Positions 1 to 64,000 of a stretch of 64,000 nt of DNA are shown here, piece by piece. This DNA is from Haliotis rufescens (Eukaryota), in NCBI RefSeq assembly GCF_023055435.1, contig NW_025963857.1, positions 558,001-622,000 on the forward strand, in the 5' to 3' direction. How positions within the stretch are numbered: the stretch's first letter is position 1; every line of letters begins with the position of its first letter. The notes below the pieces were generated by a model, which did not search any database, was not told the DNA's origin, and saw nothing but the letters and a program-made list of their open reading frames with translations. A program made the translations under genes and the position numbers.

Positions 1-1262
1 TCCGGATCCTGCTAAGACATCTGAGCGCCACTTTCCCGGGGTGTGATATCATGCTATATCAGCCAGTTTCTCTTGCTGGTCCACTCTCGCTCAGTTTGTA
101 TGGTGACCTGACCCAGTGTTTTGCGTCATGCCTATTCTATATGAATACTGGGGAATCCCCGATTCCCCCCGGGGCATGTGACGTTCTATGGGTATTACTG
201 TATATGAGAGCACTGCGTACATTTACTATTGACCTTTCATTTAGGTTAGGTGGAGGACGTGATCAGATATACCTTTCCATATACAATCACAGTGATGTAT
301 TTGGTGAGTATTACAGTTTTGCTCTATTATTATTCAAATATTGCACTAAATACCCGTGGCTATTACTTCACTAATTATATTTAAGAAATAAACGACGAGT
401 TTTTTTTGGGGGGGGGAGGGGTTTATCGAAAAATAAAACACAGCAGGCATTGGGCCCCTCATGGTTTATTCTCGCTGCAGTGTTTTATTTTTACTATAAA
501 AAAACCCCTCCCACTCGTGTGTGTGTGTCTGTGTGTCTGTGTGTGTCTGTGTGTCTGTGTGTTTTGGTTAGTTATATTTTCCCTGGTTCCTTAAGTCGGC
601 AGTTATGTTAATAGCAAAATGTCGCTTAAACATCTGATACGTTTGTGGTTTACAATGTCCAAGCAGAATCTGTTATATGTGACTGTCCTTGATAAACAAT
701 ACCGTGCCGGCAGTACCTAGTAGTCACATTCTCTAAGTATCTATTAGTGTGAATTCACCAATTAAGGTAAGACAAATGCATATGTTCATCATGCTCCAAG
801 GGGCAGTAGTGAACGTTATGTGATATGATAACATCGCTACTTGACAGTCTCCTTGACAATGATGCTTAACCTTGACGAATTATATTTAGAGCCGATAAAA
901 CAGCTATATAATGCATATATTAAACTGAAATATATTCTTTGATATCTTTTTTTCACTTTGTTGCTTTCTTTTTTATTTTTGATACCCGAAGGCATTATCT
1001 AGTTTATGGCCAAGATGTTTTCCCCTTTTTTATATTTCTTCAGGTAGTCTAGGGTTAATATCTCTAAGAAAACATGATATATGTAATTATAGGAATATTG
1101 TTTGGGATGGTGGGAGTGAAGAAAACGATGATTCTGATGTTATGAATTGTTTGTTGTCAGCTAGATTTATTATATACAGGTGTAAAGTACGAAGTAGGAA
1201 CAATTTATGGATAACAACTTTTTTATTTTACTGAAAAGGCGACGTTTCGGTAAGCAATAGTT

Positions 1263-1900
1263 TTCCGCAATGGTGGAAAATTAAGATCGGACGCAGAATG
1301 GTCTAATGACAATCGGGAACTTGAAGGTGTAGATAGATTTAGCTATTTAGGAAATGTTATTAAATGTAACGGTCCATTGCCAATACACAGAAAACATTAG
1401 CAGGAAAGGGATTAAAATGTGTGAATTGGTTCACTCCCAATTGTCAGGCGTGCCAATCATCGGACAGGTCAGTGAAGAGTGACTAGTAGCACTGCCTAGT
1501 CTTACCTACTTAATTGATGAGCATCTCCCAACTGTGAGCTGAGTAAGATACTTCAACTAGTGTATGTTTATGCGTCGTGTTTGATGTCCGTTCTTTGCTC
1601 ATTGAAATAGAACACGGGACTCTGTGCATGTTAATAAAATCGGTTGACCTTAGAGTTTATTTTGCAATCTTATCAAGTGAATTAAATGCTAGAAAGAATA
1701 AGAACGTATTAAAAAGATGAACTTCTCCATAACATGAACAGAATAGAAGTTATATTCAAAACGAAAAGTTGGTCTACAGCAATTAATAGAAGCCGGATTT
1801 GAGATAATTTGCCAAATACATGATAAATGTTTTATTATTATATATCAACAACTGTTTTATTTTATTATCACTTGGTAATATTCAGTAATATATTTAACTA
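1263..1900 (+). mobile_element. Decayed LINE ORF2 fragment (RT thumb region and 3' end)
   Basis: The frame from 1263 reads FRNGGKLRSDAEWSNDNRELEGVDRFSYLGNVIKCNG, the typical non-LTR RT 'E.V..F.YLG' motif. Confidence 0.65.
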
Positions 1901-2573
1901 TATAATTTTGATACTTTGGACATATTAATAAGAAATGTCTCTGCTTTTTACACTCCACCTTTCACCATTACGTAAGGAATCATTTACGAAAAAGCATTAC
2001 ATTTTGCGTATAATCCCACATGTAGTATATGTAGGGTTTCCATGCCCGCAGTCTCCCACATCAGCACCCCAACCTCTTCAGATTTTTGGAACTGGTACAA
2101 GGTATTGAGATGTCACAAGGTGCTAAGCTGACCCAGATAGACTTTGGTGTTGCTCCCCCACCCAGGAAGAAGGTGTACAGAGAGTCTGAGGTGAGACTGC
2201 TGCGTCTGAGGGAGAGGTTGTGCACTGGGCAGAGTGAGTGAGTAAGTTTGGTTTAACGTCCCTTTTAACAGTATTCCAGTTATACCACGGCGTGATGGCG
2301 TGCCCAAGGGACGCAACTCTGCACAGCGAATTGCGGCGCCTTAGACGACTGGGCCACCCGTGCCCCCTCACTGGGCAGAAGACTCCTCGAATATTTTGAT
2401 GAGGTTGGACATTTGCTAAAGCTGGGTTGAGCAACAATAATTTAGTTCTTTGTCATTTGTATATGGATGTTCCACTTTACACTAAGGTAAACAGGTAACA
2501 ATTACCAGTGCACTCAACCTTACATTATCCCGGAATAATCCATCTGACAATTGGGAGGTTACCTGTGATTAGC

Positions 2574-2803
2574 TTGTTGTTTAACGCCACACTCAGCAAT
2601 ATTCCAGCTATATGACGGCGGTCCGTAAATAATCGAGTCTGGACCCGACAATCCAGTGATTAACATCATGAGCATCGATCCACGCAATTGGGATTGATAA
2701 CATGCATCAACCAAGTCAGCGAGCCTGACCACCCGATCCCAAGGGTAGCTTGTTACGACAAGCATGGGTTGCTGAAGACCTATTCTACCCCGGATCTTCA
2801 CAG
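2574..2803 (-). mobile_element. SINE family B copy
   Basis: Reverse complement of family B, with the single-hairpin head variant. Confidence 0.85.
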
Positions 2804-2979
2804 GAAGGTGACCTGTTATTGTACCCTCAAAAATAGAAAACACCCAAAACGCAATGTGCATTATTTGCTGCATTTGTTTTATCCACCAGGAACTATGGAT
2901 GTGAGATATGGGGATTTGCTAGCTGTATCTAAAAAATGGAATTTGACAGACACCCTTTGTATGTAAGTAGATATGGTTG

Positions 2980-3400
2980 TATTCTTAAATAAGAAATAAC
3001 TATATTACAAACAGTGTATACAATAACATTACTTCTGGTACAAAGAAATTTACGTTTTGGGCTAATGACGTTAAAAACATGTTACATTTACATAGATTTA
3101 GTTCTATCTAGGAGGAGCTCACGTCTGTAAATAGTAAGACATTTCTAGTTACCTTTAAGTAAAGATTGGTTGATGTTATATTTATGCAGAAATGGCAAGA
3201 TGATAAGTAGCAATGGAAAATTGGTTTTATATAAGCATATCAAACAAACGTTTGGTTATGAGTTGCATTTAAATGTCATAAATAATAATGAAAGCAATTA
3301 CTTTGTTTAGAACATATTCACATACATTTCAAATGGAAATTGTAAGATGTTAAAATGTACCGAGAGAAGAGGGGTTTAGGGTAAATTGTACGTATAATAA
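2980..3400 (+). mobile_element. Decayed LINE ORF2 C-terminal fragment
   Basis: FWANDVKNMLHLHRFSSI*EE...FLVTFK*RLVDVIFMQKWQ resembles the W...VK..L....F......FK.RL.D...Q.W segment of L2/RTE-X-like ORF2. Confidence 0.55.
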
Positions 3401-5658
3401 TCAGTTTGTTGATGAAGATGAATGTCATATTATCCTAATCACCCCAAATATGTAAATAAACGTACACTATATATTTAAAGGTATAACTGGGTAAATCCTA
3501 TTGTTTATAAGCTTGTACACTAAGGTAAAGTTCTTGCATTTTGTAATCAGGTCATCATAAGACGTTATTGCGCTTTATAATTGCAGCATGCCCTATACCT
3601 ATGTACAGTAAATTAAGGTTATAACGAACTCAAAAGTACCACTAACTTTAGTTCGTTATAAGCATTTCGACTGTCAACATCTTGGATTAAGTCATGTGAC
3701 CACATCATGTTACTCAATTAGTAACAAAAGTGTCACTGTACATCTTTGGGTGAGTCATCAGTGTTATCAAACACTTTTGATGATACACCAGGGCGACTCT
3801 GAAAGAACCGACGAATGGCTTCTAGTTGCGTAGCCGTTTAGATGGTGTGAGAAGTTTTGGTTTGGTTTGGTTTGTTGTTTAAAACCGCACTCAGCAATAT
3901 TCCAGCTAAATGACGGCGGTCTGTAGATAATCGAGTCTGGCCCAGACAATCCAGTGATTAATATCATGAACTGTCAGAAGTTCAGGTTCGCGTGGTGGTT
4001 CTGTCTCAAGGTCATCATCGGAGTTGTGAAGGCCGGTGTTTCACTGTGTTTCACTGTGTTTCACTTTGTTTCTTCCAGCATCGACAGCAGTGATGATATG
4101 AAACTTAATATCGATGTTTAAAGTTTTCGCTTGCGTGGTGTATCTGCAATATGTATATGTATATTTTGGACGAGAAACCAGTTGGTTCCAGTTTAAATAA
4201 AGTTCTATTCTGTTAGGTTTCCGAATGGCAGTGTCAGGACAGAAGGCCAAGTCAGGGAGACTGTTGTGCCTGGTGCGTGCTTTTCATCGAGTATTGTCGC
4301 CAGTTCAGAACATTTCACAAGTACATATTTGTATCATTTATCGTTTGTGAGATGACCTCAAAAAATGTTTCGTCGAATTGAAATTGCGTTTCATGCGTCA
4401 CTAGAGAGTAGGACGGGAGTTTTGGCGCTGAATGGACGTGTACACCACCATTCCTGGCCAACTCGTGTTATTCCCGGCCAGCCGAATGTTACGGAAAGGG
4501 GCGAGTGGTGATGAATGGCATAAAAAGAAATCGAAGTCAATTCTTAGAAATAAACAATTAATGATAAACGCGACAAACCCCTTTCCATAGTTATAAGAAA
4601 TCTCTGCTATAAGCAAAGTCCCTTGTACACTTCCGACTACCATATCATGATAACGTGTTAAGTGAACAATAATACTTCACAGACGGCTTATATTATCAGT
4701 GACAAAAGAAAAACTGTGGATACGAAATTAGTGGAATGTTTAGCACAAGAACGGAACACAAGCCCCGCCCACTCTGTTATCAACCAATCTGGTAACAGGA
4801 TAGTCCTATAGTGCGCATGGGCTACATATTTAATCACATAAACGCAAAAGAGATTGCTTGGTTAGCCAATCCAATTACTTGTAATTTATTTATTGTGATC
4901 TATCTTGTTACTGCCATCGGAGTTTGAGCATGGTTACCCTTATGGCGAACAGGGTCAATTGTGACGTAACAAGCACATGACGTCACAAGCATATTGACGT
5001 CATGACATCCGCATAGGTCGGCCGGCCAGTTTGTACGGATGTTTACAAAAGAGCAACTTGCGTATCAGACAGCCAGATTATTCTCATGATAAATTCGTTT
5101 CCCGGAATCAGACAATTATACAGTTATGCGATGTTAGTAAGAGCTGTCCTTTCTGTACGTGTATACATATGAGTCCTTCCTGCTTGTCAAAGAAGTCGCG
5201 CAGTCCGTGGAGCGCGACACGAACCTAACGGCAAACGCTTTTCTGTACTCGTATTGTGATTCTAATAGGTTGGAAGGGTAATCCATCACACACAGCTCCT
5301 CAATGTGTTGACTCCATGTGTCCGTTGTGTCAAACAAAGGTCCAATCTTGCACTGCGTTTTGTTGCTGTCTGTTCAATAGGCGAGATGCGATACCATGTC
5401 ACAAAACCTGTGTTTTCCATGTAGTGTTATTTCCTTGTTATAGTGTACAATAGCATGTAACTAGATGATATTGGCACGGGAGGAACAGCAAAACAAATGC
5501 GTGACGTTAATTTTCCTGTGATGTTAATGAGGAAACTGATTTGAGTCGATATTTGTGTAATTTTATACAAACAAATGTCCTGTTTTCTCGAACAGCTTGA
5601 TCAGTTAATAATGGTGGAGTGAATCAAAAGAACGGAAGGTACGGATTATTTAAGCAGA

Positions 5659-6259
5659 AGTCCAGCAATATCACAGCATTAGTCCAGCAACATCACAGCA
5701 TTAGTCCCGCAACATCACAGCATTAGTCCAGAAACTTCACAGCATTAGTCCAGAAACTTCACAGCATTTCACCAGCAATATCACATCATTAGTCCAGAAG
5801 CATCACAGCATTAGTCCAGCAACATCACAGCATTAGTCCAGCAACATCACAGCATTAGTCCCGCAACATCACAGCATTAGTCCAGCAACATCACAGCATT
5901 AGTCCAGCAACATCACAGCATTAGTCCAGCAACATCACAGCATTTCACCAGCAACATCACAGCATTAGTCCAGCAACATCACAGCATTAGTCCAGAAACT
6001 TCACAGCATTTCACCAGCAATATCACATCATTAGTCCAGCAACATCACAGCATTAGTCCAGCAACATCACAGCATTAGTCCAGAAACTTCACAGCATTTC
6101 ACCAGCAACATCACATCATTAGTCCAGAAGCATCACACCATTAGTCCCGCAACATCACAGCATTAGTCCAGAAACTTCACAGCATTAGTCCAGCAACATC
6201 ACATCATTAGTCCCGCAACATCACATCATTAGTCCCGCAACATCACAGCATTAGTCCAG
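5659..6259. repeat. 22-bp tandem array (AGTCCAGCAACATCACAGCATT), about 27 copies
   Basis: Directly visible. Confidence 0.95.
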
Positions 6260-7380
6260 ATAGTTGTATCAAGGTTAGATATTTTTTCAGCTACAGATCC
6301 AGATTAGTTTTTATTTAAAACTATGAGCCTGCTTTTTGGGGGGTTAGAATTACACTTTGCAACAATGTAATTTTCTATATTTTTCAACAGTCTTGGAGCA
6401 TAATGATTTCTTTCAAGACAATTCGGGGACAATTTCTGTTTTCAGATAAAATCCCAGTGTTCCACACTGAAAATCACAGGGTAAGTAGTATTGAACATTA
6501 ACTATCCATACATTGTCAACCATTGAGATATCTGCATTTCCATACAAAACTAGTTGATATCTAGCGGAAATTTGTTCACAACTCATTGCGTTGGCTAGAA
6601 TACAACTTCAATATTAAAATTAATGACATGGGATTTCGCATGAATCATCATAGTAAGGCCTATTCTGTATAAATCTTTATTTAATTGGCTGGTCATTTGT
6701 CTTAGTTTGGTATGAATTATATTCCCAGATAAAGACTTACATCATATAGAGCCATGACCAAGAGGCGATATGTTTAATACCCAACGATCAACGACGACGT
6801 CCCATACTTGGAATAATGAGGTTTAGGTGGACATTTTGTCAATGCCGTCTCCGAGTTTAACAGACACATTCCTTTATCCGACAATATTGATTATTTGTCA
6901 TTTATGTACCATTTGATATGTACATGTTTTGTTTGTTTGTTGTTTAACGCTGCGCTCAGCAATATTTCAGTAATATGACGGCAGTCTGTAAATAATCGAG
7001 TCTGTACCAAACAATCCAGATATTGATATCATGAGTATCGATCCACGCAATTGGGATACGATGGCATGCATCAACCAAGTGAGAACCCGTTAGTCGCCTG
7101 TCACGGCAAGCAACATGTACGCTGGTCAGTGTGGGGGCCATCTTACATCCCTGTATCTCGCGTGTGACTCAAGTAACAGGTCACTGATAGAGATATCTCA
7201 GTATCACGCAAACAAGGCCCAATGGTGGAACAAATAGTAATAACTAACTTTGTTAAGGCGTGAGCTTTGAGCGTTAGGGTATAACGTCTATCTGATATAT
7301 AATATCGACAATTGTTTGCTGCGTACGTTAAAATCAGGAAGCCATTAACTACCATGTCAAAAATAATCTTTATGTGAGAA

Positions 7381-7648
7381 GTTTTGTTTATTTGTTGTTC
7401 AACGCCGCACTCACCAATATTCCAGCTATATGACGGCGGTCTGTAAATAATAATGTCTGGACCAGACAATCCAGTGATTGACATCATGAGCATCGATCTA
7501 CGCAATATGGATTTGATGACATGCATCAACTAGGTCAGCGAGCCTGACCACTCGATCCCGTTAGTTGCCTCTTACGACAAGTATAGTCACCTTTTACGGC
7601 AAGCATGGGTTGCTGACGATCTATTCTACCCCGGATCTTCACGGGTCT
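7381..7648 (-). mobile_element. SINE family B copy
   Basis: Full-length reverse complement of family B. Confidence 0.87.
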
Positions 7649-8038
7649 TATATGGGAAGTATTTTCGCTCCTTCGCGGAGTTCATCAGCGTATAAATATT
7701 ATTACATATTATAGTTAAAATGGATAGAATTATCATTAAACCGCCCGCATATTATCAGAAATGAGCGGGCCACTGTAACTTAATAAAGCCCTCATATTGC
7801 TTGACGACGGACCATTATCACGCCCGTTGGTAGGTGACGTCATAGGATAGGGTAGGTGACGTCACGTTCAATAGTGACGTCATCTGGTTTGTTCTATGAC
7901 GTTTCCATATTTGTAAAAGTGGGTCTGTGACATTCGTATTGATTGCAGTAAATGTTTCAAACCCGATATTGTTGTCATCATCATTGTCATATGTTGACGT
8001 CATCATAATATTACACTTTGGCTTTTAACACTCTTCTT

Positions 8039-8206
8039 GGGGCGGTCGGGTAGCCTAGTGGTTAAAGCGTTCGCTCGTCACGCCGAAGACCCGGGTTCGA
8101 TTCCCGACATGGGTACAATGTGCGAAGCCCATTTCTGGTGTCCCCCGCCGTGACAATATTGCTGGAATATTGCTAAAAGCGGCGTAAAACCATACTCACT
8201 CACTCA
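8039..8206 (+). mobile_element. tRNA-derived SINE family A (about 170 bp, (ACTC)n tail)
   Basis: A-box TAGCCTAGTGG, B-box GGTTCGATTCC, tail GCTGGAATATTGCTAAAAGCGGCGTAAAAC-(ACTC)n, and TSD AACACTCTT(C/A)TT. Confidence 0.9.
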
Positions 8207-8242
8207 CGAACACTCTTATTGGAAGTAAATTACAAGACCCAT

Positions 8243-8611
8243 ATCCTTGGTCGTCACATCCGGACGCCCTAGACTCACAACATCAATCCTTGGTCGTCAC
8301 ATCCGGACGCCCTAGACTCACGACACCCATCCTTGGTCATCACATCCGGACGCCCTGGACTCACAACAATCATCCTTGGTCGTCACATCCGGACGCCCTA
8401 GACTCACAACATCAATCCTTGGTCGTCACATCCGGACGCCTTAGACTCACAACACCGATCCTTGGTCGTCACATCCGGACGCCCTACACTCACAACTTCC
8501 ATCCTTGGTCGTCACATCCGGACGCCTTAGACTCACAACACCCATCCTTGGTCGTCACATCCGGACGCCCTAGACTCACAACACCCATCCTTGGTCGTCA
8601 CATCCGGACGT
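8243..8611. repeat. 43-bp tandem array, about 9 copies
   Basis: CTTGGTC recurs every 43 nt from 8246 to 8590. Confidence 0.95.
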
Positions 8612-9794
8612 CATCCCATGGTTGTCGTAAGAGGCGACTAACGGAATCGGGTAGTCCACCTCGTTGATGTCATGGTACCCCAATTGCGTCGATCGATGCT
8701 CATGATACCTATCATTAGATTGTCTGGTCCAGACTCGATTATTTTCAGCCCGCCGTTATATAGCTGGAATAGTGCCGAGTGCTGCCGACAGTTAACCTAC
8801 ACATACACATTGAATGTTTATGAAATAAACTGCCTCCACATTTTTGACAATTTGGGCGAAAATCTAATGATGAATTTATTGTGGCCTTATTAAGAGATTC
8901 CTTTATGAAACCGTATTCATTCAATCAGTGCCGATATCATAGCGGAAACCATACATCAAATCAAACATGGTCAGTAGGCTAACTATGATTGATGAAATGT
9001 ATCAACGTTTATGGCAGTTTATGGCGCTGTGAAAACTGCACTTGGAATATCTGAGTAGGTCAACACAGAAAACAATAGCGATGTGAAAATAATATTGTGT
9101 GTTTAAGCTATTTTATGTTCATATTTACAGTTTACGCCAGTTCATTAATCAGTGGGCAGGAAAACAGTATATTGTAGTCATGGTTTTTCATTTATGTTGT
9201 ACTTATTACACCAGTTTATAACATTTATCCAAACACACATTATTGGGGTGATTTGGTCCTTTATTTCATAGTATATTTAATCTGACAGTTTATGCACGTA
9301 ATGATCACACGGATTTCTCTGTCCCGTTGGCAAGTTATACCGAGCCAAATCAAATATATCAAATTTGCCAATTTCTATGAATAAATGACTATTTAATTTT
9401 TCATATCTGTCGATGATACTGATTATTTTGGTAACGAAATAAAACAATTATGATTGAAAAACCGGTTTTCAAATTACTGCAAATGGTCAAAGGGCACTAA
9501 TAGCGTCTATATGTTTAGAGAAGCGCCCGTAAAATATCTACATAACGGTACGTCATCCCACAGGAACACGTGTTTCACAACAAAGTCTTATACAGTCTCA
9601 CGGGGATGTATTTGGATTGTAATCACTTCCGTTAATTTACAGTATTACATAAAAGGTTTCTATGATTTAAATGTGTCAGTATGAAATATATTGACATCTT
9701 AGTTTCTTTACAGGACATAAATTAAAATCGCCATCCACATTAAGGTTATTTTATACAAGTATACCAGTAATTAATTAATATCCTTTCTGTCATT

Positions 9795-10040
9795 TTGTCT
9801 GTTTGTTCGGTGTTTAACGCCGTACTAAGCAATATTCCAGCCGTATGACGGTGGTCTTTAAAAAATCGAATCTGGACCAGTCAATCAAGTGATTGACTTT
9901 CATGAGAATCGATCTACACAATTTGGGATACAGCGATCCTGGCCAACCCGATACCGTTATATCTAGTCGCCTCTAACGACAAGCTTCTTTCGGCAAGCAT
10001 GGGTTGCTGATGACATATTCTCTACCCTGATCTACACGAG
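9795..10040 (-). mobile_element. SINE family B copy, diverged
   Basis: Reverse complement of family B. Confidence 0.78.
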
Positions 10041-10419
10041 CGAGCCAAATTACAACGCAATGCATAACAAATATATCCTGAAAATGAACAAACATTATTG
10101 AGGATTACAAGCGAGTGGGGAAAGGTTGTGTATGGTGCCACACTGGTTACAGGCGTTTATAGCGCTACTTTGGTGAAACTTTCCAGTGCTTGGATCATAC
10201 GTAACCAGAGCGGATTCGAACCCATTAAGAGCGGATCCTGGCAGATCGCTGTGAATAGAAAGACGTACATATTTTGTCTCAGTGATATTAAGAATTCAAC
10301 AATTAAATGTTTGTTTTGATATTTTCCTGAGTATTTCCAAAGACCCAAATCTATTTTATTGTCTCTGGTATAGTTTATTCACATTGCGCATCGTCGACAG
10401 CTCCTTGCTAGACGGAGCC

Positions 10420-10500
10420 CAGTACAACCCGGAAGTGTGGCATAACGGGTCACGTTGTTATCATGTGACTTGTCGAGTATGGCGACTTCCAGTGAACGGT
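10420..10500 (+). promoter_or_regulatory. Dysbindin proximal promoter motifs
   Basis: Ets CCGGAAGTG (about 10429) and YY1-like ATGGCG (about 10479) lie upstream of the ATG at 10591. Confidence 0.4.
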
Positions 10501-10590
10501 GATCTGTTCCACCCGTGTAATACAGCACTCTGAGAAACGCAGGAAAGGGTGCACATCTCTGGATGTCTTGAAGTATATCACGGCTTTACA

Positions 10591-13500
10591 ATGAGTGTGT
10601 TAGAGAGTATCAAGGGAACTTTCCACAGTGTACAGCAGGATATATTTGACGGGTAAAGTTTCTGTCATGTGGTTGACTTTCTAAACATTGATAATGACGT
10701 TGACGAACAACAGGAGCTGTTATCATATTGTCATCATATATATTGTTAAATGGGGTTCAGATAACATTGGAATGTACTTGCATGTATTGAATAACTCACT
10801 TCTGATCGGTATAGTGTTATATTCTCCTGCAATGCACGACCAGCCCCGTCAATATCAAGAAAGCAGTGAAAGTAGCGAGTTTCCGGGAGGTTATCTCAAT
10901 GTTGCATTAAAGGTGCAAGTGCAGATTTTAAAGGGTGTCAGCCATTTTTTATGTACATGATGTGAAGTTGATTTTATAAGAAATATGACATACATTATTT
11001 GATGCATTGCAGGGATGAGGTGCATAGTTAACACAAGTCCTCACTAGATCTCATGGGGTGCAGGCTAAAACCGCACTTCAGCAAAACTCGACCGATTTCT
11101 CTGGCGAAACGGGCACCGCTTTTGGCGAAAACGGCACCTCTATTTTTAATAACGATAACAACGATTTTTGTAGTAAAATATAGATCTATGGTTTATTTAC
11201 ATGGTATGTGATGAGTCTTGACTGTAGAGGCAACAGACTGGCCTCTCTGAAGAGCTCCGGGATCAATCTGTAGATTCCCAGGCACTGCTCACCCACCTTG
11301 TTATTGATACGTCTATGTGAGATATATAAGTTGAGTTCACAATAAGTTGAGTTGCGTATAAGCTAAGTTGGATTATAGTTGGAGTAGAGGCTAATTTCTA
11401 ATGTAAACTTGTTTTAACATCTCACAATTATTGGCGTTTGCAAGTTACAATGTAAGTTTAATATCATTTATTTGACCAAGGTAAAAAAAAATAAGGTGCT
11501 GTTTTTGCTTGAGTCGGGATGCTGTTTTCGCCAATGGGTGCCGTTTCTGCCCGGTGACGTTTTGCTGAAGTGCCGTTTTCGCTATAACTCATCTCATGTT
11601 CTTACCCTGCACAAAATGTATAATAATGTTCCAGATTGTAATTCTCAATACTTACTTAAGGCTGAAGGCGCTTACATCGTTAGATGCACAGCCTCGAATT
11701 GACATCCTCAGACGGCTGCGGACAGATGGAGTCAGTCTAGATGCAGGGGCTGATTTGCTCAACAAGTAAGTTCATAATGTATGTTACTGCTCATAGGTTG
11801 GTGTGGGCAGATGTTAGATATTGTGTGTGTGTGAATATCGGTCTCTGAGCAGGTCTAGATAAATTCCTGCTTGACTATCCAAAGATTTGTTAATCTGGAA
11901 TAATTTGGAATTTCATCAATTTGGACAATTTCGCTTGGGATGGTGCTGCTTGGAACAACAGCGTTAACTGTTTAACTTCAGTTTGTTTTCTGATGTTGTA
12001 GATATCAGAGGACATGGAAAGAACTCCAGACATGCACATCTCACACAGCCAAAAAGGCAGAGGTGAGTCCTTTTCATGCACAGTAGGCAATGGATATTTT
12101 AGAACAATAACTGGCTTAAATTTTTAAATCTGTCAGAATCAGGCACACACAAAAGTTCAAAGAATTGCAGTGATTATTATATTTTCTTTTATCGATGAGT
12201 AGACACTTACGAAAACCTAATGTTGCCGTTATGGTAGCATAATATTCAATAAAATATTAAGTAATTGAGGTAAGAGAAAATAATTGAAATTACGAGAAAA
12301 ACTTGAAATCTTGATACAGTTTTATCAATATTCAAAATAAGGAGAAATTTTCGAGTGAAATAAGAAGTGAAATAACGAGAAAACATTAGGCTGTTGTAGA
12401 AAGCAAACCCTATTCAGGAACGGAAAAATATCTTGGTACATCTTGATTTATAATTACCAATACCTGTTGCCTTTTTGCTTATGAAGTATGGCTGTGACTT
12501 GTTCGTCTAACTGTTGTGCAGGAGGTGGACAGCGAGATCGGTCAGCTGTACAGCAAGTGGAACAGACAGGTGGACACGGTCAGTCAGCTGGAGGAGGAGG
12601 TGGCCGAACTACCCGATGTCGTCACGCTCATCAAGAAACTGACCACAGATCTTGGTAGGTGTGTCAGAAATTGTATTTACGCCAAATATAGTGATAAAGT
12701 GACAAACAATGTGTTGATGATGGAGAGTTGACATAAGAATGTCAACTTTTTTATCGTTTCTGGCAGACTCTGATTGTCTGTCATGGCTTTATATTGAGCC
12801 CAGTTCGATTGGCTTGATGCTAAGGCTAGTCGTCCTGTGAAATTGGTGATACGAGTGAGAGAAATATTGCGCTTAGTTAGGGATGGGTATGGTTGATGTG
12901 GTGACATCACTTTCGAAACAAAGCTATGGTGGTGAACCTGGGGACCTGTCATTACAAGATGGAAACTATTATACATGTACACTGGAGGATGAGGATGACA
13001 GTCAGCCATGTGTGTCTCTGTCCCCAGGGTACATCAGGCGAGACTGTGAGGGGGTGGAGGGGGCCCTGGAGAGGTTGGAGAATGTCATTGATGAACTGGA
13101 ACAGCAGAAGAACGTGAAAGCCCACCTGGCTCAACTTGCTACCTACAAAAAGAAGAAGATGGAAGAGGTACAGAAGGTGAAAGGTCAGTTGGAAACGTTA
13201 ATCACAATTATTGTTGATGAGAGGCTGTGTGAGATCATGCCCTTCACATGTGAGGTCTTGATGTGAGATATTGCCGTAAATTCTTGATGTGAGATATTGC
13301 CGTAAGGTCTTGATGTGAGATATTGCCGTGAGGTGGTCTTGATGTAAGATATTGCTGTAAGGTCTTGATGTGAGATATTGCTGTGAGGTCTTTATGTGAG
13401 ATGTTGCTGTAAGGTCTTGATGTGAGATATTGCTGTAAGGTCCTGAAGTGAGATATTGCCGTGAGATCTTGATGTGAGATATTGCCGTGAGGTCTTGATG

Positions 13501-16500
13501 TGAGATGTTGCTGTAAGGTCTTGATGTGAGATATTGCCGTGAGGTCTTAATGTGAGATATTGCCATGAGGTCTTGACGTGAGATATTGCTGTGAGGTCTT
13601 GATGTGAGATATTGCCGTGAGGTCTTGATGTGAGATATTGATGTGAGATATTGCCATGAGGTCTTGATGTGAGATTATGCTGTCAGGTTTTGCTGTGAGG
13701 TCTTGATATGAGATATTGCTGTAAGGTATTACTGAAAATTCTTGCTGTGAGATATTACTGCAAGGTCTTGAGTTATATTGCTGTGAGATCTTTGTGAAAA
13801 ACTTTTGTGATGTCTTGCTGTGAGATATTGCTGCAAGGTCTTGTGAGATAATGCTGAAAAATCTTTCCGTGAAGTCTTGGTGGAAAATATTTATGAGCAG
13901 TTCGTGATCGTGATGAAAAATCTTTCTGTGAGGTCTGGCTGTGAGATATTGCTACATAATGCACTACAAAACATTAACATTCTAGAAAGAAATGTATTAG
14001 TTGTTTTTATAACCGGTTTGAAAAGACCAAGTGTATTATGATTCTATCTGTCTTCTTTACACTACAGGGCGGTCGGGTAGCCTCGTGGTTAAGGTGTCGC
14101 TCGTCACGCCGAAGACCCGGGTTCGTTTCCCGACATGGTTACAATGTGTGAAGCCCATTTCTGGTGTCCCCCGCCATGATATTGCTGAAATATTGCTAAA
14201 AGCGGCGTAAAACCAAACTCACTCACTCACTCTTTACACTACATCCTAACTATCAGTGTAAGGTCTGACATGTCTCGGTGTGGCTGGAACCTCTGGAATA
14301 CTGGAGACCAAACAAACACAACAAGGATGGAACCTGGTGATTATATGATATTGTTTTCTCCCTTCGTTCATGACAGTGACAGACTATCTGGTCTGTTATT
14401 CACTCAGTATGATGCATATTGCACCATGTTTCAATGGAGACTATTACACTTACGTTAGCGTTATACGGTACTTTTGCAGTTCAAATGGCTAAGAGTCACG
14501 CAAGGGCAATGCAGGAATGTGATCGGCGTCGCCAGGCGGATCTGAAGGAGAGACAGGAAGCCTTCAGCGAGGCCTTCACTGAAGACATGGACTTCTACAA
14601 GACACATGGACACACAGAACGTAAGACAGACACTACAGACAGACACTACAGACAGACACTACAGACTGGCAGAATAGGGCCCTCCTTTGTTGCATGAGGT
14701 GTCCCTTAATGCAGTGTTGAAATAAGCAGCTGCCCTTAGGCCCGTGGCAAGTAAATATTGTGTTGGGCTCATAGTTTAAATTTGTATGGGTCCTTGTGGC
14801 CTGCAGTAAATGTACTTGTCAAATTATTTAGCCTTGTGGTTAAAGCGTTGGCTCGTCACGCTGAAGACCTGGGTTCGATTCCCGACATGGGTACAAAGTG
14901 TGAAGCCCATTTCTGGTGTCCCCCACCGTGATATTGCCGGAATATTGCTAAAAGCGGCTTAAAAACCATACTCACTCACTCACTCACTCACTATAAGCTG
15001 TAGTGTTTTAAATGAGGGCCTGACTACTTCAGTCAGGGCCTGCAGCATCTAAAGTCTGTGGGTCCTGATGACATCCTGGTATTTTATATTTCAAACACTG
15101 CCGTAATGTCTGACCATCTAGTGGTGGTGTAACAATACATTGGTACATACGATACATACGATACATACGATACATTACATTACAAGTTATGTTGGTGTGA
15201 AAACACGTGAATAATAACAGATTTAAAAAGATGAACACAACCAGCTCACACAGATTCTCTGGTATTTCCTGGTATGTATAACATTCACATCTCGCATTTT
15301 CCATCTCGGGAATTTGAAAACAAATGATTCAGGGTTGTGATTAACCTGCAGAAAAGAGGGAATATTATCTGATGAAATTAAAGGAGGGAGAGGAAAGGTG
15401 GATGAAGACTAATGGTAACTGATGTGGGATTGGCTTCCGTTACTAAAACATCTTGTGATGTGGTATTTTCACTATGTGTTGTCGATTATCAAAACTTGAG
15501 GAACCTGAGTCTACCGATGTAACCACATTCCGGCAACCAGGGTTAGGGTAGTACTGAAAAACAAAATAAATGTTTCATTGCGTGACAAAAACTGCCATTG
15601 TATCTTTTCTGTTAAACGCATGTAAAATGACAGGAAAGTACAAAATATCCTTTAGAACATCACACAGGGATGCAAAATCACCATCATAGTTACTGTTGTT
15701 ATTCTAAAGTATTCAACAATCGAGAGTTACATCCCTGACACATATCACAACATATATATGGAATAAATACCTAGTTAATTATATTCCTTAAAATGCTTGA
15801 ATGACTGAGTAAATGAAACTAATGAGCTTTACTAATGATGCTGGCATGTGTATCACTGGTCAACCCACCCCTTGTTCCAGAGCTGAAGGTGTCTGACATT
15901 CCAATGCCTAAGGTCAGCAGCCTGAGTGACATCACGATAGACGACGACCAGATGATCATCAACAGCTTCCTCGCTTCCACGGAAACAACGCCGTCCAAGG
16001 AGAGAGCTTCCGGTAAGACAAACACCAGTTGGGCTGAACACAACTTCCTCTAGACTCCTTGTGCTCTGAGTGGACCATTGATTCAGACACAATCAGGACA
16101 ACGTGGATCCTGAGGCAGGTGTACTCCTTGTGCTCTGAGTGGACCATTGATTCAGACACAATCAGGACAACGTGGATCCTGAGGCAGGTGTACTCCTTGT
16201 GCTCTGAGTGGACCATTGATTCAGACACAATCAGGACAACGTGGATCCTGAGGCGGCTGTACACCTTGTGCTCTGAGTGGACCATTGATTCAGACACAAT
16301 CAGGACAACGTGGATCCTGAGGCAGTGTACTCCTTGTACTCTGAGTGGACCATTGATTCAGACACAATCAGGACAACGTGGATCCAGAAGGAGGGTGCTA
16401 TGGGTGAACAAACAGCTTTTCTTAAACAAAGTGTACATACATTTGGAAGTTGTACAGGTAATCTGGTGTGCAGAGTGTAAAGCTTTGCAACACTACAACC

Positions 16501-17732
16501 AGCGATACAATGGTATTGGGCGGTATGTTTTTTTGGGGGAAAAATCACACGAGTACCAAACACAAGTTAACTCAAGGACTATGTGTAGTCGTGTTGTACT
16601 TGTTGTATGTTAACATGTATCCGTCACCCGTCTATTCCTCAAAATTTAATCTGTGCTTGCTTCAAATGATGTCAACAACTACAGACACTATTTGGACATA
16701 ATTATGACCATGTGGTGATGCTTGTGTAACAAATGGTTTGGGTGATGTGTCTGGGGGAGCATTCATTGAGCATGTTGAGAAATGTCTGAGTGAGATGATA
16801 GTTATATAGATGACCTAGGTGATGCGTCTGAGGGAGCATTCATTGAGGAAAAGTCTGATTGTGATAATGTTTTACAGATGAGCTAGGTAATGCGTCTGAG
16901 GGAGCATTCATTGAGGAAAAGTCTGATTGTGATAATGTTTTACAGATGAGCTAGGTGATGCATCTGAGGGAGCATTCATTGAGAAAAAGTCTGATTGTGA
17001 TAATGTTTTACAGATGACCTAGTTGATGCGTCTGAGGGAGCATTCATTGAGGAAAAGTCTTATTGTGATAATGTTTTACAGATGAGCTAGGTGATGCATC
17101 TGAGGGAGCATTCATTGAGGAAAAGTCTGATTGTGATAATGTTTTACAGATGAGCTAGGTGATGCATCTGAGGGAGCATTCATTGAGGAAAAGTCTGATT
17201 GTGATAATGTTTTACAGATGACCTAGGTGATGCGTCTGAGGGAGCATTCATTGAGGAAAAGTCTTATTGTGATAATGTTTTACAGATGAGCTAGGTGATG
17301 CATCTGAGGGAGCATTCATTGAGGAAAAGTCTGATTGTGATAATGTTTTACAGATGAGCTAGGTGATGCATCTGAGGGAGCATTCATTGAGGAAAAGTCT
17401 GATTGTGATAATGTTTTACAGATGACCTAGGTGATGCATCTGAGGGAGCATTCTTTGAAGACGATTACACGGCAGAGTACAACATACAGGATGATGAAGA
17501 CATCTTGGAGGATGATATCGACAAGATGGCTCATGAGCCTGCCGAGGGGGAAGAAGTTGTGGAAACTGGCGGTGTGAATATAGACTCAGACGATGCAGAC
17601 ATCCTTCCAACACAGAAGACGGATGCAGCAGGGGATGGAGAAGAAAGTGGCGCAGAAAAATCAGATAAGCAGTCCGAACCTTCCAACAATGTCACCGACC
17701 GAGATCAGTCTACAGAGGACACACCAAGCTAG
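10591..17732 (+). CDS. DTNBP1: Dysbindin (BLOC-1 subunit 8), 8 coding exons, about 366 aa
   Basis: Exons 10591-10652, 11661-11765, 12002-12062, 12522-12654, 13028-13183, 14480-14620, 15881-16012, 17422-17732. All introns are GT-AG with matching phases, and the total is 1101 nt. Translation MSVLESIKGTFHSVQQDIFDGLKAL...AGADLLNKYQRTWKEL...EVDSEIGQL...LATYKKKKMEEV...LKERQEAFSEAFTEDMDFY matches the dysbindin pattern (SVQQDF.SGLK, AGLELLSRY, LKERQ.FFEEAFQQDM), followed by an acidic tail. Confidence 0.93.
11010..11610. mobile_element. Decayed foldback DNA element in dysbindin intron 1
   Basis: Inverted segments AAAACCGCACTTCAGCAAAAC (about 11068) and GTTTTGCTGAAGTGCCGTTTT (about 11559). Confidence 0.5.
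13248..13955. repeat. 26-bp tandem array (GAGGTCTTGATGTGAGATATTGCCGT), decaying 3'
   Basis: Directly visible in dysbindin intron 5. Confidence 0.92.
14066..14231 (+). mobile_element. SINE family A copy (dysbindin intron 5)
   Basis: Near-identical to the 8039 copy; TSD TCTTTACACTACA. Confidence 0.9.
14830..14991 (+). mobile_element. SINE family A copy, 5'-clipped (dysbindin intron 6)
   Basis: Same body and (ACTC)n tail. Confidence 0.85.
16054..16386. repeat. 69-bp tandem array, about 5 copies
   Basis: Directly visible, about 40 nt after the exon-7 donor. Confidence 0.95.
16741..17454 (+). repeat. 68-bp tandem array containing the dysbindin last-exon acceptor, 10 copies
   Basis: AG|ATGA(C/G)CTAG with the AG ending at 16809, 16877, 16945, 17013, 17081, 17149, 17217, 17285, 17353 and 17421. 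Confidence 0.95.
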
Positions 17733-19085
17733 TTGAGACTTAGCTGAGGTCACTTTATTGTGAAAAACTACATCGTGACCAATCTCAGTGATATTACACA
17801 TACTGCTTATAGTCTCTCTCTTCATACGATTACAAGATAAGTAAAAATGTATTTGCTTAAAACGTTAAACATACTTCCAGATTGAGTCAGGGACTGCCTG
17901 AGAAGCCATTGCTAGGTAACTGGGTACATTCAGCATGGTTAAGATACTGGAGGTTCATTAACTTCCTGGTGACAGGTGTGGCACGTCAGACCCATGTATG
18001 GTGCGTACAGATATAAATGCAACTAACGTCCATACAAGTTGGGGTCACAAAGACCTGTACCTTGATTCATACTGTTCCTGAATGTAGAACTGTATTTAGT
18101 GACTTGTTTACCTAGTTGTGCTACCTTTAGCACCCAGGAAACACAGGCGTGCTTCCTTTGAAATTCATGATATACTACATTTGATAGACTACTACATTGG
18201 GCTGAAACAAGTGAAAATCCACTGATGGTAGTGGTCTTAGTCTGGTAGCATTTGAGGGCTACAATTCTGAACCAGTTCCCAAGGCTTCAGTTTTGCTACA
18301 AACTGGAACTGAATAAAACTGGTTTGGTATGTGGTCTGTTATTTTGAGGATAGAGCTCCTTTATACACATGCTTAGTAGTCATATCTGGTAGGTGGTGGA
18401 GCGTGTCATATTGCGATCCAACTGTCGAGAGACATATCATATATTGAAGATACTATCGTTAAACGCTAATCTTTGAAAAAACACCTTTAATTTTATGCAA
18501 TTATAGTAATAGACATTTTACGATGATCAACATGGAAATTGAAAAATAGGAAAAGTCGGACCTTACGTATGAGGAACATGTTCACCTGGGATTCAGGGAC
18601 CCAAGTTGCATTTCCCAGGAAAAGTATTTTTGGTACAAACATGCTTGAAACCATGGTAACAATAATATGAGATTAGGCATGTCTCATTACAGACCATTCA
18701 GTGATGACACTAATCTAGGATGTTATCAGATTTATCACACATTGGACCTCATTAATCCAGACACCTGTTATTGTAATTGTATTGTAATATGTCTGGATAA
18801 CTGAATACTCTGTGTACCTGTCTAGTTGATGTGGTTAAAATGTCCAGGACAGAGGTAGATAGTATCATGCTCCCACACTCAGCTGTTACCGGTGTGATAC
18901 AGGATGATAAGTAGTCAGTAGCTAGGTGCTACTATCAGGCACCTGATGATCTTTGGTATGTTTATTGTTGTTCAAAATGCAATGCAAGTATTTCGTTATT
19001 TATGCATAGATGTGATGCAGTTCCTCACAGGGATGTTATACCTCATGTAGCTCAGGACGTGCACGTAGGTACCTAGGTGATCAAT

Positions 19086-19335
19086 GTTTTTTGTTTGTTT
19101 GTTTTTTGTTTAACGCCACACTGAGAAATATTCCAGCTATATGACGGCGGTCTGTAAATAATGAAGTCTGGACCAAACAATCCAGTGATTGACATCATGA
19201 GCATCACTCAACGCCATTGGGATACGATAACATGCATCAACCAAATCAGTGAGTCTGACCTCCCGATCCGTTTAGTCGCCTCTTATGGCAAGCATGGGTT
19301 GCTGAAGATCTATTCTAAATCGGATTTTCACGGGT
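19086..19335 (-). mobile_element. SINE family B copy
   Basis: Reverse complement of family B. Confidence 0.85.
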
Positions 19336-20510
19336 GAAGTGATGAATGTGGCAGCGAGGTCTGCGTGATGAAGGGTCCTCCCTGTGTGGAGGGCCCGGAA
19401 ATGTCCAGAGAGTTGTATAAATATTTCCACGGTTACCGAGTAGATGTGTTGATGGGCTTCCCGTACTTCCATGTAAGGCGTTACATTATTGTTTGTTTGA
19501 TCACAGACTGTTTCCTGCTGAAGTCCTAAGTTGGGAAGTAGAGATTAGACCTGGCCAGAGACAAACACCGATAGATATTTGCCATTTGGATTGATGATGG
19601 TGCTACTGATAAAAGAGCAGTTCCCTATGGTCCATCGTCTTTAGTCTTCCCCTGATGTGCTATTGCTGGAATAATGCTATAAGTGGTGTAATAACCAACT
19701 CACTCACTCACTCACTCAACTGTACTTCGATAACTGATGGAGTAAGTTTGACAGTCTGTGTGTCAAGGACAAAGGACAGAGCTCAAGGTTTGTTAGGCCT
19801 GGAATATTAGTGCATTTCGTGATTTTTGTCAGCGGAATAAATGTGTAATTTTTTGTGATAGAATTTCATTTTTTTCCGAAAATAAGATGAGTAGATCCGT
19901 GATGCCAAAAGTAAGACCTAATGGCCTAACAAATGGATAACAAGTGGATAACAAGCGGATAACAAGGGGATAACAAGTGGCAGTGGGGTGTGTTCTCTCA
20001 CGGATGTGTCTGATTGTCCATGTGGGTAGTCTGTGAAGATTGCTCCAGGTGTCTCTGCTGTCATATTGATTGTTGCTTCATGCAGAATTAGAACACTATT
20101 CAATGTATAGAATGTGAAGTTTGTCTATATATATTATAGACAGAATATTTTATGTTGTTTCTGCAAAGGAATTTTATGACAGTTGTTTTATTTTGATATT
20201 ATATGTCTGTTAATACCAGCTATTGCACATGATGGATACTAGTTAGCGCACACTTTTAGTAGGTGTTAAAAGACATCATAGATATGAAACAATACTCATG
20301 AGGGGGTCTCAGTGGATATACCGGTACATATTGATTTGATGGTTATTAGTTTGTACTTCCCTTCCATTTTTTAACATATATTTAGACATGTTCCATCTGT
20401 ATTTATTTCCCCCCCCCCCCCCCCCCCCCTCACACACACACTTCTCCCTCCGTCTGTCCAGACCTCGTGACATCATATTATCATTATCTGGGAATGGAGG
20501 TGATTCACAT

Positions 20511-20783
20511 GAGTGAGTGAGTGAGTTGGGTTTAACGCCGCTTTTAACAGTATTCCAGTTATATCACGGCGTGTCAGCTTAATGTGGGAGGAAAGTCGAA
20601 GTGATGCAGGTCTCTTTACCACTTCGGTGAAACCCACGAGCACGGGTATGGTGCTGACAAACCTAGAAACATAATCGGGGCAAACCTGGATTCGAACCCA
20701 CAATCATGGGTTTCTGGCGTGCCCAAGGGACGCAACTCTGCACAGCGAATTGCGCTTTAGACGACTGGGCCACCAAGGCCCCC
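20511..20783 (-). mobile_element. SINE family C copy
   Basis: Reverse complement of the 62887 copy. Confidence 0.82.
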
Positions 20784-21332
20784 TGATTCAAAAGAAGCCT
20801 GTTTAGTATGTCGATGTATGTGGTGGATTTCATCAAGTCTGTCAACAAGGTTAATTAAGAAGGGGTTGCATGAGAGTGTTTCTACGTCTGTATGTACTTG
20901 AGACAATGATACGAGTAGTAGTGAGGCATGTAGGCTGAATAATTACTTAATAATGGCATTATAATAATTGTTGCCTGCCATGTCTAGACAGTGTCTGGTA
21001 TCCACATCTAGACCATGTCATGTTCACAGTTATTCAACCAAGCAAATATCGGCCATCGGTCCTCTGGTAATACAGAGACACCTGGTGGTCACCTGTTCTA
21101 TCTACAGTGTGTGAGTGAGTGTATACCTCTCTATCTTGTCTTAAGGCCAGACACATTTAGTTCCTGGTTTTACAAGTGAGTTCTACCCTGTATGCAACAA
21201 AAGGGCCAAACACATTGTACATTTGAAGAAACAAACGCTGTTAAATTGATAAAATGCCATGTAAGACCTTCGTGTCAAGATTTTGTTAAAATGAAACACA
21301 TTATTAATCCTGACCACTTTTTCTTTTACATA

Positions 21333-21647
21333 CCGTATTCGACATAATAAGCGCCCAGGGCGCTCTCAAAATTAGAAATAGGGGGCTCTTATTAGAATAT
21401 TATTTTGGTGAAAAAAAACAGAGTTGAAAGATCGTAAATTTCGTGGTTTATGCTGACAGCCTGAAATGTTTACATACGACAGATATATTTTTCCAGAATT
21501 CAATTGCCCATAATTAAGGGTGCATATAAGACACAAGTGCGTATTATACGCGAATAAATAAGTCTTGTGTACATTGATCAATCGGAAGGGGTGTTAATGA
21601 TGCCATTGGCGCTTATTAGAGTGGGGCGCTTATTACATCGAATACGG
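21333..21647. mobile_element. Tc1/mariner-pogo-type MITE
   Basis: TIR CCGTATTCGACATAATAAGCGCCC / GGGCGCTTATTACATCGAATACGG with TA TSD. A second copy lies at 36853-37185. Confidence 0.85.
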
Positions 21648-22257
21648 TATTTGTCTACTTGTCATTTTAACCAAGATATTGGTAACATAAGAAATTAGGG
21701 TTGGTCAGGTCTGTTGAGGAACTAGATTGCTGTCATGCAGGGGGGTTGCCGATGTGGGTCAGACCCGTGTACTGAAATATACAATAGCTGGATGGGTTTG
21801 TCCGGGTACAACAGTTATCTAAGTTGGTGCTGTCTCCATGTTGCTTGTGCCCTATAGTGAAGCACTAGTGTCTAGCGGTGGTAATGTACATGCAAAAAGG
21901 AAATATTGAACTCACAATGATACACTCACAAATCTTTTTATTCTTGTCAGATGATTAAAGACATCTTCAGTGACTAAGTCACTGTGGTAGAAACAATAAT
22001 TTAACAGAATCATGTATAGTTTACACTAAAATATAGCAAAATGCACTGAATGTCCATCAAAACCTATTTCATTTGAAAACTTCTTTTTGTCAGGTTTTTC
22101 ACACGTTAATTGTTTTCTTTCAAATGTTCTAAATCCACAGAAAGCTCTTTCTGAATTAGTACATTAGCGATTATGAAACAATGAGTATGTTGATGAAACA
22201 GTCAGTGGTACCACTGTCCATGCTGATACTCCCCCACTTCGTGGGGCGATATGAAGC

Positions 22258-22576
22258 GTAAACCATTAGGATGACATCATGCTATTGTTGTGCAGTTGAT
22301 TCGGAGCCAGGAAGTCACTGGCCATTCTGAACAAAATGTGAATGAGAAGGCCGGGGCATGTTGATTCTACTTCCTGAATCAACAGATCCGAGTGATTTCT
22401 TCGAATTAAACCATGTTTTGGTCGATACATATATATATAATTACTTTCTAATTTTGCATAATGACCTCCAGTTGCGTCAGCTTTCTTGGAAAGGTACGCG
22501 TTAAGAATGACAAGTTACCTCCTGGCTCAGAATAAACTGCAACAACAATAGTGTGACGTCATCACAATGGCTTAAC
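22258..22576. mobile_element. Decayed MITE
   Basis: About 45-bp imperfect inverted ends: GTAAACCATTAGGATGACATCATGCTATTGTTGTGCAGTT / AACTGCAACAACAATAGTGTGACGTCATCACAATGGCTTAAC. Confidence 0.55.
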
Positions 22577-22860
22577 ACTCGTTATTGTTGTATGTTCTTG
22601 CCGGAACCTGGGACTGGAGAACCTAGACTTGCCTGTAATATTTTTACCCCCTGCTATGTCTGTGTGTGATTATCAAATCTTTGTGTGTGTGGTTTGCCAC
22701 TGTGCTACAGTAATGTCATACGTAGGTGTACAGCAACAAGCTATGTTGATTAGGATATGTTGAAAATATTTTTTGATTAATTTGATTGTTAAAACTGCAA
22801 TTATTTTATGCAAAAATATAATAAATCCATTCCATAAAAAGACATTTGTTATGTGGTGAA

Positions 22861-23843
22861 TGCCAGGGGGATGCAAGGAGGGTGCCAGGGGGATGCCAGG
22901 AGGATACCAGGGGGATGCCAGGAGGGTGCCAGGGGGATGCCAGGAGGGTGCCAGGAGGGTGCCAGGAGGGTGCCAGGGGGATGCCAGGAGGGTGCCAGGA
23001 GGGTGCCAGGGGGATGCAGGAGGGTGCCAGGGGGATGCAGGGGGATGCCAGGAGGGTGCCAGGGGGATGCCAGGAGGGTGCCAGGGGGATGCCAGGGGGA
23101 TGCCAGGAGGGTGCCAGGAGGGTGCCAGGGGGATGCCAGGAGGGTGCCAGGGGGATGCCAGGAGGGTGCCAGGGGGGTGCCAGGAGGGTGCCAGGGGGAT
23201 GCCAGGGGGATGCCAGGAGGGTTCCAGGAGGGTGCCAGGGGGATGCCAGGAGGGTGTCAGGGGGGTGCCAGGGGGATGCCAGGGGGATGCCAGGGGATTG
23301 CCAGGGGGGTGCCAGGGGGATGCAGGAGGGTGCCAGGGGGATGCCAGGGGGATGTCAGGAGGATGCCAGGAGGATGCCAGGGGGATGCCAGGAGGGTGCC
23401 AGGAAGGTGCCAGGGGGATGCCAGGGGGATGCCAGGAGGATGCCAGGAGGGTGCCAGGAGGGTGCCAGGGGGGTGCCAGGGGGATGCCAGGAGGGTGCCA
23501 GGAGGATGCCAGGAGGGTGCCAGGGGGATGCCAGGGGGGTGCCAGGGGGATGCCAGGAGGGTGCCAGGGGGGATGCTAGGGGGATGCCAGGAGGGTGCCA
23601 GGGGGATGCCAGGGGGATGCCAGGAGGGTGCCAGGGGGATGCCAGGAGGGTGCCAGGAGGGTGCCAGGGGGATGCCAGGAGGGTGCCAGGAGGGTGCCAG
23701 AGGGATGCCAGGGGGATGCCAGGAGGGTGCCAGGAGGGTGCCAGGGGGATGCCAGGAGGGTGCCAGGAGGGTGCCAGGAGGGTGCCAGGGGGGTGCCAGG
23801 GGGATGCCAGGAGGATGCCAGGAGGGTGCCAGAGGGATGCCAA
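22861..23843. repeat. 12-bp G-rich minisatellite (TGCCAGGGGGA/TGCCAGGAGGG variants)
   Basis: Directly visible. Confidence 0.95.
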
Positions 23844-24071
23844 TGCTGGCATCTTAATGGTTCCCAGGGGAGTTCAGCGAATCAACACTTTTATCAACAC
23901 TTTGATCAAGGACTGGTCAGCTGGTCAGCTCAGAGTCGGTATTCTGTGTTAGACTGGAGTCTCCATCTTACACTGATACATGGCATCTCAGGGGGCTGGC
24001 ACTATACAGACACAGACAGACCGACACATACATACACATTCACATGTGCATGCACATCGCTATATAAGTGC

Positions 24072-24321
24072 GGTGGCCCAGTCGTCTAAGGCGCCGCGAT
24101 TGGCTGTGCAGAGTTGCATCCAATGGGCACGCCAGAAACCTACGATTGTGGGTTCGAATCCCCATTCGCCCCAATTATGTTTCAAGGTTTGTCAGCACCA
24201 TACCCGTGGGTATGTGGGTTTCACCGACGTGGTAAACGTCTGAGACCTGCATCACTTCGGGCACACTGCGATATAACTGGAACACTGTTAAAAGCGGCGT
24301 GAAACCCAACTCACTCCCTCA
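24072..24321 (+). mobile_element. SINE family C copy nested in a decayed family D SINE
   Basis: 12-bp TSD CTATATAAGTGC at 24060-71 and 24322-33. Confidence 0.85.
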
Positions 24322-24907
24322 CTATATAAGTGCAATAATCTTGAACGCAGTGTTAAACCCCATTTCATTTCAAATTGTCAGAACTTGGTTGCCCTCGTGT
24401 GATCACACTTCTTAACCAGTGCCTATGCTATCCTATGCTGGTTGTAAGAGGGATCTAATTTGACTGGATGGTTAGACTCCCTGAGTTCAACAGATGTTCT
24501 ATATACAGATTGAAAGTAATCCTGGGTGCCATTGTACAAAGCAGCCTTACCTCTGTGATTGTTGTAAGTCTGTGTTAAGGTATGGGAGTTGCGATCACCT
24601 AAGATGCTAAGATTGCTTTGTACAACGGCATAGAGAGGGGTCGGGGGTTCACAGTGTACCTCCGGTATGGTTCATGGTTCTTGGCTAACTGGACGAATGA
24701 CTGTTGAGAGGTAATAAAAACAAAACAAAACATTGTTTCGCATCATGTAGCATAAACAATTCATAAAAATGCCACACGGTTCGCAGAAAGCAGAGTGTGG
24801 CATTCGTTGCCCGTGCTGCAAGTAGATTCTACACTGGATGCATTGCAGTCGTCAGTTCAGGCTTTTCATTCAATGGAGCAAAACACACTTCATTTTTCGT
24901 TGTCGTT

Positions 24908-25100
24908 GACCAATATTCGTGGTCCTTATAGATATAACGTGGACCAATATTCATGGTCCTTATAGATATAACGTGGACCAATATTCGTGGTTCTTATGGA
25001 TATAACGTGGACCAATATTCGTGGTCCTTATAGATATAACGTGGTCCAATATTCGTGGTCCTTATAGATATAACGTGGACCAATATTCGTGGTCCTTATA
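24908..25100. repeat. 34-bp tandem array, about 5.5 copies
   Basis: Unit GACCAATATTCGTGGTCCTTATAGATATAACGTG. Confidence 0.93.
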
Positions 25101-25168
25101 AATGTAAAGTGTGTTCCCATGATAAAGAAGTTGCCATCCATAAATTCTCTTCCTTAAGTGTGGACTTG

Positions 25169-25990
25169 CTCCTAGAGTTAGTGGTTTAGTCCTAGAGTTA
25201 GTGGTTCAGTCCTGGAGTTAGTTGTTCAGTCCTGGAGTTAGTGGTTCAGTCCTAGAGTTAGTGGTTTAGTCCTAGAGTTAGTGGTTCAGTCCTAGAGTTA
25301 GTGGTTCAGTCCTGGAGTTAGTGGTTCAGTCCTGGAGTTAGTGGTTCAGTCCTGGAGTTAGTGGTTCAGTCCTAGAGTTAGTGGTTTAGTCCTAGAGTTA
25401 GTGGTTCAGTCCTAGAGTTAGTGGTTCAGTCCTGGAGTTAGTGGTTCAGTCCTAGAGTTAGTGGTTCAGTCCTAGAGTTAGTTGTTCAGTCCTGGAGTTA
25501 GTGGTTCAGTCCTAGAGTTAGTGGTTCAGTCCTAGAGTTAGTGGTTCAGTCCTGGAGTTAGTTGTTCAGTCCTGGAGTTAGTGGTTCAGTCCTGGAGTTA
25601 GTGGTTCAGTCCTAGAGTTAGTGGTTCAGTCCTAGAGTTAGTTGTTCAGTCCTGGAGTTAGTTGTTCAGTCCTAGAGTTAGTGGTTCAGTCCTGGAGTTA
25701 GTGGTTCAGTCCTAGAGTTAGTGGTTCAGTCCTAGAGTTAGTTGTTCAGTCCTGGAGTTAGTGGTTCAGTCCTGGAGTTAGTTGTTCAGTCCTAGAGTTA
25801 GTTGTTCAGTCCTGGAGTTAGTGGTTCAGTCCTAGAGTTAGTGGTTCAGTCCTAGAGTTAGTTGTTCAGTCCTGGAGTTAGTTGTTCAGTCCTAGAGTTA
25901 GTTGTTCAGTCCTAGAGTTTGTGGTACAGTCCTGGAGTTAGTGGTTCAGTCCTAGAGTTAGTGGTTCAGTCCTGGAGTTAGTGGTTCAGT
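25169..25990. repeat. 20-bp tandem array (CCT(A/G)GAGTTAGT(G/T)GTTCAGT), about 41 copies
   Basis: Directly visible. Confidence 0.96.
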
Positions 25991-26011
25991 TTCTTTATTT
26001 TAATCTATTCA

Positions 26012-26470
26012 ATAAGAGAATCACGTTTAGTTCCCCATATGTGTCATCATAAGAGAATCACTTTTAGTTCCCCATTTATGACATCATAAGAGAATCATGT
26101 ATAGTTCCCCATATATGTCATCATAAGAGAATCATGTTTAGTTCCCCATATGTCATCATGAGAGAATCACATTAAGTTCCCCATAGATGTAATCATAAGA
26201 GAATCACGTTTAGTTCCCCATATATGTCATCATAAGAGTGAGTGAGTGAGTATGGTTTTACTCCGCTTTTAGCAATATTCCAGCAATATCACAGCGGGGG
26301 ACACCAGAAATGGGCTTCACACATTGTACCCATGTCGGGAATCAAACCCGGGTCTTCGGCGTAACGAGCGAACGCTTTAACCACTGGGCTACCTGACCGC
26401 CCCTCATCATAAGAGAATCACGTTTAGTTCCCCATATGTCATCATAAGAGAATCACGTTTAGTTCCCTAT
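26012..26470. repeat. 35-37-bp tandem array interrupted by a SINE
   Basis: ATAAGAGAATCACGTTTAGTTCCCCATATGTCATC units. Confidence 0.9.
26239..26403 (-). mobile_element. SINE family A copy inserted into a 35-37 bp tandem array
   Basis: Reverse complement of family A; TSD TCATCATAAGAG. Confidence 0.9.
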
Positions 26471-28182
26471 TAATTGTATAGGTTCATGTGGTGTTAGAAG
26501 GACGGAAGGTAGACACGTGATCGTCGCCTCCCACAATGATTCTCCTCCATGACCTGGATATGACCTTGTACCGGCCTGGGCCAGTATCTTGGGAGCATTG
26601 CCAAGGTAACACTGGCATGACAACTTTGTTTGATCTATACACCCTAAATATGAGAATTCAGAATTATTGTTATTAGTTGTTTAAGAAAAAAACACATCTA
26701 TTTGTACCCAAAGGAAAGGGCCCAGGGTTGTGTAAAACCTCTCACACTGTCCTTGTAGTGACTTCAGTTATACCTGATCTTTCAAAAGCTATACACATCT
26801 CTTTCACACTCTTCAAAACTGCTGTATAAAACAAATAAAGTCTCTCCAATGTATAAATAGCTTTATTTGTGTATGGCTATCACATGCTGGTGGGGCAGTG
26901 CCATCTCAACAGTACACATCACAGGATCTGGAGCGCAGAAATCAACATATACTTATGGAAAACAATGAGGGAACAATGTTAATTGTCTTGGTAATAGTGG
27001 CACCTCATATCCACTGAATACGACAGTCCAGTCCTCAAGATTTCATGGCATACAAGAATTTTCTGTATCTGTCCCCTTATTAATTTCATTCAGTATATAT
27101 TTGTTCACAAATAAACAATAACATCACATGATCGCTATCTATCACAATCACAACCATCTTCCAATAGTCCAATCAAAATTGTGTAACAAAATCCACATCC
27201 GGTTCATCAACTGCAGTGCAGATTTCGGTCAACTGCCGTGCAGATTTCGGTCAACTGCCGTGCAGATTTCGGTCAACTCCAGAAGTTGAAAAACAAGTGA
27301 ACCATCAACATACTGTCAACAGAAATTTCCCAGATGTTTTGATCAAGATGCTCACGTGGTTTGATGCACTTCGCAAAGTAAGGCCCGTTTTGTTACAATA
27401 CAGATCTTGATAATCGATCAGATCGTCTTCACTAGGCGCCGCCTTTATGTTTGAAGCAAATGTAAGTGATATGAGAGGTGGATTCTGATTGGTCAATAGA
27501 AGGGACATCGAAGGACATAACTCGTAATAGATGCAGGTGGTTCTACAATCAAGCCCAGAAATTCCAGACTTGTTCAGCAAGGGTAGAAAATGGACTTTTA
27601 CAGTCAGTTAACTCCCTTCCCTTGGGAAGATGATCCCCGACACAATCAGTTTTCACAACCTTGTCACATATCTGATCATAATGACAGTCCATTGGTATAA
27701 AATCTCTTTCACTAGTATCTTGTCACAGATCTGATTTTTATGACAGAATATTGGTATAAAATACGAGTATCTTGTCACAGATCTGATTTTTATGACAGAG
27801 TATTGGTATAAATCCAATTGTGTTATGACAACAACATTTTCAAACAAGTATTAACCTGGACACCCTTTTCCCTCCTACAACTGTAGGTCTCGGCACACCG
27901 GGGTATATAGTGCTATATCTGAACTCTCCAAGTTTTGAATGTTTGGACAATGTCCAGGTGAGGTACAGTACCTCTGTATATTCCAGCTGCAGCCGATGCA
28001 GGACTCACAGCTTCATAAACACTCACACACATACTTGTAAAGTGTACGTTATCTCTTGACTACTGGTGGCTATATGCCACTCAACATGTCACAGGAACGC
28101 TGCATGCTGGGACGTTACACGATGTCACAGGAACACTGCATGCTGGGACGTTACACGATAACCGCAATAAACTGTTTGAACC

Positions 28183-28338
28183 ATAAGGAAGAGAATTTAT
28201 GGATGTCAACTTCTTTATTATGAGGATCACAATGTTTCAGAGTATATACTTCATCAGGTGAAGGAGTAAGCATCTTCTCCGAAACATTGTGTTCCCCATA
28301 ATAAAGAAGTTGGCATCCATAAATTCTCTTCCTTATGT
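28183..28338. mobile_element. Inverted pair of Penelope-like element 3' ends with degenerate hammerhead cores
   Basis: Minus arm CTGATGAAG..CTGAAACATTGTG..AATAAAGAAGTTG; plus arm TGAAGGAG..CTCCGAAACATTGTG..AATAAAGAAGTTG. Relatives lie at 1190-1270(-) and 25110-25160(+). Confidence 0.6.
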
Positions 28339-28377
28339 GTATCACTTTTAAATGCCTTTCAGACTTTTTTTTAACCG

Positions 28378-29883
28378 TCTATTTACCTTATATCAACTTG
28401 AGATGAAGCGTCACATCCTTCAGTTCTATTTACGTTATATCAACTTGAGATGAAGCGTCACATCCTTCAGTTCTATTTACGTTCTATCAACTTGAGATGA
28501 AGCGTCACATCCTTCAGTTCTATTTACGTTATATCAACTTGAGATGAAGCGTCACATCCTTCAGTTCTATTTACGTTCTATCAACTTGAGATGACGCGTC
28601 ACATCCTTCAGTTCTATTTACGTTATATCAACTTGAGATGAAGCGTCACAGCCTTCAGGTCTATTTACCTTATATCAACTTGAGATGAAGCGTCACATCC
28701 TTCAGGTCTATTTACGTTCTATCAACTTGAGATGAAGCGTCACATCCTTCAGTTCTATTTACGTTCTATCAACTTGAGATGAAGCGTCACATCCTTCAGT
28801 TCTATTTACGTTCTATCAACTTGAGATGAAGCGTCACATCCTTCAGTTCTATTTACGTTATATCAACTTGAGATGAAGCGTCACATCCTTCAGTTCTATT
28901 TACGTTATATCAACTTGAGATGAAGCGTCACATCCTTCAGTTCTATTTACGTTATATCAACTTGAGATGAAGCGTCACAGCCTTCAGTTCTATTTACGTT
29001 CTATCAACTTGAGATGAAGCGTCACATCCTTCAGTTCTATTTACGTTATATCAACTTGAGATGAAGCGTCACAGCCTTCAGTTCTATTTACGTTATATCA
29101 ACTTGAGATGAAGCGTCACATCCTTCAGTTCTATTTACGTTATATCAACTTGAGATGAAGCGTCACATCCTTCAGTTCTATTTACGTTCTATCAACTTGA
29201 GATGAAGCGTCACATCCTTCAGTTCTATTTACGTTATATCAACTTGAGATGAAGCGTCACAACCTTCAGTTCTATTTACGTTATATCAACTTGAGATGAA
29301 GCGTCACATCCTTCAGTTCTATTTACGTTATATCAACTTGAGATGAAGCGTCACATCCTTCAGTTCTATTTACGTTCTATCAACTTGAGATGAAGCGTCA
29401 CATCCTTCAGTTCTATTTACGTTCTATCAACTTGAGATGAAGCGTCACATCCTTCAGTTCTATTTACGTTCTATCAACTTGAGATGAAGCGTCACATCCT
29501 TCAGTTCTATTTACGTTCTATCAACTTGAGATGAAGCGTCACATCTTTCAGTTCTATTTACGTTCTATCAACTTGAGATGAAGCGTCACATCCTTCAGTT
29601 CTATTTACGTTCTATCAACTTGAGATGAAGCGTCACATCCTTCAGTTCTATTTACGTTCTATCAACTTGAGATGAAGCGTCACATCCTTCAGTTCTATTT
29701 ACGTTCTATCAACTTGAGATGAAGCGTCACATCTTTCAGTTCTATTTACGTTCTATCAACTTGAGATGAAGCGTCACATCCTTCAGTTCTATTTACGTTC
29801 TATCAACTTGAGATGAAGCGTCACATCCTTCAGTTCTATTTACGTTATATCAACTTGAGATGAAGCGTCACATCCTTCAGTTC
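28378..29883. repeat. 47-bp tandem array, about 32 highly homogeneous copies
   Basis: Unit TCTATTTACGTT(A/C)TATCAACTTGAGATGAAGCGTCACATCCTTCAGT. Confidence 0.96.
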
Positions 29884-30360
29884 CATGGCAATATCGAATA
29901 CTATTTGTACAACAACATATCCAAGCAATCAGACCCTACCCAGATACTCCCTACCCATCAAAAGTTGAGTTGATATTTCTAAATACAAATGGTGTATATG
30001 ATAGTTATACTTGGTAATTGGTTGCAAAAATATAAGTACATTATGCAATATTCAACCATATAGGACAAATATTCAGATCTGTGCTCCTTGTGGCGGTAGA
30101 TTCATCACAGTATTTCAAACCATTTTTCCACATAATTGCTACACGATTAAGTAAAATATTTTACAAATTTTGTTACAAAAATATCTCCAGTAGTTTAGAT
30201 TAGCTACATACTTTCTGCAAGTATCATCACAGTAACAACCTATAAGTCATCAATTGATAATCACTTCGGGGAAAAAGGACAGTTTTTTAGGAATTAGGGT
30301 GATAAAATACAATACAAAAGCGAGCATATTGCTTATCAAAACTATATTGGCTATCATGCT

Positions 30361-30516
30361 CAGCATTAGTAATTGGCACAAGTCCTGTAGTCCTGGCCAA
30401 AATGCCCAGCAGTTAAGGTATCATAAGGACTAGTACAAATTTGCCCTTTTTAAGGGGTTTGCTATATGTTATCATTATAAGGACTAGTGGACTAAAACTG
30501 TTAGTTTCTACCGCTG
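30361..30516. mobile_element. Small MITE with 5-bp TSD (second copy 41188-41349)
   Basis: CAGCATTAG...CTACCGCTG termini with TSD ATGCT; the second copy has TSD CTCTC. Confidence 0.72.
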
Positions 30517-31102
30517 ATGCTGCTGGTGATCATTATATTTTTTTTTGGCAATTAATTCTTAAATTACTATTTTGCAGTTTACAAATTTATGGAATACAAT
30601 TTCTGTTAATTGAATATAGCAATTTTTTACACCGTTATCAAGCTGGAGTGATGATGTAAGATTCTACAACGTAACGTCGCTATATGCAATAAACTAGAAG
30701 TTGTTATCCATGAAGTTGTACATTTTCTTACTAAATCACCAACTTTTAGAATGCCAATGAAACAGTTACTATTTTTCAAAGCCAATTATTCCACTTATTT
30801 TTAATTGCACTCTGTATGGGGTTGTCACATCTGTGAGAACACACTGCAATAATGCCTTGTTGGGAACAATGTCACTAGTTTTTTCTCTCTTTGTTATTTA
30901 ACACCACAATCAGCAATATTCCAACTGTATGACAGTGGTCTGTAAATATTAGTCTGGACCAGACAATCGAGTGTTTGACAACACAAGCATCGATCTATGA
31001 AACTGGGACACGAAGAATTTTATACGCCAAAGAGATAGACTTGTCTATAATGACGATCCCTGGAGATACCCATGGCGCCAGTGATCTGCCGTGTTGCTGC
31101 TA

Positions 31103-34100
31103 TCATAGACAGGGGAACTCTAGCACTCGGGAGTACATACTAAAGGACTTTAACTCCAACCACAAAAATCCAAAATTATGGTCATCAAATATTATGAAGT
31201 GCCCTGACGACATGGAGGGGTTCGTGAAGCCGTGCCCAGCAATCTGACCTTTCCCATGAAATCTGAAAACAAAATTTTCATATTCAGGATGCATAGATAT
31301 TAATTCCATATCATGATTGAAAACAAGATTGTCCCAACTTGGGATAACTAGTAGTATGTTTGCATTATTTGCAAAATATGTAAAAAATGCAAAAATACAA
31401 CCAGGTCCATGTACACCGTTTTCTTGAAATTTTCATTAAAGGTGTATTCTTAAATGTCTAATGCAAGGTGAGCTCCAAAGATCCACAGCCAGTCATGTAG
31501 CACCTGTCCTTACCTTGCTCTACACACAGCCAGTCATGTAGCACCTGTCCTTACCTTGCTCTACACACAGTTGGGGGGTGTCTGAATCTCTCGTAGCAGT
31601 CGTCGGGGACGTGGAAGGGTTGTGGGGGCAGTTGCTGCAGGTTGACATCAGGAGGCAGTTCGGGGATGTCAATCTCCTCCATCAGCTCTACAGTTCTCTG
31701 CTGATCCATGGTGAGGATCATTGGGTGATCCAGATCTATTTGCAAACTCATCTTGTTGGCCGGCACATTTGGGTCGCCCTGATGAGAAAAGCAAAGAATC
31801 GTTGAAGATGACAAACATTTAGAGAACAACCAATGACCTGCTAGGAATTATCGGTCTCATCAGGGAAATAATTTTGTATGTTCCGAGCCTTGATGAGGAA
31901 GAGACATAGACTTCAATGTTTTGCAACTACTGTAAATTTGAGCCATGAATTTACTGCAAGTCGCTAACAATGACCTTAACTGGATCTGGAAAGTTTTGCG
32001 ACACCCTGTTTAGATTACCAAAGATCAAAGCTACTTTTGCAGGTGTCATATTAGGAAGTAGGAAGCAGCATGATAGAATGGTAACTCATTGTCAGTCAGT
32101 GATTATCAAACTATTGATGCATGTGTTGTAGTTGACAAGGGAGGTTGGAGTAGCGTGTTTATCCAACAGAATAGACTGGCTAGTGAATAGTGATATATTT
32201 TTATGGTTACATGCTAGTTTTTCTGTCCTTTGTTGACCTTTTTTTGTCGAAATGTACTTATTATTTACATCCTTTGATAGTCACTATGAAATACTGCTGA
32301 TGTGACTTTAAATTATAACCCACTCACTCTTGGGTAATTTGCTGAGGCTCTCGTAAAATATATGATGGCGTCTCTGCACCCGATGTGACTTAGAGTTACC
32401 TCCCTTGGTTGTAAACAACCATAGCAGAATTGATCATTTGAGAAGTTTCATAAGGTGACAGTTTTTTGTGATGGCTGTCTAAAATGTTTGCCAATGTTGT
32501 TTATAATATTCAAGGATCCCCAAAAAGGTATTTCTAAACATTATTTAAGTAGCACATTTATTTGTGAAAGAGAGAAATTTCCTTTGGAGTCAAAATCATG
32601 TAGATTTGATAATACCAGGGGATAAAATCAGAGTTCAGGATTTTAATGTCAAGGCAGAATAATTGATGACTGATCCCGACGCTCACCGTTATCTTCCTTC
32701 CTTCCGCCTTCTTCTCTGTATCACTGTAGGACAGCTGTATAATCTCGTTGCCATGACCACCGTAGTTGCCCTTGAACAGTCCCGGCTGTATCGGAGCCCC
32801 TGGCTTCACTGGCTGCTCCGTGATCCGCATCATGGGGTAGGAGCATCTGTGGAAGGGAAGCAATAAACGTTTAACCAGGTCTTGGTGAGAGTGATTACTG
32901 CTTAATGCCGCATCATGGGGTAGGAGCATCTGTGGAAGGGAAGCAATAAACGTTTATCCAGGTCTTGAGTGAGTGATTACTGCTTAATGCTGCATCATGG
33001 GGTAGGAGCATCTGTGGAAGGGAAGCAATAAACGTTTAACCAGGTCTTGAGTGAGTGATTACTGCTTAATGCTGCATCATGGGGTAGGAGCATCTGTGGA
33101 AGGGAAGCAATAAACGTTTAACCAGGTCTTGGTGAGAGTGATTACTGCTTAATGCCGCATCATGGGGTAGGAGCATCTGTGGAAGGGAAGCAATAAACGT
33201 TTATCCAGGTCTTGAGTGAGTAAGTGATTACTGCTTAATGCCGCATCATGGGGTAGGAGCATCTGTGGAAGGGAAGCAATAAACGTTTATCCAGGTCTTG
33301 GTGAGTGAGTGATTACTGCTTAATGCTGCATCATGGGGTAGGAGCATCTGTGGAAGGGAAGCAATAAACGTTTATCCAGGTCATGAGTGAGTGATTACTG
33401 CTTAATGCTGCATCATGGGGTAGGAGCATCTGTGGAAGGGAAGCAATAAATGTTTCACCAGGTCATGAGTGAGTGAGTGAGTGATTACTGCTTAATGCTG
33501 CATCATGGGGTAGGAGCATCTGTGGAAGGGAAGCAATAAACGTTTATCCAGGTCATGAGTGAGTGAGTGATTACTGCTTAATGCCGCATCATGGGGTAGG
33601 AGCATCTGTGGAAGGGAAGCAATAAATGTTTCACCAGGTCATGAGTGAGTGAGTGAGTGATTACTGCTTAATGCTGCATCATGGGGTAGGAGCATCTGTG
33701 GAAGGGAAGCAATAAACGTTTATCCAGGTCTTGGTGAGAGTGAGTGAGTGATTACTGCTTAATGCCGCATCATGGGGTAGGAGCATCTGTGGAAGGGAAG
33801 CAATAAACGTTTATCCAGGTCTTGGTGAGAGTGAGTGAGTGATTACTGCTTAATGCCGCATCAGCAGTCTTGTAGCCAACATGTGAATATGAGCGCTGAC
33901 GGCCGCTTGGAACAATGGCTAAGTTCGTGATAATGCGCTCGCTTTAATCACATAGTCACAAGTTCCAATCCCAATCCCAAGGGGTTTTCCAGGGAGAATA
34001 AAATGTTAAACTTCTTAACTTAAATTGCACTTTCTTATTATTTTTAACAAAAGCATAAAATTCTTATGATTTCTACAAAATATATCACCAATAGTAACAG

Positions 34101-37100
34101 ATGCCGAAGTTCAGCACCCTCAGTTAGGCAGTTTCAGAGGTGCTTACACACCCAAATTGCAGTTGGAGTGAAATATTTCAGCAAATCAAGGCCACAGTTT
34201 AAAAAAATGAAAACAGTGTCTTGAGATAAGACTCCCTCTGATCATAACGCAGCGCAATACTGACACTCGGTGTTGACTCACCCCAGCTGTGTGGTGACGA
34301 GGAACTTCATGAGCAGCAACTCCTGGCCATGGACGAAGAACTCACTTGGAGGACGGCCTGTCTCCTCCGTCAACCACTCCTCGAACTCCTGCACACACAT
34401 GAAGCAGCGGCCATTTAACATTCAGTGTGGGAGAAGCCAAAGGGAACCATCTTCCCGAGGCAAGGGAGTTAACTGTCCATAAAAGTCCAGATTCCACCCT
34501 TGCCGAACGAGGCTGAAATTATGGCGCTATATTTTGGCTAGACTAATGAGTCTATGCGTAGTCCAATAAAAATGAAATCAACATCTAGTTCATAAACAAC
34601 ATGGCGACTGCCGTGCAGATTTCGGTCGATTGCAGGATTTGCAGAGCAAGTGAACCGTCAACTGGGCATCAACAGATATTTTCCAAATCTTTTTATGTTT
34701 GTTATTGAGGTACTCAATTGATTTGATGAACTTTGCGAAACAAGACCTGTTTTACTACAATCAAAGATCTTGATTATCGATCAGACCGTCTTGACAGGGC
34801 GCCACCATTTTGTTTGAAGTAGTTGCAAGTGCTATGAGAGGGGGAATCTGAGTGGTCAATATGGGGGACACAGAAGGGACATAACTCATAATAGCCAGTG
34901 GTGGCGCTACCATCGAGCCCAGAAATTCCAGCCTAGTTCAGCAAGGGTGGAAATTGGACTTTTAAAGTCAGATAACTCCCTTGCCTCCAAAAGATGAGGG
35001 GAGCCAGACAATTATATTTTGACCCACAACACAACAAATATATATAGTATAGCATAAATAGTATGGGCATGCTAGATGTTCTGAAATTATAGACTTTTTA
35101 TGTTCTTGAGTAAAATTCTGAAGGACAAAATAATTATATCTAGCATTTTTGACAGATTTTAAAATTATTTTTTTAAATCCCTGGTTGTATGCAATACAAA
35201 ATGGTTGCCCCTATGTGCAAAATACTTTCTGGCATTGCCTTGTGCACTGATCTGGACTGCTTCTGGCTGTGATCAGGAGTGACACATCCTTTTTGTCCAT
35301 CCAGAATCCTGGGCACCCAGAATCATCCTAGTGCTACACGAATATTCTAGCTCTAAATGAGACCCGTAAAGATTCCAGGTTAGATAATAATAAATAACCA
35401 GTTCCAAATATAGAATTCTATTTTCTTGTGTCTTTTATTTGTGTATTTTGACAGGAATACAGAGTGAATACACTATGCCTTTTAGACAGTGGTCACATGT
35501 AACAAATGTTACATTTGGGATAACACTTTCTTAGAAAAGTGGGGCGGTCAGGTAGCCTAGTGGTTAAAGCGTTCCTAGACCCAGGTTTCGATTCCCGACA
35601 TGGGTACAATGTGTGAAGCCCATTTCTGGTGTCCCACGCTGTGATATTGCTGGAATATTGCTAAAAGCGGCGTAAAACCATACTCACTCACACATTCTTA
35701 GAAAAGTACAGATTCAAGTACTTTTTTAGATTGAGTCCCATCCAGGATTCGAACCCCACATTCAGAATGTGACACCTAATTACCATCTTGGTGGCTAAGT
35801 GGGTTGGATGACAACCCAGGACACCATCCATCACATAAGCTCATTAGACTTTCAGTCAGATGAACTAAATATCAGAGTTTGTTAAAGAATGGAACTCAGT
35901 ACCTTCTGTTTCCCCTCAGGGTGTTGGTGGTTGTTGTTTTCAGAACATTGAAACACCAGCAGGCTCCCATCTTCTCGCTACAACAGAGTAACACACATGT
36001 ACTGTATCTACGACAATTTGGTTGGGGGGGGGGGGGAGAGTAAGGTACTAGCTGGCTATCATGTTAAAAAGTGGGGACGATGGGCAGCCATTTTGCATTT
36101 TTTGGTTTACAGATTGATTGCTAGTTTTACAACTTGGCAAGGTCGATAATAATACAATGATGAATCACAGTGGACCACAGAGAATCACAGTGAACCACAG
36201 AGAACTGCACTGAATCACAATGAACAACAATGTACCACAATGAATCACAGTGAACCACAAGGACCCACAATGAACCACAGTAAATCACAGAGTATCACAA
36301 TGAACCAGAGTGAATCATTACTTCCCTTGACTAGGTAGTCTCACTAGTCTTTACACAGATTTCGGTAACAACCTATCAACAGTCTTTCCTGACAAGAAAC
36401 TACAGTGAAATCCTGTTAGTCTGAACACCCTGATTTATGGACAACGACTGCTTAGTACAAGTTCACTTCCACCAAGGGACATTACTCTGACAATTCCCCA
36501 CAGTGCCTTGAGTAACAGGGCTTCCGAGTAGATGTTTTCCCTCTTACCCAAAGCAGTTGGCCCTTGTGGGGGCCATTAAACCCCTTCAGACAGAACACCT
36601 CCAGTGTGGACCGGTCCAGGGCCATGCTCATGGAGAACAGGGGCCGTATCCTCAGTGGTTGGTCGACATGAGGGTCCACAGGGGGGAGACATTCTCTGCC
36701 TTTGATACATCCCCTGTCAAACTGGGAGGAGAAAGTCAACTGTAGGGTAACTTCCTGGGGAACGTCACTATCTTAAAAAGTTCACTGCAGGATATGGCAT
36801 GGCTTACTGGAACATTTTTTATGTGTATGTTATGGATTCCAACATGAATATACCGTATTCAACGTAATAAGCGCCCAGGGCGCTCTCAAAATTAGAAATA
36901 GGGGGCGCTTATTAGAATATTATTTTGAGTTGAAAGATCGTAAATTTCGTGATTTATGCTAACAGCCTGAAATGTTTACATGCGACGGATATATTTTTCA
37001 AGAATTTAATTGCCCATAATTAAGGGTGATATAACACACGAGTGCGTATTATACACGAATAAAAAAGTCTTGTGTACATTGATCAATCGGAAGGGGTGCT

Positions 37101-40100
37101 GATTGGGATTGTTCACTAGCCAATATATTAGCAAATATCGCCGTGGGCGCTTATTAGAGCGGGGCGCTTATTACGTCGAATACGGTAATATATCTCTAAT
37201 TGTCCTCCTAACATTAGACTAACATTTAGTTCCAGAAATAAACTTATCTTAATATTCAAAAATATATATCTATAAAATAGATAATATAATCCAAATGGAG
37301 CCCAGAACAATGCTTAATTTCAGGCCTAGAGCTGAGGCAATCTAGACTTGACAAATCTTTCTAGACACGAGTTGGATTAATTTTATAATTTATTCTCTAG
37401 GATCTGGGAGGCAGACTATCAAAACATAATCGTCTCACAGTCGGACATAATACATTGATTATTAGATCTTTATCCCCAACCATCTCACTACCAAACTGCC
37501 ACCTCACATCATTTTGAGGTCGTCGATACAGACATGGAAGTATAATTTAAATTAAATTTCTTGATTTTCAGATTTTCTGGGAAAAATAAACAAATATATT
37601 TGTTGTCATGACTGAATGAGGCTAAATATACAAATACAATGTTATTAAACAACATCCAAACTCACCAACATGTTATAAGTCACGCAACCCTTTATTAATG
37701 TCAACTTTAGAATAAAATCAGTCAACCTAACTAAACCTTAATCAACCCTACCTTAATGTTAAAGTGTCAACTCTACCTACCTTTAATCAACCCTACCTTA
37801 ATGTCAAAGTGTCAACTCTACCTACCTTTAATCAACCCTACCTTAATGTCAAAGTGTCAACTCTACCTACCTTTAATCAACCCTACCTTAATGTCAAAGT
37901 GTCAACTCTACCTACCTTTAATCAACCCTACCTTACTGTCAAAGTGTCAACTCTACCTACCTTTAATCAACCCTACCTTAATGTCAAAGTGTCAACTCAA
38001 CCTACCTTTAATCAACCCTACCTTAATGTCAAAGTGTCAACTCTACTTACCTTTACTCAAAGCTACCTTAATGTCAAAGTGTCAACTCTACTTACCTTTA
38101 CTCAACCCTACCTTAATGTCAAAATGTCAACTCTTACCTACCTTTACTCAACCCTACCTTAATGTCAAAGTGTCAACTCTACCTACCTTTACTCAACCTT
38201 ACCTTAATGTCAAAATGTCAACTCTTACCTACCTTTACTCAACCCTACCTTAATGTCAAAGTGTCAACTCTACCTACCTTTAATCAACCCTACCTTAATG
38301 TCAAAGTGTCAACTCTACCTACCTTTAATCAACCCTACCTTAATGTCAAAGTGTCAACTCTACCTACCGTTACTCAACCCTACCTTAATGTCAAAGTGTC
38401 AACTCTACCTACCTTTATTCAACCCTACCTTAATGTCAAAGTGTCAACTCTACCTACCTATATTCAACCCTACCTTAATGTCAAAGTGTCAACTCTACCT
38501 ACCTTTAATCAACCCTACCTTAATGTCAAAGTGTCAACTCTACCTACCTTTAATCAACCCTACCTTAATATCAATCAGTCCTCCATAATGACCTACTTCT
38601 GGCTGCCACTTTCCAATGCAGTTACCAAACTTATGCAGCACTGAAAGATAAAGACAGTAACCAGGGTTAAAATACATGCCAAAACATTTTAGTTGACAAG
38701 GATTTGCTTTATTTCAGGGGCAGATTCAACAACAAATTTGTATGGTGGCAGCAGGGCTTGCTCCTTTCAAAGGTCACTGGCCCTTCTCCGAACTAACTGG
38801 CCCAGAACTAAAGGTTGGAGGTCACAGGGGGGGCTCAGAAAATTTTAGAACTCCTCACCCCGAAAACATCATGTCCTGCCCTCTGAGATTAAATCTTGGC
38901 TTCCATTTGCCTCATTTCGATGTTATGAGCAAATAAAGTTGTGTTGTTGTACCAGTGTTCGAAATACCTGCCTGCCTGACCGTCCGAGGCGGGTTGATTT
39001 CAACTCGGGCTGCCAGATTTTCAAATCCCCCTGCCCGACGGTCGGGTTATATTTCATATGTGAAAATATTCAAAATATTTCCCGATGATAAGCATTAATT
39101 CACATGTAAAGATGAATGATAAAATGTATCCAAAAAGAAACCCTGTTAGCTTATCCTGAGAAACATATGATTATAGTGGGCAGGCAGGTTTTGGTCAGGG
39201 CTGGCAATTATTTCAGCTAGCCAGTCCTGTGGTCTGGCTGAAATGTTTGGGAGTTTCATACCCTGGTTGTACACAACATTACAGAATGGCCGCCAGTTGT
39301 GTCATTCTACCGAGATGATCTTTGAGTGAACCATTCACACAACCTCAACCTCAACCTCATCTCCACTAAAAACACTCCTGGGCTAAGGCAAATTGTTTGT
39401 CCAGGCAAGTTTCATTAACGTGACTAAAGACATTCAAATACAACTTACTTTGACATCTCAAAGTTTATGGAGTCAGTCTAACAGTTAATGATTACAGAAC
39501 TTACACAGTAACAACATCCTTGTTGAACACATGACACTTATTACAGCATCAAGGCCTTGAAATATCTACCTCATATATTGTCCCACTTTAATTTTCAAAA
39601 AATGTTCATTACTCATATCGGGTGGTTTGGTAGCCTAGTGGTTAAAGCGTTTGCTTGTCAAGCCGAAGACCCGGGTTCAATTGCCAACATGGGTACAATG
39701 TGTGAAGCCCATTTGTGGTGTCCCCCACTGTGACATTGCTGGAATATTGCTAAAGGCGGCGCAAGACCCTACTCACTCACTCATAACTCTTATCCAACTT
39801 ACCCTTTGTATAAAACTGTTTGTATGTGAGGTCCCATCCTTCCACTTCATCAAAACTGTAATCTGAAGAAGAAGCCAAGGGTTTGTCTTTGTATTTGTCA
39901 TGCGTACACTTCTGTTTAACACAGACAGTTTCACTAAGAACAGGAATTTTATCATCCGACATTTCAAACAATTACTCACTTGTATGTAGTGTAACACCCA
40001 CTTCTGTACTGGTATATGTATGGAAGTTATCAGAAAATTCCAATATACAGTTCAGTATAGACACTATATAATGAGTTATGTAACTTTAATCTGCCAGGAT

Positions 40101-41660
40101 CCTCACGTCATTGGCTGGAAACCCAAATGTGACCCCATTATGAGCCTTAGTTTTGAGCCTTGGTTTGTCAGCACCATCAGTGCTGTGGGTTTATGAGTGA
40201 TAAACAGGGCCTGCATTGCCATAGGCTTCCCTTTCATGACAAAAGCATCTGAACTCAGAGCAAATTTACAATATGTCTGCCACTGCAAATAATGTTTAAA
40301 ACTGTCTAAAAGATAGTGTTTTTCATGGGGAGTTATAACCTTGACCCTAACCCTAATAACACACCATATATAGGCATGTATGTTGATGTGCAGAGCTTGG
40401 CATAGCAACAGAATTACAAATGGCGGGCTAACATGTAAGATCGACTGCCGCACCAGATTACTATGCCTCAATTACTTTTTCAAAATCCAATGAAGACATA
40501 TAAAATGGTTCATAACAGATTTGAGAATACTACTACTTAAAATGTTAAAACCTTACAATTAGTGAGTTTAATAAGTTGAGAACATATTGTTAACTTCTAT
40601 CTCCCATTCCCTTGCTCACTGTGTATACCACCTACCAGTCAGTGTTTGATATAAAATAAAACAAATTGCCAGGCAGCCATCAGGACCCACAGACTTTAGA
40701 AGCTTAAGACTTTGATGAAACTCTTCAGGCCCTCATCAAAAAGACTGCAACTTGTGAAAAGTAAATCAACATGTATATTTACTGGAGAACATAAGGACCC
40801 ATACAAATTTGAAACTTGAGCCCATTATACCATTATCTAGCCATTAGCCATTTGGGGGTCTGACAGTCAGGACAAGACCCTGTTTCAAGCTGGATCTTGC
40901 CTTGACTGTTGCTCTGACTCAAAATTGCAATTGTCAACAGTGTGAGCATCAATCAGTCCATATCCATACATGCAGTAATGATATACGTGGATATGTCAGA
41001 ACACAAACAATTTAAAGCGTTGGAGAATGTGTAATCTCATGGTAGCACAGCTGCTGGTTCATTGATAGTCTGTCATACAGACCGTGAAAGAAATATATTC
41101 AATACAGACCTTGCAATCTTGCAAGTCTATAATAGTTGGCAAGTCTAGATTACTGCACTTTCAGTTTCTGAAAATGAAGAGACTCTCCAGCATTAGAAAT
41201 TTGCACTAGTCCTATAGTCCTTGCCAAACTGCCCAATAGGTAAGGTATCATAAGTACTAGTAGAAATTTGTCATTATTAAAGGTTTTGCTATATGTTATC
41301 ATTATAAGGACTAGATCTAGTGGACAAAAACAGTTAGTTTCTATCGCTGCTCTCGGGTTTCCTTTTCATTATATTGTACTAACATAATTTAAAAACGTTA
41401 TTTCTGTAAAATACTGTCGATGTAGAGACTAGATGTTAGTCTAGTTCAGTGATAGAGTGTGGGTTATGTAACCTAGCTGCTAACTTGGAAATGAGAGACA
41501 ACTCACCTTGCCCGCATCGATGTTGCCATAACGACTCTAAACTAACTAAATCTCTACACTGTTTACTGACAAGAGCAACCGTAGCGAGATCTGACGATGA
41601 TAGAAATTTCAGTACATGAGCAATTAATTCAGGTGGCAGTTGTAAGATATTGAGTGTCAT
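31103..41660 (-). CDS. FBXO31: F-box only protein 31, 9 coding exons, about 396 aa
   Basis: Exons on the minus strand: 41660-41507, 39862-39803, 38640-38564, 36721-36548, 35977-35903, 34388-34282, 32846-32687, 31778-31555, 31262-31103. Phases are consistent and the total is 1191 nt. There is an N-terminal F-box ([15 protein letters not shown]) and FBXO31-specific motifs [46 protein letters not shown] and IAGHGFTNP...[17 protein letters not shown]. Confidence 0.95.
31484..31570 (-). repeat. 41-bp duplication containing the FBXO31 exon-8 donor
   Basis: CTGTGTGTAGAGCAAG|GTAAGG occurs twice on the minus strand. Confidence 0.9.
32826..33862 (-). repeat. 82-91-bp tandem array containing the FBXO31 exon-7 acceptor, 12 copies
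   Basis: CTTCCCTTCCACAG|ATGCTCCTACCCCATGATGC is repeated. Length variation comes from an internal (GAGT)n. Confidence 0.95.
34448..34996. mobile_element. MITE with about 70-bp imperfect TIRs; partial relative at about 27225-27632
   Basis: CATCTT...GGCAAGGGAGTTAACTG...AAAAGTCCA...CCACCCTTGC is inverted at the other end. The internal sequence is shared with 27.2-27.6 kb. Confidence 0.72.
35541..35692 (+). mobile_element. SINE family A copy (FBXO31 intron)
   Basis: Family A sequence; TSD TTCTTAGAAAAGT. Confidence 0.88.
36853..37185. mobile_element. Tc1/mariner-pogo-type MITE, second copy
   Basis: Same TIRs, TA TSD and internal sequence as the 21333 copy. Confidence 0.85.
37741..38569 (-). repeat. 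45-bp tandem array containing the FBXO31 exon-3 donor, about 18 copies
   Basis: The unit on the minus strand has TTGACATTAAG|GTAGGGTTG, matching the exon end TTGATATTAAG|GTAGGGTTG. Confidence 0.93.
39620..39783 (+). mobile_element. SINE family A copy, diverged (FBXO31 intron 2)
   Basis: Family A similarity with an (ACTC)n tail, ending about 20 bp from the exon-2 donor. Confidence 0.82.
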
Positions 41661-42207
41661 ACTCCAGACTGTTTGTTTACATTGTCAGTAACTTCCGGAC
41701 AGTAGTTACAAAAAGTTGGAATTGACTCCGTACAGCGACGATGCAGGTGCTTGGAGTGTAAGCTCCACACCACCGCCGCCAATATTAACGTCCGTTCTTC
41801 ATCAACTTTGTTCATGCGAAGGGAGTTTGCTGGAAGAGCTTATCAGCGTAGCGCTGTTTCGAGCTTGGATAACAAACTTTATCGCGCGAGTTCCGGGAGA
41901 TTCGAAGGCTCACACGGGAGTGTTTACAGTCAATACTTGGTCAACGGTGGGCCATTATACTTTTCTTGATTTTGTAAAAGGTCGGGCCATCAATTACCCT
42001 AATTATGTTAAAACTTTATCAACGAATCGAAACGGCGCCATGCACTGCCCCGTTGCTCTTCATTGAAACAATGAAAATATAACCCTCATCGAAATCTGGA
42101 AAATACGGCAATCAACAGATCAAAATGAAACAGTAACTTGCAGTTCTATGATCTACTAGCCTATCAAATTTCTACATTGCACACACGCTAAATGTTGTGA
42201 TACACGT

Positions 42208-45200
42208 TAGGGCTGGGACGAGTCCGAATTTACTACCCGGGTACCCTACCCCCTATATTACCCGACCCTACCCGGGTAACCCACTGTAGGTCACAAGAGA
42301 TAGGTACTATAGTAGGCATATAGTCAGAAAGAAATGCGAACATTTGTGACTTGTAGTGTGTTCATAGAGTTCTTGATACCTTTTGTCATTATACAATATA
42401 TCACATGACAAACCACGGGTCCGGGTACTCCTGTGGGTACCGCCCAGCAAACAATTCTACGTTGTGACAACGTTGTGACAACGTTGACTTTTCGTTGCTA
42501 CAACGTTGTGATGTTACGTTGTCACAACGTAATTCTGTAGACTCCCAGATTGGTTGCTACAACGTTGTGCGTAAACCAAAATACAACCAAATCAAGACGT
42601 TGTCACAACGTCCATTTTTTACGTTGCTACAACGTTTAACCAAAACGTCGCGACAACGTACCAGCCAACAATTCTACGTTGTTACAACGTTGTGACAACG
42701 TTTACTTTTCGTTGCTACAACGTTGTGATGTTACGTTGTCACAACGTAATTCTGTAGACTCCCAGATTGGTTGCTACAACGTTGTGCGTAAACCAAAATA
42801 CAACCAAATCAAGACGCTGTCACAACGTCCATTTTTTACGTCGCGACAACGTAGGTATCGCATACTGTTTACATATGGCGACACTACAGGCATTGCAGCA
42901 CGTTGTTGCAATGTCCATGTAGATTAACGCCTGTTTTATTCCTCAATACCCCCCAGGCAGCCTGAAAAGTTTGTACCAATCTAGTTAAGACGTCAGGTAC
43001 CAAGAAATACATTCTGCAAACTGAATTCACTTTAACCCTATCCATGAAACAGCAAGTCAATGAAATGCACTCTCTTTTGGCAGAGTTTGAAATACGGCCA
43101 AGATATAAATCTAAATTTTTTAAATTACATGTACAATTTGGTAATATAATATTCATTTTCCAAAACAATTTTCAAGGCTATGTGCAAATTGTTCACAAAT
43201 GTTTCAACACAATTAAAAGATATTGGATTTTCCCACGAATTTGCAAATTAAAAACCATCAAACAATAAGCCCTGCACAAATTGAAACATTTAAATTTTCT
43301 TGGCCTTACCTCATACATTCAGCATTGAGAGCAACACTGTGACAAACAGAATAGTCTATGCATCTGATGTCCTAAGATCCATTAGGTAAACGAAATGACA
43401 ATAGAATTCTGGTTGAGATGACCTTTATTTATTTGTTAAATGACAAGTCAGAACATGGGCTGACTTGCTGGGGAGCCTTTTCAGTCCTCAAATGAAAAGC
43501 CACCGGGATGATCTTCAACTGTATCCTCAGTCTCTCCTTATGCCTTGGTAACTGAATAAAAAATGACACAAATGTTATAAAATGGCAAGGCAAGGGACAT
43601 ATTTCTGACATAACAAAATAACGGTTGCATTCCCCAAAATAATGTTTTGATGTCTGATGTCAGTCTTTAAACTGTTAAAAACTGCTGAAAGTGCGAAGGC
43701 GCTGACACTAATACCATGATGCTCTTGGATCATACATAAGCAGAAAAGCTTTTAGCACTGAATCATTGGTGTAACTTTATACCCCCGCCCTTTTAGATTG
43801 TGGGTATAATTAAATAAGAATCATCTAAATTTTAATTCTTGAAGATGTTTGTATATATTATTGAATCAGACATACCTTTCTGTCAGTGATATGTACTTTA
43901 AACAAATACGCTCCCACAATACTGTTTTCTCCACCTGAAAGAAAAACAGAAACCACAAAGTATCACATTCTTAAATAAGCCAGTACTGTATAGATAAATC
44001 CCATTTACTTAGACTAATAGAGTATGATGTAACTGATAGTAATATTGGCAAATAGTTTTATCAGTCAACAGATCAACTGTAGTTTTTCAAAAGCAGTAAC
44101 TTTACCTTTCTGCTGTACACTCAAACTAGTGATTCAAGTGAATATCATGGCCAAGTTTCTAAAACCTTATTTGAAAAATATGTACATAAATGAAAAATAT
44201 ATATTGCCAAATAAAATAAATAGTTCCCATATTTGAAGCAAGAATGTTGAATATGAATTATGAATTGGCCCACCAATAAGTGATAAAAGTGTTAACACTT
44301 TGGGGTATTTATCCTAATTAAAACTGTGATTTTTTTTAATACTTAGATCTACCTTAATATTTTCCATATTAATATGCCAGGATAGTTATATATGTTCTAA
44401 CATTTACAAAGATTAGAAACATGGGGAAATAAACAAAATGCAATAGCTTATACAATACCAGACGAAGTTGAAACAGCTCTAAATATTTATTGAAATTTAT
44501 TTGTCACTACGTTTATTAACATAGATCTAATACAGTTAAATATCGTTAAATATAATTCTGTAGTATGGTAGCCTACGTGGCAACATATGCAGATCGAAAA
44601 CCGAAAGAATATGGTTGCTATCAATTCCATTGTATTTTTCATTGGTGCACATTGGCTACACCTATCTCACTTTAATAATCAACAAACGATGACCAACTCA
44701 CTGACAATATATGGTGATATTTAACTTTTGACTATCGACTAGCTTATCATCACCAGAGAGGACAATACCGCAAACACCCCGTTATAGCGCGCGACGAGAG
44801 ACTCGTTTTACTTTTGCTCGTTTTCATTAGAAAGGAGTCGGACATAGATCTAGTTATCGGAAAATGATGAATTGATTCTTTTTTCGGAAATAATAAAAAT
44901 ACACATGATAAGCACCTTGCTATGACAAACTTTATAGACAGCAGCAACAACCTGATGATCCACATTTAGGCTACTTCAGTCAGTGCTAATTAGGCCTTTT
45001 CGGAAACATCAAGTATGTTTCTGTCTCTTCCCGAAAATACGATTTTTTTCATAACATCATTGATCACTTTAGACTAGGGCTATAACTAGCAGCCTACAGA
45101 GAGTCGATCTGAATACTTCCATTGTTTTGATTCCCTCTTTTCGCTGTATAAGAGAAATCTACTTAACCTTTCCCATGGCCTGGATGAGCCACATTGTTGC

Positions 45201-47153
45201 ACAAAAATCAAAGTCAGAAGATTAGTACATGTAAACTTTAAATAGTAATGATTTCAGAAATAACACAGAAGAAATGGCGATAACTGTCAGTGCGGTCAGT
45301 AGGCGATGCATAAGTTAGGCCTATTTACAAATCTACACTCTTACGAACGAAACCCGAACATAATATGACGGCCACAAAACGCCACCAGATTGAATTCTGG
45401 TCAAAAATATACCGCTTGCCCTTGGCAATTACCCTTGGTATCCATAAAATAATAATATGGAAAAAAGTCTTGGGCCCCCTTCACCTCTATCATCAAGTTC
45501 TGTGTATCATATTAATATCAACACTGACGCTCAGTGAAAATGACCGGCAAACTGCATTCTTAACCCTGCCACTTCTGAATAATACGATACATTTAGATCA
45601 TTTGACGCACTGCATGCACAGAAACATATCAACAAGCGGAGACTATTTTTGAAAAATTAACTTACCTCAATCGAATTCACAGATCATCTGTCCAGTTCCA
45701 GTTGCTGCACAATCACTTGCTTGTAATATATTATGTCCAGAGTGAGTTTGAGCTAAGATGGCTGGTGACAGCAAATCTTCCGCGACAATGTGACGTCATT
45801 CTGACGTCACTTCACGAGGCAACAGGCTAAACTTTTCTGCAGTCGCTCTCACGCCGCAAAAAATACGCGCCAATTGTTTTTAACTGTAATATTGCTTGTG
45901 ACAACATTTAGTTCGTTAATAGAATATATGTTTAAAAAAAATAACACTAAGAGATGGTAGATCTACAAGTGGTTTCCTTAACATCATTTACAAAAAGTAC
46001 TGTAATGTCCAAAGCACAACGTTATCACAACGTTAATTTGCAACGTTGTTGTAACGTTGTCACAGATATACGCAATTACGTTCTCGAAATATTAGTATTA
46101 AGAGATGAAAATTCAAATGCCGAATATATAGAAAGGTAATGCATTACTAACTTGGTTTTCTGACAAATTCATGTTGATTTTGATAAAGCAGCTCTATTCC
46201 TTCTATTCTATTCTATCGAGAAGCAAACTCAATAACGTTTCACCGACGTTTCAGAAACGTAGTTACAAAACGTTGTGTGATGTCCAATGCACAACGTTTT
46301 CACAACGTGAATGTGCAACGTTGTTATTACGTTGTGAAATAACGTTGCAGGTCGACGTTAAAATAACGTTGTTACAACGTTATATCACGACGTTACCAAT
46401 CCACAACCTTTCAACAACGATGGAAGTGCGAATCATGCATGTATGGCGAAAATGTTATTGTCATTGTTTGTTGTTTAATCGCCTCTTACGACAAGCACGG
46501 GTTGCTGAAAAGTGAAAACCAAATCTAACATTATTGTAATTTTTTATGCCAAAATGTAGTTTATTTCGAGTAAACACCTTTGTTTTTACGCTTTTCGCGA
46601 TGAAGACTATTTGACGTCGCACCAACGTATGAGAAACGTTGTCATCATAACGTTGCATGGCGCCCGATGCACAACGTTTCCACAACGTAATTTTGCTACG
46701 TTGTGATTACGTTGTCACATAACGTTGGAGTGACGTGATAATAAGGTGTTTACACAGACTTTAGTTTATTTACGAGATGGAAATCCTGATTCCGAAGATA
46801 TAGGTAAATAATGAATTACTGCCTTGTTTTTGGCAGAAATTGTGTCGATTTGTATGTAAAACTTTTGTTCATACAATTTTCGTTAAGGCGACAGTTGACG
46901 TCGCACCAACGTTTCAGGAACGATGTAACAAGACGTTGGGAAATATTCGATGAACAACGTTTTCACAACGTAAAAATGCAACGTTGTTATTACGTTGTGA
47001 AACGACGTTGCACAGTGACGTAATAATAACGTTGTGACAACGTTGTATCACTACGTAACCAATTCACAACTTTACCACAACGTTGTGAAAACGTAGTGTG
47101 TTAGCTGGGCGGGGTCCTACTCAGGAACTACCCGAGTTACCCATCCAGCCCTA
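42208..47153. mobile_element. hAT-type MITE (about 280 bp) split by the EnSpm insertion
   Basis: TIRs TAGGGCTGG / CCAGCCCTA, ACCCG/CGGGT subterminal motifs on both halves, and an imperfect 8-bp TSD ATACACGT / GTACACAT. Confidence 0.75.
42443..47109. mobile_element. Non-autonomous CACTA/EnSpm (CMC)-type DNA transposon, about 4.67 kb
   Basis: Termini CCCAGCAAACA... and ...TGTTAGCTGGG, flanked by a 2-bp CG duplication (42441-42, 47110-11). Dense subterminal ACAACGTTGT palindromic repeats lie at 42455-42910 and 46015-47095. No transposase ORF is seen. Confidence 0.8.
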
Positions 47154-47584
47154 GTACACATACTTCAGTACTAAAGGCAAAATAAAGCTGCCAAGTGCAT
47201 GTTTGCATTGAGTGGTATTTTGTCCATGCTGTAGTGTGAAAAGTAAAAAAAATAAATCTTAATTACGATTTGTACAATGTCTTGAAACACCAATAAATAA
47301 GATTCAATTTGGGAAGTCGGACAATATGTTTGTGTTAAGATGCGTGATAAAATAAGAAATGGAAAATAATTTCAGCGAAGATAGTTTATGTTTAACTTAT
47401 TTTCACCCTATCATGTACATGTTGTAGATTATATGTGTTATTAAGTCAATATTTCATTGTCCTGATGGAAGGACATTTTCCACACAAAGTTTGCAATATG
47501 TATACATTCAAACATTTGCTTGAAACTGGACATTCTTATTTAAAGTATATTAATTTAGTAACATTTGTTTGGTGTTTTATCCAG

Positions 47585-48900
47585 ATGCCACGATACAAAA
47601 AAGGATTGATTGGAAGGCGACCTAAGCGTGCTGGCAAAAAGTCACAAACCCTAGATCCGCAATCATCCCTAGAGGATCCAGCTACGCCCACCACACATCA
47701 TGAAGACCACACTTACACAGTATCTCAACCAGTTGTGTTTGATGACAACACGTAAGTACTTTGAGTATTACTGTCTTAACTAGAATTGTGTATTAATCGA
47801 ACAGGAACATGGTAAGGGAGCAATTAATAATCAACATGCGTACCCTCACATTAGTTTAGGGACATATGATGATGTCTGTATTTTGTAATTTGTGTTTCAG
47901 TGTTCGACAACTGCAGAGGGCTGAGGCGTGGGCAGAGTTTTACATCAGCCCAGTTGAGTGCCCTGAAGAACTAAGAGAATCTCACAGTCCTGAGAAATCA
48001 ACAGATTCTGACAATTGTTCTGCCGATGAGTTTTATGTCCTTGCGGGAGAGATGCACCAGTATAACCATGAAAACAATCTTGATGATGTTGTCAGTAGCA
48101 TTCTTCATCACAGAAGATACAAACAATATTTATCTTTGAAAAGGGCTTTGTTTGAGGAGTATGAGCAACTTGGAGACTTCACAGTTATTCGGGCCAAAGA
48201 GGATGTAATTACACTGGTTCAGTTCTATGACGGTTCTGAGTTGGCTTTGAAACTGTCAGTGACAATCACGCCGTCACTACTGGCATCCATCTCGGTCCAC
48301 AGACAGAAAATCCAACAGGATCATGATTTCTGGATTGGCTTGCCCAAGTTCTTGTCAACTGTAACTGATGTTAAGAAACTTTTATCAAAGTTGTCCTCTT
48401 TCCAAGTTTGCCCTGGTAATTATGAGGACAAATTCAGCCACCTGGTGCCAATAGGTGTTGGGTTGAGTCAGGCAGTTGCTTCTGGCATGTCCGCATACAG
48501 AGAGGGGGACTTTGGAGTAAACACCAACGGCATCCAGTTCAGCTCGACCGTTAGGTCAACAAGTTGTGCCCTGTTGGTGTTTGGGAAAATGAGATGTGGT
48601 CATTGTTGTAGATATCGGTCTACCCTCAGGAAAAATCTGTCCCGGGAAAGTTTATCTCCTAAACATTGTCAGCCACAACCTGATAAACTGTCTCATAAGA
48701 CGCATAAACACATGACGAAACTAGAACTTGTGCACAAATATAAAATTATTAAAACTCATAATCAGTCACTTAAGAGTGAGCTGGATCAACTGAGAGGGAA
48801 AGTGTACAATACAATGTGAAGCAAAGGGCTCAAGCTACATGATTCTAATGATCAAGACTTAAGAGACATGCCGGAAGAATACAGTTCTGTGACACAGAAG
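47585..48900 (+). pseudogene. Truncated P-element/THAP9-like transposase N-terminal region (2 exons, about 361 aa to the stop at 48819)
   Basis: Exon 47585-47751 (GTAAGT donor) splices in phase to 47901-48819. It contains a basic N-terminus, a DHTY HCF-1-binding-type motif, a CPGN..D.F / TVRS..C.LL....C..C..YR..LR Cys cluster and a coiled coil. I associate this pattern with invertebrate P-element-like transposases. The frame continues past TGA (SKGLKLHDSNDQDLRDM) and then similarity is lost. No DDE/RNase H domain is visible. Confidence 0.6.
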
Positions 48901-48959
48901 CGCTTGTTCTGTTCAGAGATGAAAGTTGCGGGTTCATATGCCCTAGAACCTAGCAGGAC

Positions 48960-49309
48960 CACCTCTGTTGTCAAGTGGTAGAGAATCTACCCAGAGAGTT
49001 GAAAGTCCGGGGTTCGATCCCTGGCCGCGTCATACCAAAAGCTGTCAAAAGCTGGTACTTGTTGTTACCCTGTCTGTTTGCTCAGCATTAAGGGGCTAAA
49101 ACAAGGACTGGTCGGCTTGGAGTCAGTATACTGTGTCCGGGTGGGGTATTCATGTTAAACTGCAGCATGGTATCTCAGTGAGCTAGCACTATAAATCGGC
49201 ATCAGTCCGGATTAGTACAAGCAGCCACACACACACACACGTGTATGCACGTCGCTATATCAGTACAATATTCTTGGAAGCGATGTTAAACCCCATTTCA
49301 CCTCACCTC
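48960..49309 (+). mobile_element. SINE family D (tRNA head, probable Meta-domain, internal (CA)n, (CACCT)n tail)
   Basis: GGTTCGATCCC B-box followed by GTCATACCAAAAG...CAGCATTAAGG...CAGTGAGCTAGCACTATAAA. This resembles MetaSINE bodies (from memory). A second copy lies at 52882-53218(-). Confidence 0.78.
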
Positions 49310-49528
49310 AGCCTATCAGTGCTTGAACTTACATGATATATGTTCAATATGTTACACAAGGCCTTTTAATCATGTTCGTTGTTAAGGTGTTCAGTGAAAA
49401 TAAAGTAATTAAGAACCGATGACCTGAGATGCAGTTGCATGTATTTCATTAACATGTCTCGTGAAAACAGTCCACCAGCATATGAAGGGGCACCAATCTC
49501 TGGCTTCTTCTCGGCTGTCTGACACTGC

Positions 49529-49693
49529 TGGGGCGGTCGGGTAGCCTAGTGGTTAAAGTGTTGGCTCATCACGCCGAAGATCCAGGTTCGATTCCCGACA
49601 TGGGTACAATGTGTGAAGCCCATTTCTGGTGTCCCCTGCCGTGATATTGCTGGAATATTGCTAAAAGCGGCATAAAACCATACTCAGTCACTC
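49529..49693 (+). mobile_element. SINE family A copy
   Basis: Family A sequence; TSD TCT(G/A)ACACTGC. Confidence 0.88.
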
Positions 49694-51727
49694 TAACACT
49701 GCCCGCTAGGACTCACTAGCTGCCGTGAGTCGATTTGTTCGCTAAAGCAACTGAGCGTGACAAGAGACTGGGCTACTGTCTGTAAGGACACCTAAATAAA
49801 CTTTGAGGCAATATCTGTTTTATGCATTTTTGAAGACTGATTGGTTACTCGTGATCTATGAAGATTTTGACAAAGGGTACATGTTAATTAATTTCTTCAG
49901 CCTAAAGAAACAGACCAAGAGAACGGTGGAAGCTCATCGGATGTCCTTATTTGGAAATACCCCTGATGGTTATGGTTTAATAATAATATAAAAAAAGTAT
50001 CTCTGCAATGAAAGCCTTTTCAGATTTCGGATTGCACGGATAATAAGATTGCCATCTCTTGTTGTCATCCATGTTTCCTGGTATAACCCTACACTTGTGT
50101 ATTTGTTGTCACTTGAAGCTCAGTTAATGAATTTATTACAAGTATAATTAGTGGTAGCACCACTCAAATTACCTGACTAAGATTCCCAATTGGCATTTCT
50201 TGTGTCTGGAGTAATTATTTAGTCTGAATCCAGGTTTGAAGTTGGGTGAAATGATTGTTATGTGATATGCACGTGGCAGCCCAGCAAGAGTGATCAGTTC
50301 ATTTAATCTTTTCGTGAATCAACTGATCATTCCTCGCCATCAAAAGATCAACAGAAAATATATGTTGATTGATTAATCACTGTTATCTTGCACAGTGGAT
50401 TTGTCAAAAGTAAGTTTACTAAAGCAGACCCATATCTGGACATAAAGTGCCGATGTAAAAACAACATACTTTGTTCAAAGGATGAACTTATAAAGAATGA
50501 TTGGTTGTTCATTGTTATCTAACTGTTTTTTTAAAGAACCGTGGACATTATGAAAATAGTTGTCACGTGGGCTTTCTCAGCCGACCTTTGAGACTTGACA
50601 CCTATGCGAAACACCTGAAACAAACTGAGTCATTAGTTGAGAAACAAACACGGGTTATAATATCGCTATATATATTTTAAGATATTTCATTGTTACAGAG
50701 ACGTGTGACATCAAATAAGTTTATTTGTACCTTGTATTATGTGGATATTCACGGATACATTCCTCAAACAAGGTAACTGTCTAAATTTATACATACAATG
50801 TATGTATGTACAAACTTTGGTAGATTGTAATTATGTAATTATGATATTTGCATTTTGTTTTCATTCATTTGCTGTTGCATTGAATAGAATCATTCTTGTT
50901 CCGCTACATTTTTGTTGGGAAATTCTTCGATGCGAGACATACGTTGTTTTCACAAGCCTTTTTGCTTGTAGACGTGTATATGTTACAGTCATTAATGTGT
51001 AAAATTGGATTCACTCAGGCAATTCATAGAATGTTTAAATATTTCAGTAATTTACAAATTGACTGAACTTATTTAACAGCTTGAATAAAAATAATTAAGA
51101 GGTTCAAAAGACCTTAAAACATCACAATAGACTATTTATGCTAGGATTAGAAGCCCAATCTACAGAAATGTACTTTGAATTTCCTTTTCTTTTAATCCTA
51201 TCACTTAGAGTCACTGGGTGATGACATTAAACATCAAAATGTTTTCATTATAACATAAATAGACACTTTTCAGTCAATTTGTGAAATAACTGAATATTTA
51301 GGTGTTTAATAAATTGCCTAAGTGAAAACGTTAAGACATTTTGAATATAAAATATACACAAAATAAAATAAGCAATGCTCAGGGGAAATATTTTCTTTGT
51401 GTTGCAAGGCAAAATAGTGTCAATGAAAAGAGCACAATACCAAGCAAGTGACTCATCAAAACTTTGTCACCATTACGTATGCAAAGATACTTACATGTCG
51501 TTATTATTTTCAAGACTAAACTGTATTTCAGTTTGTTGATCAATGTGACCATACGCACTTACACAATCAATAAAAGCGACAAATGCGCTTAGGAATGACG
51601 CAACACAGGTTGCAAACTTGTCTAGATTTTTCCTATATCATCTAGGTACTCACAAGGAAAAAAACAATAACAAAGGCAACAACCAGTCCCGTGGAATTGC
51701 TCAAGATCAATAGGAACAGCGCAAACA

Positions 51728-51980
51728 CGTTCGTTTCTTTGTTTAACGCCGCACTCAGCAATATTCCAGCTATATGACGGCGGTCTGTTAATAATCAAGT
51801 CTTGACCAGACAATCCAGTGATTGACATGATGAGCATCGGTCCACGAAAATGGGATAAGATGACATGCATCAACGAAGTCAGTAAGCCTGACCACCCGAT
51901 CCCGTTAGTCGCCTCGTATGATAAGCATAGTTGCCTATTATGACAAGCTTGGGTTGACCTCTTCTATCCCGGATCTTCAA
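51728..51980 (-). mobile_element. SINE family B copy
   Basis: Reverse complement of family B. Confidence 0.85.
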
Positions 51981-52881
51981 GGATCACGAACAGCTCTCAA
52001 ACATCGGGTATTAATACACATATGATATGAGCTGAAAATGTTTTGTTGTTTTTGGTTAATAAAAGCAGTCAGGGTGTGTACTTTCTTTTGTACTTCAGTT
52101 TAACATGACTTAAGGCATCGGACGTTGTAGTCCTGATCAATCAACAATTAAGGTCATATGACGATCATTGTTCTAAGATCATCTTGATTGTACCAAACAT
52201 TGAGAAACATGACACCAAAGGCAGTAGCTGCTGGAATTCTACTCCCGATAAAGGGAAAGTTGACAGTTGGAAAGTATGTCACCCTGAATCTTTATGCATA
52301 GATCTAAATAGGAAACAGGTGAGGCCTGATGTAACACGTTAAAAATGTTCAGGTCTGTCGAATGCTTAATTAACCTGGTCCATATACAATCAGGTATTAT
52401 AAACCGCCATGAATTAGCTAGAAGATCATACAGACCGCAGTCGCTCAGTTGTAAATTGTAATTACTCTAAATTCCAGGTACATTGTCATATTTCAAATTC
52501 AACAAATGGTATTTTTGGTAACTGGGTATTTCAATTAAAAAAACTAAACTGTCTATTGATTGGTTCATGGGAATTTATGTTGTACACAGCATTACAATAT
52601 TGCGGCCAGTTGTCATTCTACTGAGATGATCCATTTAAAAAAATTAAATATACGCAGAGAAGGGGTGAATACCTGACTAGCCAGACGGTCCATCTACTTT
52701 ACATTTCAGCAAGCCCTTTGTAATTTTAACTGACCATGGGCCAATGGGCCAGCAGTTAAATCAAACTCTGGACAGACTGTCTTTCAGAAAAATTAATTGC
52801 TGCACTGATACTGCCTCCCTCTGACACCTGAGAGCAAGAGTTACCTCTGTGGTTTTAGACCTGTAAGCCTTAAAGGTACAG

Positions 52882-53218
52882 GTGAGGTGAGGTAAGGTGA
52901 AATGGGGTTTAACGTCGCGTCCAAGATTATTGCACTTATATAGCGACGTGCATGCACGTGTGTGTGTGTGTGTGTGTGCGCGCGCTTGTACTAGTCCGGA
53001 CTGATGCCGATTTATAGTGCTAGCTCACTGAGATACCATGCCGCAGTTTAACATGAATATCCCACTCAGACACAGTATACTGACTCCGAGCCGACCAGTC
53101 CTTGTTTTAGCCCCTTAATGCCGAGCGCCAGACAGGGTAACAACAAGAACCATCTTTTAACGTCTTTTGGTATGACGCGGTCGGGGATCGAACCCCGGAC
53201 CTTCCGCTCTCCGGGCGG
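52882..53218 (-). mobile_element. SINE family D copy, 5'-truncated
   Basis: Reverse complement of the 48960 copy; TSD CCTTAAAGGTACAG. Confidence 0.82.
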
Positions 53219-54504
53219 CCTTAAAGGTACAGAGTAAAGTCAGTCTTAGAAAAAGGATGATCTACTCTGTCCTGCAGCTTTTAAATGGCAATAGTTACAT
53301 AAATAAGTTGCCAGCCTACATGGATTGCTGGGAGTAAAAGATATTTCAGAAACTGATCCACCTCATCACGACCCAATGTCAATGAATGTCAATGATGGTA
53401 TCCCCACCCTCTAGACATCTGGCATTCCACTTAATTTGTCTTGGCAACCAATTTAAGGGATGGTCACTTGAAGGGGAATTAAAAGAAAATTGGTCTCAAG
53501 ACTGTATCATAATTTTGCCGACGCCCCACCCCCCATATTTTTTGTGACAATCCCCCCGCCCACCACCATCAGACAAAAGTAACAATTAAGAAAAAAACAT
53601 AAAAAACACAAAATAATTCATTGATTTTTTTATTTGATTGATTTCAAAACTGAAATAATGGCATCTGCATACCTGATAAACTTTTCATGGCATTCAGCAT
53701 ACAGCTTTGGGGCATCAAGAATACCACTGAACAGAGTTCCAGTTCGACGATTTGTATGGGAGCCAATCACTCCATGAAAACATACAACAACTTCATATAA
53801 ACTCTTTAATGAGCTTTGTAACATATAATTTCTTTGTGCAACAAATAGGTTAATGATAAATAATAAAAAACAGAAAAAAGTGCCTACGTCCTTCACCACA
53901 TTATAAACATTATTGCATCTGTGAACACATTTCAACAAAGATATGAAAAAACATCTTAAGGCACTTCAGAGTGTAGTTCTCATAACTGTGATAAAAAAGA
54001 CTAATTTGTATCAAAAACACAACACGAGTACTAATAACATTGTTCTCTGATAAGTCAAAACAACACTAACATCACTACAACCACTAATATCACCAAAATA
54101 TTATTCCATCAGACTTGTAACTTTACCATGTTTACCAAATCAGGGACAAAACCATTTACGTTTAATATCTAAAACCTGTCAGAGCAGAGTTTTAGTACCA
54201 TCAAATATTGTGAATATTTTTTATCATTAACTTTCCCGAAAGTCTTTAATATAACATCGCTATATACATGTTGTATAAGATGATGATGGTAATAGTCACA
54301 ATGTTGCTGACATAAGTACAACGAGGCTGTTAGTTGAGTAAGACGAACAATCTAACAGGCTGTGTCGAGTGAACAGTAATTATTTGACATCAGTAAGTAT
54401 TTCAAGAAAAAAAAATTCCTCGCCATACTATGTGTAACACCAGTTCAATGCTAAATTGGTACAAAAATACACCCCCTGAACACGAAATAACACCAGCACT
54501 ACGC

Positions 54505-55269
54505 TTATGAAAATATGTGTTGTTCACATAAATCTCCAGAAACAGACTTGCTTTTATCACAGGTTATTAATTGCGGTTCACTATTCACATGCAACTGCCA
54601 AGAGTCTGAATCCTCCTTGTCCACTGTGGTCATCACATGAGTGTCTTCACTCTCTGCTTCTTGTGTGTGGTCATCTTGTGGATAGACTTTATCATAACGC
54701 ACATATGAAAAGTAACAGTCAAATCCGAATGCAATAGTATTGTCATACAAAACACGGTATCTTGTAGGTAGAAATAGAAAGTTGATCAACTGGGCTGGGG
54801 GCCATACAATCCAATCAGCTAGATATAATGTTTTGCCTTTTTCAACCAAGTCCTGCTTGACCTTGTCCCAGGAGTCATTTTCCATATAATTTAAACTCAT
54901 GAGAAACATTCCTATAAATAGAGGTGAACAAACCAACTGATCCACTAGAATTTTCTTAAACACAATCCGAAGTGTCCTCCCTGGCAGCCATCGGTCAAGG
55001 AACATGTACCAGAAGTGGCAGAGCGGACCTACAAGGAACCCCGTGCATGACACATGAAATGTTCGAGTCTTGTCCCATGTTCTGTTCTTGTGTTTGCAGA
55101 TCTGGAAGTTCTGCTGGACGACATCCCCAGTGAGGGAGAGTCCTACCGTCAGAGCGGTGTTGGTGTACAGGAGGTATTTCTTTGAAAATAGTTTCTTGCC
55201 TCCAATGCGAACGGATTTTAACACCGGTTTCCATGCCAGCTGAAGAATGCCATGTCCTAACTTGTTCAT
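54505..55269 (-). CDS. MPV17L2: Mpv17/PMP22 family protein, Mpv17-like protein 2 (single coding exon)
   Basis: 254-aa ORF with KYLLYTNT, GDVVQQ, HFWYMFLDRWLPG, KKILVDQLVCSP and DWIVWPPAQLINFLFLPTRYRVLYDN, typical of MPV17L2. There is an in-frame stop upstream of the ATG and an acceptor (TTTTCTTTTCAG) just upstream of 55310. Confidence 0.92.
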   Translation of the reverse strand: MNKLGHGILQLAWKPVLKSVRIGGKKLFSKKYLLYTNTALTVGLSLTGDVVQQNFQICKHKNRTWDKTRTFHVSCTGFLVGPLCHFWYMFLDRWLPGRTLRIVFKKILVDQLVCSPLFIGMFLMSLNYMENDSWDKVKQDLVEKGKTLYLADWIVWPPAQLINFLFLPTRYRVLYDNTIAFGFDCYFSYVRYDKVYPQDDHTQEAESEDTHVMTTVDKEDSDSWQLHVNSEPQLITCDKSKSVSGDLCEQHIFS

Positions 55270-55508
55270 GCTTGGAATAACGGCCTTGGAGTTAAGACAT
55301 CAAAGAAGCTCTGAAAAGAAAAGTTCACATAATCAATTATACGATAATGTAAGTTTCAGTTTAGTTTGGGTTTGATTATCCATGCAGTGCTAATTGAAAT
55401 CAGTGGCCCGGTAAAGTCCACTACACCCTCTATCAACCTCCTTCACTTCCAACTGGTGGCGAGAAAATGAAGCATTGAGAACTGGTTCAGAATAATAGCC
55501 CTCAAATT

Positions 55509-55648
55509 CACAGGAACTCGATGACAGCGTGTGTAGCATAATTTCAGAAAAAAAATCACACCCCTTGATACATATGCAGCCTATAGAGGGGTGTGATTTC
55601 TTCTATACGAATATAATATGCTTTGCACGCTATCATCGAGTCCCTGTG
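55509..55648. mobile_element. 140-bp foldback MITE in the MPV17L2 5' intron
   Basis: CACAGGAACTCGATGACAGCGTG / CACGCTATCATCGAGTCCCTGTG TIRs and an 8-bp TSD CTCAAAT(T/G). Confidence 0.72.
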
Positions 55649-55849
55649 CTCAAATGCTACTAGTCAGTGAAGGCTGCCATTATTGGATACTTAGTTGTAC
55701 TCGTTGATTTGTAGGCCTTTTTCAAAGGCCTGTAGAGACGTCCCGGTTAATAGTCAAACCGATGCAGTCTTAATCAATGCGTCAGTCATATGATCATATC
55801 CTCTTCTCACAAAACCTCACCCGCTTCTCTCCTTGCATCCACTCATCTT

Positions 55850-56160
55850 GTCAACACACTGGCCCTTCGAGCTCAAGGGCACCGGTTTTACGAAAGCATG
55901 ACCACCATGCCTAACAAAATATTATTTGTTAACCTAAAACGAACAACGAAAATATAAAATTGCAGTAAAGCTTGGTGAAGAATTAAGAATATTCTTTATT
56001 CTACTTACTATTAATAGTGTTATCTTACCATAATAGCATAACAGTGTTGGATACAAAAACAAATAACAATAATGATTGAATATTTCCAATTCAGATAAGA
56101 ATTCATATTTTTGTACTTGCCAGGCGGAAGTACAGCGCCATCTACAAGCGCCAAGTAAGT
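55850..56160. promoter_or_regulatory. Probable bidirectional promoter between MPV17L2 and the hnRNP C-like gene
   Basis: Divergent donors GCGG|GTGAGG (minus, 55821) and CCAA|GTAAGT (plus, 56155) lie about 330 bp apart, with an Ets-like GCGGAAGT at 56124. Confidence 0.5.
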
Positions 56161-57208
56161 GTACTTTTTACAAACATGTGGAAAGCACACCTATTAGATT
56201 AGCAGACATTATTTGTTACGTGATTATCTTTTGTGGAACTAACGTAATTCATTGTGAGGTTTTCAAAGGTACTTGTTAGTGAAGACAAATCCGTCGACTG
56301 CAATCATTCCAAGTCGTATTTTGGCTTACAGTGAAGTTCGTTCGCTGTTGATGGCGACACCAATTGTTTCAATGTTTGTGAAGACATCTGAATCTTGATT
56401 GCCTTTGGAACTGGTGTTCTAATGGTTGTGTTTATTGTCCTAATCATACCATTGAACACGAAGTTTTAGTGAAACACTTGACTTTAATGTATTTGAAGAA
56501 ATTATGTTCATGTGAGAATCAGACTGTTTCGTTTTGCAAGCTGGCCTTTAGTTATTGATTCATACTAAGAAAATGCCTGTAGATCGATGTCATTAAGTAG
56601 GCTGGTAAATAGTCACGATCTATGATGTGACATGGATGTCACACTGGATGATGACATATATGTAGAATTGGATACAAGGAGCAGATACATGATAGTGTCT
56701 TGATAACTGAATATGTTGGCAATATAGTGCACGTGATAGTTAATTGTTTCAATTATTCCTACCTGATTTTGATTGTAAAGGATAACAGTGCAGTTATTGT
56801 GTATTGTATTGATGCAAGTGGAATGTACCAATTTGTATATAGCAAGAATTTGGTTGTATGATGTTCTTAGTTAAAAAGCAAATGTTGACACGTTTACACA
56901 TAAGGCTTATTTATTCCTTAATTTGTACAGCACTGATGATTTTTATTAAACAAAGTAAGGTCTCACACACTGAGTTACATGAACAGAAGCCAGATGACAT
57001 GGTTAATAATTAATTTGTCTTGAGATTCACATTCCTTGAAATTATTAATAGTTTTTCTTCTTGGTAGAACCTTAACTTTTGAGTGAGTTAATTTTTCAAG
57101 GGATCTTTGTATTCAACATGTTCAAGTGGAAAAAAATCTTCATGTTTAATGCTTGAATATATATCCTGATTTGTTTTTCAGAAAATAGCTTAAAGTTACT
57201 GAAACTAC

Positions 57209-60200
57209 ATGATGATGAGACCACCAGGCATGCGACCTCCGGGGATGGGACCACCCAGGATGAGGCCTCCAGGGCCTGGTCCCCAAGGACCACCTCGACC
57301 CATGGGACCACCTGGTCCGCGTGGACCACCGAGACCGGGACCACCAGGGCCACAGGGACCACCTCGACCTCCAGGCCCACCAGGACCAGGGCCTGTCAGC
57401 AGTAATACAAATGATCCAGCATCTGCCAAGTCTCGAGTATTTGTTGGAAATTTGAACACTTTTGCTCTAAATAAAGAAGACGTAGAGCAAATCTTTATGA
57501 AGTTTGGATTAGTCACAGGAATATCCATGCACAAGGGTTATGCATTTGTACAGTATGGGCGAGAAATGGAAGCAAGAATAGCGGCAGGGGCTGAAGATGG
57601 GAAGAATTATGCTGGGCAGGTTATTGGTGAGTATCCAGCTTTACAAACTAACTCTAGTTTTCTTTTGAATGTTATTCCAGTATGTTTTCATTGATGGAAA
57701 TTAAATAAGAACATCTTCTAGCACAAATAGTGATAACATGGCAATACTTACCAAAGTGTTTGAAATTCTACTATCCCTTAGGATACCTTTAACATTACAA
57801 AACTGGTCCTGGCTAGTGCTAATTTCAATGTGTGGGTTTGTCATAATGTCTACAGACTAGTAGTGGGACGATACACTGCATAAGTGTGTCATGGTTTTTT
57901 ATTTCTCAATACAAGTATTGATCACAGTCGTACATTAAGTAACATATTTTGATTTTTGCTTAAAGTTAAACATTTACTTTTTTAACTGTTACCACAAACA
58001 TTAGTAGTAAAAATTTGTAGTGAAAACGTATATATTTTCATCCATTGCATCATACTTGACACTGCCAACTGTAAATCGTCAGGTATTTGGCCATCCTGTC
58101 TATGAAAATGATGGCTTACATATCACAGATAAGAGCACATGCAATTATAGTGATATGTAGCAGATCGTGAGCATGGTATCTGATGTGTATCAGATTGCAC
58201 AGTTTGTGTAATGTCCCAGTCCTACTACAGACATATACCCGTGAAGATCCGGGGTAGAATAGGTCTTCAGCAACCCATGCTTGCCGTAAAAGGTAACTAT
58301 GCTTGTTGTAAGAGGCAACTAACGGGATCGGGTGGTCAGGCTCGCTAACTTGGCTCATGCATGTCATTGTATCCCAATTGCGTGGATCGATGCTCATGAT
58401 ATTTTTCATTGGATTGTCTGGTCCATGCTCGATAATTTGCAGACTGCCGTCAATTAGCTGGAATAGTGCTGAGTGCAGGTTAAACAACAAACAAACTAAA
58501 CAAAAGAAATACTACAGACATAAATAATTTAGTTTCTACATTGGGTATCGTATGTGAGAGAGACTACCCTGTGGTTCATGGAAGCTTCATCACAATACTT
58601 TATTACCAGATCATTGATACTTTACAGCTTTGTATACCCTACGCTACTCCATCACCCATGAGACCCGTGAAGATCCGGGGTAGAATAGGTCTTCAGCAAC
58701 CCATGCTTGCCGTAAGGCATTTATGTTTGTCGTAATAGGCGACTAACAGGATCGGGTGATCAGGCTCGCTGACTTGGTTGATGCATGTCATCGATCCCAA
58801 TTGCTTGGATCGATGCTCATGATAATAATCACTGGATTGTCTGGTCCAGTCTCGATTATTCACAGACCGCCGTCATATAGCTGGAATATTGCTAAGTGCG
58901 GCGTTAAACAACAAGCAAACCATGACCCATGAATACATATGGCCAGTTTACGGTGTTGTTACTATAATTAACAAACTAATCCAGCGACAGCCTGTTTCAT
59001 GTGATAGACAAACCAACAAGTGCTCACACGAATGAGTACTCATTGAGTACACAGAGCTCCAGATTAGCTGCGTATCTGCATAAAATACGCATCAGAAATG
59101 CAGAAATATGCAGTGAAATAAAATTCAAGCGTATCAAATATGCAACGAACATTACAGATACGCTACAAAAATAAAACTTGTGCGTATCATCACAATATTG
59201 TTAAGTAACCCTGCATATTCGATTAGCAAATCAAACTTATTTTGAAATTATATACAGACATTCCGTCAGCCTTGCCAAACTCCACGATGACAGTTACATC
59301 ATGATCATTTGCCATCACACTTTCTTGTGGAAGTATCGCAGTATTTTTGAGTCCTATAAAGCTCTCGAACCCACACGACAACAGTTTGCAGGGACTCGAT
59401 GAAGTGTTTTTAAATATTTAACTTGTGTGTAAAAACTAGTGGGTACCAGAAATTTGAATACCCAGATAGAATTACTGATACCCAATGATTTTAAAATGCA
59501 TGGGTAAAATACCCACAACACCAAAAGCTTATCTGGAGCTCTGGTTTTTTTATTTGACATTGTGTGCAACAAGTGTCTCATCTGTGTGGTATCTGCTCTA
59601 CACATTGCTTCACTGTAAAGCAGTGGTAGGTTTCACATAAGGTTCTTTCACTTAATAGGGCTCATTTGACATTCATGAGTTATACATGACCTAATTTCAT
59701 AAGCTGACTGTGTGTGTGTGTGTGTACGTGTGTACAGACAATGTAGGGAACGTAGTGTATGCAACCCGTGAAGATTTGTCCATGTTCAATATGTCGTATC
59801 TTGATCCATTAAAATGTAACCTGTATAACTGAGTTGTGGACATGCTGTGATCTGACTGTGCACCAGAGTCCTCAAGCTGTTGTTGCATTTATTGACTGAC
59901 TTGACATGTCTGGATTCCTAACATGCATAACCCATTATTATCTCCACTAAGAAGTAATCTGTACCAAGTGAATCAGTGTGCTTTTAAGTGACAATAACAG
60001 TATTAAGATACTGGTTCTTCTTCCAGCAACAAATATAGCCTCTGAGCCGAAGGGTCGTGGAATCAAGAAAACACCACCCAATGAAAGGTGAGTTTCAACC
60101 ATTCCAGGGAATGTTAGCAAGGTGATAGTTTGTGCAGTTTGATGGAACAAGTGTTTAACATCTGTTTAAGAATGACAAGGGTTCAGTGTTAACATACCCT

Positions 60201-62416
60201 ACTTGTCGGCGTGGTCAGAGACTAGTAAGTCCAGGAAGGACGAGTGACATGTCTTTGTGGACTACCACTTTTACCAATTCTGTTGCAGATCATTTTTGCA
60301 GACTTGTGAAAATATAATCAATTTGTAACCCTGATGAGGCTGATAACTAATGTCATGTTAAACTAAGATTTAAGAAATTGTTTTTGTTTAACGCCACACA
60401 CTATATTCCAGTTACGTGATGGCAGTTTGTAAACAATAAAGTATGGACCAGACATTCCAGTGCTTTGGTCCTGTTATAAGTGTTTCTCTTTGCAAAGCTA
60501 AAATATTAGTAAATTTTAGTATGACCTGAACTGGGATTTCTTCTAATAATTTCAATTTTGGGATTTTTGTGTGATGATTCCTGTGGATCGTTGGTCAAAT
60601 TTAGGCTCCTGCGAATATTCTGTGTACAAGAATGTTGACCGTGTTTATGTCACTCCAAAAATTAGATGTGAAAGACATTTCACATTGAAGGTGATCAGTG
60701 AAAAAATAACCTTGAGGTCTGGAGTTGGTACTCAGTACTCAGTAATTAGACTGTCTGCCTCTTTGTTTGTATGTAGAATGTTTCAAATAAGTGTCTCTAA
60801 TCTGCAATATCATCTCATCATTCCAGGCGTTCAAGTTTGAATTCAAAGCCAACAACGCCGACAACTCCGTCAGTTAACTCCAGCATGAAGCGCACCCTGG
60901 TGACACTATCTGGCGACACATCAGAACCCCCTACCAAGAAGCCAACCCCCTCCACCTCCACCTCCAGTAGCGCCACCAAGTCGAAAATCTCCTCCATCAA
61001 CACAGGTGGGGAGCAACATTCCTAGCACTGTAGCTGACCTTTTAAATCTGATCTGTTACCAAAACATGATACCGCTCTGCTTGAAGATCTGATGACATAT
61101 CAAGCGATATAGCCAATCTTATGTAAATCTGATCTATTACTCACATAAGATACCTCTCTGCTTGAAGATCTGATGACATATCAAGCGCTGTAGCCAAACT
61201 TATGTAAATCTGATCTATTACTCACATAAGATACCTCTCTGCTTGAAGATCTGATGACATATCAAGCGCTGTAGCCAAACTTATGTAAATCTGATCTATT
61301 ACTCACATAAGATACCTCTCTGCTTGAAGATCTGATGACATATCAAGCGCTGTAGCCAATCGTATGTAAATCTGATCTATTACTCACATAAGATACCTCT
61401 CTGCTTGAAGACCTGACGACATACCAAGCACTATGGCCAATCTTATGTAAATCTGATCTATTACTCACATAAGATACCTCTCTGCTTGAAGACCTGACAA
61501 CATACCAAGCACTATGGCCAATCGTATGTAAATCTGATCTATTACTCACATAAGATACCTCTCTGCTTGAAGACCTGACGACATACCAAGCACTATGGCC
61601 AATCTTATGTAAATCTGATCTATTACTCACATAAGATACCTCTCTGCTTGAAGACCTGACGACATACCAAGCACTTTAGCCGATCTTATGTAAATCTTAT
61701 ATGTTACCCAAACACGATACCTCTCTGCTTGAAAATACGATGCCTGTCTGCTTGAAAATAGATGCCTCTCTGCTTGAAGCCCTGACAACCTCAACATAGG
61801 ACAGGTGAACCCTCAGCAAGTGTGGACTACCCCATCTAAGGGCCATGTACATAACATAATGGCACTAAAATACATGTATACTAAAAAGTATTCTTAGAGC
61901 CAAGTTCAACCTTTACTTGCTGATTCGGGGCGGTCGGGTAGCCTAGTGGTTGAAGCGTTTGCCGAAGACCCGGGTTCGATTCCCAACAGGGGTACAATGT
62001 GTGAAACCCATTTCTGGTGTCCCCCGCCGTGATATTGCTGGAATATTGCTAAAAGCGGCGTAAAACCATACTCACTCACTCACTCACTTGCCGATTCAAC
62101 AGTTTTTTTTGCACAGACAGCTTTAGACAGTCTTGTAGTAGTAAACATTTGCTTCTGTGTGCCTGTAGTCTCTGCTAATATGCTTGTATGAATATCACTC
62201 ATTAACATTGTTCATATCTGACGACCTGTGAAGATATGTGTTCGAATAGATCTCTGACTGATTATGATTTTTGTGCAGCCTCCGTGGACGTTCTGATCTG
62301 TGGTCGGTGCAAGCTCCAGTTTAACAGTCTACACAGTTTGGCACAGCACAAGAAGATTCCCTGTCGATTACGGTTCAGCTGCCAGTGCCAGAAAAACCCT
62401 CCGCCCCCCGTGTCAG
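57209..62416 (+). CDS. hnRNP C/RALY-family RRM protein with Pro/Gly/Arg/Met-rich N-terminus and a BCL11-like CCHC zinc finger; 3' end not found in window
   Basis: Exons 57209-57626, 60027-60087, 60827-61005, 62279-62416, all GT-AG and phase-compatible. The RRM NDPASAKSRVFVGNLNT...HKGYAFVQY...AEDGKNYAGQVI-ATNIASEPK matches hnRNP C (TDPRSMNSRVFIGNLNT...HKGFAFVQY...[21 protein letters not shown]). The last exon encodes DVLICGRCKLQFNSLHSLAQHKKIPC. Confidence 0.82.
58237..58505 (+). mobile_element. SINE family B copy
   Basis: Full length; TSD TACTACAGACATA. Confidence 0.88.
58662..58920 (+). mobile_element. SINE family B (structured non-tRNA head GACCCGTGAAGATCC..., (AAAC)n tail)
   Basis: Full-length copy with TSD ACCCATGA. 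Other copies: 58237-58505(+), 8616-8783(+), 2574-2803(-), 3857-3970(-), 6926-7112(-), 7381-7648(-), 9795-10040(-), 19086-19335(-), 30890-31010(-), 51728-51980(-), 60380-60462(-). Confidence 0.88.
59052..59543. mobile_element. hAT-like non-autonomous element
   Basis: TIR CAGAGCTCCAGATTAGCT / AGCTTATCTGGAGCTCTG; TSD not evident. Confidence 0.6.
61044..61780. repeat. 81-bp tandem array, about 8.5 copies, two subtypes
   Basis: Starts about 40 nt after the 61006 donor. Confidence 0.93.
61927..62087 (+). mobile_element. SINE family A copy
   Basis: Family A sequence; TSD ACTTGC(T/C)GATTC. Confidence 0.88.
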
Positions 62417-62886
62417 GTTGGGATGTCATCCTTTACCACGATATGATGTATCGATGAATATTTTATGGCAATGCTGTATACAAATTTGACATTGATAATA
62501 AGTTAATAATGCCACAGAATTGTTTCCATTTAAATTTTAAACTTATCCTACCTCACACTTTGCATTTCTTCTTCCTTCTTCGATCCTACATGGAAATGTG
62601 CTTGAACCATGTTTCCAGCTTCTAAAACAAAGTCATTCACCCAAACACACCCTAGCACCTCTATGGTATCGACCAACAACTGGGTCAATTATGTGCTCTC
62701 GTGCACGGTAACCTCCCACACTTCGACTGTGCGTCATTCTACCAACTCATTCTCTTTCTCATCGGCACCACGTGTGGATGTATTGCTTGGATAATATGTT
62801 GTTTTTTTTACTTATTGTGGTTTTGAGATTGTCTTCAAATGGGGAAGAAGGGTAAACTTCGTCCGGCTGGTGCTAAATGACGACAT

Positions 62887-63175
62887 GGGGGCATGGGTGG
62901 CTCAGTCGTCTAAGGTGCCGCAATTCGCTGTGCAGAGTTGCGTCCCTTGGGCACACCAGAAACCAATGATTGTGGGTTCGAATCCCGGTTTGCCCCAATT
63001 ATGTTTCTAGGTTTGTCAGCACCATACCCATGCTCAAGGGTTTCACCAAAGTGGTAAACGTCTTAGACTTGCATCACTTCGGGCTTTCCTCCCACATTAA
63101 GCTGATACGCCGTGATATAACTGGAATTATGTTAAAAGCGGTGTTAAACCAACCTCACTCACTCACTCACTCACT
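62887..63175 (+). mobile_element. SINE family C (tRNA-Leu/Ser-like head with insert, V-domain-like body, (ACTC)n tail)
   Basis: GGTGGCTCAGTCGTCTAAGG A-box region, GGTTCGAATCC B-box, and TTTCCTCCCAC body motif. Copies at 20511-20783(-), 24072-24321(+) and 2232-2367(-, internally deleted). Confidence 0.82.
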
Positions 63176-63299
63176 AAATGTTGACACACATATTCAACGT
63201 CAGATGCTTACAAGTTGTGCTGTGATTGTCGTGACTAGTGTACTTTGGACTCTAGATGCAGGAAATGTCATTTCTTGGAAGATTCTGCCTTCAATTGCT

Positions 63300-64000
63300 A
63301 GACCATAGATCTAAGACTAAAGATTCCAGCAAAACATTGTCTAAGAAAACAGAAGTCATGTCTTTCACTCATGCAGAAGCGATGGTACTCTTGGTTATAG
63401 ACGCCACGGTCTCCGACAGATTTCAACAGATTATGTCACCCTACCCGATCTCACGACCACTCCTCTGTCATTTCTCCATTCCTGAGTCAACCCTTCTTCA
63501 ATTTCGGCGACTGCTCCAAACAACGCTCTCACCTAGTCGGTTGGACCTGCTCCTCCGTTCAAGATCCCCCTTTTATATCAGTCAAGTTTGCACAGTCGTG
63601 GGAGGAAAGAGGCTGCTCATCAGGACGTTCCCGATCGTCAGAAGGAAGCCACACAGGATCGAAATCAGTGTCTAAGGATCAAGATTGGCGCTCCCACTCT
63701 AACTCTAAACGCTTCTCGGACCACGATCATACACACTGCTCCTACGTTCGGCGCTCCCCAGACCCAGACAGGCATCTTAGAAATCCTCTCATGAATCGAG
63801 GTCCACCTTGATTTCAGGTGATCAAATTTCAGCTTGTTTCCCCTTGGGATGGTCTTCCTATTACAGAGATCGCCTCCCTATCATAGATTACCATCACTAA
63901 CATGGAATTTACAGCCAGTGGGAGTATCCACGCCATGACACCTACACAGCGTACCACCTGTGTTATGTATACCTGTACCCACCTGGGTTTGCAGATCTGC
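63300..64000 (+). mobile_element. Possible decayed DIRS-like retroelement gag/RT junction
   Basis: Compositional shift to C-rich coding-like sequence with broken ORFs (LQFRRLLQTTLSP...LLRSRSPF). Only a weak motif resemblance. Confidence 0.3.

Follow-up and report, generated by a model that had tools for sequence, protein, structure and literature searches.

A SINE head in Haliotis rufescens belongs to a conserved RNA motif, with a predicted fold of two tandem pseudoknots, that recurs in a LINE and in viral 3' UTRs and may resist exoribonucleases

How does a SINE whose head is not a tRNA come to have a fixed 5' end? The question is raised by two neighbouring copies of one family in a stretch of 64,000 nt of the Haliotis rufescens genome (NW_025963857.1, positions 558,001 to 622,000), the whole of which was analysed and is called the window below. 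The two copies and their borders are as follows.

58649..58661 (+): 5' target-site duplication of 13 bp, CCATCACCCATGA, identical at 12 of 13 positions to 58920-58932
58662..58919 (+): whole SINE copy, 258 bp, with a structured head, a body and a LINE-like tail ending in GTTAAA plus a (CAAA)n-type repeat
58662..58663 (+): two-nucleotide leader GA, the 5' edge of the family (G in 29 of 37 copies, A in 34 of 37; the letters upstream are mixed)
58920..58932 (+): 3' target-site duplication, CCATGACCCATGA, partner of 58649-58661
58236..58492 (+; ends approximate): second full copy of the family, with a perfect 13-bp duplication, TACTACAGACATA

The initial annotation of this DNA had described SINEs with target-site duplications at 58237 and 58662, and 13-bp duplications were indeed found at both. 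The duplication ended exactly at the GA-CCCG edge in 5 of 7 well-scoring cases. The family has the features that define a SINE, being short, abundant, flanked by target-site duplications and equipped with a simple-repeat tail but no ORF: about 10 full or partial copies lie within the window, and a 28-mer from the head has 26,164 exact matches in the 1.33-Gb genome, as compared with 0 for the reversed control. A pattern check of the element confirmed that it lacks the A/B box expected of a tRNA-derived origin, and no Rfam family matched at gathering score over the element in the window; a tRNA-, 5S- or 7SL-derived SINE was rejected because there was neither an A/B box pattern nor an Rfam small-RNA match. 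The hairpin unit of the head, as previously noted, is single near 2574 and 19086 and doubled near 7381, 58237 and 58662. The window also holds a second, tRNA-headed SINE family of about 170 bp (8044-8115, +), with copies near 14067, 14829, 26238, 35540, 39620, 49529 and 61927.

SINEs of this kind have been described before. Matetovici et al. (2016) reported LP-SINEs in Haliotis, Littorina, oysters and scallops, the first ~70 bp of which match the 5' ends of Nimb-17_LMi, I-3_DR and RTE-9_CPB, and proposed that the LP head is a LINE-derived promoter, citing Pr77 as an analogy (PMC4758252, in part). The element studied here shares with these LP-SINEs (Hdi_LP/Hmi_LP, Lsa_2 and the pectinoid MESC SINEs) a ~70-bp head without a tRNA part, and its 258 bp are close to the 255 bp of Hmi_LP, a comparison of lengths rather than of consensus sequences. 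The expectation that similar heads occur in other mollusc SINEs was therefore borne out by that publication, and the head sequence is to be regarded as already published and LP-SINE head-like. The LP proposal, in the portion of the paper available, makes no use of an RNA structure in the head, of a viral occurrence or of an upstream ribozyme, all of which are described below; none of the three was found in Rfam or in searches of open-access papers.

The structure predicted for the head of the 58662 copy comprises the following parts.

58664..58679 (+): helix S1, CCCG (58664-58667) with CGGG (58676-58679); 4 of 4 pairs here, 77 of 80 over 20 lineages
58668..58695 (+): helix S2, GAAGATC (58669-58675) with GGTCTTC (58688-58694), crossing S1 to form predicted pseudoknot 1; 7 of 7 pairs here, 120 of 140 over the lineages, with an extra pair possible between U58668 and A58695
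58680..58687 (+): A-rich loop 3 of pseudoknot 1, GTAGAATA, containing AGAATA
58695..58727 (+): helix S3, AGCA (58695-58698) with TGCT (58704-58707), or with TGTT (58724-58727) of the duplicated unit; 71 of 80 pairs over 20 lineages
58700..58751 (+): helix S4, CCC(A) (58700-58703) with GGG after CTAA (58747-58751), crossing S3 to form predicted pseudoknot 2, from the swap test
58704..58723 (+): first, degenerate copy of the duplicated hairpin unit, from copy comparison and folding
58729..58746 (+): conserved hairpin P5, GTCG-TAATAGG-CGAC, then TAA; 4 of 4 pairs, formed in the single-sequence fold

The strands follow the order S1a-S2a-S1b-AGAAUA-S2b-S3a-S4a-S3b-hairpin-UAA-S4b, which amounts to two serial H-type pseudoknots with the hairpin in loop 3 of the second. 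We compared this arrangement over 20 lineage representatives (14 repeats and 6 viral elements, all natural sequences in a fixed register). Two-sided changes were found in 2 of 4 columns of S1, 7 of 7 of S2 and 3 of 4 of S3, and swapping partners between lineages reached the observed totals in 1 (S1), 0 (S2) and 0 (S3) of 20000 swaps, counts that overstate significance because the lineages are related and the register rules were set after viewing the sequences, the S1 rule keying on GG. S4 scored 81 as compared with 64 for swapped partners (0 of 3000 swaps reached 81), having at least 3 pairs in 17 of the 20 lineages and being weak or absent in L037, L038 and L168. The viral rows taken alone are paired at 22 of 24 positions in S1, 41 of 42 in S2 and 22 of 24 in S3. 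Helices S1 to S4 were in no search pattern, whereas AGAAUA and the hairpin were (the former in most patterns), so that the constancy of these two is partly built in; AGAATA was nonetheless present in all 5 viral matches found using the hairpin alone. When a fixed rule was applied to 6 later sequences, S3 was recovered in 5, and S1 plus S2 fully in 2. The scallop "Nimb-17 homology" block (PMC4758252, Suppl. Fig. S2), compared by eye, shares the AGAA and TCGTAAGAGGCGACTAA core, and its S2 differs in sequence yet remains complementary. Together, the comparisons support a head that is a conserved RNA motif with a predicted fold of two tandem pseudoknots and a hairpin. Single-sequence folding, a method that ignores pseudoknots, gave modest z-scores (-1.1 to -2.6).

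The initial annotation had already drawn a pseudoknotted RNA at this 5' end, and conserved pseudoknots are what covariation supports, but two of its helices were mispaired. Its stem of TGAAGATC with GGTCTTCA corresponds to S2 and covaries over the 20 lineages. The proposed closing stem, CCCGT with ACGGG, scored 63.0 as compared with 62.5 for swapped partners over the same lineages (1389 of 3000 swaps reached it), and the proposed GGGT/ACCC pseudoknot 62.5 as compared with 62.2 (1494 of 3000). If this SINE family is taken alone, both can be drawn, and single-sequence folding forms the closing stem, but neither covaries; the 5'-terminal CCCG pairs instead with CGGG in the first loop, and the partner of ACCC is the GGG that follows CTAA. 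For the hairpin, we favour the register GUCG-UAANAGG-CGAC over the one drawn initially, on the thin evidence of one double change (L248), G-U to G-C variants at the base and folding; the first duplicated unit of the SINE agrees better with the earlier register. In the 58662 copy the GGG strand of S4 is damaged to CAGGA, and S1, S2, S3 and the second hairpin are intact.

The motif core was found by pattern scan in further repeat families of the same genome. The first ~50 nt of the SINE head are repeated head to tail at G000:C1:4,569,969-4,570,601, L003 and L014, and a tandem array of AT-rich units of ~600-820 bp spans G000:C57:2,176,621-2,236,307 and beyond, each unit carrying an intact motif from an older SINE head, with no Rfam match. 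A first metagenome pattern scan returned no match; a second placed the motif core in at least 120 metagenome loci and several animal repeat families, among listed matches that undersample diversity and in which few families dominate. One metagenome family (L072, at least 17 loci) keeps only the 3' half of the motif, beside an apparent opposite-strand (ACTT)n tail, and in its S4 the middle pair is reversed.

Seven distinct viral lineages carry the motif, and were characterized as follows.

L037: Peptidase_A21 capsid (Pfam)
L172: RdRP_3 and nodavirus-type capsid (Pfam)
L039: RdRP_3 (Pfam)
L169: RdRP_4 (Pfam)
L300: RdRP_3 and S-domain coat (Pfam)
L161: long ORF without a Pfam or PDB match
L168: large DNA virus contig, 212 kb

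In the six contigs other than L168, the motif lies on the sense strand, about 5-200 nt past the last stop, with 17-122 nt left to the contig end, and L161 and L300 each have a second, tandem copy. RNA-virus hallmarks (RdRp or capsid) were matched in Pfam for 5 of these 6; the long ORF of L161 gave no Pfam or PDB match, and hence its RNA-virus status is not established by a hallmark protein. In the DNA virus the full motif is intergenic (L168:2980-3056, +), upstream of a 958-codon ORF and near a NAD-dependent ligase gene. A sequence-only model built from 12 non-viral rows scored the seven viral lineages at E 1e-13 to 2e-6, as compared with 0.006 or worse, or no score, for ten pattern-only control loci, a comparison that is partly circular given that all loci were picked by the core pattern. 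Looser viral scans returned mostly chance matches: among 9, 11 and 44 rows the only new full motifs were L168 and L169, and among the 10 rows of a further scan only L300. L162, in which the hairpin matches, was not counted as a viral case, being antisense to its long ORF and missing S1. Rfam at loose E-values showed no family over the motif in 8 + 1 + 8 loci. Because it is present in RNA viruses, on the sense strand and twice in tandem, the motif is judged from its sequence contexts to act as RNA.

We claim no bacterial version of the motif: 5 matches in prokaryote assemblies look like animal DNA. They lie among simple repeats (L303, L305), LINE ORFs (L306) and low-GC repeat context (L302, L304). 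These animal-type repeats, one of them a LINE on a symbiont scaffold, occur in five assemblies and are likely contamination.

The most informative relative of the SINE head is found in an intact 6.2-kb LINE (L244), with an ORF1 of 453 codons and an ORF2 of 1229 codons encoding an APE endonuclease, RT and RNase H. Its motif is located in the 5' UTR, about 550 nt before ORF1, and matches the SINE head at 78% over 54 nt, plus the hairpin, so that a ~70-bp LP-type head is shared with a LINE 5' end. The initial annotation had held that alignment to a LINE 5' UTR with no structure conservation would speak against it; the alignment exists, and the structure is conserved. This LINE family begins 58 nt upstream of the motif; a 14-bp target duplication ends at that point, which is G1 of a complete HDV-like fold.

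L244:9170-9113, equal to G000:C2 near 22,565,669 (-): HDV-like leader, 58 nt, with P1 of 7 bp including G1-U, P2 of 7 bp, P3 of 3 bp, L3 UCCUCGU, GG, a very short P4 and CUAA

The leader matches Rfam HDV-F-prausnitzii at E 0.0042, below gathering score, and has 3180 first-look candidates in the genome. We collected 30 LINE copies by motif and downstream sequence only (the best 40 of 1737 candidates were scored, and one copy is the query). The whole leader from G1 is present in 28 of them, one has an internal deletion but starts at G1, and one is cut inside the leader; 29 of 30 thus begin at the ribozyme G1 and 0 of 30 at the motif. Since HDV-like units cut just 5' of themselves (PMC4035085, in part), the 5' end of the LINE is likely made by the HDV-like ribozyme, and the LINE motif likely neither cuts off the leader nor sets a start. 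The SINE copies have no such leader, and the L3 consensus was found in 0 of 29. Many copies (L250-L264) match L244 only over the first ~315 nt (ribozyme, motif and part of the UTR) and then diverge, this region being one 5' cassette common to several LINE subfamilies. The LINE and SINE tails are similar over the last 38 nt, but the alignment score of 53.5 does not exceed the shuffle maximum of 54, and L244 is therefore not established as the partner of the SINE.

What, then, might the motif do? We tentatively propose, at a confidence just short of even, that it is a putative new type of exoribonuclease-resistant RNA (xrRNA) that sets or protects a 5' end, a reading drawn from structure and position. 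Host transcripts would read through a SINE copy, XRN1/XRN2 would chew from the 5' end up to the knot, and their halt would release a unit-length SINE RNA with a fixed 5' end, making a tRNA promoter or ribozyme unneeded; the LINE reverse transcriptase would then copy the trimmed RNA from its 3' tail. In the LINE with the upstream ribozyme the motif would be a second guard of an uncapped RNA, and in viruses the product would be a short 3' RNA, like that left by flavivirus xrRNAs. The fuller claim, that a new xrRNA class is common to animal retroposons and invertebrate-type RNA viruses and that a large SINE group also gets unit-length RNA, without promoter or ribozyme, via trimming by host decay, is possible but on the doubtful side.

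Several observations are consistent with a nuclease block. Covariation of S1 and S2 places the 5' strand in a pseudoknot, and all six viral contigs other than L168 carry the motif behind the last stop, with a tandem copy in 2; flavivirus xrRNAs, too, typically stand in tandem within the 3' UTR (PMC8374639, in part). In four ribozyme-less repeat families the 5' edge lies at S1 minus 2 (GA, AC, GC and GC; n = 37, 16, 17 and 3), that is, 6 nt before the base of S2, a distance comparable to the 5-6 nt that separate the halt site from P1 in mosquito-borne flaviviruses (PMC5760640, in part); the fit is a post-hoc one. That LINE copies start at the ribozyme and not at the motif is expected if the motif blocks rather than cuts. 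Viral xrRNAs (flavivirus classes 1a, 1b and 2, the Tombus/Luteoviridae type and coremin) are likewise pseudoknotted, with the 5' strand in the knot, and located in the proximal 3' UTR, often in tandem. Unlike them, the motif has two serial H-type knots, with a hairpin in loop 3, in place of a three-way junction, and is also located at the 5' ends of cellular retroelements, its resistance being putative. No described xrRNA class (three-way junction type, Tombus/Luteoviridae type or coremin) matched in Rfam, and the helix order differs from that of the classes in the available part of PMC8374639. Other observations speak against a block. All 4 families begin with a purine, as would be more natural for a transcription start or a copied cap than for a nuclease halt. 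Only 2 nt precede S1, fewer than the 5-6 nt held by Xrn1, unless S1 is opened. Solved xrRNAs are defined by a ring of 15-16 nt around the 5' end, and it is not obvious that a plain H-type knot forms one. The LINE family, with 0 of 30 copies starting at the motif, offers no trimmed product. A mechanical block has no need of a specific binding partner, yet the hairpin sequence is near-invariant and suggests one. The reads from three miRNA-seq runs numbered 24 in all, with no pile-up of ends, too few to inform.

The constancy of the hairpin and AGAAUA across viruses and animals would suit a motif that binds the ribosome or an initiation factor. In the LINE 5' UTR and the viral 3' UTRs it would promote cap-independent translation, and in the SINE RNA it would be a ribosome dock by which LINE protein is captured. 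In the LINE, the motif stands about 550 nt ahead of ORF1 and behind a ribozyme whose cleavage would produce an uncapped RNA, and the viral copies sit in 3' UTRs of viruses with RdRP_3 or RdRP_4 polymerases, groups in which the absence of a cap is common. The tandem upstream pseudoknot domain of tobamovirus 3' UTRs and 3' cap-independent translation enhancers likewise have H-type knots with A-rich loops, one after another, downstream of the stop codon; the resemblance to the motif is one of knot layout, and to our knowledge such tandem pseudoknot domains have not been described at retroelement 5' ends. We nevertheless consider a translation role rather unlikely, as it leaves the fixed 5' edge of the SINE unexplained without a second mechanism, no Rfam translation element matched over the motif, and the viral tandem copies fit an xrRNA at least as well. 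In the published LP proposal, the head is a DNA-level internal promoter, to which the RNA fold would add a second role, as in trypanosome Pr77. In its favour, SINEs and three LINE consensus sequences begin with the head (PMC4758252, in part), +1 is a purine in all four families, and the SINE has no other promoter. This proposal leaves the RNA viruses unaccounted for, and as the whole story the promoter role also raised in the initial annotation does not hold, the motif occurring in viruses without a DNA stage. A start 2 nt upstream of the motif would moreover cost LINE progeny the ribozyme, yet no LINE copy starts there, and head spacing varies by up to 15 nt between families; we regard a promoter as quite unlikely.

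A replication or packaging signal, bound by the element's polymerase or a Gag-like protein, would account for a position near RNA ends in all settings, but the polymerases are unrelated (RT, RdRP_3 and RdRP_4) and the end differs, 5' in one setting and 3' in the other, which makes this very unlikely. We give the least credence of all to an unclassified self-cleaving ribozyme cutting at or near the 5' edge, as the initial annotation had suggested. Its resemblance in hairpin-CUAA-stem order to HDV P4-J4/2-P2 is real: like the HDV-like retroelement ribozymes (R2Rz, L1TcRz/Pr77), the motif has a 5' position, the order S3a-S4a-S3b-hairpin-CUAA-S4b of pseudoknot 2 equals P1-P2-P4-J4/2, and the Rfam HDV model aligned the LINE hairpin-CUAA strand as P4-J4/2 (E 0.51); the SINEs, too, have a fixed 5' edge. 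However, P3, L3 (YYCNCGY) and P1.1 are absent from the head and from the upstream sequence of 29 of 29 SINE copies, an extra knot stands in front, and the knots are in series rather than forming a nested double pseudoknot from the cleavage site, the P1-like S3 having 4 bp, as compared with 7 bp for P1, and lying 33 nt inside the element. In the register that we favour, by the L248 double change and folding, the hairpin would be closed by the C of CUAA, and CUAA varies to CCAA among LINE copies. The true HDV-like unit of the LINE is separate, upstream and retained in 29 of 30 copies; as these copies start at the ribozyme and not at the motif, self-cleavage at the 5' edge of the motif is unlikely, and cleavage would also remove the 3' end of linear viral genomes. 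Block, translation, promoter, replication and ribozyme roles can be combined.

If the exoribonuclease-block reading is true, the motif would be the first xrRNA with a role in cellular genomes, present in tens of thousands of copies. A 2021 review, in its available part, states that all xrRNAs characterised so far were viral and raises the question of cellular ones (PMC8374639); the motif gives a direct and cheap test of that question, and the LINE that carries both ribozyme and motif offers a natural control by which cutting can be told apart from protection. The motif also reopens how LP-SINEs acquire their 5' ends, a point left open in 2016, and would represent a single RNA module that has passed among retroposons, RNA viruses and a large DNA virus. 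As the genome holds more than 26,000 copies, a fold that blocks nucleases or binds ribosomes could influence the decay of host RNA.
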